Source: Verrucomicrobiota bacterium (GTDB lineage: Bacteria > Verrucomicrobiota > Verrucomicrobiia > Verrucomicrobiales > DEV007). Taken from it: a DNA stretch of 64,000 nucleotides. How positions within the stretch are numbered: position 1 is the stretch's first letter; each line of letters begins with the position of its first letter. Position numbers and translations under genes: made by a program. Where the stretch lies: positions 10,195 through 74,194 of the forward strand of contig PKCI01000011.1 in NCBI GenBank assembly GCA_002862135.1. The letters run 5' to 3'. Positions 1-64,000 of the stretch are shown here, one piece after another. The notes under the pieces were generated by a model that did not search any database, was not told where the DNA came from, and worked only from the letters and a program-made list of their open reading frames with translations.

Positions 1-795
1 CAGGTTCGCCTTGGCTCGAATCCGAACGAGGAAAGCCCCTTCCTCTGGATACTCCTCGAGAATCTTCCCGAGAAAGAGCTGCTTTCGTCCCAGCAGGTTC
101 GAATAGTCTCTGCCCTGGGCGGCCGAGCCCACATTGGCGTTCGTCTTTTCCAGCACATGACTAAACACCGGCGGCTTTCCTTCAGTCACAATTGCCTTGC
201 CCAACGCTTGTCGGGCTTCGTGAAGGTAATACTCCAACTGCATCGCCGACATTTGCAGCGTCGCGCCGTTATTTTTGAATCCGTCCTCCGAGAGGCCTTC
301 AGGAGGGAGTGAAGTGGTGTAGTTCGTTTCGATGCCGAGCAAGTCGGTCATCGTGTTCTGGTATTCGAGCCTATTGAGACGGCGCACCACAGGACGACCG
401 CCTGTGCTCTTCATCGCCTTAACCACCGCCTTGATCTCATGGTTGAGCCAGGCAATCAAAGTGCGGCGCTCGTCGTCCGAGAGGCGCGGCTCATCCTCCG
501 GCGGCATCTCGTCGAAATTGAGTAGATCGAGCGTGTCGTGCCAAGTTTCCGCCGCCGGACGATCATTGATCATGTCCGTGCTCAGCGTATCAAAGCGAAC
601 GTCGCCCTTATCTTTATCCGGGCCATGGCAGGCAAAGCAATGCTTCTCAAGAATGGGGCGAATGTCAGACTCGTAGGAGTATTCGACGGCAAGCGCCGAC
701 GAACTCAGCACCCACGTGAAAACGACCAACGCAACGATGCGGTCGATCGGCAAAATGGAGGGTCGAGCTACCGCTCGACCGCAACACGCATTCAT
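1..795 (-). CDS. DUF1592/DUF1588-family protein with N-terminal planctomycete-type cytochrome c domain (5' part; runs off the window start; absent from the ORF track)
   Basis: Manual translation from the ATG at 795 (GGAG upstream): MNACCGRAVARP...YESDIRPILEKHCFACHGPDKDKGDVRFDTLSTDM...RRLNRLEYQNTMTDLLG. It has a CxxCH motif and is a close paralog of 2172..4652. Confidence 0.85.
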   Translation of the reverse strand, partial: MNACCGRAVARPSILPIDRIVALVVFTWVLSSSALAVEYSYESDIRPILEKHCFACHGPDKDKGDVRFDTLSTDMINDRPAAETWHDTLDLLNFDEMPPEDEPRLSDDERRTLIAWLNHEIKAVVKAMKSTGGRPVVRRLNRLEYQNTMTDLLGIETNYTTSLPPEGLSEDGFKNNGATLQMSAMQLEYYLHEARQALGKAIVTEGKPPVFSHVLEKTNANVGSAAQGRDYSNLLGRKQLFLGKILEEYPEEGAFLVRIRAKANL

Positions 796-813
796 AACTC
801 CAGCAGCTACCGA

Positions 814-2139
814 CTACGCCACAATTTCCTCGAGCTCACCGGTGCTGTCAGCAAACGCATCCACCGGCACCTCAAGACGATTCAGAATGGTGCGGTGCAC
901 ATTCGCAAACGGAGTGTCCTCGCCGTAGCGGTGATACTGCCCGTGCTTCAGGCCAAGCTGGCTTCCACCCGCAAGGATCGTCGGATAGTTTTTGTTGTTG
1001 TGAGTGTTACTGTTGCTCGAGCCATACATCACGATGGTGTGGTCGAGCAAATTACCCTCCCCTTCAGGAGTATCACGCAGGCGCTGCAGGAAGTAGCTGA
1101 ACTGCTTGGCGCGGAACTGGTCCCACTTACCGAGAGCTTCAGCACCGCCCGGCTTGTTTCCACCGTGAGCCAGCGAGTGGCTCGACTTCCCGAACCCAAG
1201 CAACTGCGGGAACTTACCGGCGATTGAAGTCGCACCGTTCATGTTATCCAGTTGGTAGGTCGCAAAGCGGGTCGAGTCAGTCTGGAAAGCGAGGAATATG
1301 AGATCGTACATCGTCTTCATGAGCTCCTCCGGAGTGGAGTCATCCGCGTCGAGATGCAAACCGGTCGCATTCACGCTGGGCTTAGGAATGTCCAGCCACT
1401 GCTCGGAGCGCTCGACGCGTTCCTCGATCTGGCGAACCGATGAGAGATACTCGTCGAATTTCTCCTGGTCACGCTTGCCCAGCTTTCCGCGAACAGACTT
1501 CGAATGCTCCAGCACGAGGTCGAGCATGCTGCGGGAATTCGTGAGCTGCGAACGCTGCTCTTCCTTGGAACCCTTCTCCACGCCGAAGAGACGATTGTAA
1601 ACCAGGCGCGGCTGATTGATCGCCGGGATTGGCTGACCGGTTCTGGTGTAGGACAAGGTGCTCGAGCGAGTCACTTCACCAACACCGCCGGTATTGGAAA
1701 GCGTGACGGAGCGAAAACGGGTTTCATCACCGAGGTGCTCAGCGGCGATCTGGTCCAGCGAGATCGTGTTGGTCATCTGAGCACCCTTCAGCATGGCCCC
1801 TGTGAGCCAAATGTCCGCGGTGTCGTGACCGCCAATGGTCCGTCCGTTCGGGTGAGACAATCCACCAAGCACGCTCAAATCACTGCGAAGAGGCTCCAGC
1901 GATTTGAGGCTCTCGTTAAACTGGTATTCAGCGCCTTCGCCCTCAGGGAACCAACGCCATTTGGCATTCTCATCCTTGCCGTTCATCGACACTCCGTAGG
2001 GAAAATAGACAGCGGCGAATCGTTTCGGACGCGGTGCCGCGGCAGCGTTCACGCTCATGCATTCGAGAAAAGGAAGCGAAAGGGTGACTCCTGTGCCACG
2101 CAGGAACGTACGTCGATCGAGATACCAGGGTTTGCTCAT
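814..2139 (-). CDS. DUF1552-family protein, Tat-like signal
   Basis: N-terminal DRRTFLRGTGVTLSLPFLECM, plus GGLSHP...GHD, and SNSNTHNNKNYPTILAGG near the C-terminus; sits between DUF1592 genes as is typical. Confidence 0.85.
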   Translation of the reverse strand: MSKPWYLDRRTFLRGTGVTLSLPFLECMSVNAAAAPRPKRFAAVYFPYGVSMNGKDENAKWRWFPEGEGAEYQFNESLKSLEPLRSDLSVLGGLSHPNGRTIGGHDTADIWLTGAMLKGAQMTNTISLDQIAAEHLGDETRFRSVTLSNTGGVGEVTRSSTLSYTRTGQPIPAINQPRLVYNRLFGVEKGSKEEQRSQLTNSRSMLDLVLEHSKSVRGKLGKRDQEKFDEYLSSVRQIEERVERSEQWLDIPKPSVNATGLHLDADDSTPEELMKTMYDLIFLAFQTDSTRFATYQLDNMNGATSIAGKFPQLLGFGKSSHSLAHGGNKPGGAEALGKWDQFRAKQFSYFLQRLRDTPEGEGNLLDHTIVMYGSSNSNTHNNKNYPTILAGGSQLGLKHGQYHRYGEDTPFANVHRTILNRLEVPVDAFADSTGELEEIVA

Positions 2140-2171
2140 GAGTTTGGTAGGCTAGCGGTTTAGAAGGAATA

Positions 2172-4652
2172 TCACTTGGTAAGGAAAGCGTTACAGGCAG
2201 CCACCTCTTGAACGAGGCGATGCAATTGATAGTCGTGTTCGATAAAGTCGGCGGTGAGTTGATCGATCGCATCCTCGTCGGTCAGCTCCATCGAACGACC
2301 GAGCGCATAGGTCATCAGCTTGATAACAAGAGCGCGGGCAAATTGTTCTCTCTTTTCTTCCAGCAAATAGCTCTTCAACCCGTCCATGCCATCGATATCC
2401 GTTCCCCCGGGCAGCGTCGTCTCGGTGATCACCGGCTGGGTGAACATCTTGCCCTTCTTCTCGGGATCGCGCCTCGGAATCTCGGTTCGATAAAGCCCGT
2501 CGGCACCAAATCCCTCCATGGCGATCCCCCATGGATCGATACTGCGGTGGCAATCGTTACAGGCCGCCTGTTCGCGGTGAATCTTCAGTTGCTCGCGCAC
2601 CGGCAGATTCGCGAAATCCGGATTCTCCGAATCAAGACCGGGCACATTCGGAGGTGGATTCGCCGGCGGATCATCGAGGAGACGCTCGCGCAACCAGACC
2701 GCTCGCAGAACCGGATGGGAATCCTCGCCCGTCGAGTGACCAAGCAAGACACTGGCCTGAGTCAGGAGACCACCACGCTTGGACGACTCCGGCAGGGACA
2801 CGCGTTCAAACTTCATTCCGCGCGGGCTCTCATCGAGTCCGTAGTGCATCGCTACGGGACGGTTTACCATCGCGAAGTCGGAATCGAGAAAGTTCAATGC
2901 GCTCATCCGCTCGCGAAGCACTTCGGCAAAGAAGTGTTTGGTCTCTTCGCGAATCGACGGCTTGAGGTCGTCATTCCAGTCCGGATAAAACTCGGGGTTC
3001 ACTGCCACGCGATCCACCGCACCGACATCGAGCCATTGATCGACAAACTGATCCACAAAGTTCCAGGAACGCTCGTCATCCAGCATGATGGCCACGGCGC
3101 GTTTAATCTGGCCCTTCTTCTGCAGTTGCCCCTTCTCTGCTGCGGTGAGCAAACTTTCGTCAGGCATGGTTCCCCAGAGGAAATAGGAGAGGCGCGACGC
3201 AATCTCCCAGTCATCCAGCGGGCGCTTTTCTTCCCCGCCGGGCTCCACGAGATAAAGGAAATCCGGAGAGATTAACACCATCGCGAGCGGTTCACGAATC
3301 GCTTCTTCAAAGCTCGGAACGGTCTCGCGAACCTGGTCAAATAGCGTGAGGTAGGGTTCCACCTCAGCCACTTCAACCGGTCGTCGAAATGCACGGTGCA
3401 TGAATCGCTTCAACACCTGCGCCGCATAACCACGCTCATTGGACTCACGCTTCTTTGAAGGAAACAAGATTTCCGAATGATGCTTCGGCGGCCAGCTGGC
3501 GAAAACCGGGCCAGCAAACTCGACCGATTCAACTTCAATCGTGGGGAGCTGAGGCTCTTCCGGCCAGACCTTCTTCGTCTTTGCCCTTTTTTTCCCCACT
3601 GCTGGCTCGACTGTTACCGTCTCCTGCTTCGGCATGGGCGAGCCGTCGTCGTAAATGTTAGCCACCCGGATCAGCAGACCGGGAAATTTGCTCTGCACTC
3701 GCGAGGGCAGCGGGTAGTCTTCGATTCGACCACGGAACTCGTAGGTTTGGATCCGCTCCGAAGTCACTTCAACTTCATCGACAATTCGTTCCGGCATGAG
3801 GGTATCGACTCGGTATCCCAGGGCAACTTCCATGCGGGGATAGCCCTGCCCCTCTTTCAAGTCCGCCCTCGCCCGAATCCTGACAAGAAACTCACCATGC
3901 TCGTGATAGTCCTCTTCGATCTTGCCAAGGAAGAAACTCGTCCTTGAGAGCGTATTGGAATAATCACGCCCACGCTCTGATTTGCCGCCCGCAGTTCCGT
4001 TACTCTCTACAATCACGTGGCGAAACACCTCCGGCTTCCTTCCACTGACAATCGCCTTACCCATTGCCATGCGGGCAGCCTCGAGGTAGTGGTCCAACTG
4101 CATCGCTGACATCTGGAGAGACGCACCGTTGTTTTTAAATCCGTCTTCAGACAAACCTTCTGGCGGAAGGTTGTTTGCGTAATCAGTCTCGATACCGAGC
4201 AAGTCGGTCATCGTGTTCTGGTATTCGATTCGATTGAGACGACGCACCACCGGGCGTCCGCCTGTACTCTTCATCGACTTGACCACGGCCTCAATTTCGT
4301 GGTTGAGCCAGGCAATCAAAGTTCGCCGTTCATCGTCAGATAGTCGCGGCTCATCCTCCGGCGGCATCTCGTCGAAATTGAGCACATCAAGGGTGTCATG
4401 CCAGATCTCCGCCGCTGGACGATCATTAATCATGTCTGTGCTCAGCGTGTCAAAGCGAATGTCATTCTTCTGCTTCTCCGGCCCGTGGCAGGAGAAACAA
4501 TGTTTCTCAAGAATCGGAAGGATCTCCGTCTCGTAGTCCGCCGACGCGAGCACCCCGGAAGCTCCCAGGGCAACAGCCCCCGAGATTAATGCCAGCATGT
4601 CACAAAATTTTTTCGTCATTCCAAGTCGTCCCGGCTTCCAAGACACCATCAT
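2172..4652 (-). CDS. DUF1592/1588/1587/1595/1585 multi-domain protein with haem c motifs
   Basis: CFSCH at the N-terminus, RRLNRIEYQNTMTDLLG, ASRLSYFLWGTMPD, RGGLLTQASVL, CNDCHRSIDPWG. Real start may be 4619. Confidence 0.88.
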   Translation of the reverse strand: MMVSWKPGRLGMTKKFCDMLALISGAVALGASGVLASADYETEILPILEKHCFSCHGPEKQKNDIRFDTLSTDMINDRPAAEIWHDTLDVLNFDEMPPEDEPRLSDDERRTLIAWLNHEIEAVVKSMKSTGGRPVVRRLNRIEYQNTMTDLLGIETDYANNLPPEGLSEDGFKNNGASLQMSAMQLDHYLEAARMAMGKAIVSGRKPEVFRHVIVESNGTAGGKSERGRDYSNTLSRTSFFLGKIEEDYHEHGEFLVRIRARADLKEGQGYPRMEVALGYRVDTLMPERIVDEVEVTSERIQTYEFRGRIEDYPLPSRVQSKFPGLLIRVANIYDDGSPMPKQETVTVEPAVGKKRAKTKKVWPEEPQLPTIEVESVEFAGPVFASWPPKHHSEILFPSKKRESNERGYAAQVLKRFMHRAFRRPVEVAEVEPYLTLFDQVRETVPSFEEAIREPLAMVLISPDFLYLVEPGGEEKRPLDDWEIASRLSYFLWGTMPDESLLTAAEKGQLQKKGQIKRAVAIMLDDERSWNFVDQFVDQWLDVGAVDRVAVNPEFYPDWNDDLKPSIREETKHFFAEVLRERMSALNFLDSDFAMVNRPVAMHYGLDESPRGMKFERVSLPESSKRGGLLTQASVLLGHSTGEDSHPVLRAVWLRERLLDDPPANPPPNVPGLDSENPDFANLPVREQLKIHREQAACNDCHRSIDPWGIAMEGFGADGLYRTEIPRRDPEKKGKMFTQPVITETTLPGGTDIDGMDGLKSYLLEEKREQFARALVIKLMTYALGRSMELTDEDAIDQLTADFIEHDYQLHRLVQEVAACNAFLTK

Positions 4653-4792
4653 AATCCACTGTGACTAGCCGCCTTTCAATTCCGGGACCGTCACGTAGTC
4701 GAGTCCCAGTGCCCTGCGCAGGCGAGCCTCAGTTTTTTGTGAAAACACATCAACTGGCCTGCGGAAGATCCGCAGAACCGCGTTTCCTCGAC

Positions 4793-5842
4793 TCAGTCAC
4801 CGTGAATCAGCTTCGGCTCCACGGTGAGCCGAATTTCTCCGGGAGCCCGATTATCGCGGATCGCCGACGTCAGATGCTGCACCGCGAGATGAGCCCGTTC
4901 GTGAATCCCCAGATCGATGGTGGCCGGCCTCGGACAGAGTCCTGCCAGGTAACTGATTTCGTTATCGCAGGAAACAAATTCCACCTCGCTTCCTACGGCA
5001 ATCTTTCTCCGCGACAGGAGCCGGTGGGCCATCGCCGTCATCGCATCCGAAGGGCAGAATACCCCTGAGGCGATCGGCAGCTCTGCCACAAACCGATCGA
5101 CGAGACGCTCCATTCGTGACTCGAGGTCATCCACTGTCGAAATCCTCGCCTCCGTTTTTCGCGGGACCGCCGCCCCATAGTTGGTGACTTCAGCCCCGGC
5201 CGACCTCACCGCTTTCTGAAACGCCTTCCCGCGGGCACTGAAAGAGGGATTTCCAGCCTCGGCCAGGAAAACTGCCAAGCGTCGATGCCCGCGCTCCAGG
5301 AGGTATCGAGCGGCCAGACTACCGACTTCATCGTTACCTGCCAGAATCGATGTCGCTCCCTGTTGCCAGAACGAAGTCAGGCAAACGACCGGTCGGCTGA
5401 GTATTCTCTTCAAAAACGGATCTGTTGCAGAAAGCCCGACGATGAGGAAGCCGTCCACCTTGTCCAGCACCGTCGGCAATCCTTCCTCCGCATGGTGGAA
5501 ATGCAGAATCGTGGAATACCCTTCACGATTCGCCTCAGCCTGAGCCAAGCTGTATAGCTTCACCATGAACTCAGAATGCATTCGCATCCCGACCGGGTCT
5601 ACCAATACGGCCAGCAGTCCCGAATTGGCCCGCAACTCCAACCTAGGATTTCGACCCGTTCGTCGGTCCGGCGGAGGCGCTTCGTAACCGACCCTTTTCA
5701 TCGCCCTGAACACGCGCTGCCTCGTCTCCTCGTTAACAAAAGATCGACCGTTCACCACGCGCGATACCGTGGATTGCGATACTCCGGCAAGAACGGCCAC
5801 CTCGGACATGCTCATCCGGACAAGGTCTCTATTATGCATCAT
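4793..5842 (-). CDS. LacI-family transcriptional regulator
   Basis: HTH MSEVAVLAGVSQSTVSRVVNG followed by a periplasmic-binding-fold effector domain; likely start 5815. Confidence 0.9.
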   Translation of the reverse strand: MMHNRDLVRMSMSEVAVLAGVSQSTVSRVVNGRSFVNEETRQRVFRAMKRVGYEAPPPDRRTGRNPRLELRANSGLLAVLVDPVGMRMHSEFMVKLYSLAQAEANREGYSTILHFHHAEEGLPTVLDKVDGFLIVGLSATDPFLKRILSRPVVCLTSFWQQGATSILAGNDEVGSLAARYLLERGHRRLAVFLAEAGNPSFSARGKAFQKAVRSAGAEVTNYGAAVPRKTEARISTVDDLESRMERLVDRFVAELPIASGVFCPSDAMTAMAHRLLSRRKIAVGSEVEFVSCDNEISYLAGLCPRPATIDLGIHERAHLAVQHLTSAIRDNRAPGEIRLTVEPKLIHGD

Positions 5843-5848
5843 TATGCA
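5835..5848. promoter_or_regulatory. Candidate operator palindrome TGCAT-N4-ATGCA in the divergent LacI/sulfatase intergenic region
   Basis: attatgcatcattatgcaat at 5831-5850 contains both an inverted repeat and an ATTATGCA direct repeat. Confidence 0.35.
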
Positions 5849-5904
5849 ATCAGAAAGACCGGTTCGGCTTGAGGCTTACGTCCGGGCAGGTTTCGATAGA
5901 ATCG

Positions 5905-7395
5905 ATGAAAACATTGTCTTCCCGACTTCTCGCGATCTTCGCTCTAACCACGCTCGTCTCCTTGGCCTGCAACCTCCGAGCAGAAACCAAACGCCCCAAC
6001 ATTCTCTGGTTGGTCGGCGAAAACATGAAACTCGATCTCGGCTGCTATGGCACTGAGAACGTCAAAACACCAAACCTCGACGGTCTCGCCGCCAAGGGTG
6101 AGCGCTACACCCACGTTTTTTCTACCTCCCCCGTCTGCGCTCCCAGCCGAAGCGCTTTCTTCGTCGGCATGTACCAAACTTCGAGCGACACCCACAACAT
6201 GCGCTCCCATCGCGAGGATGATTACCGACTTCCGGAAGGCGTTCGTCCGCTCACGCATCGGCTCATGGATGTTGGTTATTTCACCGCCAACATCGCAACC
6301 ATGAACGGGGAGGAAGTCGGCTCAGCCAAGCTCGATCTCAACTTCGTCAACGAAGGCAAGCTCTACGACACCGATAAGTGGGAAGACCTCAAAAGCAACC
6401 AGCCCTTCTTTGCCCAGGTAAACATGCTCGAAGCCGAGTACGACATCTACGACCGCCAGACGTGGAAACAGCCGCGCGTCGAATGGAAGGGTGAAAAGCA
6501 TCACGAAAAAATTGCCACCGCCGACAATGTGACTCCCCCGCCCTACTACCCCGACCACCCGCTCGTCCGCGAAGAGTGGGCGCGCTATCTCAACTCCATC
6601 TCCGGAATGGACAAGACCATCGGCAAAATCCTCGCGCAGCTCGAGAAGGACGGTGTGGCCGATGACACGGTCATCATTTTCTTCGGCGACAACGGCCGCA
6701 TCGAGCCCCGCGGCATTCACTGGTGTTATGACAGTGGCCTGCACGTTCCCATGATCATCCATTGGCCCAAAAATTTCCCGGCGCCAGCCAACTACTCTCC
6801 CGGCGCAGTCAAAGACGAAGTCATCAGCCTGATTGACCTCACTCCGACCACGCTTGGCTTTGCCGGGATCGAGCGCCCGCTTGGGATGCATGGCCGCATC
6901 TTTCTGGGCGACCGACTCGGACCGGAGAGGAAGTATGCCTTCTCAGGTCGTGACCGGGTCGACGAAACCGTTAATCGCATTCGCAGCGTGAGGGGCCAGC
7001 GCTACCACTACCTTCGAAACTACTACCCCGATCGTCACTTCACTTCACTGAACCGCTACAAGGAAAAGTGTTTCCCCATCAAACCACTCATGCGCGAGAT
7101 GATGGAGAACGGGGAACTTTCCGGCCCTCCTGCGGATCTGATGTCTGACACGGTCGCGCCCGAGCAGCTCTTTGACACGGTCAACGATCCCCACGAGATC
7201 AACAACCTCGCCGATTCTGAGGAGCCAGAGCATGTCGAAGCCCTCATTCGCATGAGAGCCGCATTGGACACCTGGATGGTGGAAACCCAGGACCAGGGAG
7301 TGTTTCCTGAACCCGACGAGATCGTCGCTCCCTTCGAGAAAGAAATGCATGACTGGTTCGGCACTCCTGAGTGGCATCCCTACAAGGGCGACTAG
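5905..7395 (+). CDS. Sulfatase (formylglycine-dependent), secreted
   Basis: Signal peptide, RPNILWLVGE, active-site motif CAPSRSAF, IFFGDNG. ORF track starts at 5869; ATG at 5905 is more plausible. Confidence 0.92.
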   Translation: MKTLSSRLLAIFALTTLVSLACNLRAETKRPNILWLVGENMKLDLGCYGTENVKTPNLDGLAAKGERYTHVFSTSPVCAPSRSAFFVGMYQTSSDTHNMRSHREDDYRLPEGVRPLTHRLMDVGYFTANIATMNGEEVGSAKLDLNFVNEGKLYDTDKWEDLKSNQPFFAQVNMLEAEYDIYDRQTWKQPRVEWKGEKHHEKIATADNVTPPPYYPDHPLVREEWARYLNSISGMDKTIGKILAQLEKDGVADDTVIIFFGDNGRIEPRGIHWCYDSGLHVPMIIHWPKNFPAPANYSPGAVKDEVISLIDLTPTTLGFAGIERPLGMHGRIFLGDRLGPERKYAFSGRDRVDETVNRIRSVRGQRYHYLRNYYPDRHFTSLNRYKEKCFPIKPLMREMMENGELSGPPADLMSDTVAPEQLFDTVNDPHEINNLADSEEPEHVEALIRMRAALDTWMVETQDQGVFPEPDEIVAPFEKEMHDWFGTPEWHPYKGD

Positions 7396-7690
7396 CGGTC
7401 ACACACACACTCGTCTTCTTCAAACTGAGTCTGGTCCTACAAGGGCGCCCCTTCACCAAAGAAGGGCGCCTTCCGCTACGGCTATGCGGGCTACCTTCCT
7501 CCAGAAGAGCAGTTCGAATACGGCAACTACGAAAGGTGCACAGGCCGATTCGGTCTTCTCGAGGAATCAGCCGAAGGCGTTCTCCGTGAGAAGATCTTCA
7601 ACCTGCTGAACCAACTCAAAGAGAGAACACTATAATCACCGCAGATAGGGACTCCTCGCCGACCGCCCAATTCGCTAACCTCATCTTATC

Positions 7691-10600
7691 ATGAGTCGGC
7701 TAATTTGCCTCGCCCTCTTCCTGCTTCCCTTGAGGTGTCAGGCTCAGCATCATGTTGATGTCCTCAAGAATACCGACTCGTTGGAATGGAAATACGACAC
7801 GGAAAAACGACCCGAGTTAGAGGGCTTCCCACCATTTGAACTCCATGATGGCGTTCTCCGGATTTCCGAAAAAGTCGCCGGCCTTCTCAACTATCCCTGT
7901 GATCAGGAAAATCGTCACGTCGTCCTTGAGTTCAAGTGGGGCGAACGCACCTCATCGGATTTGGAGAACACCGCACGCCGTGCCAATGCCAGCGCCGGGG
8001 CGGGCCTCGTCTCTCTCCGCGAATCCATGTCCGGCGACTTGCTCGTTCCGCAAAAGTTAGGGGCCGCAGCTTCCAAGAGTAAAGCCTACGACGATACCGT
8101 CCCGAACCGGCGCGGAGCCCACACCCACAGCAATTCGATCGAATCCCCTTTCGGTCACTGGAACCGCCTCGAGATCATTGCGCGAGACCATCAACTCACC
8201 GTGAAGCTAAACGGTGAGACCGTGAACGAAGCCACCTTTACGAACCCCCTTCGCCCCGCGGTCTCACTCAGTCCCACTTTTGCTGAGCTATTCGTCCGGC
8301 GATGGGATATCTTTCAGCCTGGCACCTTCAGCGAAACCTGGCAGCCTGACACGGCTTCAACTGACACCGGATACTCCACCACCGGCGAGAGTATTCTGCC
8401 TCGCGATTACCCGCTTTCACCCGAGGAATCGCTCGCCGCCTGGCAGATCGACGGTGACTACCAGCTGCAACTCGTGGCCGCGGAGCCTCTCACCTGCGAC
8501 CCGGTGGATGTCTCCTGGGATTCCCAAGGTCGTCTCTTCGTCGCCGAGATGCGCGACTACCCGCTTCCCACCGAACACGGTGGTTACCTGTCTCGAATTC
8601 GCCTGCTCACTGACACGAATGGCGACGGCGTCATGGACGAAGCCATCACCTGGGCAGACCATCTCGATCACGTCCAGGGGCTGACTCCCCATCGCGAAGG
8701 ATTCATTGCTACCACAAGAACGGCCATCCTTTACCTAGCAGACACCGACGGTGATGATCGCGCCGACCATATCGAACCGCTCTATCACAGCAACGATCCC
8801 AAGCACAACCAGCTCCAGGTGTCATCTCCTCGCCGCGGTCTCGACAACTGGATCTACCTCAACAACGGCCTCGATCTAAAGCAAATCTACCGGGACGGCT
8901 TCCCTGATGCCACCCTCAACATCTCCAAGTCCAACATTCGTATCCATCCACAGAACCACGCGATCAAAGCCGTTAGCGGCTATGGCCAGTACGGAGCGAC
9001 GCAGGACGATTTTGGCCGACGGTTTTTCAGTTCGAATCGAAACCCGATCATGATGGCAGTGATGCCTTTCAAGCAGGGCTACGAAGACATCGCCCCTTCC
9101 GGCGAGAATTCGAAGGTGTATCCGTTAGAGCTGAGCCACACCACTTCCGTAGCCCACGCCGGCACTCACACCGCCGCCTGCGGACTCGCCGTTTACCGGG
9201 GGAATGCCATCCCTGATCTGAAGGGGAATCTCTTCGTCTGCGAACCCACCGCCCAACTCGTCACCCGCTCCCGCCTGATGGAAAACGGGCCCAGCTTCCG
9301 GGCGGAGCGAATCGGGGACAAAACCGACTTTATCGTTTCGAGCGACGAATGGAGCCGACCGGTAAACCTGCGCAACGGCCCCGACGGTTGCCTCTATCTC
9401 TGCGACATCTACCGCCGCTTCATCGATCACTCCCGTTTCTTCCCCGAAGCGTTTTCGAAGTCCCATTACATGCGGGCAGGATTTGATCATGGTCGGATCT
9501 ATCGATTGATCCCGAGGGATTCGTCACCGCCTCCAGCGGAACCATTGCCGCAGAGCTCCGAAGCACTGGTTGAAGAACTCAAGAGCCCCAATGCGTGGCA
9601 ACGCGTTCACGCCCAGCGCCTCATCGTGGAATCAGGTGACAAATCGGTCGCTCCTCTCCTCGAGTCATTGCTCGACCGAAGCCCGCTACCTGAAACGAGA
9701 GTTCACGCCTTCGGCGCTCTCCTTGGACTTGAGGCACTCAACGAGAGGCACTTCAAGACCGCCCTGGGAGATCCCGAAACCGGTGTTGCTGAAAATGCTC
9801 TCCTCGCTGCCTTACCCGGTCAGGCGGAGCAGGAAATCCTCGACCTCGCGCGCAGTCGAAATGATCGAGCCAGTTTCCTTGCACTGATCCATGTGTCTCA
9901 ATATCAATGGCGAAACGAAGAGGCACTCGACCACATTCACCAGCTCCTTCACGCCACCAAAGGCGGGGCAAACTCATGGAACAGAAAAGCGATTCTCGGA
10001 GGATACCAGATCGACGTTGGCAGCATACTTTCGAGGATGCTGACCAGCCCTGTCCCGCCAACCGGTGAGCCCGCCCAGAGTGATGAGAGGCTGAACATGT
10101 ATCGAGAATTTTCCGCCGCGGTCGCCGCCAGCAGCAGCACTTCTCAACTCGATGCGATCCTGCAAGCAATGGAATCGGTCACCGATCAGGACCACCAATT
10201 AGCCATTGCCAAGGGTATTTCAACCGGGCTGCCCCGGTCAAACTTCAAGACAAAGAACCTCGCCGCATTCATTGCATCTCCTCCGGAGCAGCTCACGCAT
10301 TCCACGAATTCTCTCTCGCAAATCGTGGACCTGGCCAACGAACTGGCTCAAGATGAATCCCAGTCCGCCGTCACGCGAGTCGCGGCGATTGAGATTGCGA
10401 GCCAGAACGACTTCGCCTCTGTCCTGCAACGAACGTTTTCACTCATCACCCCAGTACAACCTTCCGACGTGCAAACTGCCGCGGTCCGCTCGCTCGGCCG
10501 CTTCTCGAAAAACCGCAAAGAAACCGCTCAGTTCTTTTTCAACCAATGGAAGACTCTGCCTCCTCCAACGCGCCGTGAAGCAATCAACCTGCTCACCGGA

Positions 10601-11221
10601 AACAACGAAAGTGCCGTCCTCTTGATGGAACAGATGAAAGCCGGCCACATTTCGCCTTCCAATATGCCTCCTATGAAGCAATGGGTCTATGGCCGCTCCC
10701 AGGTTCCAAAAATCAAATCACTCGCCGGTGAACTTTTCGGCAAAACGGCCTCCAGCCGAAATGCGGTGATCGAAGACTACCTGCCGGCCCTTTCCTCTCA
10801 CACTCCTAACCACAAGAATGGGGCCAATGCGTTACAAAAAGGCACCTGCCTCGCCTGTCACCGTATCGGAGGGAAAGGCACCGCAGTCGGGCCTGATCTT
10901 GCCGACGTTCGGGCCAAGCCGGGAGTCGCCCTGCTCACCGACATCCTCGATCCGAATCGCGCCGTCGAGGAGCGGTGGATTGCCTACTCCATCGAACTCA
11001 AAGACGGCACCATCGCCACAGGCCTCATCGATTCCGAAGACGCTCAAAGTGTCACCTTGAAAGTCCCCGGAGGCGTCACCCAGACCTACGCCCGTTCCGA
11101 CATCGAGACGATGGCTTCCACCGAAACCTCCCTCATGCCAGCGGGCCTCGAGGCCGCTCTCACTCCGGAGGATATGGTGGACCTGATCGCCGTGCTGAAG
11201 GCTCATAGAGCCAGTAATTAG
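7691..11221 (+). CDS. PVC-type haem-binding protein: DUF1080-like domain, sorbosone/glucose-dehydrogenase-like propeller, HEAT repeats and C-terminal cytochrome c
   Basis: HWNRLEIIARDHQLTVKLNGETVNE (DUF1080-like); AAEPLTCDPVDVSWDSQGRLFVAEMRDYP; WSRPVNLRNGPDGCLYLCDIYR; CLACH...VGPDL...ILDPNR. Confidence 0.85.
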   Translation: MSRLICLALFLLPLRCQAQHHVDVLKNTDSLEWKYDTEKRPELEGFPPFELHDGVLRISEKVAGLLNYPCDQENRHVVLEFKWGERTSSDLENTARRANASAGAGLVSLRESMSGDLLVPQKLGAAASKSKAYDDTVPNRRGAHTHSNSIESPFGHWNRLEIIARDHQLTVKLNGETVNEATFTNPLRPAVSLSPTFAELFVRRWDIFQPGTFSETWQPDTASTDTGYSTTGESILPRDYPLSPEESLAAWQIDGDYQLQLVAAEPLTCDPVDVSWDSQGRLFVAEMRDYPLPTEHGGYLSRIRLLTDTNGDGVMDEAITWADHLDHVQGLTPHREGFIATTRTAILYLADTDGDDRADHIEPLYHSNDPKHNQLQVSSPRRGLDNWIYLNNGLDLKQIYRDGFPDATLNISKSNIRIHPQNHAIKAVSGYGQYGATQDDFGRRFFSSNRNPIMMAVMPFKQGYEDIAPSGENSKVYPLELSHTTSVAHAGTHTAACGLAVYRGNAIPDLKGNLFVCEPTAQLVTRSRLMENGPSFRAERIGDKTDFIVSSDEWSRPVNLRNGPDGCLYLCDIYRRFIDHSRFFPEAFSKSHYMRAGFDHGRIYRLIPRDSSPPPAEPLPQSSEALVEELKSPNAWQRVHAQRLIVESGDKSVAPLLESLLDRSPLPETRVHAFGALLGLEALNERHFKTALGDPETGVAENALLAALPGQAEQEILDLARSRNDRASFLALIHVSQYQWRNEEALDHIHQLLHATKGGANSWNRKAILGGYQIDVGSILSRMLTSPVPPTGEPAQSDERLNMYREFSAAVAASSSTSQLDAILQAMESVTDQDHQLAIAKGISTGLPRSNFKTKNLAAFIASPPEQLTHSTNSLSQIVDLANELAQDESQSAVTRVAAIEIASQNDFASVLQRTFSLITPVQPSDVQTAAVRSLGRFSKNRKETAQFFFNQWKTLPPPTRREAINLLTGNNESAVLLMEQMKAGHISPSNMPPMKQWVYGRSQVPKIKSLAGELFGKTASSRNAVIEDYLPALSSHTPNHKNGANALQKGTCLACHRIGGKGTAVGPDLADVRAKPGVALLTDILDPNRAVEERWIAYSIELKDGTIATGLIDSEDAQSVTLKVPGGVTQTYARSDIETMASTETSLMPAGLEAALTPEDMVDLIAVLKAHRASN

Positions 11222-11247
11222 TCTCGAGAAACTAGTGATTAGTTCAC

Positions 11248-12690
11248 ATGAATCGCCTATCACCATTCCTTTCGCTCATGGCTTGTGCCAGCTTGCTGGC
11301 CGTCGCCCATTCCACATCGGCGGATCAACGCCCGCCAAACTTCATTGTCATTTTCTGCGACAATCTTGGCTATGGTGACATCGAACCGTTCGGTTCCACC
11401 CTGCATCGCACCCCCAATCTCAACCGCATGGCGAAGGAGGGGAAAAAGTTTACCCACTTCTGCGTCACCGCCGGCGTCTGCACCCCATCGCGTGCCAGCC
11501 TCCTGACAGGCTGCTATTCACAGCGAGTACAAATGAATCTCAACCCTCGCGACCATCACGTGCTTCGCCCCATTTCCCCTTACGGACTTCACCCTGACGA
11601 AGAAACCATCGCGGAAGCGCTTAAGGGCAACGGCTACACCACTGCCTGCATTGGAAAGTGGCACCTCGGAGATCAAGATGGCTTTCTCCCGACGGATCAG
11701 GGCTTCGACTACTTTTACGGCATTCCCTATTCGGACGACATGACAGAGCGCACCTGGAATCGCGATGGTTCCCAGTGGCCCCCACTTCCCCTCGTTGAGA
11801 ACAAGACCGTCATCGAAGCCCCGACCGATCGCGACCTGCTGACCTGGCGAACGACGCAGAAGGCGCTTAACTGGATTAAAGAGAACCGGGAGGAACCCTT
11901 CTTCCTCTACTTCCCGCAAACCATGCCCGGCAGCACCGTCGCGCCTTTTGCCAGCCCCGAGTTTAAGGGAAAGAGCAGGAACGGCCCTTGGGGCGACTCC
12001 ATCGAAGAGATTGACTGGTCGACAGGTGAAATTCTCGATCTAGTCAGGGAACTGGGTATCGCGGAACGAACTTTCATTATCTGGACTTCTGACAACGGGG
12101 CACCTATCAAGCCCGACTTAGAAGATTTCTCCCGAGGCTCGAATCGCCCGCTTCACGGTCGCGGCTATACCACCGCCGAAGGCGCTTTCCGGGTGCCCAC
12201 GATCATGTGGTGGCCCGGTAACATTCCCGCTGGAACGGAATGCCACGAACTCGCTACGACCATGGATCTTTTCCCCACTTTCATGGGTTGGATCGGAGGA
12301 AATCTTTCCAACCGCAAGAGAGACGGCCACGATATTCGCCTGCTCATTGAAGGTGACGACAAGTCACCCTACGAAGCCTTTTACTACTATTACTCCGACC
12401 AGCTCCAGGCTGTCCGGTCCGGCCCCTGGAAACTCTTCCTACCTCTGGGGAGCTTCGTTCGCCATCCTCATTTCAAAAACGGGACGACCCATACCCCTCC
12501 CCTTCTCTTCAACGTTTACGAAGACATTGGATCAACGCAGAACCTTGCCGAGGAAAACCCCGACATCGTTGCCCGACTCACCGCACTCGCAGAACTTATC
12601 CGCCGGGACCTCGGAGATCGCAATGCCCCCGGTAGGGGCGTTCGCCCAATCGGACAGGTCGAAAATCCTGTCCCGCTCCTAAAAGAATAG
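11248..12690 (+). CDS. Arylsulfatase-like sulfatase
   Basis: PPNFIVIFCDNLGYGD, CTPSRASLLTG, GKWHLG, FDYFYGIPYSDDM, WTSDNG. Confidence 0.93.
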   Translation: MNRLSPFLSLMACASLLAVAHSTSADQRPPNFIVIFCDNLGYGDIEPFGSTLHRTPNLNRMAKEGKKFTHFCVTAGVCTPSRASLLTGCYSQRVQMNLNPRDHHVLRPISPYGLHPDEETIAEALKGNGYTTACIGKWHLGDQDGFLPTDQGFDYFYGIPYSDDMTERTWNRDGSQWPPLPLVENKTVIEAPTDRDLLTWRTTQKALNWIKENREEPFFLYFPQTMPGSTVAPFASPEFKGKSRNGPWGDSIEEIDWSTGEILDLVRELGIAERTFIIWTSDNGAPIKPDLEDFSRGSNRPLHGRGYTTAEGAFRVPTIMWWPGNIPAGTECHELATTMDLFPTFMGWIGGNLSNRKRDGHDIRLLIEGDDKSPYEAFYYYYSDQLQAVRSGPWKLFLPLGSFVRHPHFKNGTTHTPPLLFNVYEDIGSTQNLAEENPDIVARLTALAELIRRDLGDRNAPGRGVRPIGQVENPVPLLKE

Positions 12691-12740
12691 TATTTATCAT
12701 CAAGCGAGCAACCCCCAAGCTGGTCCAACTTCTCGCCACC

Positions 12741-13259
12741 ATGATCAACCCCCTCCTACTCATCATCCTGGTTATTGGACTGACTTCATCCGCCTTTTCA
12801 CAGGCCTACACCATCATCGACAAAACCGCTGCGATCCAGTTGACCAACGGATGGGAAAACAATGCAGTGTCCGTGGCTCGTCCACTCGTCCACGTTTCCG
12901 AATCAGCCGATGGCATGGCCGCACTCACCATCTTGAAAGAGATTTATTCCGACGTGGAGATTAATACGCTCGGCGACTACACATCACTCAAAATCGAGCT
13001 TCTTGGTGATTCCTACCCCGACTTCAATCCAACGGTTCCCAAGATGGGTGAAATCAATGGACTTCGCGCGGCATTTTTCGACAGTTCGGCCACCGTTGAA
13101 ACACCGGACGGCACCATGTTCAAAGCCAACTTTTCATTGATGACCGTCAAAGGAAAAAACCACTTCTACCTTCTTATCGGACTGATGCGGGAGGGGGCTC
13201 CTCCCATAGCTCGCAACGAACTCATCGAGATGTACAAGAGTTTCAAAGAGACAGGTTGA
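12741..13259 (+). CDS. Hypothetical secreted protein
   Basis: 172-aa ORF with signal peptide fills the gap between the sulfatase and rnr; no recognisable family. Confidence 0.6.
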   Translation: MINPLLLIILVIGLTSSAFSQAYTIIDKTAAIQLTNGWENNAVSVARPLVHVSESADGMAALTILKEIYSDVEINTLGDYTSLKIELLGDSYPDFNPTVPKMGEINGLRAAFFDSSATVETPDGTMFKANFSLMTVKGKNHFYLLIGLMREGAPPIARNELIEMYKSFKETG

Positions 13260-13472
13260 ACATTTTACTTCGTCCTTTGCTATGTCGCATCCATTTGACG
13301 GACTTCGAAATCAAGCGTATGAATCAATCAACTTTGAAGGGCAGCCACGCTGCCGGCTCGCTTACTAATTCATTTCCCGAGCCTCTATACAGCCACAGAT
13401 GGTTCTGATCATTCACACCATCGACCGATACAGTGGAAGTCCTTAACGCCAGCGGTGTGCCGGCGTTTACCC

Positions 13473-15770
13473 ATGGAAAATCAGATCCTGAAACTACTCG
13501 GGCGGAAGAACTATCTGCCCGCTGATGCTTTCGAATTGCACAAGCGACTCAAGCTTCAGCCTCACGAACAACAAAAACTCAATCGAACTCTGCGAGCCCT
13601 GGAGCGCTCCGGTCAGGTTGCCCGCATCAAGGGCGACCGTTATATCTTTCCAAAGGAAGCCGATCTTACACCCGGACGTATCCAGATCACCCGACAGGGC
13701 CGCGGATTTCTCATGCCCGATAAACCGGGCTCCGTCGAGATTGCTATTCCGAGTGCCGCCACCGGGACGGCCATGAACGACGACCACGTTCTCGTGCGCC
13801 TCGATGTAAAACCGAAGGGCCGACGACACAAGGACGATTCCCCTCCCACCGGGAAAGTCGTTCGAGTTCTAGAACGCCATCGCAAGCAAATCGTTGGAAC
13901 ACTGAAGAAGGGGCGCCAGTTCCTCTACGTCATTCCGGATGATCCGCGCATGCCACAGGACATCTATGTGCTGCCGGCCAAAGACACAGGCCGCCCTGCC
14001 CGGGTCGGCGACAAGGTCGTCGTCGAACTGAAGCAGTGGGAAAACCGGCACAAGAATCCGGAAGGCATCATCACCGAAGTACTCGGCCCGCCCACAGCGG
14101 AGGGCGTGGACATGTTAGGAGTCATTCGCCAATATGATCTCCCTCTCAAATTCCCCCAAAAGGTGCTTGAGGAAGTGCGGCGCTACGGCACCAAGGTCAC
14201 TGCGAAGGACCGCAAAGGGCGCATCGACTGCCGTCAACATGATGTCATCACCATTGATCCGGCAGACGCCCGCGACTTTGACGACGCCTTCTGCCTTGAG
14301 AGGGTTGATGACACGCTGTGGAAGTTGTGGATTCACATCGCAGATGTTTCCCATTACGTGAAACCCGGCTCCGCGCTCGATGAGGAAGCCCGCAAGCGCG
14401 GCAACTCCACCTACCTTGTTGACCGCGTCGTCCCGATGCTACCCGAGGCCCTCAGCAACGAGCTCTGTTCCCTCAAGCCTCACATGGACCGTCTCAGCAA
14501 GTGCGTTGAATTCCTCATCGACAAGGATGGTCGCGTCATGCGCACCCGCTGCTACAGCGCAGTGATTCATTCCAAGCTCCGCTACAGCTACGAAGAGGCT
14601 ATGGCCGTTCTTGAACGCCGCCCCGAAAATCAAATCGAAGACATGCTCTGCGATGCCGCACGACTCGCTCTTAAGATTCGAAAGCGCCGTTTCCAGACTG
14701 GCTCCCTCGAACTCGATTTTCCGGAAACCAAGATTCGACTGGATGATCACGGACGTATTCTTCGCATTGAGAAGGTTGAATACGATGAGTCGCATCAACT
14801 CATCGAGGAGTTCATGCTGCTCGCCAACGAGGCAGTCGCCACCCGCCTCATCAAGATGAAAAAGCACACCATCCACCGTGTGCATGAAAGCCCTGATGCC
14901 GCCCGCCTCGCAGAATACCGCGAAGAAGTACTCGGACACAACATCTCCTGCGGAAACCTCGAGAAAACGATCGAAGTTCAGAAACTGCTGCGCCGACTTG
15001 CGAAACTCCCTATCGGGGCCGCGCTCAAGATAGGGTTTCTTAAATCCCTGATGCGAGCCCGCTACGCCATCGAACCACTCGGACACTACGGTCTCGCCAA
15101 GCGGAACTACGCTCACTTCACCTCGCCCATCCGCCGCTACGCCGATCTCATTGTGCACCGTACCCTATTTGAGAAAGAAAGAATTCCGGCGAACTGGCTC
15201 ACCAGAGTGGCGGAACACATTTCGACCACCGAACGAAACTCCGCTGACGCCGAACGCGACAGCAAGGATGTGAAAATGCACGCCTATCTCAAGGCACAGA
15301 TGAAGTCCCGCAAGCGACATACCTATACCGCACTCGTGACCGATATTCGCAACTTCGGCCTCTTTGTCGACGTGCCCGATCTCGGCATGCGCGGACTCGT
15401 ACCGCTCAGCAGCATTGCAGACGATTTCTACGATTTTGATTCCGCCCGCGTTCAGGCGATCGGGAGACGCAGCAAAAACATCGTCAAGCTCGGCGACACG
15501 CTAGAAGTGGAGGTCGATAAGGTCGACACCTACAAGAAAGAAGTCGACTTCAGGCTCACCTCTCCCCTCGGCAAAGGTGCCTCAAAAAGGCGTCGCTCTC
15601 CGGGCTCTGGGAAAGCCTCTCCTCCAAAGAAGCAGGACAAGCCCAAGCGGAAACGCCCCGCCAAGAAGAAACCGTTTCGTTCTAACACGAAGAAGAAGGC
15701 TACCGGAAACACCGGGCGGCGCACGCCGGACCGAAAGCGAAACCAGGGCCAACGAAAGGGACGTCGCTGA
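13473..15770 (+). CDS. rnr: Ribonuclease R
   Basis: Cold-shock domains, RNB motifs TIDPADARDFDDAF and HFTSPIRRYADL, S1 domain, Lys/Arg-rich tail. Confidence 0.93.
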   Translation: MENQILKLLGRKNYLPADAFELHKRLKLQPHEQQKLNRTLRALERSGQVARIKGDRYIFPKEADLTPGRIQITRQGRGFLMPDKPGSVEIAIPSAATGTAMNDDHVLVRLDVKPKGRRHKDDSPPTGKVVRVLERHRKQIVGTLKKGRQFLYVIPDDPRMPQDIYVLPAKDTGRPARVGDKVVVELKQWENRHKNPEGIITEVLGPPTAEGVDMLGVIRQYDLPLKFPQKVLEEVRRYGTKVTAKDRKGRIDCRQHDVITIDPADARDFDDAFCLERVDDTLWKLWIHIADVSHYVKPGSALDEEARKRGNSTYLVDRVVPMLPEALSNELCSLKPHMDRLSKCVEFLIDKDGRVMRTRCYSAVIHSKLRYSYEEAMAVLERRPENQIEDMLCDAARLALKIRKRRFQTGSLELDFPETKIRLDDHGRILRIEKVEYDESHQLIEEFMLLANEAVATRLIKMKKHTIHRVHESPDAARLAEYREEVLGHNISCGNLEKTIEVQKLLRRLAKLPIGAALKIGFLKSLMRARYAIEPLGHYGLAKRNYAHFTSPIRRYADLIVHRTLFEKERIPANWLTRVAEHISTTERNSADAERDSKDVKMHAYLKAQMKSRKRHTYTALVTDIRNFGLFVDVPDLGMRGLVPLSSIADDFYDFDSARVQAIGRRSKNIVKLGDTLEVEVDKVDTYKKEVDFRLTSPLGKGASKRRRSPGSGKASPPKKQDKPKRKRPAKKKPFRSNTKKKATGNTGRRTPDRKRNQGQRKGRR

Positions 15771-15833
15771 TCCACCTGATCAAGGCCAGAAAAACCTTGG
15801 ACGGGCGAACCCTGTCTGATCAGGATCATTCAC

Positions 15834-16730
15834 ATGTTCGCCAAACTCCCCCGACTGCTTTGCTTTGCTCTAATCACTCTCGCTTTCCCCATCTATGCAG
15901 AAGAGCCTAACCGGGCCACACCGCTCAAGGTAATGAGCTTCAACATTCGCTACGGCGCTGCAAAGGACGGAGACAATCACTGGAACAACCGGAAAAACTT
16001 CGTCGCCGAAACTATCCGCGTCTTCGATCCTGATCTTCTCGGTCTCCAGGAATGCCTCGACTTCCAGGGCCAGTTTCTCCGGGACCAACTTCCCGGCTAC
16101 ACCTTTCACGGAGTCGGCCGCGAGGACGGAGGTCAAACCGGTGAATTCGTACCGGTGATGTACAAAACCGAGCGCTTCGAACTGGTCGATTCCGGACACT
16201 ACTGGCTCAGCGAGACACCCGAGATTGCCGGAAGCAAAAGCTGGGACTCCTCCCTTCCTCGCATGGTTTCCTGGGTGCGCCTGAAAGACAAACTGGATTC
16301 CGACAGCGAACCTTTCGTTTTCACCAATGCTCACTTTGATCATAAGGGCAGCGAAGCACGCCACGAGTCGGCTAGGCTGATGTGGCGCCGGCATGTCAGC
16401 GGCAAAAACAGCGAAGCGGTCATCATGACCGGCGACTTCAACTCGGGCGAAGATTCCGATCCCTACAACGCTCTCGTCAAAGGTGCCGGACAAATCAAAA
16501 AGGGAGACGAACCGCTGATCGACACCTATCGTGTCATCCATCCGGAGCGCACTGAGATGGAAGCCACTTTCACGAGGTGGGTTGGCCATCGCGAAGGCAA
16601 CCGGATCGACTGGGTGCTCCACTCTGGGACCTTCACCACCTTGAGCGCCTCGATCAATTACACCAACGAAGAGGGACAACACCCTTCGGACCACTACCCG
16701 GTCCAGGCCGTCTTGCGCAGAACTAAATAA
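15834..16730 (+). CDS. Endonuclease/exonuclease/phosphatase family protein, secreted
   Basis: VMSFNIRY, GLQE, NAHFD, GDFN, IDWV, SDHYPV. Confidence 0.9.
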   Translation: MFAKLPRLLCFALITLAFPIYAEEPNRATPLKVMSFNIRYGAAKDGDNHWNNRKNFVAETIRVFDPDLLGLQECLDFQGQFLRDQLPGYTFHGVGREDGGQTGEFVPVMYKTERFELVDSGHYWLSETPEIAGSKSWDSSLPRMVSWVRLKDKLDSDSEPFVFTNAHFDHKGSEARHESARLMWRRHVSGKNSEAVIMTGDFNSGEDSDPYNALVKGAGQIKKGDEPLIDTYRVIHPERTEMEATFTRWVGHREGNRIDWVLHSGTFTTLSASINYTNEEGQHPSDHYPVQAVLRRTK

Positions 16731-16924
16731 GGTTCACCTGACTTTGACTGTCGCCTGCTTCACCCTCGGAGCCTGCGCCAACCACACTTATCCTCACGCC
16801 CGCGCTAGCTGCCGGAGCAGTTGTCGGCGGTCGCTGGGGAAATTCGGTAAGGCGAAACACGTCCACAACCATCTCCTGAAACAAGCAGTCCGACTTCAAG
16901 ACCCGGTGGTAGGAAATCACGGCG

Positions 16925-18427
16925 TTACACCAGGATCTCTTTGATCACGTGTCCGTGCACGTTAGTCAGTCGTCTCTCCAACCCGTTGTGGTAGAAACTC
17001 AACCGCTCGTGATCCAGGCCCATCAGGTGGAGGATCGTAGCGTTGAAGTCGTAGAGCGAAGTGGGATCGACCGCGGCTTTGAAACCGAACTCATCACTTT
17101 GGCCGTAGCTGTAGCCCTTCTTCACACCAGCACCAGCGAAGAAGCAGGTGAACGCCTCTGGGTTGTGGTCGCGACCGGTGCCGTTCCCCTGGAGGAAAGG
17201 CATGCGACCAAACTCGGTGCACCAGACAATCAGGGTGTCTTTGAGCAGACCACGACGCTTTAGGTCGCTGATCAGCGCCGCTGTTGGCTGGTCCATGATC
17301 TCGGCCTGCATCGCGTGGGTGTCGGCGATGTTGGAGTGTGAGTCCCAGTTGGTGATACCATTGCCACCGGACGGGTCACTTCCGTTGAAAAGCTGGACCA
17401 CGCGAACTCCCTTTTCAATGAGGCGGCGGGCAAGGATACAGTTCTTGGCATACTCACGCTTCAGTTCCGAACCAGATTCAGTGCCGTATTCCTTGTGAAT
17501 GGATTCCGGCTCGCTGGCGAGATCCATCATTTCAGGAACAGACATCTGCATCTGTCCGGCAAGTTCGTAGCTGGCAACGCGGGCAGCCAGGTTGGCATCA
17601 CCGGGATACTTCTCGAGGTGCTTGGCATTGAGACGCTGTAGCAAGTCGACGGTCTGCTTGTCATCTGACGCCGAATAGTCCATCGGCCGACCGAGATTGG
17701 CCGGAGGATTCTTCGCGTTGAAGTCTGTGCCTTGAAAGGCTGCGGGAAGGAACCCACTGCCGAAGTTGTTTTTTCCGGAACGGGCCAAGCCGCGCGGGTC
17801 ATTGATCGCAACAAAGGCAGGAAGGTCCTCGCACTCCGAACCGAGAGCATAAGTCGCCCACGCACCGAAGGACGGGAAGCCCTCCATCGTGAAACCCGTG
17901 TTGATAAAGTTCTCGCCCTGCGGGTGAGCACTGCTCTGGGTATGCAGCGAATGCACAAAACAAAAATCATCCGCCAGTTCGCCGATCTTGGGGAGCAGTT
18001 CAGAGGTCATCTTGCCACTCTGACCGCGGGGTTTGAAGTCCCAGAATGGCTTCGCGAGATTCCCGCTCGGTCCTTCGAAAGTCACCGCTGGCATCCCCGG
18101 AGGCTTCTGTCCGTGCAGCTTGGCCAGCGCTGGCTTGTAATCAAAGGTATCGACGTGACTGACCGCACCGGGGCAGAAGATCACCAGCACCTGCTTAGCC
18201 GCACCCTCAAAGTGACCCTGGCGAGGCAGGTAAGGATTATCAGGATCAATGTCAGGACGAATCGGCGCCTTCCCCGTGAACTCGGCCGGATTATCAGATG
18301 ATGCCCGACCTTCCCCGGCGAGCAACTGGGCAAGGCCCAGACCCCCTAGTGAAAAACCGGTGTTTTTCATGAAATTCCGACGATCAAGCAAGCGCCGGCC
18401 GAAAGGGGTCATGTGTTCGGGATTCAT
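16925..18427 (-). CDS. DUF1501-family protein, Tat-like signal
   Basis: DRRNFMK, PGAVSHVDTFDYKP, ARRLIEKGVRVVQL, EFGRMP, GRDHNP. Confidence 0.9.
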   Translation of the reverse strand: MNPEHMTPFGRRLLDRRNFMKNTGFSLGGLGLAQLLAGEGRASSDNPAEFTGKAPIRPDIDPDNPYLPRQGHFEGAAKQVLVIFCPGAVSHVDTFDYKPALAKLHGQKPPGMPAVTFEGPSGNLAKPFWDFKPRGQSGKMTSELLPKIGELADDFCFVHSLHTQSSAHPQGENFINTGFTMEGFPSFGAWATYALGSECEDLPAFVAINDPRGLARSGKNNFGSGFLPAAFQGTDFNAKNPPANLGRPMDYSASDDKQTVDLLQRLNAKHLEKYPGDANLAARVASYELAGQMQMSVPEMMDLASEPESIHKEYGTESGSELKREYAKNCILARRLIEKGVRVVQLFNGSDPSGGNGITNWDSHSNIADTHAMQAEIMDQPTAALISDLKRRGLLKDTLIVWCTEFGRMPFLQGNGTGRDHNPEAFTCFFAGAGVKKGYSYGQSDEFGFKAAVDPTSLYDFNATILHLMGLDHERLSFYHNGLERRLTNVHGHVIKEILV

Positions 18428-18521
18428 TCTCTTAGCTCTTTAGCTGGTAGGTATTTGGAAGATTAGCTCTCTGGCTATAGGTAGCTGGACGGCGAAGCGT
18501 GACTTGCTGCACGTTCGCCCA

Positions 18522-21281
18522 TCAGGGTAAGAAGGCGTATTCGTTAGAGTTGATCAGGCTGCGGCAGACAATGTTAAGACCGTTGCTTCCGGCAATGTTG
18601 GTGCAGGCCGCCAGCTCATCGGCATAAGGCTGACGAAGCAGGAGCAACTCAAAGGCACGTTTCACGGCAGCCTCAGGGTCTCCCCCGCTCTCCTTGATAG
18701 CGCGCTCAGCGATAAACTCGGACTGCTCCACCACGAAGTCGCTGTTCATCAGGTTGAGAGCCTGGAGCGGCGTCGTTGAAACGGGGCGCTTGTCTCGAAC
18801 CTGTCCGCAATCAGGGAAGTCAAAAGCGGTGAAAATCTTATCGTCGACGCGTCGCATCCGCTCCTGGTAGAGCATGCGGCGCCAGGTGTCTTCGCCGTGA
18901 TTATCGACCACCTCCCACTGGGCGTATGTCTTCTTCACGTTGTGGATGCGGAAGCTGCGCCCACCCATCTCAGGGTTGAGCTTTCCGGAAGCTTGGAGTA
19001 TTCCATCGCGTATTACCTCAGCCTCGACCCGTTGGGGTGGATAGCGCCACAAAAGCAACGAACTCCCATCTACCTGAAGTTTTTCTTGATCCGGCAGACT
19101 AGACCGCTTGAAAGCATCCGACATCACAAGCAGGCGAATCATGTCCTTGGAGGACCAAGGAGCGACTTCCATCCGGCCCGGATCCACAAACTCAGCCGCC
19201 AGCCAATCGAGCAACTCAGGATGAGTAGGCATGGCACCAGCCAGTCCAAAGTCACTGCCGGTCGCCACTATGCCGGAGCCAAAGATGTGATACCAGATGC
19301 GGTTGACCATGACACGTGATGTGAGCGGGTGATTCGGATCCGTCAACCACTCCGCAAAGGCGAGGCGACGCTTCGAATCCGGGGTTTCGGAATCGAGTCC
19401 GAGGTCTCCGTCCATCAGGGAGAAACCGGCCGGAACCACTTCATCACGAAGGTTCTCTGGGCTGCCGCGATGCATCACGTGAGTCTTGTTGGGCATCTTG
19501 GTGAACTGGCCGACAAAACTGTGGCGCGGCCCCTCGTCGGTGAGTTCACCAATAAGACGGTGCAGCTCATCCGATGCCTTCTTGAGCTTGGGATTCTTCG
19601 CAATTCGATCAGTGGCTGCTTTGCTGGCAGCAATCTGCTTCCAACTTCCGTCGTCCTGCACCACGCTGACGCGGAAGGAAGGAAGATCTCCGCCCTTGCC
19701 CTGCAATAGGTAGTCGGTCTCAAAGTAATACTCGCGATTACTGCTGAACCGGAAGCGATTCACGGTACGCTCTTCGGGAAAGTGTAGCTCAACCCAAGGC
19801 TTCTTGCCACTGTCCTTGGGGGCTTTAGCCCGCCAGGCCATCGTGCCGAATTTGCCGTCATTGGCGTTCTTAAGCGGGTGGCGATTATCGGCAAGAGATT
19901 GGTCCTCTTTCAACTCAGTTCCGGAACGGGCCAAGGCGAGGTTATCGTTGTATTCATCAGGACCGAAAACCTGCAGTTCGTCGACTCCCACACTGGCCCA
20001 GTCAAAGTCGATGCGGAGCGCCTTTGTCCTCTGGTTGCCAAACTGAAGCTCTTTGAAGCCGCCCCAGTCTTCCTCCCAGGCACCCCCTTCGCGAAGGATA
20101 GCGCGCTGAGCGAACATCTTCGGATAAATCTCTGAGGCACGCTGGCGGCGCGGGTGATCTTCGGCAAACTCCGGGTAGCGCCCGCCAAACTCCACGCCCT
20201 GGAACACAGCACTCATGGCGTAGTAATCGGTGATCGAGATTGGATCAAACTTGTGGTTGTGACAGCGCGCACAACTAATCGTCACGCCCATGATCGAGGC
20301 GCCCACAGTCGACATGATTTCGTCCATGCGGTCGGCCCGGGCCTGGCGAATCGCGGCGGGCTCGCGACCCACCGTTGCCGCAGGAACATGAGGACCGGCG
20401 ACAAGAAATCCGGTGGCCTCACCCACTCCGAGCTGGTCACCCGCCAACTGCTCCCTAATGAACTGATCATAGGGAATGTTTTCGTTGAAAGCGCGCACCA
20501 CATAGTCGCGATAGATCCAAGCGTTTTTGCGATAAAGGTTCGCTTCGGAACCGTTTGTTTCAGCCCAGCGAATCACGTCGAGCCAGTGCTGCGCCCAGCG
20601 TTCCCCGAAGTGAGGTGACGCCATCAATTCATCGACCAGCGCGGCGTAGGCCGTGTCACTGTCTTCGCCATAGGCCGCCTCAAACTCTCTAACCTTCTCC
20701 GGCGTCGGTATCATGCCGGTAAGAATCACGGAGGCTCGCTTAATGAGCGAAACGGCATCGGCCGGCCGGTTGGTTTTGATGCCCTGCTCTTTGAGCTTTG
20801 CGTTAAGAAACGCATCCACCGGATTAGTGGCATCGCTCTCAGGAATCTCAGGACGCTTCACGGGAAGGTAGGACCAGTGTTCGACTTTCTCTTCGATGAC
20901 CTCGTCCATCTGGCCGGGCCACTCAGCACCGGCGGCGATCCAGTCCTCGAACAACTTGACTTCTTCTTCGGAAAGCGGCGAACCCTTCGGCGGCATAATC
21001 AAATCCGGATCACTCCCGTTGATCAATTCGACGAGGAAGCTGGCGACCGGATCCCCCGGAACAATGGAGGGAATTCCAATGTCACCACCCTTGAGCAGGG
21101 ACGCGCGCTGATCTACCCGAACCTCCGACTTCTGCTTGTCAGGGCCGTGACAATCGAGACACTCCGCCTCAAGAATCGGCCAGATATCCTTTTCAAAATC
21201 AACGGCCCCACTGCCTGCAGGCAGGCTCAACAGGGCAACCAGCCCGGAAAGTAGAAAAACGGTTGAGTTTCGCTTCATCAT
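18522..21281 (-). CDS. DUF1549/DUF1553 (PSD1) protein with planctomycete cytochrome c and a discoidin (F5/8 type C)-like insert
   Basis: CLDCH, HWSYLPV, GERWAQHWLDV, CARCHNHKFDP, LTSRVMVNRIW, HPELLDWLA, TPLQAL. ORF track starts at 21371; ATG at 21281/21278 gives a signal peptide. Confidence 0.9.
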   Translation of the reverse strand: MMKRNSTVFLLSGLVALLSLPAGSGAVDFEKDIWPILEAECLDCHGPDKQKSEVRVDQRASLLKGGDIGIPSIVPGDPVASFLVELINGSDPDLIMPPKGSPLSEEEVKLFEDWIAAGAEWPGQMDEVIEEKVEHWSYLPVKRPEIPESDATNPVDAFLNAKLKEQGIKTNRPADAVSLIKRASVILTGMIPTPEKVREFEAAYGEDSDTAYAALVDELMASPHFGERWAQHWLDVIRWAETNGSEANLYRKNAWIYRDYVVRAFNENIPYDQFIREQLAGDQLGVGEATGFLVAGPHVPAATVGREPAAIRQARADRMDEIMSTVGASIMGVTISCARCHNHKFDPISITDYYAMSAVFQGVEFGGRYPEFAEDHPRRQRASEIYPKMFAQRAILREGGAWEEDWGGFKELQFGNQRTKALRIDFDWASVGVDELQVFGPDEYNDNLALARSGTELKEDQSLADNRHPLKNANDGKFGTMAWRAKAPKDSGKKPWVELHFPEERTVNRFRFSSNREYYFETDYLLQGKGGDLPSFRVSVVQDDGSWKQIAASKAATDRIAKNPKLKKASDELHRLIGELTDEGPRHSFVGQFTKMPNKTHVMHRGSPENLRDEVVPAGFSLMDGDLGLDSETPDSKRRLAFAEWLTDPNHPLTSRVMVNRIWYHIFGSGIVATGSDFGLAGAMPTHPELLDWLAAEFVDPGRMEVAPWSSKDMIRLLVMSDAFKRSSLPDQEKLQVDGSSLLLWRYPPQRVEAEVIRDGILQASGKLNPEMGGRSFRIHNVKKTYAQWEVVDNHGEDTWRRMLYQERMRRVDDKIFTAFDFPDCGQVRDKRPVSTTPLQALNLMNSDFVVEQSEFIAERAIKESGGDPEAAVKRAFELLLLRQPYADELAACTNIAGSNGLNIVCRSLINSNEYAFLP

Positions 21282-21439
21282 ACAATGACTGTCTCTTTCA
21301 CAAAAAGTTAACGCATTTTTTGGAGAAAAATCGAGCGGATCCCGTGGCGTAATAGCACCACAGTCTCCCACCGCCCCGTTTACGTAGGATCACAGCCTTC
21401 TCAGCTCACGCCGAAAGGTCCATTTTACAATTCTACTGA

Positions 21440-22906
21440 ATGAATTCCGAACTGTTCCTCGCCTGCTTCCTGCTCTACGTCGTTGGCGTCATCGGGTTCG
21501 GCTGGTGGCTCTCCCGCCGGCGCCAAACCGGCGAAGAGTTCCTTCTCGGAGGCCGTGCCGTCCCCCTCTTTCTAACCCTCGGAACCACGATCGCAACCAT
21601 GGTCGGGACGGGTTCGTCCATGGGTGCTGTAGGCAAGGCCTACACCCACGGCTGGGCGGGTGCCCTCTACGGCATCGGCGGGGCTGCCGGAATCCTGATT
21701 GCCGCCTGGCTTTTCGCCCCCGTGAGAAAGTACCGTTTCGTCACCATGGCCGAGGAAATCTCCTCCTACGTCGGGGCCAATCGTTCCGTCGCCAACCTAG
21801 TGGCGGTGTTTACTTACCTTTCCAGCGTCGGATGGCTTGGCGCGCACATCCTCGGTGGAGGAAAATACCTCGTCTATGTCACCGGGATCGATCCTCTCCT
21901 CGCCAAGTCTCTCATTGCTTGCGGCTTCAGCATCTACGCCGTGATCGGCGGCTATCGGGCTGTCATCTGGACCGACACGCTCCAGGCGATTGTACTCTTC
22001 GCTGGCTTCACCCTCACGGCCTGGTTTTCGCTCCAATTCGCCGGAGGCTGGGAAGGGCTGTCAAAGGCACAGCAATCCCTCAGCTCCACCGCCTCCCCTG
22101 TTCCAATTCTCAGTCTATTCTCTATCGCAATCGTCATTGCTGTGGGTGTGCTTGGTACACCTTCATTTCGCCAGCGAATCTATTCGGGCGATTCAACGAC
22201 GGCGGTTCGAAAAGCCTTCGCGATCTCGGGTCTTCTCTACCTCGCTTTCTCATTGCTCCCCGCCATCATCGGATTGACTGCTTGCAACACGAACCCGGAG
22301 CTATCCGATCCCGATCAGGCTTTTCCTTGGATGGCGACCCAGTTACTGCCAGTGGCTATCGGTATCATCGTGCTCATTGCCGGTCTTTCCGCCACCATGT
22401 CGAGCGCCAGTTCCGATGCCGTGTCCGGTGTCACCACCGTCATCCGTGATCTTCACCAACTGGCCTTCAAGCGACTGCCCCCGCCTGAAAAAGTAGTTCG
22501 CTGCTCCCGCGTCTCACTCACCGCCACCACCCTGCTCGCTCTGGGAATGGCCCTGATTTCCGACCAGATTATCTCCTACATCGCCAGCATGATTTCCTTT
22601 TTCATCACCGGCATGTGCGTTGCCGGAATTCTCGGCCGAACCTGGGACCGCTACAATGCCCCCGGAGCCGTTGCCTCGTTGATCGGCGCATCGGCCACCG
22701 CCGGCGCTTTTCAGCTCAATGCGTTTCTCAGTCCCGACAACAACTGGAACGACATCTGGGGTAATCCCGTGATTCCTTCGCTGGTGGTTGCCACCCTCCT
22801 TGGAGTCGTTGTCTCACTGCTCACTCCAGACGATCCTTGCTCTCATGAGGAAGCGGTCGCACGACTCGCAAAAGAACGGGAGGGCATGGAAAATCCCGCG
22901 GACTAG
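21440..22906 (+). CDS. Sodium:solute symporter family transporter
   Basis: About 13 hydrophobic segments; EFLLGGR, GGYRAVIWTDTLQ, LSATMSSASS. Confidence 0.9.
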   Translation: MNSELFLACFLLYVVGVIGFGWWLSRRRQTGEEFLLGGRAVPLFLTLGTTIATMVGTGSSMGAVGKAYTHGWAGALYGIGGAAGILIAAWLFAPVRKYRFVTMAEEISSYVGANRSVANLVAVFTYLSSVGWLGAHILGGGKYLVYVTGIDPLLAKSLIACGFSIYAVIGGYRAVIWTDTLQAIVLFAGFTLTAWFSLQFAGGWEGLSKAQQSLSSTASPVPILSLFSIAIVIAVGVLGTPSFRQRIYSGDSTTAVRKAFAISGLLYLAFSLLPAIIGLTACNTNPELSDPDQAFPWMATQLLPVAIGIIVLIAGLSATMSSASSDAVSGVTTVIRDLHQLAFKRLPPPEKVVRCSRVSLTATTLLALGMALISDQIISYIASMISFFITGMCVAGILGRTWDRYNAPGAVASLIGASATAGAFQLNAFLSPDNNWNDIWGNPVIPSLVVATLLGVVVSLLTPDDPCSHEEAVARLAKEREGMENPAD

Positions 22907-24606
22907 CGCTTACCCGCGCGGCTCCGCTCAAAGAGGCTTGCAATCTCCTCAGCCGAAAGGGCCACCTTGAAAATCGCGAACTCATCCATGCGTCCGTTGA
23001 GGTTGCGGATCGCAAAGGTCGGATCCTCACGGTGAGGCAATCCCCAGTTACCGATCTCACCGTTTCCGATATGCAGCTTATCGACCAAGAACTTATCTTC
23101 GATAGCCTCGCGGGTGATTTCCTTACCGTTCACAAAGTGCGCCACCGAACGGTTCGCCGGATCAAAGGTGGAGGTGATATGCATCCACTCACCGCTCATG
23201 GACTGATCCCAGATCGGCTCTGAGAAATAAATCTTGGCGAGTCCCGCCGCCTTCTTGTTCGGGTTTTTTGGATAAACGTAGGTGTCGTCCACCATGACTG
23301 AAAGCATGAGCTGTCCATCGTCGCGGATCTGCCAGTGAGGCTCACCGTTCTCGTAACCGTCCCCGAGGAACAGGGCGCTATACCAGCGGTCGAGCGCATC
23401 AATCCTGACCCAGGTCATAAAGGTGAATGCCGGAAACTCACCGGGGATGTTGACGCGCACCCGTGATCCGGGGCGGCGAAATTCCAGCGCCTCTTTCATT
23501 CCGGGCCAGCGACCATCCACTTTCTCTGCCATGACTACCGCACCGTCGAACCCACCGTCGCGTGGCCTCGCCAGATTCGGGATCAACTTCTCCCCATTGG
23601 AGCGATCAAAGGTGTAGTAAGCGATGAGACGATCATCTTCCGCTAGGGCATCGCGGTGAGACTTCCAGAGTTCGAAATCCGTCTGTCGCTGGCGATCGGT
23701 CTGGCTCCCCATGCGATCCGCATCCGGATAGTCCACCATGCCTGCGGCTACCGCTTCCGCACCGCCATCTGACGGCAACTCCCACGCACCGCCAATCGTT
23801 ACAAGTCTTTTGCCTTCTTCCTGATGATGAAATTCAATTTCGCCGTCAAAGACTTCGACGTGGCCTTCACCATCCCGGACCTTGAGACCAAACTCGGTGC
23901 CCAGGTCCACGATCTCGGTCGAGGGCGCCTGCAAGATAAAACCTCGCGCTGCCGGCGGCACCTTCATCCGCACCGCACCTTCTCGACACTCAGCCTCCCA
24001 GGCGGAATGCAGCGAAATCTCGGCAGGTCCCTCCACCGTCATCGTTGCACCGGAGAAGAACTGTATCTCGGCCGTGCCCGAAGCCAGTTCGAATACCTCG
24101 GAGCTCAGTATATCGCCTTCACGACGCTGCGTCTGGCCATCCGCCCAACTGGCATCGAAAAGACGCCCCACCACCGCAAAACCCTCAGCCGAGGGCTCGT
24201 TGGGGTTGGTCCTCGCCATATCAGCCCCTTCATTTTTGCCAGGCGACACAGTAGGCTTCGCCTGCCAATACATCCATCCGGATCCCAGCAAAAACGCGAC
24301 TGCCGCCGCAGCTGCCATCGGTCCGAAAGACGGGAAACCAATAATCCTCTTCGAAGCCTTCCCATCTTCCATTTCCACGAGCTTTACCCACGGGGAGGCA
24401 TCATCACCGGCATCGATCCCAGAGGCTTCATTCTGGAGGCTATTGTCGAGAGAAAGGTAACGACGCATCACCGCGCGTAACTCAGCGCTCTCGATCATGC
24501 GATCCTCGAGTGACTCAAAATCTTCTGCGCTGATCGTGCCATCGGCATAGGCGTCGATCCACTCCTGCTCTTCCGCGGTCAGGTCTTTGTATTTGGCAGG
24601 TTTCAT
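22903..24606 (-). CDS. Anti-sigma factor-like protein: TM segment, FecR domain and LamG/concanavalin-like domain
   Basis: GFILQAPSTEIVDLGTEFG (FecR-like); LIAYYTFD...WMHITSTFD...NLNGRMDEFAIF (LamG); ATG overlaps the sigma stop codon (TGATG). Confidence 0.85.
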   Translation of the reverse strand: MKPAKYKDLTAEEQEWIDAYADGTISAEDFESLEDRMIESAELRAVMRRYLSLDNSLQNEASGIDAGDDASPWVKLVEMEDGKASKRIIGFPSFGPMAAAAAVAFLLGSGWMYWQAKPTVSPGKNEGADMARTNPNEPSAEGFAVVGRLFDASWADGQTQRREGDILSSEVFELASGTAEIQFFSGATMTVEGPAEISLHSAWEAECREGAVRMKVPPAARGFILQAPSTEIVDLGTEFGLKVRDGEGHVEVFDGEIEFHHQEEGKRLVTIGGAWELPSDGGAEAVAAGMVDYPDADRMGSQTDRQRQTDFELWKSHRDALAEDDRLIAYYTFDRSNGEKLIPNLARPRDGGFDGAVVMAEKVDGRWPGMKEALEFRRPGSRVRVNIPGEFPAFTFMTWVRIDALDRWYSALFLGDGYENGEPHWQIRDDGQLMLSVMVDDTYVYPKNPNKKAAGLAKIYFSEPIWDQSMSGEWMHITSTFDPANRSVAHFVNGKEITREAIEDKFLVDKLHIGNGEIGNWGLPHREDPTFAIRNLNGRMDEFAIFKVALSAEEIASLFERSRAGKR

Positions 24607-25157
24607 CAGGCGTGTCCGGGTTGCTGGGTTTTCGATTCCACACACTGCATCAGCTGACGTCGAATTCGCTTCAGTCGCATGTAAAACGCCGCCGCGGTCG
24701 ACCCGGCCTCCGCCGCGAGATCCTTCACTTTCACTCCCGGCGTGTAGGCCAGGGTCACAAACTGACGCTGCTTCTCGGGCAACTCCAGCAGGCAGGTCTG
24801 CAAGGCATCGTGTTCGGCCCGCCTCCCATCAAGTTCCGAGATACCTTCGTCTGCCATAAGCTCGAGGACATCCTCGCGGAAGACATGGCGGTCGCGCGCC
24901 ATCTTGCGGCGGTAGGCCAGCGCCTCAAAGCGAGCAATGACGCAGGCCCACTTCATGAAATTGGTCCCTGGATCGTATTGATCAAACTTCCGCCAGATCA
25001 CGATCGCGGTCTGCTGCAGGACCTCATCCGTATCCGTCCACGTCGGCAGGAGGGACCGGATAAACCGTCTCAGGTCCGGTTCGTAGTGCGCAAAACGCTG
25101 CACAAAGGTCTCGTAACGAGCGTCCTCGGAGTCAGGGGTGGGATCGTTTTCAGCCAT
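24606..25157 (-). CDS. ECF sigma-70 factor
   Basis: DEVLQQTAIVIWRK...FMKWACVIARFE (region 2) and AFYMRLKRIRRQL (region 4). Confidence 0.92.
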   Translation of the reverse strand: MAENDPTPDSEDARYETFVQRFAHYEPDLRRFIRSLLPTWTDTDEVLQQTAIVIWRKFDQYDPGTNFMKWACVIARFEALAYRRKMARDRHVFREDVLELMADEGISELDGRRAEHDALQTCLLELPEKQRQFVTLAYTPGVKVKDLAAEAGSTAAAFYMRLKRIRRQLMQCVESKTQQPGHA

Positions 25158-25219
25158 ATTTTCAATACAACACTACCATCCACGGAAAAACCTAACGCGA
25201 AAAGCTTCCGCGGAGAAAA

Positions 25220-25486
25220 TCACCCCACATGAAGGTCAGAGGCATATGAGGTCACGGTTTTCCGCGTCGCCCCGCAAACCGAATTCTGGCAATACGCCCG
25301 GTCAAATCGCAGAAGCTCTTTGGCGAGGCGATCCAGGTTCGGCGTCTGGCAAACTTCCTTGCCGTAGATCCCCAAAGCCGTGGCACTGAAGTCGTCCGAA
25401 ACGATGAAGAGAAAATTGTGCGGTCCGTCTGCCCCTCTGACCAGAGGGCCTATAGAAAGACAGAATAGGAGAACGAAAAATCGCAT
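25220..25486 (-). pseudogene. Truncated sulfatase (N-terminal ~75 aa only)
   Basis: Signal peptide then NFLFIVSDD...TPNLDRLAK...FDRAYCQNSVCGATR, then 13 unrelated residues and a stop. Confidence 0.8.
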
Positions 25487-25488
25487 TG

Positions 25489-26529
25489 TTAGAACGATCG
25501 CTTGGGTCCGCCGGTGTCGTTGTGGGCCGGAATCGGGCTCTCAAACCCCTCGTAAGCGGATGGCTTAATTCCTTTCGCCTGTCCCTTGCCACTAAACGTA
25601 TTCGGCTTGAACGGGCCGACAAACTCGATGCTTGAATCACCTTCAATCTTATCTTCCATGCCGATCGACCAATAGATTGCATTCACCAGCATGCGGCGGT
25701 AACCCTCGTTGAGAATATCTTCGGAAGTCCCGTAGAGTGACGTGAAACTGCGCCCCTCTTTTCCATCCGGGCTGTTCTTGTAAGTGCGGGTCCACTCGGA
25801 GGCCTTGGGCGGCTTGGAGGGATCTGGTTCACCGTCCTGCTCCATACTCATGAGAGGCTGTGCCGTTGTTAGAATATTCCAGTCGTCCTGCGGCTCCGCA
25901 TTGTATCCACCGACATGCACCCAGATGTCGCTGACGCCTTTGAGGATCGGATGGGTTTCTTTGCCCGGCTCAATGGTTATTCGCGTGCTCTGCTGGTGGT
26001 TCTTTCCGTAGTGGCCGACCCAGGTCTGTCCCTGGACCTGGTGACCGAAGCCTTTTAAATACTCCTCGCCGTCATATTGAAAGTGATACTTGCGATAGGA
26101 GCTTTCGGAATCCTTGGGGTATCTGAAACCGTGAGTCGAGGTGCGCAGGGCCACGACCGGACCGCCGTGGTTGAGGTAGGCGTCGAGGTGCTTCATCTGC
26201 TCATCCGGCGGAGCCAGGAAGCGGGTAAAGATTACCAGGCCGTCGGCATCGTCGAGCGCTTCAATTCCGGGCAGGTTGGATTTGCCCGCGACGATGGTTC
26301 CGTCCTTTTCATCGATCCCGAACACCACGACACACTCAAATCCGTGGTGCTTTGCCATGATCCGCGCCAGTGCCGGCAGGGTTTCCTCGGAGCGGTATTC
26401 GTGATCGCTCGCAATGAAGACAAGCTTCTTCCCGTTCGCTTGGTTAGCGTCAGGTTGGTAAGTCAGCGGGCCGGCAAACAGCGACGTAGAAATGACGGTC
26501 AAAAGTAGAGCAATGAGTCGGGATTTCAT
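25489..26529 (-). CDS. ThuA-like (trehalose-utilisation fold) secreted protein
   Basis: KKLVFIASDHEYRSEETLP, GGPVVALRTSTH, THPILKGV, GRSFTSLYG...RRMLVNAIYW. Confidence 0.75.
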   Translation of the reverse strand: MKSRLIALLLTVISTSLFAGPLTYQPDANQANGKKLVFIASDHEYRSEETLPALARIMAKHHGFECVVVFGIDEKDGTIVAGKSNLPGIEALDDADGLVIFTRFLAPPDEQMKHLDAYLNHGGPVVALRTSTHGFRYPKDSESSYRKYHFQYDGEEYLKGFGHQVQGQTWVGHYGKNHQQSTRITIEPGKETHPILKGVSDIWVHVGGYNAEPQDDWNILTTAQPLMSMEQDGEPDPSKPPKASEWTRTYKNSPDGKEGRSFTSLYGTSEDILNEGYRRMLVNAIYWSIGMEDKIEGDSSIEFVGPFKPNTFSGKGQAKGIKPSAYEGFESPIPAHNDTGGPKRSF

Positions 26530-26861
26530 GGGAGTGAGCCGGCGGGATTGAAAAACCGGCGGGAAACACCATTAAGGAATCCCCCCTGCCTGTCGAAGTG
26601 AGATTATTCCGATTCGCGCTACGATAACCGGTGGCGTGAGATGCCATGCGGTCAAATAATCCGGTCTGCTTTCCTGCACTACGCTTTTTCTCGATTGCAG
26701 AGGCATTGAGCCCGGCCCCAGCCATGCCCACATAGAGAAATCCGTCCGATCCATTAAAGATCGTATGAATTTCGGCTGTGACGCGGGGAATATCCCGAAC
26801 AGGCCAGTTAGCGAACCGATGGAGCGGTGCTTCCTCCTATTGCTGAGCAATACTTTTCAAA

Positions 26862-26920
26862 GGCCAACATTCGAGCTAAGGCGCGCGGTCTGCCGCGTCG
26901 TCTTCAGCGTCTTGTTCGGC
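26862..26920 (-). mobile_element. Integron attC site (59-base element)
   Basis: Minus strand GCCGAAC-AAGAC-GCTGAAG-ACGACGCGGCAGACCGCGCGC-CTTAGC-TCGAAT-GTTGGCC: R'', 5-nt spacer, L'', central hairpin, L', 6-nt spacer, R'; 59 bp in total. Confidence 0.8.
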
Positions 26921-28165
26921 GATTCCTTTACTCCTCCTGCCCGGATCAAGGAAAGGCTTTATCTTTGTAAAACCAAACTGGCCGCAGTCGTTGGCCACGA
27001 GAGCGCCGCCATCTCTGGTGAGGCAGACATCCTCTCCCGCCCAATCACCACGTCGCGCACCATAAATACCTTCCCATTCTAGATTTCCTTTGGAATCCGT
27101 CTTGATCAGGTAAACCCTCCACTGACCTGAGTTCCCCGAAGGGTGTCCGCGACCTTCATATTTCTTTGTTTCATCTCCGGTGCCGGCAACGATGATCCAG
27201 CCGCCATCCGGTGTCGCCCTTGCCCCCCACACTTCATCGTGAATCCATTTGCCGTCGTAACCTCTTGGTTGACCAAAATACTTCGACCACAGAACCTTCC
27301 CTTTTGGATCCACCTTGGTTATTTCGACATCCCAGTTCTTGCTCAGAGGACTCCTTCGGGTGTGTCCAGCCTGGATCATGTTGCCGTCCGCATCCATGTC
27401 AAATCCCCAATAGACAGTGTTGTAAGTCTTTGCCCAAAGGATCTTTCCGGAAAGATCTGTTTTGAGAAGGTTGAAGTCAGGCTTGCCTTCCGTATGCGGA
27501 TGCCCGGCGACAATATATCCATCGCGAACTGTCTTAATTCGGTAGCCCGAAGACATGTGCGAAGAGATGTCCCTTTTCCATTCTGTATTCCCCTCCCGAT
27601 CCGTCTTTATTAAGACGCCTTTGCCCCAATTCTGGAACGTGTTTTCCGCGAGACCGCCTCTGTAGCCTGTAGCAATGATTCCTTCATCTGGAGTGATGTC
27701 AACACCTTCAAATGCATCCTCCGAACCTAAGTTCCAGGTTTTCTTCCATAATACCTCACCGGTCGCAGCATCCAATTTGATAAGCGCAGCATCGTAATTG
27801 AGGCAACCAGCGACTAGATAGTTGTTGTCGACTGTCTCTACAACGCAGTTCCCCAGATTGTATCCGGGGGTCCCGAATTCCTGAGTCCACTTGAGCTTGC
27901 CAGTGGAGTCTGTTTTGACGACAAAGATTCTTGCTGTTTTGTCATCAATGAATCCGGTGTCGCCAACCATGAGGAAGCCACCATCGCGCGTTTCGATCAC
28001 GTAATGGGGGTGGCTTTCGTCTCCGCTTCCGTTGTATGCCTTGTGCCATTCCATCTCGGGCGCTTTACGAGAAACAGTATTCTCAGCGCCATCCACAAGA
28101 AATGATGTGATTGCCATGAATACTGCACAGAACAGCAAGAATCTTCTGCACATGTCTTTCTTCAT
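26876..28165 (-). CDS. Secreted 7-repeat beta-propeller protein carried as a putative integron gene cassette
   Basis: Seven W-x-K-x-Y/F-G...DGG/N-x-I-x-A-G repeats and a signal peptide; the stop codon lies inside the attC L' box. Confidence 0.75.
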   Translation of the reverse strand: MKKDMCRRFLLFCAVFMAITSFLVDGAENTVSRKAPEMEWHKAYNGSGDESHPHYVIETRDGGFLMVGDTGFIDDKTARIFVVKTDSTGKLKWTQEFGTPGYNLGNCVVETVDNNYLVAGCLNYDAALIKLDAATGEVLWKKTWNLGSEDAFEGVDITPDEGIIATGYRGGLAENTFQNWGKGVLIKTDREGNTEWKRDISSHMSSGYRIKTVRDGYIVAGHPHTEGKPDFNLLKTDLSGKILWAKTYNTVYWGFDMDADGNMIQAGHTRRSPLSKNWDVEITKVDPKGKVLWSKYFGQPRGYDGKWIHDEVWGARATPDGGWIIVAGTGDETKKYEGRGHPSGNSGQWRVYLIKTDSKGNLEWEGIYGARRGDWAGEDVCLTRDGGALVANDCGQFGFTKIKPFLDPGRRSKGIAEQDAEDDAADRAP

Positions 28166-28402
28166 ATTTCCTCGGCAGAACAGTATTATTCACGGGCGGT
28201 CCCCTTTTTGCGCTACAACTGGATACTTTCGACCGCAGCTCCGCGTTGGTCCGCTCGTCTCCAAACTGAAACATCCTTCGCCGAGGCGAAAGAAAAAACA
28301 AGGTTAGGTGATGTGGATTTGGTGTTCGACTTTGGATCTAAAGCCGGGACGATTTGTTCTCCGGCTTGATCGAGTTGATCGAGAGTCAGGGAATGGTTTC
28401 CC

Positions 28403-28987
28403 CTAACCCATCACTTCATACTGACTGACAAAACTCTGCCACTGCATCGGACGCATCGCGTAGACGCCCTGGCAATGGCGCCCGACGCCGGGATCAAAGA
28501 TCTCCCATCCGAACTCAGAGGTGCGGCGGCCATAATCGAGACGGTAAATCCAATTCCCGAACTCATCCTTACGCCAGAGGTCAGGATCGTTGCCCGGAAC
28601 CACTTCAGCAAATTCCCAGACATTTCGGATCACATCGCGGTCGTATCCAGAGGACAATAACGGCAATTTGGATGCCGCCGCCTCACTCGCCTCACTCGCC
28701 TCACGGACATGCGGGTCGTTGAGCCCGGAATAGCGATAGCAATAGCAATAGCCGTCAGGATAGAGAGGACCGTTATCCTGTTCCGCGGGACTTTCTTCCT
28801 GATCTCCCAGATCAGCTGCATCGACCGCTTCAGAAGAACCCGTCTGGATCACCACTCCATCGCGGTCGACCTGTCGAATTCCCGCATGGTCAGCCGAACG
28901 GGTGTCGCCCACCGGGCCCGAATCGCTGGCTCTATCTAATGCGTCCCACCAATTCGGGAGTACCTCTTCGCTATTGTCGTAAAACAT
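28403..28987 (-). CDS. Hypothetical protein with acidic low-complexity N-terminus and degenerate HNH-like C-terminal domain
   Basis: VWEFAEVVPGNDPDLWRKDEFGNWIYRLDYGRRTSEFGWEI...MRPMQWQ resembles small standalone HNH proteins. Confidence 0.55.
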   Translation of the reverse strand: MFYDNSEEVLPNWWDALDRASDSGPVGDTRSADHAGIRQVDRDGVVIQTGSSEAVDAADLGDQEESPAEQDNGPLYPDGYCYCYRYSGLNDPHVREASEASEAAASKLPLLSSGYDRDVIRNVWEFAEVVPGNDPDLWRKDEFGNWIYRLDYGRRTSEFGWEIFDPGVGRHCQGVYAMRPMQWQSFVSQYEVMG

Positions 28988-29209
28988 GAGAACTGAAAGT
29001 TTGAACAGTAAATTAGTTTACGCGGGTTTTGAGGAATGAAAAGCCGGAAATGTGATTTTTTGAACAGTAGGTTGAAGAACCCTTGATCTACCCATATGCA
29101 GGGCGCTCTACGAGATTGCGAAGATCTCTGGAAGAACCTGGCAGTTCCTCCTTCTCCCGGTCGACCGCCGGGATCAGGAGCAAGATCAAGAGTGAGCGCC
29201 CCAGGAGCT

Positions 29210-32200
29210 CTACATGTGGTATTCCTGCAGCGCGACCACGCTGAGTTCGGCGGCCTTGAGCGACTTGATTGAGCGAATCGCGGCCTGGGCGCCGCGCATC
29301 GTGGTGATGATCGGCACTCGATTAGCGAGCGCTCCACTGCGGATCCGCACCTCGTCGCGACGCGGGACGCGTCCGCTCGGCGTGTTGATGACCATCGCGA
29401 TCTCACTGTTCTTGATCATGTCGAGCACGTTGGGACGACCTTCGGCGAGCTTGTGAAGCGTGTTCACCTTGATGCCCGCTTCCTCAAAGGTGCGGGCCGT
29501 ACCGGATGTCGAGTAGAGTTCAAAACCGAGATCAGCAAACTCCTTCGCCAGCGGGATGGAAGCTTCCTTGTCGCGATCTTTCACGCTGAAGAAGATCTTA
29601 CCCTCCAGTGGCAACTGGGAAGAGGCGGCCATCTGCGACTTGGCGTAAGCCATGCCGAGGTCGGCGTCGATCCCCATGACTTCTCCGGTGGACTTCATTT
29701 CCGGCCCCAGGCTGATGTCGATGCCGGGGAATTTAGAGAACGGGAAAACGGCTTCCTTCACGGAGTAGTGCTCCGGAGAGATCGGCTCGTTGAAACCAAG
29801 GTCAACGAGCTTCTCACCCGCCATCACCTTGGCGGCCAGCTTGGCGAGCGGTGTGCCGATTGCCTTGGAAACAAACGGCACAGTCCGTGAAGCACGAGGG
29901 TTCACCTCGATGACGTAGAGCTCTTCGTCTTTCACCGCGAACTGGATGTTCATGAGGCCGCGCACCTTGAGTTCCACGGCGAGGTTCTTGGCCGCGGCGG
30001 AAATCTGCTGACGCATGTTGTCGCTGAGCGAGAAGGTCGGGATGACGCAGGCACTGTCACCGGAGTGAATGCCGGCTTCTTCGATATGCTCCATGATGGC
30101 ACCGACCACGGTGGTCTCACCGTCGGAGATACAGTCCACATCGACCTCGATGGCATCCTCGAGGAAACGGTCCACGAGAACCGGGCGCTCGGGACTGACG
30201 TCGACGGCGTTCTGCATGTAGGTCTTCAGCTCCTCGTCGTTGTAGACGATCATCATGGCGCGGCCACCGAGCACGAAAGACGGACGGACCAGCACGGGGT
30301 AACCGATGCGACCGGCGATCTCGACGGCTTCGTCAGGCGAAACGGCCGTGCCGGCCGGAGCCTGCTGGAGGCCAAGCTTGTCGAGCAGGGCGGAGAAGAA
30401 CTTCCGGTCTTCGGCGAGCTCGATGCTCTCGGGCGAGGTTCCGATGATGTTACAGCCGTGACGCTTGAGGTCAGCGGCAAGGTTGAGCGGCGTCTGGCCA
30501 CCGAACTGGACGATGACGCCCCAGCACTCTTCCTGCTCGTAGATGTTCAGCACATCCTCGAGCGTGAGCGGCTCGAAGTAAAGCTTGTCACTGGTGTCGT
30601 AATCGGTCGACACGGTCTCGGGATTAGAGTTGACCATGATGGTTTCAAACCCGAGTTCCTTCAGCGCGAAGGAAGCGTGCACACAGCAGTAGTCGAACTC
30701 GATCCCCTGCCCGATCCGGTTGGGACCGCCGCCGAGAATCATGACTTTCTTTTTATCACCGCCGCGGGCCTCGTTCTCGATGCCATAGGTGGAGTAGTAA
30801 TAAGGCGTATAAGCTTCGAACTCAGCCGCGCAAGTGTCGACGAGTCGGTAAGTCGGGGTGACACCGGCTTCCTTGCGCTTGGCGCGAACGTCGTCAGGCG
30901 AGCTGTCGGTCAACACAGCAAGCTGGTAATCGGAATGACCGAGGCGCTTGGCGCGGCGGAAATCCATCTGGTCGAGATCAGTGCCAAGTTCTTTTTCAGA
31001 CTCGAGGATGTCTTCGATGTTCTTGAGGAACCACGGATCGATCCCGCTGAGTTCATGGATCTTCTCCAGGGTCAGACCGGCTTCGAAAGCGAGGCGCAGG
31101 AAGAAAACACGCTCGGCATTCGGCGTGGCGAGGCGCTCGCGGATATAGTCGATGTCGGGAGTGCCGTCTTTGCCATCCATGCCGAGACCGAAGCGACCGG
31201 TCTCGAGGGAGCGCAGGGCTTTCTGGAAAGACTCTTTAAAAGTACGTCCAATGGACATGGCTTCACCCACACTCTTCATCTGGGTGGTGAGGGTCGCATC
31301 GGCGTCTCGGAATTTTTCAAAGGTGAATCGCGGGCACTTCACCACGCAATAGTCGATGCTCGGCTCGAAGCTGGCCGGGGTCTCGCGAGTGATGTCATTC
31401 GGAATCTCGTCGAGGGTGTATCCCACGGCGAGCTTGGCCGCGATCTTGGCGATCGGGAAACCAGTCGCCTTGGAAGCGAGTGCCGAGGAACGCGACACAC
31501 GCGGGTTCATCTCGATGACGATCATGCGTCCGTCGGCGGGATTCACAGAAAACTGGATATTGGAACCACCGGTCTCGACGCCAATCTCGCGGATGACAGC
31601 GAAGGACGCGTCCCGCATGACCTGGTATTCTCGGTCGGTCAAGGTCTGGGCCGGAGCCACGGTGATGGAGTCACCGGTGTGAACGCCCATGGGATCGAAG
31701 TTCTCAATCGAACAAATCACCACGCAGTTGTCGGCCTTGTCTCGCATGACCTCCATCTCGTATTCCTTCCAGCCGAGGAGCGACTCATCGATGAGCACCT
31801 CAGTCACGGGAGAGAGGTCCAGGCCGCGGCGGACGATCGTTTCAAATTCTTCCTTGTTGTAAGCAATGCCGCCGCCAGTACCACCGAGGGTAAAGGCAGG
31901 GCGGATGATCAAGGGATAGCTGCCGATTTCCTCGGCGATAGCGAAACCTTCGTCCATGGTATGAGCGATACCGGAACGAGGCATATCGAGGCCGATCTTC
32001 TCCATGGCCTGCTTGAAGAGCAGTCGGTCTTCCCCCTTATCAATCGCTTCGGCATTCGCTCCGATCATGCGAACCCCTGATTTTTCGAGGTAACCAGATC
32101 GAAACAAATCCATCGCCGTATTCAGAGCGGTCTGACCACCCAGCGTCGGCAGCAGCGCATCCGGCTTTTCCTTTTCGATAATGCGCTGAACCACTTCCGG

Positions 32201-32410
32201 TGTGATGGGCTCGACGTAGGTCTTCGCCGCGAACTCCGGGTCGGTCATGATCGTGGCCGGATTGGAGTTCACTAGAACCACGGTGTATCCCTCTTCCTGA
32301 AGGGCCTTGCAGGCCTGAACGCCGGAGTAATCAAACTCACAACCCTGTCCGATGACAATCGGTCCGGAACCAATCAGGAGGATTTTCTTAATCGAAGTGT
32401 CGCGTGGCAT
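29210..32410 (-). CDS. carB: Carbamoyl-phosphate synthase large subunit
   Basis: [50 protein letters not shown]-terminal MGS domain. Confidence 0.98.
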
Positions 32411-32612
32411 TTTTTTTGAACCAAAATTTTAGACTCCTTGCATCTGAGGCACCAGTCCGCAACGGAGGAAAACGCTTTTTTGAAAGGTTTGCGTTGGTTT
32501 CCGGCAGGAATCCGGAACTGTGGCCGAGATTCTACTTGAAAAGCGGCTGTTTTCTCCCAAAAATGTGGAGCCTCTTTTCTTTGGACACTCGAATCATCAG
32601 CTGACACTGACC

Positions 32613-33011
32613 ATGAACCGTCTTTTCCTCATTATCGCCGTGGCATTTTCCGGGATCACTGCCGGGCCGATCATCTGCGCGGCTGAACAATACTCCGAGA
32701 TCCCCCCTGCCTTGAAGTGTCGCTACGACGCAAAGAACAAAACGTTCTGCTGGCGCTTTCCAAATTTCTCTTTCAAGCATAATATCTGCAATCCCTCTTC
32801 CGACTGCCTCGGTCACATCGTTTGGTCTAAAAAGGCCGTCACTATGACCGAGCGAGACGACCAAGGTAACCGGAGAAGCTACGAAGCCGTGGCTGTCACC
32901 TACCGAAAGGTCTACGAGAACGGTGCCTGGGGCGAAAAATTCCGCCGCACCTACCGCAAGGAGCCGACCCTGATCACTCCTCCGGTCCTGGCGGAGGTCA
33001 GCCACAAGTAG
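32613..33011 (+). CDS. Hypothetical secreted basic protein
   Basis: Signal peptide from the ATG at 32613; no family recognised. Confidence 0.6.
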   Translation: MNRLFLIIAVAFSGITAGPIICAAEQYSEIPPALKCRYDAKNKTFCWRFPNFSFKHNICNPSSDCLGHIVWSKKAVTMTERDDQGNRRSYEAVAVTYRKVYENGAWGEKFRRTYRKEPTLITPPVLAEVSHK

Positions 33012-33057
33012 GCTATTCTGATTTCGAAACTTTCCACGCGCCCACCATATTCCGGGC

Positions 33058-33660
33058 ATGGAATTTGATCTAACCGGCGAGCATTCGCGATACGCCTACA
33101 AACTGCTCGCCGGCCTCGTCACTCCGCGTCCTATTGCCTGGGTCACCACCGCGGATGAAGATGGGAAGGTCAACGCAGCACCATTTTCATTCTTCAACGT
33201 CTTTGGTTCCCGTCCCCCTGTCCTTGCCTTCGCGCCGGGCGACAAGGAACCGGGCATTCCAAAGGACACGGCCCGCAATATTCGCCGAACTGGCGAATTC
33301 GTCGTCAATCTGGTCGACGAAGCCTGCGCCGAAGCCATGAACCAGACCGCCGCCGTGCTCGACTTCGGCGTTAGCGAGATCGAAATGGCCGGCCTGCACA
33401 CAACGCCGAGCACGAGGGTGAAGCCCCCGCGCATCAGCGAGGCCCCGGTCGCTCTCGAATGCCGCGAGTGGTCCACCCTTGAGATCGGCCGCAACCGCAT
33501 GGTCATCGGGTTGATCGATCGCATCCACACCCGCGACGGCGTCCTCGACCCGGGCACCCTGCTCGTCAATCCCGACCAGTTCGCACCCATCGGCCGCATG
33601 GAAGTGCCGTCAGGTTATTGCCGAACCGAAGACCGATTCAAAATGCCAAGGCCGGAGTAG
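33058..33660 (+). CDS. Flavin reductase-like family protein
   Basis: PRPIAWVTT...NAAPFSFFN...KDTARNIRRTGEFVVN...PPRISEAPVALEC. Confidence 0.9.
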   Translation: MEFDLTGEHSRYAYKLLAGLVTPRPIAWVTTADEDGKVNAAPFSFFNVFGSRPPVLAFAPGDKEPGIPKDTARNIRRTGEFVVNLVDEACAEAMNQTAAVLDFGVSEIEMAGLHTTPSTRVKPPRISEAPVALECREWSTLEIGRNRMVIGLIDRIHTRDGVLDPGTLLVNPDQFAPIGRMEVPSGYCRTEDRFKMPRPE

Positions 33661-33855
33661 GTGGAACACCGCAGGCTTGGAGGGTCACGCTGGAGCACGA
33701 AAGCTTTTCGGCAGGCCAGATCCTCCATTTCAGCAGGAAAATAGTTTGGCAAAGCGAAATAATTCGCTTCATTTGGTGTTCGCATCGTTATTTCATGAAG
33801 GTCCCTGCCATAGGCTCTCCTTGCGAGAACTCTTACTGAACCCGCCCCTACCGAA

Positions 33856-35619
33856 TTGTCTGAGGCCTCCACAGATCTACTTGGAAAAAACTACTTCCAG
33901 ACTCGGGAGGAGCTAGCCAAGGCTATTGAATCGCTCAAGGTCATGGGTAAGGATAGTGGCATCAATCCGGCCCGTCTTGCCTTGCTCGACAATCTCATGG
34001 CGAACCTGGAGGATCCATTTCTCTTCATGGTCGTCGGCGAGGTTAATGCCGGCAAGTCCAGCCTGCTTAACGCGCTCTTTGGTGAGGACTTCTGCAAATC
34101 CGACGTGGTGCCGACAACAGAACGCATTGCCTTCTTCAAATACGGTGAGGAGGCTCACGAGTTCGACTTCTCCAAAGACATCTTCGAAATATTTCGCCCT
34201 AACGCTTTCCTCCGCGACTTCAACATTGTCGACACACCGGGAACGAACTCGATCGAATCCGAGCACCAGCATGTCACGGAGCAGTTCCTGCCCATGGCCG
34301 ACCTGGCCCTGTTCGTCTTTTCGGTCACCAATCCCTGGGGTGCTTCCACCTGGGACTTTCTCGACCGCATTCACCACCAGTGGAAGAAGAAGATCGTTTT
34401 TATTCTTCAACAGTGCGACCTGCGCACCGAGGAAGAGGTCGCTGCTATTCTCGAACACTTGCAGAAGACGGCTCACCATCGCTTCGGACAGCACTTCCCC
34501 ACCTTTGCCGTCTCGGCCAAGCAGGCCTACCTCGCCAAGACTTCCGAGTCTGGTAACGACGAACTTTCCGCTGCCAGCCAGATCGCAGGGCTCGAGAGCT
34601 ACATCTCCGGTGTGGTCGAATCCTCTGAGCCGCGACTCGTCAAACTCGTCCATGCCTGGCGGGCCGCCTGCTACGTGCTGGGTGAGATAAAGGAACGCCT
34701 CGGTGCCGCTGCGGAAATCATCCGAGCCGACAGCGAGCTGCTCAGCGAACTGGAACCGGCCAGCCGCATACAGCAGAAGCGCACACTTAAAAAGTGTGAG
34801 CCGCTGTTTGAAGCGTTCGACCAGAGTTTCATGGCCGCCGGCCTTCAGGCTGAGCCGCTGCTCGATGCCGAATTCCGCTACATCTCCGCCCTGATTCGCA
34901 AGAAGCGGGCCGCCGAGGAAATCGAGGGGCTCATCTTTGCCACAACCATGAAAGCGGTGCACCGCAGCGTCGGGGCCGGAGCCAACGCTGTGCAGGAAGA
35001 CGTTCAGCATCTCTGGGAGCGTGTCTCCGACGAGATGCGCCAGGCCTTTAAGCTTGAGCTCAGTGTGGGCGAAGACGGCGAACCCAACTGGAAAGAAGCT
35101 CACTCCCGCATCGGTAAAAACGTCGCCTCTGCGACTCAGCAAGCGCTGCGCGAACTCCATCTCAAGGACGAACTAGCGCGACTCTTTGCGCAGCGCAGTA
35201 AGATCATCTGGGTATTTATTTTTGTGTCCATTCTTTCTATCCTTGGCGGCGTGATTCTCTCCATGCTCCAGATCAATCCCTGGAACGCGATCGCCTTCGG
35301 CGCGGCCGGTGGCTGCCTTGCCCTCGGGGCCGTAGCCGGCGCCACCTCAGTCCGCAAGATTCGTGGTTTCTACATCGGGATGCTCGAGAAGCACCGGGAA
35401 ACCGTGGCTCAGAAACAACGGGACGCTTTTGCCGACGGCACCTTCAAGTTCTACGAAGACTTTGTCGCCCTCTTCAATCCGCTGCGAAACGTCTGTCAGC
35501 AGCACCGCGACAAATACGAGCCCCAGCTCAAGATCATTCGCGAGACAGAGAAATCGCTCGCCGGGCTGGAACGCATTCTCGCCCCGGTTGAAAGAGCACT
35601 CAACGCGAAGAAGAAATAA
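33856..35619 (+). CDS. Bacterial dynamin-like GTPase with C-terminal TM hairpin
   Basis: G1 GEVNAGKS, G2 PTT, G3 DTPG, G4-like QQCD; coiled coils; two hydrophobic helices near the C-terminus. Confidence 0.85.
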   Translation: MSEASTDLLGKNYFQTREELAKAIESLKVMGKDSGINPARLALLDNLMANLEDPFLFMVVGEVNAGKSSLLNALFGEDFCKSDVVPTTERIAFFKYGEEAHEFDFSKDIFEIFRPNAFLRDFNIVDTPGTNSIESEHQHVTEQFLPMADLALFVFSVTNPWGASTWDFLDRIHHQWKKKIVFILQQCDLRTEEEVAAILEHLQKTAHHRFGQHFPTFAVSAKQAYLAKTSESGNDELSAASQIAGLESYISGVVESSEPRLVKLVHAWRAACYVLGEIKERLGAAAEIIRADSELLSELEPASRIQQKRTLKKCEPLFEAFDQSFMAAGLQAEPLLDAEFRYISALIRKKRAAEEIEGLIFATTMKAVHRSVGAGANAVQEDVQHLWERVSDEMRQAFKLELSVGEDGEPNWKEAHSRIGKNVASATQQALRELHLKDELARLFAQRSKIIWVFIFVSILSILGGVILSMLQINPWNAIAFGAAGGCLALGAVAGATSVRKIRGFYIGMLEKHRETVAQKQRDAFADGTFKFYEDFVALFNPLRNVCQQHRDKYEPQLKIIRETEKSLAGLERILAPVERALNAKKK

Positions 35620-35664
35620 ACCGGACGCGGGAGGCCGAAAAAATCGCCTGTCCGTGGAAGCCTG

Positions 35665-36258
35665 TCAGACCGATTGCGACGGCTGGTCGACGAATGCTTT
35701 TTCAGCAATGTCACAGATGAGGTGTCCGGCAATAAGATGACATTCCTGAACGCGTGCAGTGATGCTGGAAGGAACCGCAAGGGTCAGGTCCGCGACCTCG
35801 GTGCACTTGCCACCACCCTCGCCGGTGAAGGCAAACGTGGTAATCCCATGATCCTTGGCAAACCCGAGTCCGCGAATGACGTTGCCGCTACTCCCAGATG
35901 TGGTGATCCCGACCACGATATCCTTATCATCGCAGAGAGCTTCGATCTGCCGGGCATAGATGGCTTCATAACCAAAATCATTGGCGCAGGCCGTGATAAT
36001 GGAGGTGTCAGTGGTGAACGCAATCGATGGGAGTCCCTTTCGGTTACTGACAAAACGCACCACAAACTCGGCCGCAAAGTGTTGAGCATCCGCAGCGCTG
36101 CCACCGTTGCCGAAAAAACAGACTTTGCCGCCCTGCTTGAGACATTCAACGACTTTGGCACCCATTTGATCAATCACTTCGGAGCAGGCTTCTTCAAACT
36201 TGGCCACCGTCACGGTGTGATCAGCAATGGTCTGGTGGATTAGTTCACTGGATGACAT
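35665..36258 (-). CDS. gmhA: Phosphoheptose (sedoheptulose-7-phosphate) isomerase
   Basis: GNGGSAADAQHFAAE, ANDFGYE, TSGSSGN, ARVQECH. Confidence 0.95.
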   Translation of the reverse strand: MSSSELIHQTIADHTVTVAKFEEACSEVIDQMGAKVVECLKQGGKVCFFGNGGSAADAQHFAAEFVVRFVSNRKGLPSIAFTTDTSIITACANDFGYEAIYARQIEALCDDKDIVVGITTSGSSGNVIRGLGFAKDHGITTFAFTGEGGGKCTEVADLTLAVPSSITARVQECHLIAGHLICDIAEKAFVDQPSQSV

Positions 36259-36277
36259 AAATCAAATCACTCGGGGA

Positions 36278-37315
36278 TTATGAGACGACGGGAATGTCGT
36301 TGGGAAATTCGTGGGTCACGGCAGCCAGCAACTCCTCCCTCTCGATCGGAGTCGTCCCCAATTTTCCAACAACGATGCTGCTGGCCAGGTTTGAAACATG
36401 AGCCGCATCTGCCGCACCGAGACCAGCGCAGAGGCCTAGGGTGTAAATCGCGATCGCCGTATCACCGGCACCGGAGACATCAAAGACTTCCCGGGCCCGG
36501 GCGGCGATGTGAACGGGTTCAGTATCGCCGGAGAATACCAGCATCCCCTGCTCACCGAGGGTCAGCAAAACCTGCTGGCAGGCCCACTTGTCTAGGAGGG
36601 TCTTTCCCACCGATAGCAGAGGCTGATCCTGCAACGGATCGACGCCCTCGTCGCGAAGTTCGTCTTCGACACCAGCACAGGCAAACGCTTCGGAGCGGTT
36701 CGGCTTCACTGTCGTCACGCCCCTCCACTCGATCAAATTGCCGGGCTTAGGGTCCACCGTCACGACCACGTCGTGTTTTGCCGAGAGAGAGAGCAGGCCA
36801 CTAACCAGTTCAGGGGTGATGATGCCCTTGCCGTAATCTTCGATAATGATGCCGTCCAGTTTCGGCAGGATGGGCTCAACCTTGCTAAGCAATGCTGCGA
36901 CCTGTTCCGGACTTGCGGTGCGACGCTTCTCGCGATCGATGCGCACGACCTGCTGGTGACGAGCCACCACGCGAGTCTTGGTGATGGTCGGGTAGTCCTC
37001 GCTTTGAAGACAGCATCCGACCCCAATGCCACACTCGGCCAGCGTTTCAGTAAGAAGCCTGCCGTTCGGATCCTGACCGAACAACCCGGCCAACTCCAGC
37101 GAGGTCTTAAAAGGAGTCATGTTGCGGGCCACGTTGGCAGCCCCTCCAGGGTAACGGGATTCACGCTGCACCTCAACCACAGGGACCGGCGCCTCAGGTG
37201 AAATACGCGATACGCCACCCCAGATAAACCAGTCTAGCATGACATCGCCCACCACGAGAATACGCTGCTGCGAAAAGCGCTCCAACAGAGCTTGCGGTGC
37301 GATTGTTTCTCCCAT
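36278..37315 (-). CDS. rfaE1: D-glycero-beta-D-manno-heptose-7-phosphate kinase (standalone kinase domain of HldE)
   Basis: ILVVGDVMLD...RISPEAPVPVV, GGAANVA, EDYGKG, VDPK, DVSGAGDT; no adenylyltransferase domain. An alternative GTG start at 37393 overlaps the upstream stop. Confidence 0.9.
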   Translation of the reverse strand: MGETIAPQALLERFSQQRILVVGDVMLDWFIWGGVSRISPEAPVPVVEVQRESRYPGGAANVARNMTPFKTSLELAGLFGQDPNGRLLTETLAECGIGVGCCLQSEDYPTITKTRVVARHQQVVRIDREKRRTASPEQVAALLSKVEPILPKLDGIIIEDYGKGIITPELVSGLLSLSAKHDVVVTVDPKPGNLIEWRGVTTVKPNRSEAFACAGVEDELRDEGVDPLQDQPLLSVGKTLLDKWACQQVLLTLGEQGMLVFSGDTEPVHIAARAREVFDVSGAGDTAIAIYTLGLCAGLGAADAAHVSNLASSIVVGKLGTTPIEREELLAAVTHEFPNDIPVVS

Positions 37316-37389
37316 ATTTGGCGCCAAGCTAAGACTTCTAATAAACGAATGCAACCATCGAGGCATCATGCCCCGACGGAGAAAAACGG

Positions 37390-37950
37390 TCACGAACCCC
37401 GGATTTCTCGTCGGATCTCGCCCGGACGCGTCACCGCTTTCAAAGACACTTCCGCCTCGCGCTCCTCGCCAAGCCAGTCTAGCAGGACTTTGACGCGATC
37501 CCGGCCGGAAACGAGCTGAGTCACGATCGTTTTCAGCCCGACCATGGGACCCTCCGTGAGGACTACTTCATCCCCCTCGACGATGGTCGGTTCGATCACC
37601 CGGATTTCGTTCTCTTCCTCGGGAAATTCCCGCTTCAGCTCCTCGATATAAACGTCCGCAATCTGCGGGTAATAATCGGCAAATCGAAGCACCCCCGTGA
37701 CGCTGGTTGTCGCGTTGACGGCCCGTAGTTCGCCGGTCAGACCAAACTTCGCAAAAATGTAACCGGGAAAAAGCGCTTCCACGAACCAGACCTTGCCCCG
37801 CGCTGTCGATTTCTCGAAGCGAATTCGCGGGCAGAACACCTCGTCGAGATTGGCAAACCCCTGCAAATGCCTAGCCGCGAGGTGCTCGCTCTTGGGTTTT
37901 GTGCGCACGCAATACCAGCCGTTTTCAGGCTGCTCAACAGGTTCCGGCAT
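37390..37950 (-). CDS. NusG paralog (RfaH/UpxY/LoaP-like antiterminator)
   Basis: NGN domain WYCVRTKPKSE...LFPGYIF and KOW domain EGDEVVLTEGP. Confidence 0.85.
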   Translation of the reverse strand: MPEPVEQPENGWYCVRTKPKSEHLAARHLQGFANLDEVFCPRIRFEKSTARGKVWFVEALFPGYIFAKFGLTGELRAVNATTSVTGVLRFADYYPQIADVYIEELKREFPEEENEIRVIEPTIVEGDEVVLTEGPMVGLKTIVTQLVSGRDRVKVLLDWLGEEREAEVSLKAVTRPGEIRREIRGS

Positions 37951-38115
37951 TGAAAGAAAATCGTGGTGAGGTGAAATAAAATCCTAACCCTTCTCACCAA
38001 TGATTAAAGGCGGATTTGTCCTCTGAAGACAGATTCCACCCTTCACGAATTCTTGCGAAAGCGGGGATTCTCCGTTACCAATCCCCTCCGGCAGGCAGCT
38101 GCCGAATTTCTGAAC

Positions 38116-39993
38116 ATGCCAAAAAACCCGGAAACGCAGGCCCCCATTCGGGCGATCGACGTCGCCACGGCCTCTCCAGACGAGTTGGCGAAACAGCGCA
38201 AAGCCGTTTTCCGCCGTCTCCTGGGCTACATCAAGCCCTACAAGAGCCGCCTCGCTTGGGGTATCTTCTTTGGCATCCTCGCCGGTGCGGTGAACGGATT
38301 TCTCGTCATCGTCATCCGCATGGTGCTCGACGTGGTCAACTCCCCCGACGGGATTGCCGAGGCCTACTACCCGTTCGAGGACATGCCTATTTTCTCGGAC
38401 TTCTCGATTCAACCTCCGGCGTCCGACAGTCCCTGGACCTTTGTCGCAGCGGTCTGTCTCAGCATCCCTGTCCTGTTGCTTCTCCGGGGCATCTTCCACT
38501 ACCTCCATGCTTACTGCATGCTGTGGATCAACATGAAGGTGCTCTACAACCTGCGCGATGAGTCTTTCACCGGCCTGATTCGCCAGTCGCTGTCTTTTTT
38601 CAACCGGGTCAAGCAGGGCGAACTGATCCAGACCGTCGCCAACCAGACCCGCACCACCGCCGACGCCAGCAGCCAACTTCTCAGCGGACTGATAAAGCAC
38701 CCGACCGGCATCCTCGCCATCGTCGTGACGATTGCCTTAATCGATCCTCTCTACACCTTCGGGGCGCTTGTCGTTTTCCCGATCTGCGTTCTCCCAGTGG
38801 CCATGGTCAGCCGTAAGGTGCGAAAAGCGGGCGGGCGCGAAGAGCAGGAATCTGAGGGACTCATGGTCACCCTCCACGAAAGCTTCAGCGGCATTCGCCT
38901 CGTCAAAGCTCACGGACGGGAGGAATACCAGCGCGAACGTTTCAACATCGGCAACAAGCAGATCACCAAGTTCATAATTCGCTGGAGAAAGGCAATGGAG
39001 ATTTCCAGCCCCTCAGTGGAAATTGTCGCCTCCCTCGGTATCTGCGTCGGACTCGTTTACGCCTGGATCGCCAACGTCAAACTCCAGGATTTCATGGCCG
39101 TGAACCTCGGCCTCATCAGCCTTTATCCGCACGCCAAAGCTCTCAGCCGGATCCAGGTTCAGGTGCAGAAGTGCTTCGTCGCTGCGCTTAAAGTCTTCTC
39201 CTACATCGACGCGGAGCCCAATGTCAAAGACGCGCCTGACGCTAAAGTGCTGAATGGATGTCAGGGCACGATCGAGTTCGACGATGTCACTTTCTCCTAC
39301 ATCAAAGAACGCGCTGCCCTCGAGAATGTCTCGCTCAAGTTTGAAGCCGGCAAGCGCTACGCTCTCGTCGGCCAGAGCGGCTCGGGCAAGTCGACCATCC
39401 TGTCGCTGATCATGCGCTTCTACGACACCGACTCGGGTGCTGTGAAAGTCGACGGACACAACATCAAGGAATACACTCAGTCCTCTCTGCGCGACCAGAT
39501 CGGCCTCGTCAGCCAAGACACTTTCCTCTTTCACGACACCATCGAAAATAACATTCGCTACGGCCAGCTCGATGCGAATGACAAGGAGGTCCACAAAGCC
39601 GCCCTGCTCGCTCACGCCGAAGAGTTCATTCTCGACCAGGTCAACGGCTATGACACCGTCATCGGCGACAAGGGCTGCAACCTCTCCGGTGGCCAGCAAC
39701 AACGCCTCTCCATCGCGCGTGCCATTCTGCGTGACGCCCCCATCCTCTTCCTCGACGAGGCGACTTCCGCGCTCGACTCCGAATCAGAGAAAGCGATCCA
39801 GGAAGCCATCGAAGAACTTTCCCGGGGGAAGACCGTGGTCGCCATTGCCCACCGTCTCTCCACCGTGCTCGGCTCCGATGAAATCGTGGTCATGAAAGAC
39901 GGCAGCGTTCTCGACGTGGCTCCTCACGAGGTTCTTCTCGAACGCTGCGAGGAATACCAGCGCCTCTATCGTCTCCAGTTCGCTGAAGATTGA
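38116..39993 (+). CDS. MsbA-like ABC exporter (permease plus ATPase)
   Basis: TM domain; Walker A GQSGSGKST, signature LSGGQQQR, LDEATSALD; divergent from the heptose genes. Confidence 0.88.
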   Translation: MPKNPETQAPIRAIDVATASPDELAKQRKAVFRRLLGYIKPYKSRLAWGIFFGILAGAVNGFLVIVIRMVLDVVNSPDGIAEAYYPFEDMPIFSDFSIQPPASDSPWTFVAAVCLSIPVLLLLRGIFHYLHAYCMLWINMKVLYNLRDESFTGLIRQSLSFFNRVKQGELIQTVANQTRTTADASSQLLSGLIKHPTGILAIVVTIALIDPLYTFGALVVFPICVLPVAMVSRKVRKAGGREEQESEGLMVTLHESFSGIRLVKAHGREEYQRERFNIGNKQITKFIIRWRKAMEISSPSVEIVASLGICVGLVYAWIANVKLQDFMAVNLGLISLYPHAKALSRIQVQVQKCFVAALKVFSYIDAEPNVKDAPDAKVLNGCQGTIEFDDVTFSYIKERAALENVSLKFEAGKRYALVGQSGSGKSTILSLIMRFYDTDSGAVKVDGHNIKEYTQSSLRDQIGLVSQDTFLFHDTIENNIRYGQLDANDKEVHKAALLAHAEEFILDQVNGYDTVIGDKGCNLSGGQQQRLSIARAILRDAPILFLDEATSALDSESEKAIQEAIEELSRGKTVVAIAHRLSTVLGSDEIVVMKDGSVLDVAPHEVLLERCEEYQRLYRLQFAED

Positions 39994-40043
39994 TTCACCG
40001 AGTAAGTCTTTCTCCCGGGCTGAATTCCGCTATAGTCCCGTCC

Positions 40044-41216
40044 ATGTCCTCCTCCTCCGGAACAACCCGCAAGGGTGGCTACGCCCTTAATATAGCGGCC
40101 GCCGTGGTGTTTATTCTGCTCGCCCTCTGGAACCTCATTGCTGACGCCAGCCTAAGCACGCACCTACTCCTGCAATCCTCGTGGGCCACGCCCATTCTCT
40201 GGCTCTTTCTTTCCACCTGGTTCATTGGCGGACTTTTCCTCGCCTGCTTCCCGAAACGCATCTTCATCACCGCATCCATCATCCTGATGCTTCGCGGATC
40301 GATGGGATGGCCACTTTCACTGGCGATCGGCCTTGAAGCCGCCTGTCATTTTTTCAATGCCGCCCTCGTATCGATTGCCGCCGGGTATCTCGTCTGGCTG
40401 TTTGCCAGGCCTATTCGTTTTTACCAGCGTCCCTGGTTTCGCTGGCAACACACTGCGATTGCCTTTGTTTCGTGGGCAGCTCTCGGCATCCTCTCATTTG
40501 GCACGACGCTCTTCGGGCTCGCCGCCACGGTCGATGAGATCTCCAGCGGCTTCGTCCAGATCACGCCGCGGGGAATCACCTTTACCGAAAAAATTCTTGA
40601 GAAGGACGAGCGCCGCGTCCACCTCATTGGGCTGGCCCACATTGGGGAGGCAGGTTTCTACAATGATCTCAAGAACACCTTCAAGCAACCCATTGAAGGC
40701 GGACGTCTCATACTGACCGAAGGGGTCACCGATGAAAGCAACATTCTCCCAGACGGCTTCAAGTCAGGCAACACCTATGCCGGCTTCGCAAAGCAGCTGG
40801 GGCTCGAGGAGCAGAAGAGCTTCGAGGGACGAGGTGATGAGTCCTCCGAGCAAACCTGGGCGGATCTCGGTGTCACTTTTATCAACGCAGATATCGATAT
40901 CTCGGAGCTTCACCAGCCCCATCTCGAACTGCTCGTTACCCTGCTTGAGACGATGGAATCCGGAGACCTGCTAGAGAGCTTCATCGCATCATCATCCGTC
41001 CAAGTTTCTTCTGAACAGCTCGAAGAGTTCCTTCTCGACGGTCTTATCGGCAAGCGCAACGACCACCTCATGCAAGTTTTCGAAAACGCCTATCATGATT
41101 TCGAGGAGATCTACATCCCCTGGGGCGCCGCCCACCTGCCCGATCTCGAGCGGCGATTTCTTTCCGAAGGCTTTTCCCTGATTTCAGAGAAAAAACGACT
41201 CGGCATCGGATTTTAG
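40044..41216 (+). CDS. Membrane protein with TraB/GumN/Tiki-like C-terminal domain
   Basis: About five TM helices, then LIGLAH, LTE, RNDHLM, WGAAHL. Confidence 0.55.
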   Translation: MSSSSGTTRKGGYALNIAAAVVFILLALWNLIADASLSTHLLLQSSWATPILWLFLSTWFIGGLFLACFPKRIFITASIILMLRGSMGWPLSLAIGLEAACHFFNAALVSIAAGYLVWLFARPIRFYQRPWFRWQHTAIAFVSWAALGILSFGTTLFGLAATVDEISSGFVQITPRGITFTEKILEKDERRVHLIGLAHIGEAGFYNDLKNTFKQPIEGGRLILTEGVTDESNILPDGFKSGNTYAGFAKQLGLEEQKSFEGRGDESSEQTWADLGVTFINADIDISELHQPHLELLVTLLETMESGDLLESFIASSSVQVSSEQLEEFLLDGLIGKRNDHLMQVFENAYHDFEEIYIPWGAAHLPDLERRFLSEGFSLISEKKRLGIGF

Positions 41217-41648
41217 AATGAGTTACCTAAGCCGGGTCGGAGGTTAAATCTGCAGCGTTTCCTGAGGCTCCAAAGAAAACAGATCAGCCAAAGATTAAAC
41301 CAAGGGGAAGTTCCGCCTCGACCGCAAGACACGCCCTCGCTCGAAACTCACGGCACTATCACACATCATCCCGAACCATCTCGATGCGGTCGCACACACT
41401 TGTTCCAAAGTCAGGCCAATGGAACGAGGCTTCGCAGATTTCGAGCGAGGTCTCACGCATCTGCTTGAAACAATCAGTGTCATCGATGACCTGCCTTATA
41501 CTTTCGAGCAGGCTGTCCGTCGTCAGGGCAAGAAATGTGTTCCGGTCTCTCCAGAGGCATCTCATGTGAGCGTAGCAGCACACTGGAAAAGCCAGATCAT
41601 ATCCTACCTCGCAAATACCGCAGGAACAACCTTTTGCAGGTCAGCTGA

Positions 41649-42572
41649 TCAGGCAAGATAGCGCTCGGCTTCCGCGATGGTAGGCAAATGTCCGCGCCCG
41701 CCCAGCGCCCCCGCATTGCAGGCTGCCGCGGCACTGGCAAGAGCGGCGCAGCCTTCCCAGCAATCACCGCGATTAGCCGCAAAGAGAAAGGCGCCGTGAA
41801 ACACGTCACCACAACCGGTGGTATCAACCACCGGATCGACAGAAAAGGCAGGCTGATGAAAGTATTCTCCTTCCACGGTCATAAACCAGCTTCCTTCGGA
41901 ACCGTTAGTAATGCCGGCAACTGATGCCCCCCATTGCGAAAGCCCCTCGAGTTGCTTGTGCCGCTCATTGGTTCCGGACAGTTTTGCGGCAAAGTCAGCC
42001 GCAACGACCAGGATATCGACCATGGGCAGAAGCTCGAGAAACTTGTCGTCGTAACGATGGGCACCACCATCAAAGGAAACGCGACCTCCGCTTTCGCGAA
42101 CTACGCGCGCCGCTTCAATGCAAGCGGGCCAGTGGCGGCCATTGAGATGAAGGATAGAGCACTGCTCGAGAACTTCGCGGGGCAACTCTTCCGTCGACAA
42201 CGGGGTGAAATTTCCCGCCCGGAAAACAATGTGACGCTCCCCGTCGCCACGGCGCACTAGCACGTTACCGAAACTACTCCGGCAACCCGACTCGAACTGG
42301 AGATACTCCGTATTGACTCCGTGCACTCGATATTCATGGCGAATTAAGTCACCGGCCCAGTCCGATCCAACTCGGTCGATGATACCTGCCCTCGCCCCGA
42401 GACGGGATGCGGCACAAAGTGCTGTCGGGACTGGTCCGCCACCCATCATGGCGGAATCAAGAACTTCGGTGACGCCTGTTCCCTCGGGAAAAGCGTCGAC
42501 CACCTGGACCGAGTCCATCATGGACATCCCCAAACCGAGGATTTCCAGTGTTGAACTCGAGCACGCTGACAT
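41649..42572 (-). CDS. PfkB-family carbohydrate kinase
   Basis: GGGPVPTA...RLG and DTTGCGDVFHG. Confidence 0.9.
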   Translation of the reverse strand: MSACSSSTLEILGLGMSMMDSVQVVDAFPEGTGVTEVLDSAMMGGGPVPTALCAASRLGARAGIIDRVGSDWAGDLIRHEYRVHGVNTEYLQFESGCRSSFGNVLVRRGDGERHIVFRAGNFTPLSTEELPREVLEQCSILHLNGRHWPACIEAARVVRESGGRVSFDGGAHRYDDKFLELLPMVDILVVAADFAAKLSGTNERHKQLEGLSQWGASVAGITNGSEGSWFMTVEGEYFHQPAFSVDPVVDTTGCGDVFHGAFLFAANRGDCWEGCAALASAAAACNAGALGGRGHLPTIAEAERYLA

Positions 42573-43306
42573 CAGCTATGGTGAGTCTTCAGCCAGGAGA
42601 TAACCGCTTCGGTCATCTTGCCCTCTCCGTCACCACTGAAGACATGATCCACGCCCTCGAGGATGACCAGTTCTTTTGGCTCATAGGCAGCCCCATACAT
42701 TTCCTGTCCTTCTTCCACAGGAACGACGTCGTCTTTGTCACCGTGAACGAGCAACCACGGCACCTCGATCTTCTCGGTCTTGTTCAGCACCGTGTTGATC
42801 TTGTTCATATCGTCGACATAAGCCTTGGAAAGCGGGCAGCCCTCTTCGTCCCACATATTGCCTTTGCCGGGAGTGACCTCGCCGAACTCGGTTTTGCAGA
42901 ACTTCTTAGTGTGCACCATGCCGGCGAGAGAGACGAGCAACTCGATGCGCTCATCCTTGGCTGTAGCAAGAACACCGACAGCGCCGCCCATGCTATGACC
43001 GGCGTAGCAAATACGGTGGTAACCTTCTTCCTCGGCCGAGTCGACAATGGCCTTGAGGTCTTTGACCTCCTTGGAGATGGTGCAGGCTTCGAACTTACCG
43101 TCTGATTTACCATTACCAGCGAACGAAAAACGCAAGGCATTAAAACCGGCTTCAGCGAGCGCTTCGGCGAGGGCAACCGCCCAGGGACGGTCCTTGTCAC
43201 CAGTCACTCCGTGACCAATGATCACAAGCAGTGAGGAATCGGTAGGATCACCGTGAAACTCGTAATCGAGGTTCTCTTTCGATGAGTTGAGGATTTCGAG
43301 GTGCAT
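42572..43306 (-). CDS. Alpha/beta hydrolase
   Basis: GHSMGG nucleophile elbow, HGDKDDVV, GVDH. Confidence 0.88.
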   Translation of the reverse strand: MHLEILNSSKENLDYEFHGDPTDSSLLVIIGHGVTGDKDRPWAVALAEALAEAGFNALRFSFAGNGKSDGKFEACTISKEVKDLKAIVDSAEEEGYHRICYAGHSMGGAVGVLATAKDERIELLVSLAGMVHTKKFCKTEFGEVTPGKGNMWDEEGCPLSKAYVDDMNKINTVLNKTEKIEVPWLLVHGDKDDVVPVEEGQEMYGAAYEPKELVILEGVDHVFSGDGEGKMTEAVISWLKTHHS

Positions 43307-43342
43307 GGAAACGGCGGGTAAACTGAGAAGACAGGCAGATGG

Positions 43343-43645
43343 TTAAAACTGAGTGTCGAAAACACGAACCTCTCTGAACCAAGGACCAAACTTTTCAACA
43401 AAAACATCGTGCTCAGGGTGGATCTGGTAGGCGTTATGTTGGTCAACACATTCAAACTCAAGCACCAGCGCGTAGTCGAAGCTGTTGTGAGTGACCGGAC
43501 GTTCCGGGGTTTCTGCCGCACGGCCGAAGCTGCCGGTAGATACAACATCGATCTCGAAGAGCGCACCCAGGCCGCCCTCAAACGCAACCTTGTCGTCATC
43601 GCTGAGAGACTCGTCGAGCCAGAAGTAGACGTTGTGTCGAACCAT
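43343..43645 (-). CDS. Dabb-family (stress-responsive A/B barrel) protein
   Basis: HNVYFWL...YQIHPEH...VFD. Confidence 0.85.
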   Translation of the reverse strand: MVRHNVYFWLDESLSDDDKVAFEGGLGALFEIDVVSTGSFGRAAETPERPVTHNSFDYALVLEFECVDQHNAYQIHPEHDVFVEKFGPWFREVRVFDTQF

Positions 43646-43739
43646 GCTCGGAGCCTAGAATAGCGATTTGGCAATAGCAACCAGTGACTCGAAACATGAC
43701 AAATTTTTTGCGCTGTTACCGGACCAAACAATCCGGTTT

Positions 43740-44903
43740 TCAGCTCCCGTTCTCTAGCACCGTCTGGATATGAGGGGTGTAGAGGTCAGGCTCCAGCAGA
43801 AAGGAGTCATGCCCCTTCTCGGAGTGCACCGTCAGGTAAATGTGCGAAACATCGGATTCCTTGAGCAGACGCACGAGGGCGGCCTGCTCTTCGGGGTAGA
43901 AGCAGTAATCCTCGTCGATACTGAAAACGAGGTACTGGTGACCTGCTTCATGGGAGCGGGCAAAAAGATCGTCCGTATCGACGGCGTTCCCGTCGATGAC
44001 AGGATCATACTGGCTCCACATCTCGCAGATGCGCAAGTAGGTGTTCGCATCAAAGCGATCGGTAAACTTTTTCCCCTGATGAAGCATGTAGCTTTCCACG
44101 TGATCGTGAGCACGATACCAGGAAAAGCGGTCCTCCGGCTGAACGACGTCTTTGCTGGCGCGTCGCTGAATCGCATTGAGATGCACAAAGGTCTTGTGAC
44201 TGATCATCCTCGCCAGTCCGAGCCCGGTATCCGGTGCCCCGGTTTCGTAGTATTCGCCGGCCTGGAACTTGGGATCATTTTCAATCGCGAGGATTTGCTC
44301 GAGAAGAATGATGCGATTCAAAACGGTGGTGCGCACGCCGGTCGCAATCGGGATGACAACGCGGACCCTCTCTGGATGAGTGGTCGCAAAACTGATGCAA
44401 CAGAGACCGCCGGTGGAAGGCCCTACAACGGCGAGCAACTGACCAATCCCCAGCGCATCAAGCAAAAGCGTCTGGCTGCGAACGATGTCATTGACCGTCA
44501 CATGGGGAAAGGCGGATCCGTGTGGCTTGCCGGTCTCCGGATTGATCGTCGAAGGTCCGGTAGAGCCATAACATCCCCCGACGTAATTCGCACAAATAAT
44601 GAAATACTTATCAGTGTCGAGGGCTTTGCCCGGGCCGATGAAAAGCTCCCACCAGCCGTCGTTGCATTCCTGAGTCCATAAATCGTTTCCTTCAACTGCC
44701 GGGTTGTAGCCCGCAGCGTGCTGGCTTCCGGAAAAAGCATGGAAGAGCAGAATCGCGTTCGACTTCTCCTCGTTGAGTGTTCCGTAGGTCTCGTAGGCAA
44801 TCGTGACATGATCTAACGATTCGCCGTTCCGGAACACGAATGGTTTGTCCGGTGTCGCAATTACCTGGAATTGGGTTTTGACCTGTCGCAGTTCACTCAT
44901 CAA
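43740..44903 (-). CDS. metX: Homoserine O-acetyltransferase
   Basis: IAYETYGTLN, HAFSGSQHA, GGCYGSTGP, GPSTGG, FDANTY, KGHDSFL. Confidence 0.88.
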   Translation of the reverse strand: MMSELRQVKTQFQVIATPDKPFVFRNGESLDHVTIAYETYGTLNEEKSNAILLFHAFSGSQHAAGYNPAVEGNDLWTQECNDGWWELFIGPGKALDTDKYFIICANYVGGCYGSTGPSTINPETGKPHGSAFPHVTVNDIVRSQTLLLDALGIGQLLAVVGPSTGGLCCISFATTHPERVRVVIPIATGVRTTVLNRIILLEQILAIENDPKFQAGEYYETGAPDTGLGLARMISHKTFVHLNAIQRRASKDVVQPEDRFSWYRAHDHVESYMLHQGKKFTDRFDANTYLRICEMWSQYDPVIDGNAVDTDDLFARSHEAGHQYLVFSIDEDYCFYPEEQAALVRLLKESDVSHIYLTVHSEKGHDSFLLEPDLYTPHIQTVLENGS

Positions 44904-45018
44904 GTTTGAAGGGCCGAAAAGTTAAACCTGATTCTCATGTCCCGCCAATCATTTAGCTGTCATAACAATCGTCCCACTCCTGCTTGCTCGGCTGGTTGGA
45001 TAGGCCATAGTTTAACCT

Positions 45019-45666
45019 GTGAGCTTACTCGATCGCATCTTTTCTCAACTACCTGACCCTGTCGATAAAGACGGTGGTCACATCCGGTTGGTGGTCGGAC
45101 TCGGCAATCCGGGACCGGAATATGACAAAACCCGCCACAACATCGGATTCGAGCTCGTCGATGAGATAGCAAAGGAGCGGGACCTGAAATGGAAGCGTGA
45201 CCGGAAATTTCGCGCGAAGATCGCATCTACCACTTCTTCCCTCGTTCTTGCCAAGCCCGTCACCTACATGAACCTGAGCGGCAACGCCGTGGCCCGCCTC
45301 GCCCGCTTCCACAAGCTCAAACCCGATCAGATCCTGGTGGCCTACGACGACGTTGACCTGCCCATTGGCCGGCTTCGTTTCCGGGCGAATGGCTCCGCCG
45401 GAGGGCACAACGGGATTAAATCCATCATCGAATATCTAGGAACCAAGGAATTCGCCCGTTTGAAGATCGGAATCGGCGCAGCAGGGGGTCGGGAAGCCAT
45501 GGTTGGCCACGTTTTAGGCCGTTTTGACTTAGAAGAATGGAGAGAAATGCAAAAAGTCCTAGCCATTGCTGCAGATGGGGTAAATTGTGCGCTTTCCGAC
45601 GGACTGGACGCGGCAATGAACCAGTTCAACCGGCGGACCGAAAAAAAGGAAGGTAACGAAACATAA
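45019..45666 (+). CDS. pth: Peptidyl-tRNA hydrolase
   Basis: VGLGNPG..Y..TRHNIGF, KPVTYMNLSG, GSAGGHNGIKS. Confidence 0.96.
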   Translation: MSLLDRIFSQLPDPVDKDGGHIRLVVGLGNPGPEYDKTRHNIGFELVDEIAKERDLKWKRDRKFRAKIASTTSSLVLAKPVTYMNLSGNAVARLARFHKLKPDQILVAYDDVDLPIGRLRFRANGSAGGHNGIKSIIEYLGTKEFARLKIGIGAAGGREAMVGHVLGRFDLEEWREMQKVLAIAADGVNCALSDGLDAAMNQFNRRTEKKEGNET

Positions 45667-45694
45667 GCGTTGGATTATCAATCAGATACAGTTC

Positions 45695-45982
45695 ATGAAA
45701 CGTAAGTACGAAGGAGTCTATATCCTGAAAATGCAGGGACAGGAAGAAGGCGTCGAGGAAATGGTGGGTAGCATCACCAAGGAACTCGAGTCTAGTGGCG
45801 CCACTCTTGAGCAAATCGATCGCCTCGGCCGCAGAGAGTTTGCTCACAGCAATCACGCTAAGCAGAGTCACGGCTACTACGTGCAGTTCCAGTTCGAAGC
45901 TGAGCCTGCCGCCATCGACAATGTTGAAGCCCGCCTGAAGCTGAATAACCAGGTGATGCTCCAGCATTACCGCCGCCTCTAA
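45695..45982 (+). CDS. rpsF: 30S ribosomal protein S6
   Basis: KYEGVYIL...GRREFAH...GYY...LKLNNQVM. Confidence 0.88.
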   Translation: MKRKYEGVYILKMQGQEEGVEEMVGSITKELESSGATLEQIDRLGRREFAHSNHAKQSHGYYVQFQFEAEPAAIDNVEARLKLNNQVMLQHYRRL

Positions 45983-46225
45983 TCCATCCGGTCTTCCGGA
46001 AGGCCCAGAACGAGGCGAAGACTGCAACGGTCTATCATTCTTTCGTTATAAGCTTCCTCAGGAATTACCCCCTTTGGAGGCTTTTTTGGCGACAGCAGCG
46101 AAAAACGGGCCCATATTTCACGTCCTCAATTTGAAAATTTTGACGGATCCTACCCCGCCATCTTTTTCAGCCCTCACCGTCAATAACCCTCCTCCTCAAC
46201 CCAGACTCTCTCCTCCTGCCCGCAT

Positions 46226-49200
46226 ATGAACGTAGATCGCGCGACGCTCGACTTCCTCAACGCCTTTTCCGAAGATGAAAAGAGAGAAGGCCAGAAGCTT
46301 CACGACGAAGGTGCTGTAGTTCAAATTTTTGGAAACCATATTATCATCCAGGGAAAAATTGAAGATGCAGACTGGTCTTGCCGCACCCGACTGCAACTTC
46401 AAGGGAATGAGTGGGTCGGCGAAGCCGATGAAAAGAGCGATTCAGGCCGCGCCGCGCTTTACGCAACCATGCTCGAAAAGGTGGCCCGCAAAGGCGACCT
46501 ACCTGAGGCCCCCAACGAAGTGGGCGAACAGTCTCTGACCGATGTCATTGAAACGAAACTGGGCCGTGGCTTGACCGGTGAAGAGGACGAATTCCTCGGC
46601 AAGCTGGAGCGTCGCTACCGTCGCTTCGAGCTCGAACGCGAGATTTTTGACTCTGACTTAGTGCGTCTCAATCCGCGCTGGCCCATCGATACCTTCGATC
46701 CCCTCACCCTCTGGCCGACCCCTCCGAACGACATTCTCGAATTCTGGAATTACATCGCTCACGCGTTTGAGAAAGGGAACTTTGAGTATCCTGAATTCCT
46801 TGAAGTAGTCACCGACCGCGAGTGGACCCGTCAGCGCATGGAGGAATGGGAACGCCGCCGCGAAGAAAGCGAGTGGCGCTACCAGGTCGAAGTGTTTGAA
46901 AAGCGCCCCATAGAAGACGGCGTTGAAGGCATCGAGTTTCGCCTGCGGATCAGCACACGTGAAGCCCGTCTCATGGTGAAGCGAGACGGAGAAGAAGAAT
47001 TCTCCCGCATCGCCAACGAAGAGGACTACGAGTCTCTTCAAGGGCGCTACACTAACGGAGGCTTGCGCATGGATGCCGGCTCCGAAATACTCTGGAGTAA
47101 ATTCAATCTCGCTGTCGATCCCGATGAAGGCACGGACGGCGGCCTAACTCTCGACAACATCGAGAACTGCCGTTTGCTCAATCGACTTTTCCACCAGCCT
47201 GAATTGAAGGGCCTCGTCGTTAATCTTGACGAGCATCCCTACCAAATCAGCGACAAGCCACTCCACTGGGTTTGTCGGGAAGACTCCATGGGCACCCAGG
47301 ACTATGAGCTACAACTCGTAACCGGGGACGACCGCGATGTCTCTCACACCGTCCGTCTGCTGCCCGGTGACGAAGCACTTTATATGAGTGATGAATGGGT
47401 CTTCACAGGCCCTGAACACTGGGTGAAATCCGACACCCTGATCGACCCTCGCGTCACCATTCCGAAGACGGTGGTTGAAAGCGAATCCGGTGTCGCCTTC
47501 CTATTCCGCCTCGGAGCCCAAGTGCCCGATTCCCTCGAAAAACGTATCGAAGAAGAGGAACTCAACATCACCTTTGAACTCAGCATCTCCTCTCAGGCCA
47601 CCGGTGCCAGCAGTGAGCACATGCTGATGAAGATCCTCGCGGAAAACAGCACAGGCACCCGGGAAGAAATTCTTGGTCGCGAAGGCTGGGACGTAGTCCA
47701 GCGTCCTGAAGTGGCCGGAGATACTCTCTATCGTTACGACCGCACCTTGCAGCGTCGCGTTGGCTCTCTCATTGCTTCGATGCAGCCCACCTACGACGGC
47801 AACCTTGGTTGTTATCGCTCACGGGTGACTAAAAATTTCCCGGACAAATACGCCGAGTGGCTTGAGACCCTTCCCGAAGCGATCAATATCAAGGCGGACA
47901 AGGATCTCGCCACGCTTGAAGCCGAGCCGGTTGAAGCCCAGGTTTCTTTCGAAGTGGTCGACGAAAACATCGACTGGTTCGACCTTAAGGTCGTCGTCAA
48001 AGTCGAAGGCATGGACCTCTCACAGGAGGAAATCCGCACCCTCGTTCAGGCTCGCGGCGAATTCGTCCGCATGGAACGCGGCGGATGGTTGCGCCTCAAG
48101 ATGAATCTCAGCGACGAACAACGGCAGGCCGTTTCCCGCATTGGACTCGATCCCTTCGACCTCACCGGCGAGGTACACCGCATGCACGCCCTCCAGCTGG
48201 CCGAGCCGCTGGCAAAAGAGGTCTTCGACGCTGCAGCGTGGGAGAAAATCTCCAACCGCGCCAACAACCTGAAGCTGCAAGTGCGCCCGGAGGTCCCTCC
48301 CGGTCTCAACGTCAATCTTCGCCCCTACCAAATCGAAGGTTTCCACTTTCTCTCCTATCTCGCCACGAACCAGTTCGGTGGCATTCTGGCCGATGATATG
48401 GGTCTCGGTAAAACGATCCAGTCGCTCACCTGGCTGCTCTGGATGCGCGACCAGTTTGGCGACAACCCACCGCCTTCACTCGTGGTCTGCCCGAAATCAG
48501 TGCTCGATATCTGGGGTGATGAAGTGGTAAAAGCCGCTCCGGCCATTCGAGTTCAGGTGCTGCGTAACCGAACGGAGCTCGACGTTTCCCGCCTTGGCAA
48601 AGATATTGACCTGCTTGTCATCAACTACAGCCAGCTCCGGACCTGCGCCGAAGAACTGCAGACGATGAAGTGGCTAGGCATTATTCTCGATGAGGGTCAG
48701 CAGATCAAGAACCCCGACTCCAAGGCAGCCAAGTCCGCTCGCGCGCTGGAGGGACAGAATCGCCTAGTCCTCACCGGTACACCGATCGAGAACCGCCTTC
48801 TCGACGTGTGGAGCCTGATGTCTTTTGCCATGCCGGGAATCCTCGGCGACCGCAAGTATTTCCGCGAGCACTTCGACCGCCGCAAGGACAACCAATCGCA
48901 GACACGCTTAACGGCCCGACTGCGCCCGTTCCTCCTGCGACGCACCAAAGGAGAGGTCGCCCTCGACCTACCGCCCAAAATCGAGGAAGACGTCTTCAGC
49001 GAAATGGAAGACGTCCAGAAGCAACTCTACCAAGAAGAGCTCGAGCGCATCCAGAAGGTGCTGCTTGGTGTCGAAAACGACGCGAGTCTCCGTAAAAACA
49101 GCTTCGTCATCCTGCAGGGCCTCATGCGCCTGCGCCAGATCTGCTGTCACCCGGGCCTGCTTGATTCCAAGTATCTAGGCGAGCCCAGCTCGAAGCTGAA

Positions 49201-49741
49201 TGGCCTCTTCTACCTCCTCGACCAACTTCACGAAGAAGGACACAAAGTGCTCGTCTTCTCGCAGTTCGTGAGCATGCTGGACATCATTCGTGATGAACTC
49301 GAGGAGCGCGACCGCCCCTTCAGCTACCTGACTGGTCAGACCAAGAATCGTCACGAGGTCATCAGCGATTTCCAGGAAAGCAAGGATCCCAAGACCTTCC
49401 TGCTCTCACTCAAGGCGGGTGGTAGCGGTCTCAACCTGACTTCCGCTAGCTACGTGGTTCTCTATGATCCATGGTGGAACCCGGCGGTTGAGAACCAGGC
49501 CATTGACCGTTGCCACCGTATCGGCCAAGAAAGCAAGGTGAATGCCTACCGCCTTCTTGTGCGCGAATCCGTTGAGGAGAAGATCCGAGTGCTCCAGCAG
49601 CAGAAGAGCGCGATGATGACCAGCGTGCTCGGTGAAGAAGGCTTCACCCGCAACCTCGAGATGGACGATCTCAAGTTCCTCTTCAACGCCGGCCACGTGG
49701 TCGACGAGAAGGAAGAGGACAAGAAGAAAGCAAAGGCCTAG
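46226..49741 (+). CDS. Bacterial Snf2/SWI2-family ATPase
   Basis: ILADDMGLGKT, DEGQ, LTGTPIENRL, SLKAGGSGLNLT, QAIDRCHRIGQ. Confidence 0.93.
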   Translation: MNVDRATLDFLNAFSEDEKREGQKLHDEGAVVQIFGNHIIIQGKIEDADWSCRTRLQLQGNEWVGEADEKSDSGRAALYATMLEKVARKGDLPEAPNEVGEQSLTDVIETKLGRGLTGEEDEFLGKLERRYRRFELEREIFDSDLVRLNPRWPIDTFDPLTLWPTPPNDILEFWNYIAHAFEKGNFEYPEFLEVVTDREWTRQRMEEWERRREESEWRYQVEVFEKRPIEDGVEGIEFRLRISTREARLMVKRDGEEEFSRIANEEDYESLQGRYTNGGLRMDAGSEILWSKFNLAVDPDEGTDGGLTLDNIENCRLLNRLFHQPELKGLVVNLDEHPYQISDKPLHWVCREDSMGTQDYELQLVTGDDRDVSHTVRLLPGDEALYMSDEWVFTGPEHWVKSDTLIDPRVTIPKTVVESESGVAFLFRLGAQVPDSLEKRIEEEELNITFELSISSQATGASSEHMLMKILAENSTGTREEILGREGWDVVQRPEVAGDTLYRYDRTLQRRVGSLIASMQPTYDGNLGCYRSRVTKNFPDKYAEWLETLPEAINIKADKDLATLEAEPVEAQVSFEVVDENIDWFDLKVVVKVEGMDLSQEEIRTLVQARGEFVRMERGGWLRLKMNLSDEQRQAVSRIGLDPFDLTGEVHRMHALQLAEPLAKEVFDAAAWEKISNRANNLKLQVRPEVPPGLNVNLRPYQIEGFHFLSYLATNQFGGILADDMGLGKTIQSLTWLLWMRDQFGDNPPPSLVVCPKSVLDIWGDEVVKAAPAIRVQVLRNRTELDVSRLGKDIDLLVINYSQLRTCAEELQTMKWLGIILDEGQQIKNPDSKAAKSARALEGQNRLVLTGTPIENRLLDVWSLMSFAMPGILGDRKYFREHFDRRKDNQSQTRLTARLRPFLLRRTKGEVALDLPPKIEEDVFSEMEDVQKQLYQEELERIQKVLLGVENDASLRKNSFVILQGLMRLRQICCHPGLLDSKYLGEPSSKLNGLFYLLDQLHEEGHKVLVFSQFVSMLDIIRDELEERDRPFSYLTGQTKNRHEVISDFQESKDPKTFLLSLKAGGSGLNLTSASYVVLYDPWWNPAVENQAIDRCHRIGQESKVNAYRLLVRESVEEKIRVLQQQKSAMMTSVLGEEGFTRNLEMDDLKFLFNAGHVVDEKEEDKKKAKA

Positions 49742-49758
49742 GTTTTGAGGTTTTCAGG

Positions 49759-49787
49759 AAAAAAAAGAAGCAAGCCGTTCCCGGCTT
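49759..49787 (-). terminator. Possible intrinsic terminator between the convergent Snf2 and cNMP genes
   Basis: AAGCCG-TTCC-CGGCTT hairpin with an A8 run 5 nt to its left (U-tract on the minus strand). Confidence 0.35.
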
Positions 49788-49820
49788 CCCCCTGAATAAC
49801 TGAACTACTGAATTCCTTAC

Positions 49821-50327
49821 CTATTCTGCCACCTTCTTCCGCAGCTCCTTCATTTCGGTATCAAGCTGAGAGAGATAAGCGGAAGTTGCCTTGAGACGCT
49901 TGGTTGTGAGTTTGGCAATAAACTCATAAAGCGCTGCGTAGAAAGGGGCGTTGTCCTCCTTGGGCATGAGGTGACCAAGGAACTTCTGATCCACCGCAAG
50001 GCAGAAAGAGGTCTTGGTCGCAACCACAGTTGCCGAACGGACCTCGTCCTCCAGAGCAGCCAGCTCACCGAAAATGTCCCCGACCTGATCCATGGTCACA
50101 AGCTGTTCCCCACCCTTCATCACAGCCACTTCACCGGCGAGGAGAATGAAGATACGGGAGGCCTCGTCGCCCTCACTGATGATCGTGTCACCAGGGTCAC
50201 AATCGAGGAAGGCGGAGGCATGCAGGACTTGATCGAGGTGGTCCTTGGAAAAGGCCTCGAGGAAAGGCACTTCCATCAGGGTTTCCGGGATCTTGTCTTC
50301 GTCGTGGATGTAGGCGTATTCTTGCAC
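49821..50327 (-). CDS. Standalone cyclic-nucleotide-binding domain protein
   Basis: GDTIISEGD...FILLAGEV...FGELAAL...RSATV. Confidence 0.88.
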   Translation of the reverse strand: MQEYAYIHDEDKIPETLMEVPFLEAFSKDHLDQVLHASAFLDCDPGDTIISEGDEASRIFILLAGEVAVMKGGEQLVTMDQVGDIFGELAALEDEVRSATVVATKTSFCLAVDQKFLGHLMPKEDNAPFYAALYEFIAKLTTKRLKATSAYLSQLDTEMKELRKKVAE

Positions 50328-50402
50328 GCCGGCACTATATGAATCGCCTCTAGGGCTGTCGAGCCAAGAAAGAGGCGATAAATCAAGTCTTCAAATAGGT
50401 AC

Positions 50403-50438
50403 AAAAAAAGAGCGGCGGGGCATCAACCCCACCGCTCT
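50403..50438 (-). terminator. Rho-independent terminator of amt
   Basis: 12-bp GC-rich stem (agagcggcgggg/ccccaccgctct) followed by T7 on the minus strand, just after the amt stop. Confidence 0.85.
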
Positions 50439-50465
50439 CGCTGGTCTCACTATGAAACTTTTAAA

Positions 50466-51857
50466 TTACTGCATATGGTAGGCAGGAGACCCGTGCTCGG
50501 CCACGTCCAATCCCTCTGCTTCCTCTTCCTCGCTGACGCGAACTCCCATGATCAACTTGATCACGAAGAAGACAACGAAAGAGAAGATGAAGGCGAAGAG
50601 GTAAACACCGATCACTCCGATGAGTTGGGACATGAAGCTGGCACCGCCGAAGATTGCGACTGCCAAGGTTCCCCAAATACCAACAGTTCCGTGGACTGAG
50701 ATCGCTCCAACCGGATCGTCAATCTTGATCTTGTCGAAGAAGAGGATTGAGAACACCACAATCACACCACCAATAGCTCCCATGATCACGGCAGCCCATG
50801 GCGAAACAGCGTCAGCACCGGCCGTGATACTCACGAGACCAGCCAAGATGCCGTTGAGGGCCATGGAAAGGTCAGGCTTTTTCAGCACGATGACGGACAC
50901 GAGGATGGAGGCAACAGCACCAGCGGCCGCGGCCAGCGCAGTCGTGGTGAAGACAAGTCCGAGAGGTCCGGGGTTGGCGGAGAGAACGGAACCGCCGTTA
51001 AAGCCGAACCATCCGAAGAAGAGGAGGAACACACCGATTGCCGCAAGAGGCATGCTGTGACCAAGGATCGGTTTGATGCCGTCTTCGGTATACTTACCCT
51101 TACGCGGCCCGAGGATCACCACGCACGCAAGCGCTGCGGCACCACCAAAGCCGTGGACCACGGTTGAACCGGCGAAGTCGTAGAAAGGTTCCTCCATCTG
51201 GTTGAGCCAGCCCTCACCCCAGTGCCAGGAACCGGCTACGGTGTAACCGACGGCCACAAGGATGGTGGTAAAGATCATAAAGCTGGGAAGCTTCACGCGC
51301 TCAGCAACAGCTCCGGAGACGATGGTGGCTGCCGTGGCAGCAAACATGGCCTGGAAAATAAAGTCACCGTAGGCAGTCATGGCGAGGCCGAGACCTCCAT
51401 ATGCCCATGTGTCGTTCTCACCGCCGGTCAGGCCGGAAATGGGACCATTAAAACCGATCCAATTTTCAATCTGCCATGAGCCGCAGGGATAGTGAGTGTT
51501 GAAACCCATCGCAGCATAGGTCAGGAGGCCGACGCTGATAATCCAAACGTTTTTGAATAGAATGTTGATCGTATTCTTGGACTGAGTCAGGCCAGCCTCG
51601 AGCGTAGCAAAGCCGAGGTGCATGATGAAGACCATCGCGGCAGCGATGACCGTCCAAAGCATGGACACAGTGAAGAAGTCGAAAGCCGGGGCCAAATCAG
51701 CGCCAGCGGAGTCGACAAGGTCGAGGTAGTCCTGAACGGGGCTTTCTGCAGCAGCAGCAGCAGGGGCCTCGTCCTGGGCAATTACGTTTCCAAACAAGAG
51801 CGGCACCACCAAACAGCTAGCCAGCAACAATGTTTTCAGGTTGAATGTATATGTCAT
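50466..51857 (-). CDS. amt: Ammonium transporter
   Basis: FIMHLGFATLEAG, FQAMFAATAATIVSGAVAER, DFAGSTVVH, WFGFNGGS, DDPVGAISVH. Confidence 0.96.
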   Translation of the reverse strand: MTYTFNLKTLLLASCLVVPLLFGNVIAQDEAPAAAAAESPVQDYLDLVDSAGADLAPAFDFFTVSMLWTVIAAAMVFIMHLGFATLEAGLTQSKNTINILFKNVWIISVGLLTYAAMGFNTHYPCGSWQIENWIGFNGPISGLTGGENDTWAYGGLGLAMTAYGDFIFQAMFAATAATIVSGAVAERVKLPSFMIFTTILVAVGYTVAGSWHWGEGWLNQMEEPFYDFAGSTVVHGFGGAAALACVVILGPRKGKYTEDGIKPILGHSMPLAAIGVFLLFFGWFGFNGGSVLSANPGPLGLVFTTTALAAAAGAVASILVSVIVLKKPDLSMALNGILAGLVSITAGADAVSPWAAVIMGAIGGVIVVFSILFFDKIKIDDPVGAISVHGTVGIWGTLAVAIFGGASFMSQLIGVIGVYLFAFIFSFVVFFVIKLIMGVRVSEEEEAEGLDVAEHGSPAYHMQ

Positions 51858-51920
51858 ATTTCTTTTTGTTAGTTTGCATTCAGCGTTTTGCCTCCTGCGT
51901 ACGGTTTCAATGCGACTAGT

Positions 51921-51936
51921 AGCACCCCCCGTGCCA
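51921..51936 (-). promoter_or_regulatory. Sigma-54 (-24/-12) promoter of amt
   Basis: Minus strand TGGCACGGGGGGTGCT has exact GG-N10-GC spacing, about 64 nt upstream of the amt ATG. Confidence 0.75.
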
Positions 51937-52182
51937 ACTCCGGAAGGAAAAAATTGAGTTTTTTCGGCAAAAAAGTGGCCAAAAAACCGTTTTTAAGGGG
52001 TTTCAGTGTGCCCGAAAACGATTCACCCCACTCCTCTAACCCGTTCTTGATAAGAGAATTGCCCCCCTTGGCAAGACTTCACGACCGAACAGGTCGGCTA
52101 TCTGAAACGGCCGCTTCCGGCTTCTCATCTTTGATTGTCATAGGTGAGAAATCACCCCACGCGTGAGAATCGGTGCTGCCTA

Positions 52183-52521
52183 CTACGCACCCGTAACAAC
52201 CTTCCCGCCCAGTGAGAGGATTCGCGCATTTGCTTTGGCGTCCTCCGCCTCACCGATCTGGCCGTCCTGCACATACATCTGCGAGAGCGCAGTCCATGCC
52301 AGGAGGTCATTCGGCTTCAAAGTCGTCGCCTGAAGGCCGGCTCCGATGGCCTCCTTGATCTTACCCGTTTTCATCAGGGACATGGCCAGCGCGTGCCAGC
52401 CATCAAAAAACTCTGCGTCGAGTTCGACGCAGCGGCGGTATTTGTCCACTGCACTTTCCAGGTCGCCAACGGCGAGATCGCCATTAGCATCATCAAATAT
52501 ATCCTGGATGTCGTCGCTCAA
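52183..52521 (-). CDS. Small TPR protein
   Basis: TPR-like helices (AVDKYRRCVELDAEFFDGWHALA...AWTALS); TTG start overlaps the upstream TGA. Confidence 0.8.
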   Translation of the reverse strand: MSDDIQDIFDDANGDLAVGDLESAVDKYRRCVELDAEFFDGWHALAMSLMKTGKIKEAIGAGLQATTLKPNDLLAWTALSQMYVQDGQIGEAEDAKANARILSLGGKVVTGA

Positions 52522-54074
52522 CCTTTTTCCTCTCCCTCTTCGGTGGTCGGGCGACTTGCGCCGGCGCGGCTGAAACCGGATTCCTTTTTCCGCTGATTGA
52601 ACCAGGAGTTAAACATCCGGTAGCGAAGACCGGCTTCCATGGAAGAAGCAATCCCACGCTTGATGTTCTCGGCTTCCTCATCTTCGTAGAGCTCAATCTT
52701 GTCGACGTAAACCAGCATGTAACCCTCGCCACCGGGGGCTTCGATCACCTGAGAAAGGTCTTTTTCGCCCATCTCACCAACAGCCACTGCGATGGAACTC
52801 GCATTCTCGAGATCCTCCGGCATCTGGTTGATGGAGAAAACAGGGAGAGACTCAGCCTCAACCTCGGCGGCCTTGACGGCTTCATCGAAGGACTTACCGG
52901 CCTCCAGCGATTCATTGATCGCAGCGCGGGCCGCGTTGGCGGCATCATTGACGAAGCGGTTGGAATTCTTGGCTGTGAGAGCCTGCACGATGAGCGGCTT
53001 GGCTTCCTCCAAGGTCAGGGGCTGGGGATCCTCCTGACCGGTCAGGGCAAAGACATAAAAACTGCCATCGTCATTAGAAACCGGGACAGTAACGCTGCCA
53101 AGGGGGAGAGCCTCGCTGAAAAGCTGACTCAGGAGCATTCCGTTCTCTGCAATGGGCTCGGGAGCTTCGCTAACCTTGAAAGCCTCATAGGTGCCGGCTT
53201 CCATATTGTAGTCAGCTTTCTCACCAGCATACTGCTTCGCCACTTCGGCAAAGTTCACGTCGTCTTCGGCGAGATCAGCGTAGGCGTGGTTTATCGCATT
53301 GAGGAAGGCTTGTTCCGCCTTGGCTTTCTGCTCCAGTGTCGCATCCTCGGGAAGTTCCTTGGGATTAAATTTGGCGTAATCAAACGAACGGCGAATGTCG
53401 GACATCAAATTCTCGGAGTTCTCATCGAAGTAGGTCTGCACCTCTTCGTCACTCACCTTGACGTCAGCGGCGGCCGCCTCTCGGTCGAAGTTGATCAAAG
53501 AGGCGGTATAGTTCTGGTAAGCACGGACGTAGAGTTTGTCGATCTCACTGGGGATCGTGGTCAACCCGGCACCGATGAGATCGCGGAATTTCTGGAAAGT
53601 CAGGTAATCCTTCACCAACTGAGCGAGATCGCCGTCAGTGAAGCCGTTGGGGCCTAATATGTTGTTCTCAACAAAGGCGGCATCCACCCAGGGTTGCTGG
53701 AAAATGGGAAGCTTTGGAATCTCTGCTTTAATTTCCTCGGAGGAAGGTTCGACCCCCACCGACTCGGCTTCTTTCCTGAGAATCAGGAGGCTCACCACGA
53801 AGTTGGTGCGGTCGTCGTCCATGCGATTCTCACCAAACAGAGCCACGGAGAACTCACCCATGCCTAGCTCACGGGCCACATCGTAGTAGCTGGCGAGCTT
53901 CTGAACTTCTTTCACGCGAACGCAGCGGTCGTAAACCTTGATCACGCAGTTCTGGGTTCCCAGGCGTCCCTGACCCATGTCGTAGTCGGAATAAAGGAAA
54001 GCGAAGGCAATCACGATCAGGATCGTGACGACGATAAGAGTGCCTTTCTGAATGTGGCGAATTTGTGTCAGCAT
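52518..54074 (-). CDS. SurA/PpiD-like membrane-anchored periplasmic chaperone
   Basis: MLTQIRHIQKGTLIVVTILIVIAFAF N-terminal anchor, SurA-N-like helices (EPSSEEIKAEI, VKVSDEEVQTYFDEN). Confidence 0.75.
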   Translation of the reverse strand: MLTQIRHIQKGTLIVVTILIVIAFAFLYSDYDMGQGRLGTQNCVIKVYDRCVRVKEVQKLASYYDVARELGMGEFSVALFGENRMDDDRTNFVVSLLILRKEAESVGVEPSSEEIKAEIPKLPIFQQPWVDAAFVENNILGPNGFTDGDLAQLVKDYLTFQKFRDLIGAGLTTIPSEIDKLYVRAYQNYTASLINFDREAAAADVKVSDEEVQTYFDENSENLMSDIRRSFDYAKFNPKELPEDATLEQKAKAEQAFLNAINHAYADLAEDDVNFAEVAKQYAGEKADYNMEAGTYEAFKVSEAPEPIAENGMLLSQLFSEALPLGSVTVPVSNDDGSFYVFALTGQEDPQPLTLEEAKPLIVQALTAKNSNRFVNDAANAARAAINESLEAGKSFDEAVKAAEVEAESLPVFSINQMPEDLENASSIAVAVGEMGEKDLSQVIEAPGGEGYMLVYVDKIELYEDEEAENIKRGIASSMEAGLRYRMFNSWFNQRKKESGFSRAGASRPTTEEGEEKG

Positions 54075-54251
54075 GGATTGATGCAGAGGTTTGGACCCAC
54101 TGATCTCATAGGAAGATCGCAAAGGGTGGGAAGGTAGAGAGAAACAGCGATTCGTTCAACCGCTTTTTAGGGCGCAGAAAACGGGGGTATTCTGGTGGCT
54201 CAGCGGACCGGAGCGCCCCCGATCCCTGATGATACCTTTAACGCTGAAGGA

Positions 54252-54473
54252 TTATCCGAGACAAAGATCCGGCAGGATCAGCAGAGTCGCTTGTTCCGGT
54301 GACGGAGCGCTGACACTTTCCAGTTTCCCTTCGCCCAGATCGACATAGGCCCCGTTAAACGCTCCCGGATTGGCTGAGGACACCCAGTTGTAGAAGGCCT
54401 CGAATAGACCCGGAGGCTTCACCAGTCCCGCCCCACTTGACCCACCGTATTGTCGGCAAATTTGTTTCCACAA
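54252..54473 (-). other. Short ORF or remnant with a PEP-CTERM-like tail
   Basis: Ends ...VSAPSPEQATLLILPDLCLG; no signal peptide. Confidence 0.25.
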
Positions 54474-54534
54474 TGAAGAACCGCGATCTCCATTCTAGAT
54501 TTACATTTTGAAGCCGCTCACTCAAACTAGGTTC

Positions 54535-55593
54535 ATGAAGCTGACAATCCTTCCTCTAACCCTCCTGGTCTTGATGGCCGTCACCGGCACAGCCCAGGAC
54601 TCCAAGTTCCCCTCGTTGCCCAGCGAAGTATTTTCGAACTACGCCCCGCAGGCGCCCGAAATTCGTTCTCCGGGTGCCATGGCGGCTCAGGCTCAGACTT
54701 TTCTCGACAGCCTCGACGACGATCTGCGGGGACAGGCCTCCCTTCCCTACGACAGTATTGAGAAGTCACGCTGGACCAACGTGCCTCCCCGCGGCCCCCA
54801 GGGAGGCGTTCGCCTGGGTGATCTAAGCGAGGGCCAACTCAAACTCGCTTTCGATCTGCTCGCAACGGTCCTGAGCCCTCAGGGCTTTGCCAAAGCACGA
54901 GGCATTCCGCTGGCAGATGACCGGCTTCTCAGGAACGGAGAACGCCGCCCCGGATTCGGAGCCGAAGACTACTGGCTCGCCATTTTCGGTAAACCCTCAG
55001 CCGAAACACCGTGGGCAATTCAGTTCGATGGCCACCATCTCGCCATCAATCTCGCGTTTCACAGAACCGGCATGTCACTTTCACCGACCTTTATCGGCAC
55101 TCAGCCACGCGAATTCAAACTTCATAAAAACACAGTCGAGCCAATGGCGGGGCAGGACGCAGCTGGACTCGCCTTTCTCCGCACCCTCGGTGCAGCTCAG
55201 CAGGGCGAAGCTATCCTCGGAAAGAAGCGCGGTAATCTGGTTGCTGGCGCCGGCCGCGACGGCATCGTTCCTGATGCAGTTGGAGTCTCCTGCGAGAATC
55301 TAAACAAAGCGCAGGAGTCAGCGCTGATGAATATCATCCAGCTTTATGTCAACGATCTCCCGGAACCGTTCTCAACCAGGCGTCTCGAGGAACTGAGCGC
55401 CGAGATCGATCGCATGACCTTTGCGTGGTGGGGACCAGTGAAAGACGACGGTGACTACTCCTATCGCATTCAGGGCCCAACCCTGATCATTGAGTTTGCC
55501 GGCCAAGACCTGGGAGGTGACCCGCACGATCACCTTCACTCCATGTATCGCGATCCCACCAATGAGTATGGGGCACGACTGGGCGGCCAGTGA
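54535..55593 (+). CDS. DUF3500-family secreted protein
   Basis: RWTNVPP..GVRLGDL, WAIQFDGHHL, YRIQGPTLIIEF, HLHSMYRDPTNEYG. Confidence 0.8.
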   Translation: MKLTILPLTLLVLMAVTGTAQDSKFPSLPSEVFSNYAPQAPEIRSPGAMAAQAQTFLDSLDDDLRGQASLPYDSIEKSRWTNVPPRGPQGGVRLGDLSEGQLKLAFDLLATVLSPQGFAKARGIPLADDRLLRNGERRPGFGAEDYWLAIFGKPSAETPWAIQFDGHHLAINLAFHRTGMSLSPTFIGTQPREFKLHKNTVEPMAGQDAAGLAFLRTLGAAQQGEAILGKKRGNLVAGAGRDGIVPDAVGVSCENLNKAQESALMNIIQLYVNDLPEPFSTRRLEELSAEIDRMTFAWWGPVKDDGDYSYRIQGPTLIIEFAGQDLGGDPHDHLHSMYRDPTNEYGARLGGQ

Positions 55594-55598
55594 TTGGC

Positions 55599-57299
55599 TC
55601 AAGTGAACTCGACGCGACGACGTTTCGACGTCTTTCCGATTCCCGGGTTGAAGGTATTGGTCGGATCAAGTGATTCGTAGAAATCCTCCAGGGTCGAGTC
55701 TGCTTCATACATATGCCCGACATTGTGCTCAGCGGGATACTTCGCACCCTTCGCATCGAGAAACTCCAGCATCTTTTTCTTCATGGCCTCAGTGTCAGTG
55801 CCTTTCCTGAAGATGTAGTCCTGGTGAAAGACATGGCACATGAAGTGACCGTAGTAGAGCGCGAGGTCCAGATGCTCGGTGATATCTTCGGGAAGTTCCT
55901 CCACCCATTCCGCATCATGTCCTAGCAAAGCAATATCAAGGGCAAGCACTTCCTCGGTCGTTTTCTGATTCAGGTTCTGGTAACGAATCGCGGCACCGGC
56001 CGCGGCAAAGCGATGCAACAGGGCCGCCTGCTGTTCCTCCTCGTTGCACTCGAAGAAATCCACTCCGTCTATCTTCCCCCATTCCTCCTCGAGATAAGTG
56101 CGCGCTTCATCGATCCCGCCGTCGCTCATGCTGAGAATCAGGTAATATTCAAAGCGGTCACGATATTCGAGGAGGCGCTTCGGCAGGTGCTGCGGAAAGA
56201 GCCGGCTCACATAGTAGAGGAACAGGTCCGGCAAGAATTTCGGCAGGAACGGAATCTTGTTCAGGAAATACTCTGCACTCGACTTCAGGGCGTAGGCCTT
56301 CGGCAACTTCTCCGTCCCGAGATGCTTGATGGAGAGAAAAACGTCCTTACCGTATCTCTCCGCCGTGTCGAAGATCCCGCGGTTCATGTATTCGCACATG
56401 TCCGGCAGATCTTTAAACTGAGTGAGAATATGCTTCCGCAAGATCGCGAAGTCTTCAGGGTCATCGCTGCCCAGCATGAAGACCTGCTTGCGCTCAGCCA
56501 CCGGATAGGTATCCACCCGAACTGCGAACGCCGCTACCTTGCCGGCACTGCCACTGACCTCAAAAAGACGCTCTGGGTCAGCGTTGTAGCGATTGGGCAC
56601 CTCTGCGTCGAGATCGCGAATCCGGTCTCCGTAACCGCGATCCGAAGCGAGCATGTCGAATCCTTCCAGATCCTCCACGGGGATATCCCCTTTCTCCAGC
56701 CGCGCGAAAATTTCTTTAGGTGTGTCGCCGAGGTTCTTGATCCCGAGATGATCCACCAGGTTGAGCTTCCCGTCCTCATTGACCTGTCCAAACAACGACA
56801 ACTCCGTGTAGGAAGAACCGCGCTTGCACAGGGCTCCGCCCGCGTTGTTGGCAATACCACCGACGATGGTGGCACCGATCGTGGTCGAACCGATCACCGA
56901 ATGCGGCGCTCGTCCGAGCGGTTTCAGCACCTTTTCCAGTTCGTGAAGCGTCGCCCCAGGGAAAGCGAGCACCTGCTTACCGCCATCGAGCAGAATGATC
57001 TTCTTGATGCGGGTGACATTAATAACGACAACGTCCCGGTCGTAGTCGAACCCGCTGGGACAGGACCCTTCAGTAAGCCCAGTCTTGGTGGCCTGCATGA
57101 TGATGGCACAGTTGGCGTCGACACAGGCCTGGAGCACCTGCCACTGCTCGAGCAAGGTGGCGGGAAAAACCACGGCAGCAGCTCCGCCAAATCCCGAACG
57201 AAAGCCCGAACGATAGTAAGCTGTCCTGCTCTCCCTGGTGAGAACGTATTTCTCGCCAACCACGGCTTTGAGTGAGGAAATGAGGTTTGGATTCGACAT
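55599..57299 (-). CDS. dld: Membrane-associated FAD/quinone-dependent D-lactate dehydrogenase
   Basis: YRSGFRSGFG, TGLTEGSCP, PHSVIGST, YYGHFMCHVFHQDY, GAKYPAEHNVGH, DPTNTFNPGIGK. Confidence 0.92.
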   Translation of the reverse strand: MSNPNLISSLKAVVGEKYVLTRESRTAYYRSGFRSGFGGAAAVVFPATLLEQWQVLQACVDANCAIIMQATKTGLTEGSCPSGFDYDRDVVVINVTRIKKIILLDGGKQVLAFPGATLHELEKVLKPLGRAPHSVIGSTTIGATIVGGIANNAGGALCKRGSSYTELSLFGQVNEDGKLNLVDHLGIKNLGDTPKEIFARLEKGDIPVEDLEGFDMLASDRGYGDRIRDLDAEVPNRYNADPERLFEVSGSAGKVAAFAVRVDTYPVAERKQVFMLGSDDPEDFAILRKHILTQFKDLPDMCEYMNRGIFDTAERYGKDVFLSIKHLGTEKLPKAYALKSSAEYFLNKIPFLPKFLPDLFLYYVSRLFPQHLPKRLLEYRDRFEYYLILSMSDGGIDEARTYLEEEWGKIDGVDFFECNEEEQQAALLHRFAAAGAAIRYQNLNQKTTEEVLALDIALLGHDAEWVEELPEDITEHLDLALYYGHFMCHVFHQDYIFRKGTDTEAMKKKMLEFLDAKGAKYPAEHNVGHMYEADSTLEDFYESLDPTNTFNPGIGKTSKRRRVEFT

Positions 57300-57387
57300 G
57301 GGAAAAGCTGCCGGTCATCCTGAAGGACCTGCACGCGAAATTCAAGGCGCGGAAAAGAGGCACGTCCGCAACTTCCAACCGCGGGTA

Positions 57388-58695
57388 TCAAACCACGTCG
57401 CGGCGAGCCTCAATCTTAGCCTTCAAGAGTCCCATCAGGGAGTAGAGACCGAAGTAGGCCCGGTTGAGATAGATCGAATCCACTGATCCACGAGCCGTGC
57501 GCACATCGCGAAAGTCCTGGTTCCTGCGCTGCTCTTCGCCCATCTCGAAGATGCTGGCCATGTAGGAATCGTCAGCGAAATCAAAACTTCCTTCGTGGAA
57601 CGGCTTGCCGAGCAAGCGGGTTCCGCGTCTCGCACTTTCAATGATCAGTTCGCGATCGCGAGGCGAATCTTCAGATGAGATGATGTCGAGCGTTTCCAGC
57701 GCCTCGATAAAAGCGGCTTCGTCTTCAACCACCTCAGGGTCAAGGAAGCGGAAGTAGTCGCGATGAAACTGTTCGTCGATCAGCTTGGTGCAGCCGAAAT
57801 CGAGGACGACCACCTGCCCCTGCTCGTCGACAAGAAAGTTCCCCGGATGCGGATCGGCGTGAAACTGTTTCAGCTGATGAATCTGGAAATGATAAAAGTC
57901 CCAGATCGCCTGCCCCACCGCGTTGCGGCGATCCTGGTCAGTTTCCGCCGCCGCGTAGCGGTCCAGCGGATGCCCGTCAATCCAGTCCATCGTCAGCACT
58001 CGCCGATTGGAATACTCGGGGTAATATTCAGGAAAGCGGATCCCTTTGATCTTTTCTGACGTCGCCTTGGACAAGGCCATAGATCGCTCCAACTCAAGAT
58101 TGTAGTTCGTTTCTTCAAGCAAGCGCTCACGCACCTCCTCAAAGTAGGGACCCACCTCAGTGGACTTCAGTCCGAGAATCTGCAAGGCCACCGGCTTCAC
58201 CACGGCGAGGTCGCTGTCGAGGCTGTCGGCTACTCCCGGGTATTGAACTTTCACGGCGAAGGTTTGCTCCCCGATCGTCGCCCGATGGACCTGGCCAATC
58301 GATGCCCCGTGAACAGCTGACCGGGTGAAACTGTCAAAGATCGCAAGCGGTTCGTTCCCGAACTCCCGCTTAAACGTGCGAACCACCAGCGGATACGACA
58401 AGGGCGGAGCGGAGTATTGAGCCTGAGCGAACTGCTTGCGATAGGCCTCCGGGAGAATGTTGCGATCGATACTAAGCATCTGGGCGAACTTCAGCGGCCC
58501 GCCTTTAAGCTTGGAGAAAGTGTCGTAAATCGCTCCGGCATTGGCCTCGTCCAACGCCTCATGATCGGCTCCCGCACCAACGGCACGCCTGCCATAATGC
58601 TTGAGGTAATTCACCCCGACCTTTGCCCCGGCACCGGCAAGAGCCGTGACCCGGGAGGCACGTCCGGAAGGGATGGACTGCTGCTCGGTGGTCAT
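57388..58695 (-). CDS. ABC1/UbiB/AarF atypical kinase
   Basis: LKGGPLKFAQMLS, ASIGQVHRA, VKVQYPGV, HADPHPGNF, LDFG. Confidence 0.92.
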   Translation of the reverse strand: MTTEQQSIPSGRASRVTALAGAGAKVGVNYLKHYGRRAVGAGADHEALDEANAGAIYDTFSKLKGGPLKFAQMLSIDRNILPEAYRKQFAQAQYSAPPLSYPLVVRTFKREFGNEPLAIFDSFTRSAVHGASIGQVHRATIGEQTFAVKVQYPGVADSLDSDLAVVKPVALQILGLKSTEVGPYFEEVRERLLEETNYNLELERSMALSKATSEKIKGIRFPEYYPEYSNRRVLTMDWIDGHPLDRYAAAETDQDRRNAVGQAIWDFYHFQIHQLKQFHADPHPGNFLVDEQGQVVVLDFGCTKLIDEQFHRDYFRFLDPEVVEDEAAFIEALETLDIISSEDSPRDRELIIESARRGTRLLGKPFHEGSFDFADDSYMASIFEMGEEQRRNQDFRDVRTARGSVDSIYLNRAYFGLYSLMGLLKAKIEARRDVV

Positions 58696-58698
58696 AGG

Positions 58699-59343
58699 TC
58701 AATCAGCTTTGGCCCAGCTGCGCCCGCTGAGAAACCGGAAGAGATCAAATGCCGAGTCCACTGCCTGAGTTCCGATCACATCAAATGCCAGTCGAACTGA
58801 CTTCTCGATGTAGGCGTCAGTGCGCTCGAAACCCGAGCTGTCATCGGCGAGATTGAATTCAATCACCGAAAGAAAATGGCCAAACAATCCCAGCGGGTAG
58901 GTCCGTGTCATCGCTCCGCGACAGGCGATTTCGCCGTTGGACATTCCCTTTTCAAGGATTTCATCAGCAAATTTGGTGAAAGCGGAGCGCATGCCACAGA
59001 GGCCCTCCGGAGGTTGTCTGCAGCTCTTTTTCCATCGCGGAAACCGTGCCAGGAAAAAGGAACGCTGATCCAGGGTCCGATCGCAATAGGCGTAAAGGAA
59101 AGTCAATAGACACTGGCGGGCGTTGAAGCCTGCCCAGTCCTCCTCCGACCGTATAGCATCGAGAGTTTCGCGAACAGTAGACTCCCAGAAACTCGATTCC
59201 AATGCCTCGAAAGAACCGAACTGCTCGAAGAACTCGCGCTCTCCGATCCCCAGGTCCTTGGCGAAGGCATACACCGAAGGAGGCGGTTTACCATGCTCCA
59301 ACACATAGTGCTGAAAGCGTCCGATGATTTCACTTCGTTCCAT
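58699..59343 (-). CDS. TetR-like transcriptional regulator (degenerate HTH, TetR C-terminal domain)
   Basis: YVLEHGKPPPSVYAFAK...EFFEQFGSFEALE, and DDSSGFERTDAYIEKSV. Confidence 0.7.
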   Translation of the reverse strand: MERSEIIGRFQHYVLEHGKPPPSVYAFAKDLGIGEREFFEQFGSFEALESSFWESTVRETLDAIRSEEDWAGFNARQCLLTFLYAYCDRTLDQRSFFLARFPRWKKSCRQPPEGLCGMRSAFTKFADEILEKGMSNGEIACRGAMTRTYPLGLFGHFLSVIEFNLADDSSGFERTDAYIEKSVRLAFDVIGTQAVDSAFDLFRFLSGRSWAKAD

Positions 59344-59411
59344 CGCCCCGGATTACGTCTCCGGAGCAGGACAAGATGATCCTCTCTCAGGCAAGAGTTC
59401 GTCAAACCCGA

Positions 59412-59783
59412 CTAGGCTTGTGCTTTCCTTGCCGCAATGAACGAACGAACGGCCATGACCGTGAAGAAAATTGTGACCGCCGTCATGATCAAAATGAGAT
59501 AGGTGGAAGTCGCCCCCCAGTCCAAAGAGCCTTTCGCCATCGAAGGAATGAGACGCCCAAGACCTGCTAGCGCTCCAAGGAGAGAGAACAACACGGCAAT
59601 GTGCATACCCACCTTGGTGTTCTTGATGGCGATAACAGCACCAATCAGCATGCCGATCCCGAAGAGGGCCGGGATTGCAGCGGTGACTGATTGTTTTGAA
59701 GCGCCCAGAGCTTCCCAGGCAAAATAGCCGAGCAAACCAAGGATGATCAGGATAGCGGAGCAGAGAAAAGCGAGATTCTTCAT
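59412..59783 (-). CDS. Small four-TM membrane protein
   Basis: Four hydrophobic segments and a basic C-terminus. Confidence 0.7.
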   Translation of the reverse strand: MKNLAFLCSAILIILGLLGYFAWEALGASKQSVTAAIPALFGIGMLIGAVIAIKNTKVGMHIAVLFSLLGALAGLGRLIPSMAKGSLDWGATSTYLILIMTAVTIFFTVMAVRSFIAARKAQA

Positions 59784-60128
59784 CGTTTAGTGGTCAAATG
59801 TATCGCAGAAAACGCGACGAATGACAAATCCCCAAAAGAGCCACCCGCCGCTAATTATGCTCTACGCCTGTAAAAACGGGAAGGGAACCCGGAGAGCGAC
59901 GTTGGGTGGTTTTTGAATAGCACCGAGAGTGGGATAATGACACTAACTACCTGTCAGAGTTTTTAGCTGTGAATCACACGCTACGGTATTTCGACCGTGG
60001 GATTTTCTCATTCGCTTCGCTAATGAGATCCCTCCGTCCCGCTAACGCGCAACTCCAAGTCGACCTGTGGTTCAAATCCATTCTCCCAATATCAACAGCT
60101 CCACTTCGCTGGGGCTAGCCCTTGTTGA

Positions 60129-60218
60129 TGGCAGAGAGAGTGGGATTCGAACCCACGGTAGGTTGCCCTACACTCGATTTCGAATCGAGCGCCTTAAACC
60201 AGACTCAGCCATCTCTCC
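60129..60218 (-). tRNA. tRNA-Ser (anticodon CGA)
   Basis: GGAGAGATGGCTGAGTCTGGTTTAAGGCG-CTCGA-TTCGAAA-TCGAG-(long variable arm)-GTGGGTTCGAATCCCAC-TCTCTCT-GCCA; encoded CCA, discriminator G. Confidence 0.97.
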
Positions 60219-60349
60219 GCTTCTTTTCGGCTCGATGGTGAGCCGACCATTCCTTCAATGCCATGACCAGTCTGGTGGCCATAAATTGAGAAAGGGCGGG
60301 TAGCTTCAATCTCACCGCACCGTTTTTCAAGGTCGAATTTCCTTGAGTA

Positions 60350-61030
60350 TCAGTCTTCCACCACCGCGTCGCGGCCGTAGAACTTGACCTTACGCTTGAT
60401 CTTTTCGCGGCCGTTATTTTCGCGCCACTCATTGGTGTCGCGAAGGCTGTAAACGCAGCCGCAGTATTCCTGTTGATAGAACTCCTCGTTCTTGGAAATC
60501 TCAATCATGCGCTGGGCCCCTCCCTGCTTTCGCCAGTTGAAGGTCCAGTAAGTCATTCCGTCGTGGCGGGCAGCAGCCCGCTCTCCACAGCCGTTGATCT
60601 GGGCCATGTTCTTCCAACGGGAAATTCCGAGCGTGCTGGAAATGAGATCAAACCCATGCCCGGCCGCGTAGTCAGCGGTCACTTCGAATCGCATGTCGAA
60701 ACACTCCGTGCAGCGAATTCCCCGCTCGGGCTCGTTCTCCATCCCCTTGGTCCGCTCGAACCAGTCCTTCGCATTGTAATCCCAGTCGACAAACTCCATG
60801 CCGAGCTTCTCAGCGTAGCGGATGTTCTCCTGCTTACGGATTTCGTATTCGTCGCGCGGGTGAATATTGGGGTTGTAGAAAAAGATCGTTGTTTCGATGC
60901 TCGAAGCAGCGAGTGCGTCCATGACTTCAGCCGCGCAAGGAGCGCAGCAGGAATGCATCAGGACCTTCTTCGCGCCGTTCGGAGTGTTGAGAACCGGGCG
61001 CTCGTAGTTGTCCACGGAAAACCGTGACAT
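60350..61030 (-). CDS. queH: Epoxyqueuosine reductase QueH (DUF208)
   Basis: [38 protein letters not shown]. The start could also be 61060. Confidence 0.92.
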
Positions 61031-61092
61031 GTCGTCCTCACCCCTGTCGTTGCCGCTCATTGATCGTCTTCCCATACTAATCCACGGGAGGT

Positions 61093-63555
61093 TCAATCCC
61101 GGGAATATAGTAGGAAAGCTTTGCGCCGTTTCAAGAAACGATCGAGTTCCGGGTCCCAGCCCTCGCGAATCGCAGCCTTGGATTCGAGCTCCAGCGCGGC
61201 TTGGAGCGTTTTCTCGTGCCTCAAGAGAATATTGCCTTTTTCGGCGAGGCTAAAGGTATCCGGGTGCAAATCGTGGAGGCTGCGCATCAGGGCCAGCCCC
61301 AGATCGAGCGGTCGCACCGCATCACGATCCGTGATGAGAAACTTCACCCCGCCGCAGTCTTCGCCGTCGTAAACGCTGGTGTTCGGAGTGAATCGAGTCG
61401 GCAGGAACAAGATTCCCGGCACATTCTCCTCCTGCAGACGGGCCACGAGTCGTCCCTCGTGAATCCAGGGAGCACCAATGTGCTCAAAAGGCGTTGCTGT
61501 TCCGCGGCCAACCGAAACATTAGTGAACTCGATCAGGCCCACCCCCGGGTAAAGCATCGCTTCGGTCACGCTGCGAATATTCGGGGAAGGATTGATCCAG
61601 GGAAGCCCCGATTCGTCGAGGCACTTGCCGGGATTCCAGCCTTCGATAGGGATCACCTGAAGCTGGACATCAATTTTGCGCTCCTTCTGGAACATCCGCG
61701 CTAACTCACCCACGGTCATCCCGTGCTGCACCGGGATATCATGAAACGCGACAAAGTCATTGCCTTCACCGGAACGAACCGGGCCGTCGACGATTTTCGC
61801 TCCGATCGGATTGACTCGGTCGAGCACCATGAACTTTACCCCGGCATCTCCGGCAGCCTCCATCGCCAGACCCATCGTGGAGATGTAAGTATAAAACCGG
61901 CAGCCAATGTCCTGGATATCAAAAATCACCGCATCGAGCCCTTTCAACTGCTCCGGGGTCGGCTTGCGGTTCTCCGACTTGTAGAGACTGTAAATCGGAA
62001 GACCGGTGGCTTTGTCCGTATCATCATCGACTGAGTCCTGCTCGAGAACCCCGCGAATTCCATGCTCGGGAGAAAAGAGAGAGACGAGGTCCACTCCCGG
62101 TGCCGATGCGAGGAGGTCAATCGTTGAGCGTCGATGGCGATTGATCCCTGTCTGGTTGGTGATCAACCCGATCTTCATTCCGGCCAGTTCAGAAAACCCG
62201 TCGCGCTCGAGAATATCGATCCCGTTCAGCACAACAGCATCTCCGCCGGAAGCGACCATCGCCGGCTGCGGACCAGCCCCCCCTTCTTCCGCGAGTGGCA
62301 CCAATTTGGTGTAACCCACAGCCTCGGCGGCAAGTGTTCCGACCTCGATTCGAAGAGGCTTCACGCTGGTACCTTCGGCAGGATGGTTGCGGTTCGTCAG
62401 AAGAATAACGAATGTCTCCGACGCCGGATCCACCCAAATCGATGTTCCTGTCCAACCGGTATGGCCAAAGCCTTCACGCGGAAATTTTTCACCTCTTTGA
62501 TAGGCGTAAGGTGAGCTGATATCCCAACCGAGCGCGCGCTCGATTCCGAGCTCCGCCGGCAACTGGTTTTGCGTGGCCTCAGCAATGGTTTCCGGCTCGA
62601 GAATCTGGCTCTCGCCTGACTGGCCGCCGTTGATCAGCATGCGCACCATCTTCGCCACATCTTCGGCCGTGGAGAAAAGCCCGGCATGTCCCGACACACC
62701 CTGCATGCGCCTGGCCGTGGGATCGTGCACTTCGGCGCGTATTAATCCGTATCCGGCGATCTTGGTGGTCGGAGCCACCCGCTTCGCCACCGGCCCCAGC
62801 GGGACGAATCCGGTGTCGCGCATTTTCAACGGGCCAAAAAAGTAGTCATCCGCAAACGAATCAAGCCGCTGCCCTGAGACACGTTTTACGATTTCGCCCA
62901 GCAGGACGAAATTCACATCACTGTAGCGAAAACGGGTCCCAGGCGTTTCGAGCAAACCGATTGTCGCGGCCCGATGGACGCCCTCCTCGTGCCCCCAGAA
63001 ATCCCTTTCGCTCAGGTATATCGATGGCGGTAAGCCGCTCTGGTGAGTCAGCAGGTGGCGAACCGTGATCCCTTCGCGATGAGCTGCGGTCACCTCTTCA
63101 TCCTTCGCCTTTTCACGAACCCCGCCCTCAAGAAATTCGGGGATATGTTTCGACACCGGCGTATCGAGATCGAGCAACCCCTCCTCCGCCAGCAGCAGTA
63201 TAGCTGGGGTTGTGGCGAGGACTTTGGTCAGGCTCGCCACGTCGAAAACCGTCCCCATCGTCATCGGTTCTTCTCCCGGCCAGACCATACGATTGCCGTA
63301 GGCTTTCTGAACCACTTCACCTTTGGATTCCAACCAGAGCACCGCTCCTGGGATCTCTCCCCCTTCGATCGCCGTCGCGATCACTCCGTCGATTGCCTTG
63401 AGTTTCGAGAAGTCAAAGGGCTCAGCCGAAGCAGTAATACAGAGTGCGGCCCACGCCACCACGAGGGAAACCCACCACTGCCATGACCATTGCAAGAATT
63501 TCAAAAAGAAGGATACGAGGAAAAAATGGGGATCTAACAGAGTTAATTCAATCAC
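61093..63555 (-). CDS. Fusion of a beta-lactamase-family serine hydrolase and a DUF1343/NamZ exo-beta-N-acetylmuramidase
   Basis: SLTK, YSD and GHTGWTG motifs; then [60 protein letters not shown]. Confidence 0.9.
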
Positions 63556-63657
63556 TTAACCCTCTTCAGTCTTGCCCATTCCTACCCTCGAATCAATCCC
63601 GCTATTGAGCAGGGGTTCCGGTTGACCGCAAGGAGGCTCACCGATACACTCGCGGCG

Positions 63658-64000
<343 letters not shown>

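What the first reader, a model, noticed from the sequence alone, without database searches (positions are those of the whole stretch)
26862..28181. Orphan integron gene cassette: canonical 59-bp attC and matching cassette ends, no integrase in the window
Seen on the minus strand: R'' GCCGAAC, 5-nt spacer, L'' GCTGAAG pairing with L' CTTAGC with one extrahelical base, a central CGCGG-CAGA-CCGCG hairpin with a second unpaired A, a 6-nt spacer and R' GTTGGCC. A core site GTTCTGC (28175-28181) lies 9 nt before the ATG and matches the complement of R'' (GTTCGGC) at 6/7, better than the downstream R' does, as expected for a circularised and re-inserted cassette. The ORF reads through attC (IAEQDAEDDAADRAP*). 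Established: this is integron cassette architecture. Inference: a solo attC site or remnant of a dispersed array, mobilisable in trans if the genome encodes an IntI. An integron cassette inside a glycan-use region is unexpected and no ORF-level annotation would show it.
Basis: partly seen in the sequence, partly recalled or inferred. Interest (0 to 1): 0.8.

Follow-up and report, generated by a model that had tools for sequence, protein, structure and literature searches.

The report
Lone integron gene cassette, confirmed
A 1.3-kb mobile gene cassette of the integron type, with an intact recombination site, sits alone in the chromosome of a marine Verrucomicrobiales bacterium, and a close copy of the same cassette lies inside a real integron elsewhere; this is a clean example of a known phenomenon, not a new one.

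Summary
On the minus strand, 26862..26920 is a 59-nt attC site. A core site GTTCTGC (28175..28181) lies 9 nt before the ATG. Together they bound a 1,313-bp cassette (26868..28180) that encodes a 429-aa secreted beta-propeller protein.

Three independent lines support this:
- **Covariance models.** Two models built only from attC sites of clinical class 1/2/3 integrons were run without filters over all 64 kb. The only significant hit is this site, matched over the full model (32.6 bits, E 4e-7; next best 10-12 bits).
- **A copy inside an integron.** An 81%-identical cassette of exactly the same length and boundaries is the second cassette of an integron. Its integrase passes NCBIfam TIGR02249. 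A third copy carries the same attC in a third context.
- **Structure conservation.** The three attCs keep the hairpin through four compensatory pair changes. The stop codon sits at a different place in each copy.

The cassette has foreign composition. There is no integrase and no second attC in the window. The insertion is fixed in eight metagenome runs, and metatranscriptome contigs cover it.

This is a single attC site lacking an integrase (a "SALIN"). It most likely arose by integrase-mediated insertion at a genomic GTT. It is a new member of a known kind, of moderate interest.

The parts
26868..28180 (-). The whole gene cassette in its integrated linear form: TTCTGC ... attC ... G, 1,313 bp.
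   Evidence: DNA homology to the L009 integron cassette starts exactly at the G of GTTCTGC. A global alignment of the two units gives 1,313 vs 1,313 bp and 81% identity, with unrelated flanks. GC is 0.508 against 0.56 for the window, in the lowest 1% of windows of that size.
28175..28181 (-). 5' boundary core site GTTCTGC; the recombination point is G|TT. G28181 is inferred to come from the target site and TTCTGC from the cassette.
   Evidence: Read directly. The identical heptamer lies at the same distance from the ATG in L009, where it is the R' of the preceding cassette's attC. It matches the complement of the window R'' at 6/7, and the complement of the L009 and L199 R'' (GCAGAAC) at 7/7.
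26876..28165 (-). Cassette ORF: 429 aa, made of an N-terminal signal/anchor helix, a beta-propeller (residues ~36-405) and a ~25-aa tail encoded by the attC.
   Evidence: Pfam PQQ_2, 34 bits. AlphaFold2 mean pLDDT is 89.7, and the tail 411-429 has pLDDT <50. The best fold match is the propeller of CylK: TM 0.63, 18% identity. The family's conserved part ends at FGFTKIxPF.
26862..26920 (-). attC site, 59 nt. R'' 26914-26920, spacer 26909-26913, L'' 26902-26908 (bulged G at 26905), bulged A at 26898. Central hairpin 26884-26897, L' 26875-26880, spacer 26869-26874, R' 26862-26868.
   Evidence: Fold. Models from known attCs: 32.6 and 30.3 bits, the only significant hit in the window. It aligns without gaps to the attCs of L199 and L009, with 4 compensatory pairs. 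It is 39/60 identical to the aadA1 attC.
26866..26867 (-). TT of the downstream junction, inferred to be the remainder of the genomic target G|TT. The reconstructed empty site is ...GAATAATACT-GTT-GGCCTTTGAAAAG...
   Evidence: This is inference from the known strand-exchange point of integron integrases and the GWT target consensus reported in bioRxiv 10.1101/2022.09.11.507474. No empty site was found.
28182..28402 (-). Upstream flank: non-coding DNA between hyp203 and the cassette. It is not an attC and is not like the attI region of L009. It contains a terminator-like hairpin at 28274-28293.
   Evidence: No structure above shuffles (z +0.45). No model hit. No similarity to L009 5144-5603. 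Hairpin.
26530..26861 (-). Downstream flank: 330 bp of non-coding DNA before the ThuA-like gene (25489..26529).
   Evidence: Translation in three frames. No family hit for the open frame. Unrelated to the DNA that follows the cassette in L009 or L199.

Best explanation
Window 26868..28180 (minus strand) is a genuine integron gene cassette that sits alone in the chromosome of a marine Verrucomicrobiales bacterium. There is no integrase, no attI and no second attC within 64 kb, so it is a single attC site lacking an integron integrase (SALIN).

The cassette carries one gene, a secreted beta-propeller protein of unknown activity, plus a 59-nt attC.

Most likely history (inferred):
1. A circular cassette was excised from an integron like the one on contig L009.
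2. An integron integrase supplied in trans recombined the folded bottom strand of its attC with a genomic GTT, an 'attG'-type secondary site. This site lay in the spacer between a hypothetical gene and a ThuA-like gene.
3. That produced the junctions ...ACTG|TTCTGC... and ...GAATG|TTGGCC....

The insertion then became fixed in the population. The region is covered by metatranscriptome contigs that run across both junctions, which is consistent with read-through transcription. These libraries can contain DNA, so transcription is not proven.

Compared with its two relatives, the window attC has picked up two pairing-weakening changes. It may therefore be on the way to domestication.

Shown: the attC, the cassette boundaries, the integron-borne homologue, the foreign composition and the fixation.

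Inferred: the direction of transfer, the attG route and present-day mobility.
For: - **attC identified by independent models.** R1 gives 32.6 bits, E 3.9e-7; R2 gives 30.3 bits, E 3.9e-6. Each is the single significant hit in 64 kb, both strands, filters off. Real attCs not used for training score 18-36 bits. There is no false hit above 15 bits in 1.4 Mb of other marine DNA.
- **Same unit in an integron.** In L009 a divergent tyrosine recombinase passes TIGR02249 'integron integrase' (309.5 bits, cut-off 265). It is 39-42% identical to IntI1/2/3. It is followed by cassette 1 and then the 81%-identical 1,313-bp cassette. In L009 the start of each cassette is the perfect complement of its own R''.
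- **Third copy.** L199 has an attC scoring 33.6 bits, with different downstream DNA.
- **Structure is conserved, not protein.** Of 14 stem pairs, 4 carry compensatory changes and 95% of cells are paired; 5/500 shuffles reach this and slid controls are near zero. The stops lie at three different places, and the tail is disordered in the model.
- **Foreign composition.** GC is 0.508 and GC3 0.547, against 0.56 for the window and GC3 of 0.68-0.745 for the neighbours. These values equal those of the L009 copy.
- **No vertical synteny.** Homologues sit in many contexts and phyla. The ThuA relative L183 lacks the gene.
- **Not an assembly artefact.** The locus is on 15 contigs and in 10 of the 12 DNA runs laid, with no joints.
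- **Precedent.** The GWT secondary-site route and SALINs are described in bioRxiv 10.1101/2022.09.11.507474.
Against: - No empty site was recovered, so the insertion event itself is not seen.
- No relative closer than 70-73% (ThuA) could be examined.
- The rest of the genome could not be searched for intI or further attC sites.
- My models are home-made from 10-21 attCs and miss some real sites. For example, the attC of L009 cassette 1 scores only 8.9 bits. A divergent second attC in the window therefore cannot be strictly excluded.
- The R boxes depart from the consensus at one position each.
- Metatranscriptome contigs may include DNA, so transcription is suggestive only.
Confidence: 0.8

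Rival explanations
1. It is the last remnant of a decayed chromosomal integron or cassette array. The integrase, attI and the other cassettes were lost by deletion, leaving one cassette.
For: There are unusually long non-coding stretches on both sides: 220 bp upstream and 330 bp downstream. The downstream one has a 128-codon open frame without a start codon, which could be a dead cassette. The upstream hyp203 gene has intermediate GC3 (0.595). My models miss some atypical attCs.
Against: No intI fragment is anywhere in 64 kb (tblastn E<=10). There is no second attC hit with filters off. The upstream spacer has no structure above shuffles and no likeness to the attI region of L009. The locus is wedged between housekeeping carB and a ThuA-sigma/FecR-PSCyt-DUF1501 block that is partly conserved in a relative.
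Confidence: 0.13
2. The window locus is the source, not the recipient. A resident chromosomal gene acquired an attC here and was then captured by integrons, so this would be cassette genesis.
For: Close non-cassette homologues exist in the same clade: L198 at 83-85% and L174 at 80%. They lack this attC. Boundaries alone do not give the direction of transfer.
Against: The cassette's composition is foreign to this genome and identical to the integron copy. Relative to the L009/L199 consensus, the window attC carries derived changes that weaken pairing: R'' A3>C and G20>A. The 5' untranslated region and the core site are shared with the integron copy.
Confidence: 0.05
3. It is a chance hairpin, a transcription terminator or a REP-like palindrome that merely resembles an attC.
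For: The hairpin lies at the 3' end of a gene. In a 99-nt context its folding energy is not above shuffles.
Against: Model E-values are 4e-7 and 4e-6, with nothing comparable in 1.4 Mb of control DNA. There is no T-run, and the terminator scan does not list it. It is not repeated in the window. The homologous element lies at a cassette boundary in an integron.
Confidence: 0.02

Closest known systems
SALIN: single attC site lacking an integron integrase, i.e. an isolated cassette (Cury et al. 2016, PMC4889954; Neron et al. 2022, PMC9024848; Loot et al., bioRxiv 10.1101/2022.09.11.507474)
   Same: There is one CDS with one attC, and no other att site or intI nearby. The junctions are compatible with attC x genomic GWT ('attG') insertion.
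   Different: The host is an uncultured marine Verrucomicrobiales bacterium. Here the single site is validated by an integron-borne homologue and by covariation, which published catalogues of single sites lack; there they are treated as possible false positives. The actual insertion event and any excision are not demonstrated.
attC sites of the aadA1 / aadB / catB8 type (60 nt) of class 1 integron cassettes
   Same: The geometry is the same position for position: 7-nt R'', 5-nt spacer, 3 bp, one bulge, 6 bp, bulged A, short GC hairpin, 6-nt spacer, R'. Identity to the aadA1 site is 39/60.
   Different: The central hairpin is 5 bp with a 4-nt loop instead of 6 bp with a 3-nt loop. The first bulged base is G rather than C on the top strand, as in the cmlA1 and VIM-1 sites. 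The R boxes are GCCGAAC/GTTGGCC instead of GTCTAAC/GTTAGAT. There is one A.C mismatch in the L stem.
Cassette 2 of the metagenomic integron on L009 (ENA ERZ24794640, NODE_6956)
   Same: The length is the same, 1,313 bp. The GTTCTGC start is the same, the gene is the same (81% nt, 81-86% aa identity), and the attC is homologous with the same 59-nt length.
   Different: L009 has an intI 0.85 kb upstream on the opposite strand, a preceding cassette and following repeats. Its R'' is the perfect complement of its start. The window copy has none of that context.
Resistance cassettes found at secondary sites outside integrons (reports from the 1990s, recalled from my own knowledge, not checked here)
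   Same: A cassette with an intact attC inserted at a short GTT-like site outside any integron.
   Different: Those cases are on plasmids of clinical bacteria and carry resistance genes. This one is chromosomal and environmental, and its cargo is a beta-propeller of unknown function.

Membership tests
attC site / integron gene cassette | Imperfect inverted repeats R''-L''...L'-R' with the conserved triplets AAC (in R'') and GTT (in R') | tested here: met
   Read: GCCGAAC ... GTTGGCC and L'' GCTGAAG / L' CTTAGC. Each R box departs at one position from RYYYAAC / GTTRRRY.
attC site / integron gene cassette | The single strand folds into a hairpin with extrahelical bases on the L'' side and an asymmetric unpaired central spacer (5 vs 6 nt) | tested here: met
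   DNA fold: bulged G16 and A23, spacers of 5 and 6 nt. The geometry equals that of the aadA1 attC.
attC site / integron gene cassette | Significant score against a covariance model of known attC sites | tested here: met
   R1 32.6 bits, E 3.9e-7; R2 30.3 bits, E 3.9e-6; sole significant hit. These are my own models built from plasmid-borne attCs. IntegronFinder's attc_4 model was not available.
attC site / integron gene cassette | The cassette is bounded by G|TT points, and the first bases of the cassette complement its own R'' | tested here: met
   GTTCTGC vs the complement of R'' is 6/7 in the window and 7/7 in L009. Homology to L009 begins at that G. Both units are 1,313 bp.
attC site / integron gene cassette | The same unit is found as a cassette next to an integron integrase | tested here: met
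   L009: intI passes TIGR02249 and the cassette is at position 2.
attC site / integron gene cassette | Recombined by an integron integrase (excision / integration) | not testable with these tools
   This needs a recombination assay. Contigs of 10 of the 12 DNA runs laid that hold the locus show no excised or empty form, but contigs drop rare variants.
Complete integron | intI with adjacent attI and cassette array | tested here: not met
   No IntI-like sequence is in the 64-kb window. There is one attC only.
CALIN (cluster of attC sites lacking an integrase) | At least two attC sites within about 4 kb | tested here: not met
   The second-best model hits score 10-12 bits (E 0.85-3.7), and the best of them lies inside carB. 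The sensitivity of my models is incomplete.
SALIN (single attC lacking integrase) | One CDS-associated attC with no other att site or intI nearby | tested here: met
   Definition from bioRxiv 10.1101/2022.09.11.507474.
Intrinsic terminator | GC-rich hairpin immediately followed by a T-run | tested here: not met
   Not listed by the scan. The hairpin is followed by CGCCTTAGCTCGAATG.
Integron integrase (the L009 protein, not in the window) | Tyrosine recombinase scoring above the curated cut-off of the IntI-specific model | tested here: met
   TIGR02249: 309.5 bits, cut-off 265. It is 39-42% identical to IntI1, IntI2 and IntI3.

The most novel reading that the evidence does not exclude
The clade of this beta-propeller gene contains two kinds of copy at only 15-20% protein divergence. 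Some are cassette-borne (window, L009, L199). Others are chromosomal and lack the attC and the cassette 5' end (L198, L174).

If the non-cassette copies are ancestral, this would be a rare young case in which the birth of a cassette can be reconstructed: the attC would have been added over the 3' end of a resident gene, giving the attC-encoded tail. If instead they are derived, it would document stepwise domestication, meaning loss of the attC after insertion at genomic sites.

A side reading: the attC is iso-structural with, and 65% identical to, the aadA1/aadB class of clinical attCs. This hints that marine bacteria such as Verrucomicrobiales share that attC type.
Probability: 0.12. Interest if true: 0.65.

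Novelty: new member of a known kind. Interest (0 to 1): 0.4.

Why it matters
Single attC sites are usually discarded as possible false positives. IntegronFinder 2 reports only clusters of two or more by default (PMC9024848). Here a single site is shown to be real by evidence independent of the model that finds it.

It is therefore a natural, fixed example of an integron cassette living outside an integron, in an abundant uncultured marine lineage. Metatranscriptome contigs cover it, which suggests but does not prove that it is transcribed. This is the outcome that the laboratory work on genomic 'attG' insertion predicts.

The finding also flags a widespread family of secreted beta-propellers as integron cargo. 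That family occurs from Opitutae to Poseidoniales archaea. No protein-level annotation would reveal any of this. It does not change what is known about how integrons work.

Tried and rejected
- **Empty site via the ThuA neighbour.** The nearest relatives are only 70-73% identical. L183 shares the downstream ThuA...sigma/FecR-PSCyt-DUF1501 block but has a different upstream side and no propeller gene. L185 is not syntenic. This is suggestive but not a clean empty site.
- **Empty or excised forms in sequencing runs.** Twelve DNA runs were laid, all kept as contigs. There are no joints at the cassette. At 80% likeness only short carB fragments of unrelated taxa were laid.
- **A second attC upstream**, which would make hyp203 a cassette. 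There is no structure and no model hit.
- **Upstream flank as an attI remnant.** There is no similarity to the attI region of L009.
- **A GIY-YIG-like reading of the open frame downstream of the cassette.** There is no Pfam or NCBIfam hit and no relative in any locus. Dropped.
- **One MAFFT alignment of all 22 known attCs.** The 3' halves of long sites were misaligned, so I built the model iteratively instead.
- **attC at the 3' end of more distant homologues (79% identity or less).** None has one.
- **Function of the cargo.** The fold search gives only generic propellers, the best being CylK. No activity can be assigned.
- **Failures without information.** (script machine failure; structure string one character too long).
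Full report
**1. What is in the sequence**

On the minus strand the window reads, from 26920 to 26862: GCCGAAC AAGAC GCT-G-AAG A CG A CGCGG CAGA CCGCG CG C CTT AGC TCGAAT GTTGGCC. This is 59 nt.
- The ORF 28165..26876 (429 aa) runs into this element and stops at a TAG inside the L' box.
- GTTCTGC lies at 28181..28175, 9 nt before the ATG.
- The bottom strand is 3.6 SD more stable than shuffles.

**2. Is it an attC? An independent model test**

Neither Rfam's library nor IntegronFinder's model was at hand, so I built my own models from sites that have nothing to do with this window.

I found class 1, 2 and 3 integrons in the plasmid collection by tblastn with an integron integrase. I fetched twelve of them and delimited their attC sites behind annotated cassette genes: aadA1, aadA2, aadB, catB8, cmlA1, VIM-1, OXA-type genes, aacA4, dfrA genes and others.

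- **Model R1.** Built from ten sites of the 60-110-nt class, with only the R and L stems declared as pairs.
- **Model R2.** Rebuilt from the 21 sites R1 found in those plasmids.

Results over the whole 64-kb window, both strands, all filters off:

| Model | Hit at 26862..26920 (-) | Model positions | Next best |
|---|---|---|---|
| R1 | 32.6 bits, E 3.9e-7 | 1-60 | 9.9 bits |
| R2 | 30.3 bits, E 3.9e-6 | 1-60 | 12 bits, inside carB |

Each model gives exactly one significant hit.

For scale:
- Genuine attCs that were not in the training set score 18-36 bits with R2 (aacA4, dfrA14, arr-3, dfrA27, DUF3788).
- R2 over 1.4 Mb of other marine loci gives nothing above 15 bits except one site that turns out to be a homologue of this attC.
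- The element is not repeated in the window, and the terminator scan does not list it.

Its geometry is position-for-position that of the aadA1/aadB/catB8 attC, with 39 of 60 bases identical to aadA1. The one visible oddity is G rather than C as the first bulged base on the top strand. The attCs of cmlA1 and VIM-1 also have G there.

**3. The same unit is a cassette in a real integron**

The exact protein is on 15 marine metagenome contigs with the same neighbours.

Its closest relatives gave the decisive context. P0002 (81% identity) lies on contig L009, laid out as follows:
- A divergently transcribed 394-aa tyrosine recombinase.
- About 460 bp of spacer.
- A 382-bp cassette with a 91-aa ORF.
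- Then the P0002 gene.

The recombinase scores 309.5 bits against NCBIfam TIGR02249 'integron integrase' (curated cut-off 265). It is 39-42% identical to IntI1, IntI2 and IntI3.

DNA homology between the window and L009 begins exactly at the G of GTTCTGC (window 28181 = L009 5985). Between the two G|TT points both units are exactly 1,313 bp and 81% identical. The DNA on either side is unrelated.

In L009 the first seven bases of each cassette are the perfect complement of that cassette's own R'': GTTAAGT / ACTTAAC for cassette 1 and GTTCTGC / GCAGAAC for cassette 2. This is the signature of circularisation and re-insertion. The L009 attC (7246..7304) is the top R2 hit there (18.8 bits, E 0.003).

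A third copy, on contig L199 (P0005, 85% identity), has the homologous 59-nt attC. It scores 33.6 bits. It is followed by a ribosome-binding site and another co-oriented ORF, in DNA unlike either of the other contexts.

**4. Structure, not protein, is what is conserved in the attC**

The three attCs align without gaps. Counting pairs on the named structure:
- The L and central helix has 14 pairs. Four of them carry changes on both sides (13-46, 17-43, 27-34, 28-33), and 95% of cells are paired.
- Only 5 of 500 shuffles reach this.
- Versions with the 3' partner slid by 1-3 columns fall to 22-44% paired.

With three sequences this is modest statistics, but it is consistent.

The stop codon lies in the L' box in the window, in the hairpin loop in L199, and in the 3' spacer in L009. 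The family's conserved protein ends about 25 residues earlier, at FGFTKIxPF. The AlphaFold2 model (mean pLDDT 89.7) is confident for the propeller but below 50 for residues 411-429. So the tail IAEQDAEDDAADRAP is a by-product of reading into the attC.

Relative to the other two copies, the window attC has two changes that weaken pairing:
- R'' GCAGAAC > GCCGAAC, which lowers the match to the cassette start from 7/7 to 6/7.
- G20 > A, which creates an A.C mismatch.

**5. Foreign origin and population status**

- **Composition.** The cassette's GC is 0.508 against 0.56 +/- 0.017 for 1,313-bp windows, which puts it in the lowest 1%. Its GC3 is 0.547, against 0.68 (ThuA) and 0.745 (carB). The values for the L009 copy are practically the same, 0.502 and 0.544.
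- **Host.** By carB the host is a Verrucomicrobiales bacterium, 99% identical to an NCBI MAG of that name.
- **Distribution of homologues.** Homologues at 79% identity or less lack the attC and sit in many unrelated contexts. They occur in Opitutae, Planctomycetota, Lentisphaeria, Bacteroidota, several other bacterial phyla and Poseidoniales archaea. Of about 185 loci, only L009 has an integrase.
- **Tree.** In a distance tree the three cassette-borne copies fall in one clade together with two non-cassette copies, L198 and L174/L094.
- **Fixation.** The insertion is present without joints in the contigs of 10 of the 12 DNA runs laid, from several studies; the other two, X24 and X12, were not informative or not checked run by run.
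- **RNA.** Metatranscriptome contigs cover the gene and run across both junctions into hyp203 and ThuA. This is consistent with read-through transcription, although such libraries can contain DNA.

**6. How it most likely got there**

There is no intI in the window and no second attC. The upstream spacer is unstructured and unlike the attI region of L009.

The simplest reading is integrase-mediated recombination of the cassette's attC with a short genomic site. Joining the two flanks gives ...GAATAATACT-GTT-GGCCTTTG..., which contains a GTT. This fits the GWT consensus that Loot and co-workers report for genomic 'attG' insertion sites. The same work introduces the term SALIN and shows that such cassettes excise only occasionally (bioRxiv 10.1101/2022.09.11.507474).

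This step is inference, because I found no empty site. The nearest ThuA relatives are 70-73% identical, and the best one (L183) has lost synteny exactly upstream of ThuA.

The main rival is a decayed integron. It is not excluded, but nothing positive supports it.

**7. The cargo**

The protein has an N-terminal hydrophobic helix and a beta-propeller.
- Pfam PQQ_2, 34 bits.
- A weak NCBIfam match to the SBBP propeller lipoprotein family.
- The best structural match is the propeller of the alkylating enzyme CylK (TM 0.63, 18% identity), followed by generic propellers.

No activity can be assigned. Its neighbours in other genomes are often sulfatases and PSCyt/DUF1501 pairs.

**8. Verdict**

In kind it is already known. 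Single attC sites lacking an integrase were noted in 2016 as being of unclear relevance (PMC4889954). IntegronFinder 2 hides them by default as possible false positives (PMC9024848). Genomic insertion has since explained them.

What is new:
- The host lineage.
- The cargo family.
- The validation of a single site by an integron-borne twin and by covariation.

The interest is moderate.

Noticed in passing
window 28675-28704 (inside hyp203, 28403..29011 minus strand): There is a 9-nt insertion/deletion polymorphism: CGCCTCACT is put in behind 28678 in one run. Several short variant unitigs occur here. Many public assemblies break at this point.
   Followed up: partly
window 28403-29011 (-): The hypothetical protein upstream of the cassette has no Pfam or NCBIfam hit. 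Its C-terminal ~80 residues (120-200) are shared with 475 clusters of mostly ~100-aa proteins (51 at E<=1e-10). This is an undescribed small domain.
   Followed up: partly
window 25489-26733 (-): Public gene calls give the ThuA-like gene 414 aa. In the window the extension contains an in-frame stop. The real start is the ATG at 26529, followed by a signal peptide (346 aa).
   Followed up: yes
window 26453-26836 (-): One frame stays open for 128 codons in the spacer after the cassette but has no start codon until a GTG at 26731. It looked GIY-YIG-like by eye, but no family or relative supports that. It could be a dead gene.
   Followed up: yes
L009 7353-7487: Two 53-nt direct repeats lie 82 nt apart right after cassette 2. 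Each contains the palindrome CCAACGTTCCGTTGG. They may be very short cassettes or another repeat type. The contig ends there.
   Followed up: partly
L009 5604-5985: Cassette 1 of the integron (91-aa ORF, GC 0.38) has a long hairpin attC with only 3-nt spacers. It scores 8.9 bits with the class-1-derived model, which shows the model's limited reach for environmental attCs.
   Followed up: partly
loci L014-L173: The beta-propeller family occurs at 40-69% identity in Opitutae, Planctomycetota, Lentisphaeria, Bacteroidota, Pseudomonadales, Dehalococcoidia, Neomarinimicrobiota and Poseidoniales archaea. In many Opitutae it is followed, overlapping its stop codon, by a conserved secreted gene containing the motif LKILSYNIKHG.
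   Followed up: no
L174 1-12713: A 77%-identical homologue sits among many small ORFs without known domains and SEC-C/DUF7986 genes. The layout looks array-like, but no attC hit or integrase was found.
   Followed up: partly
window 28274-28293 (-): A terminator-like hairpin with a T-rich tail lies between hyp203 and the cassette start. The number of such sites in the region is not above shuffles.
   Followed up: no
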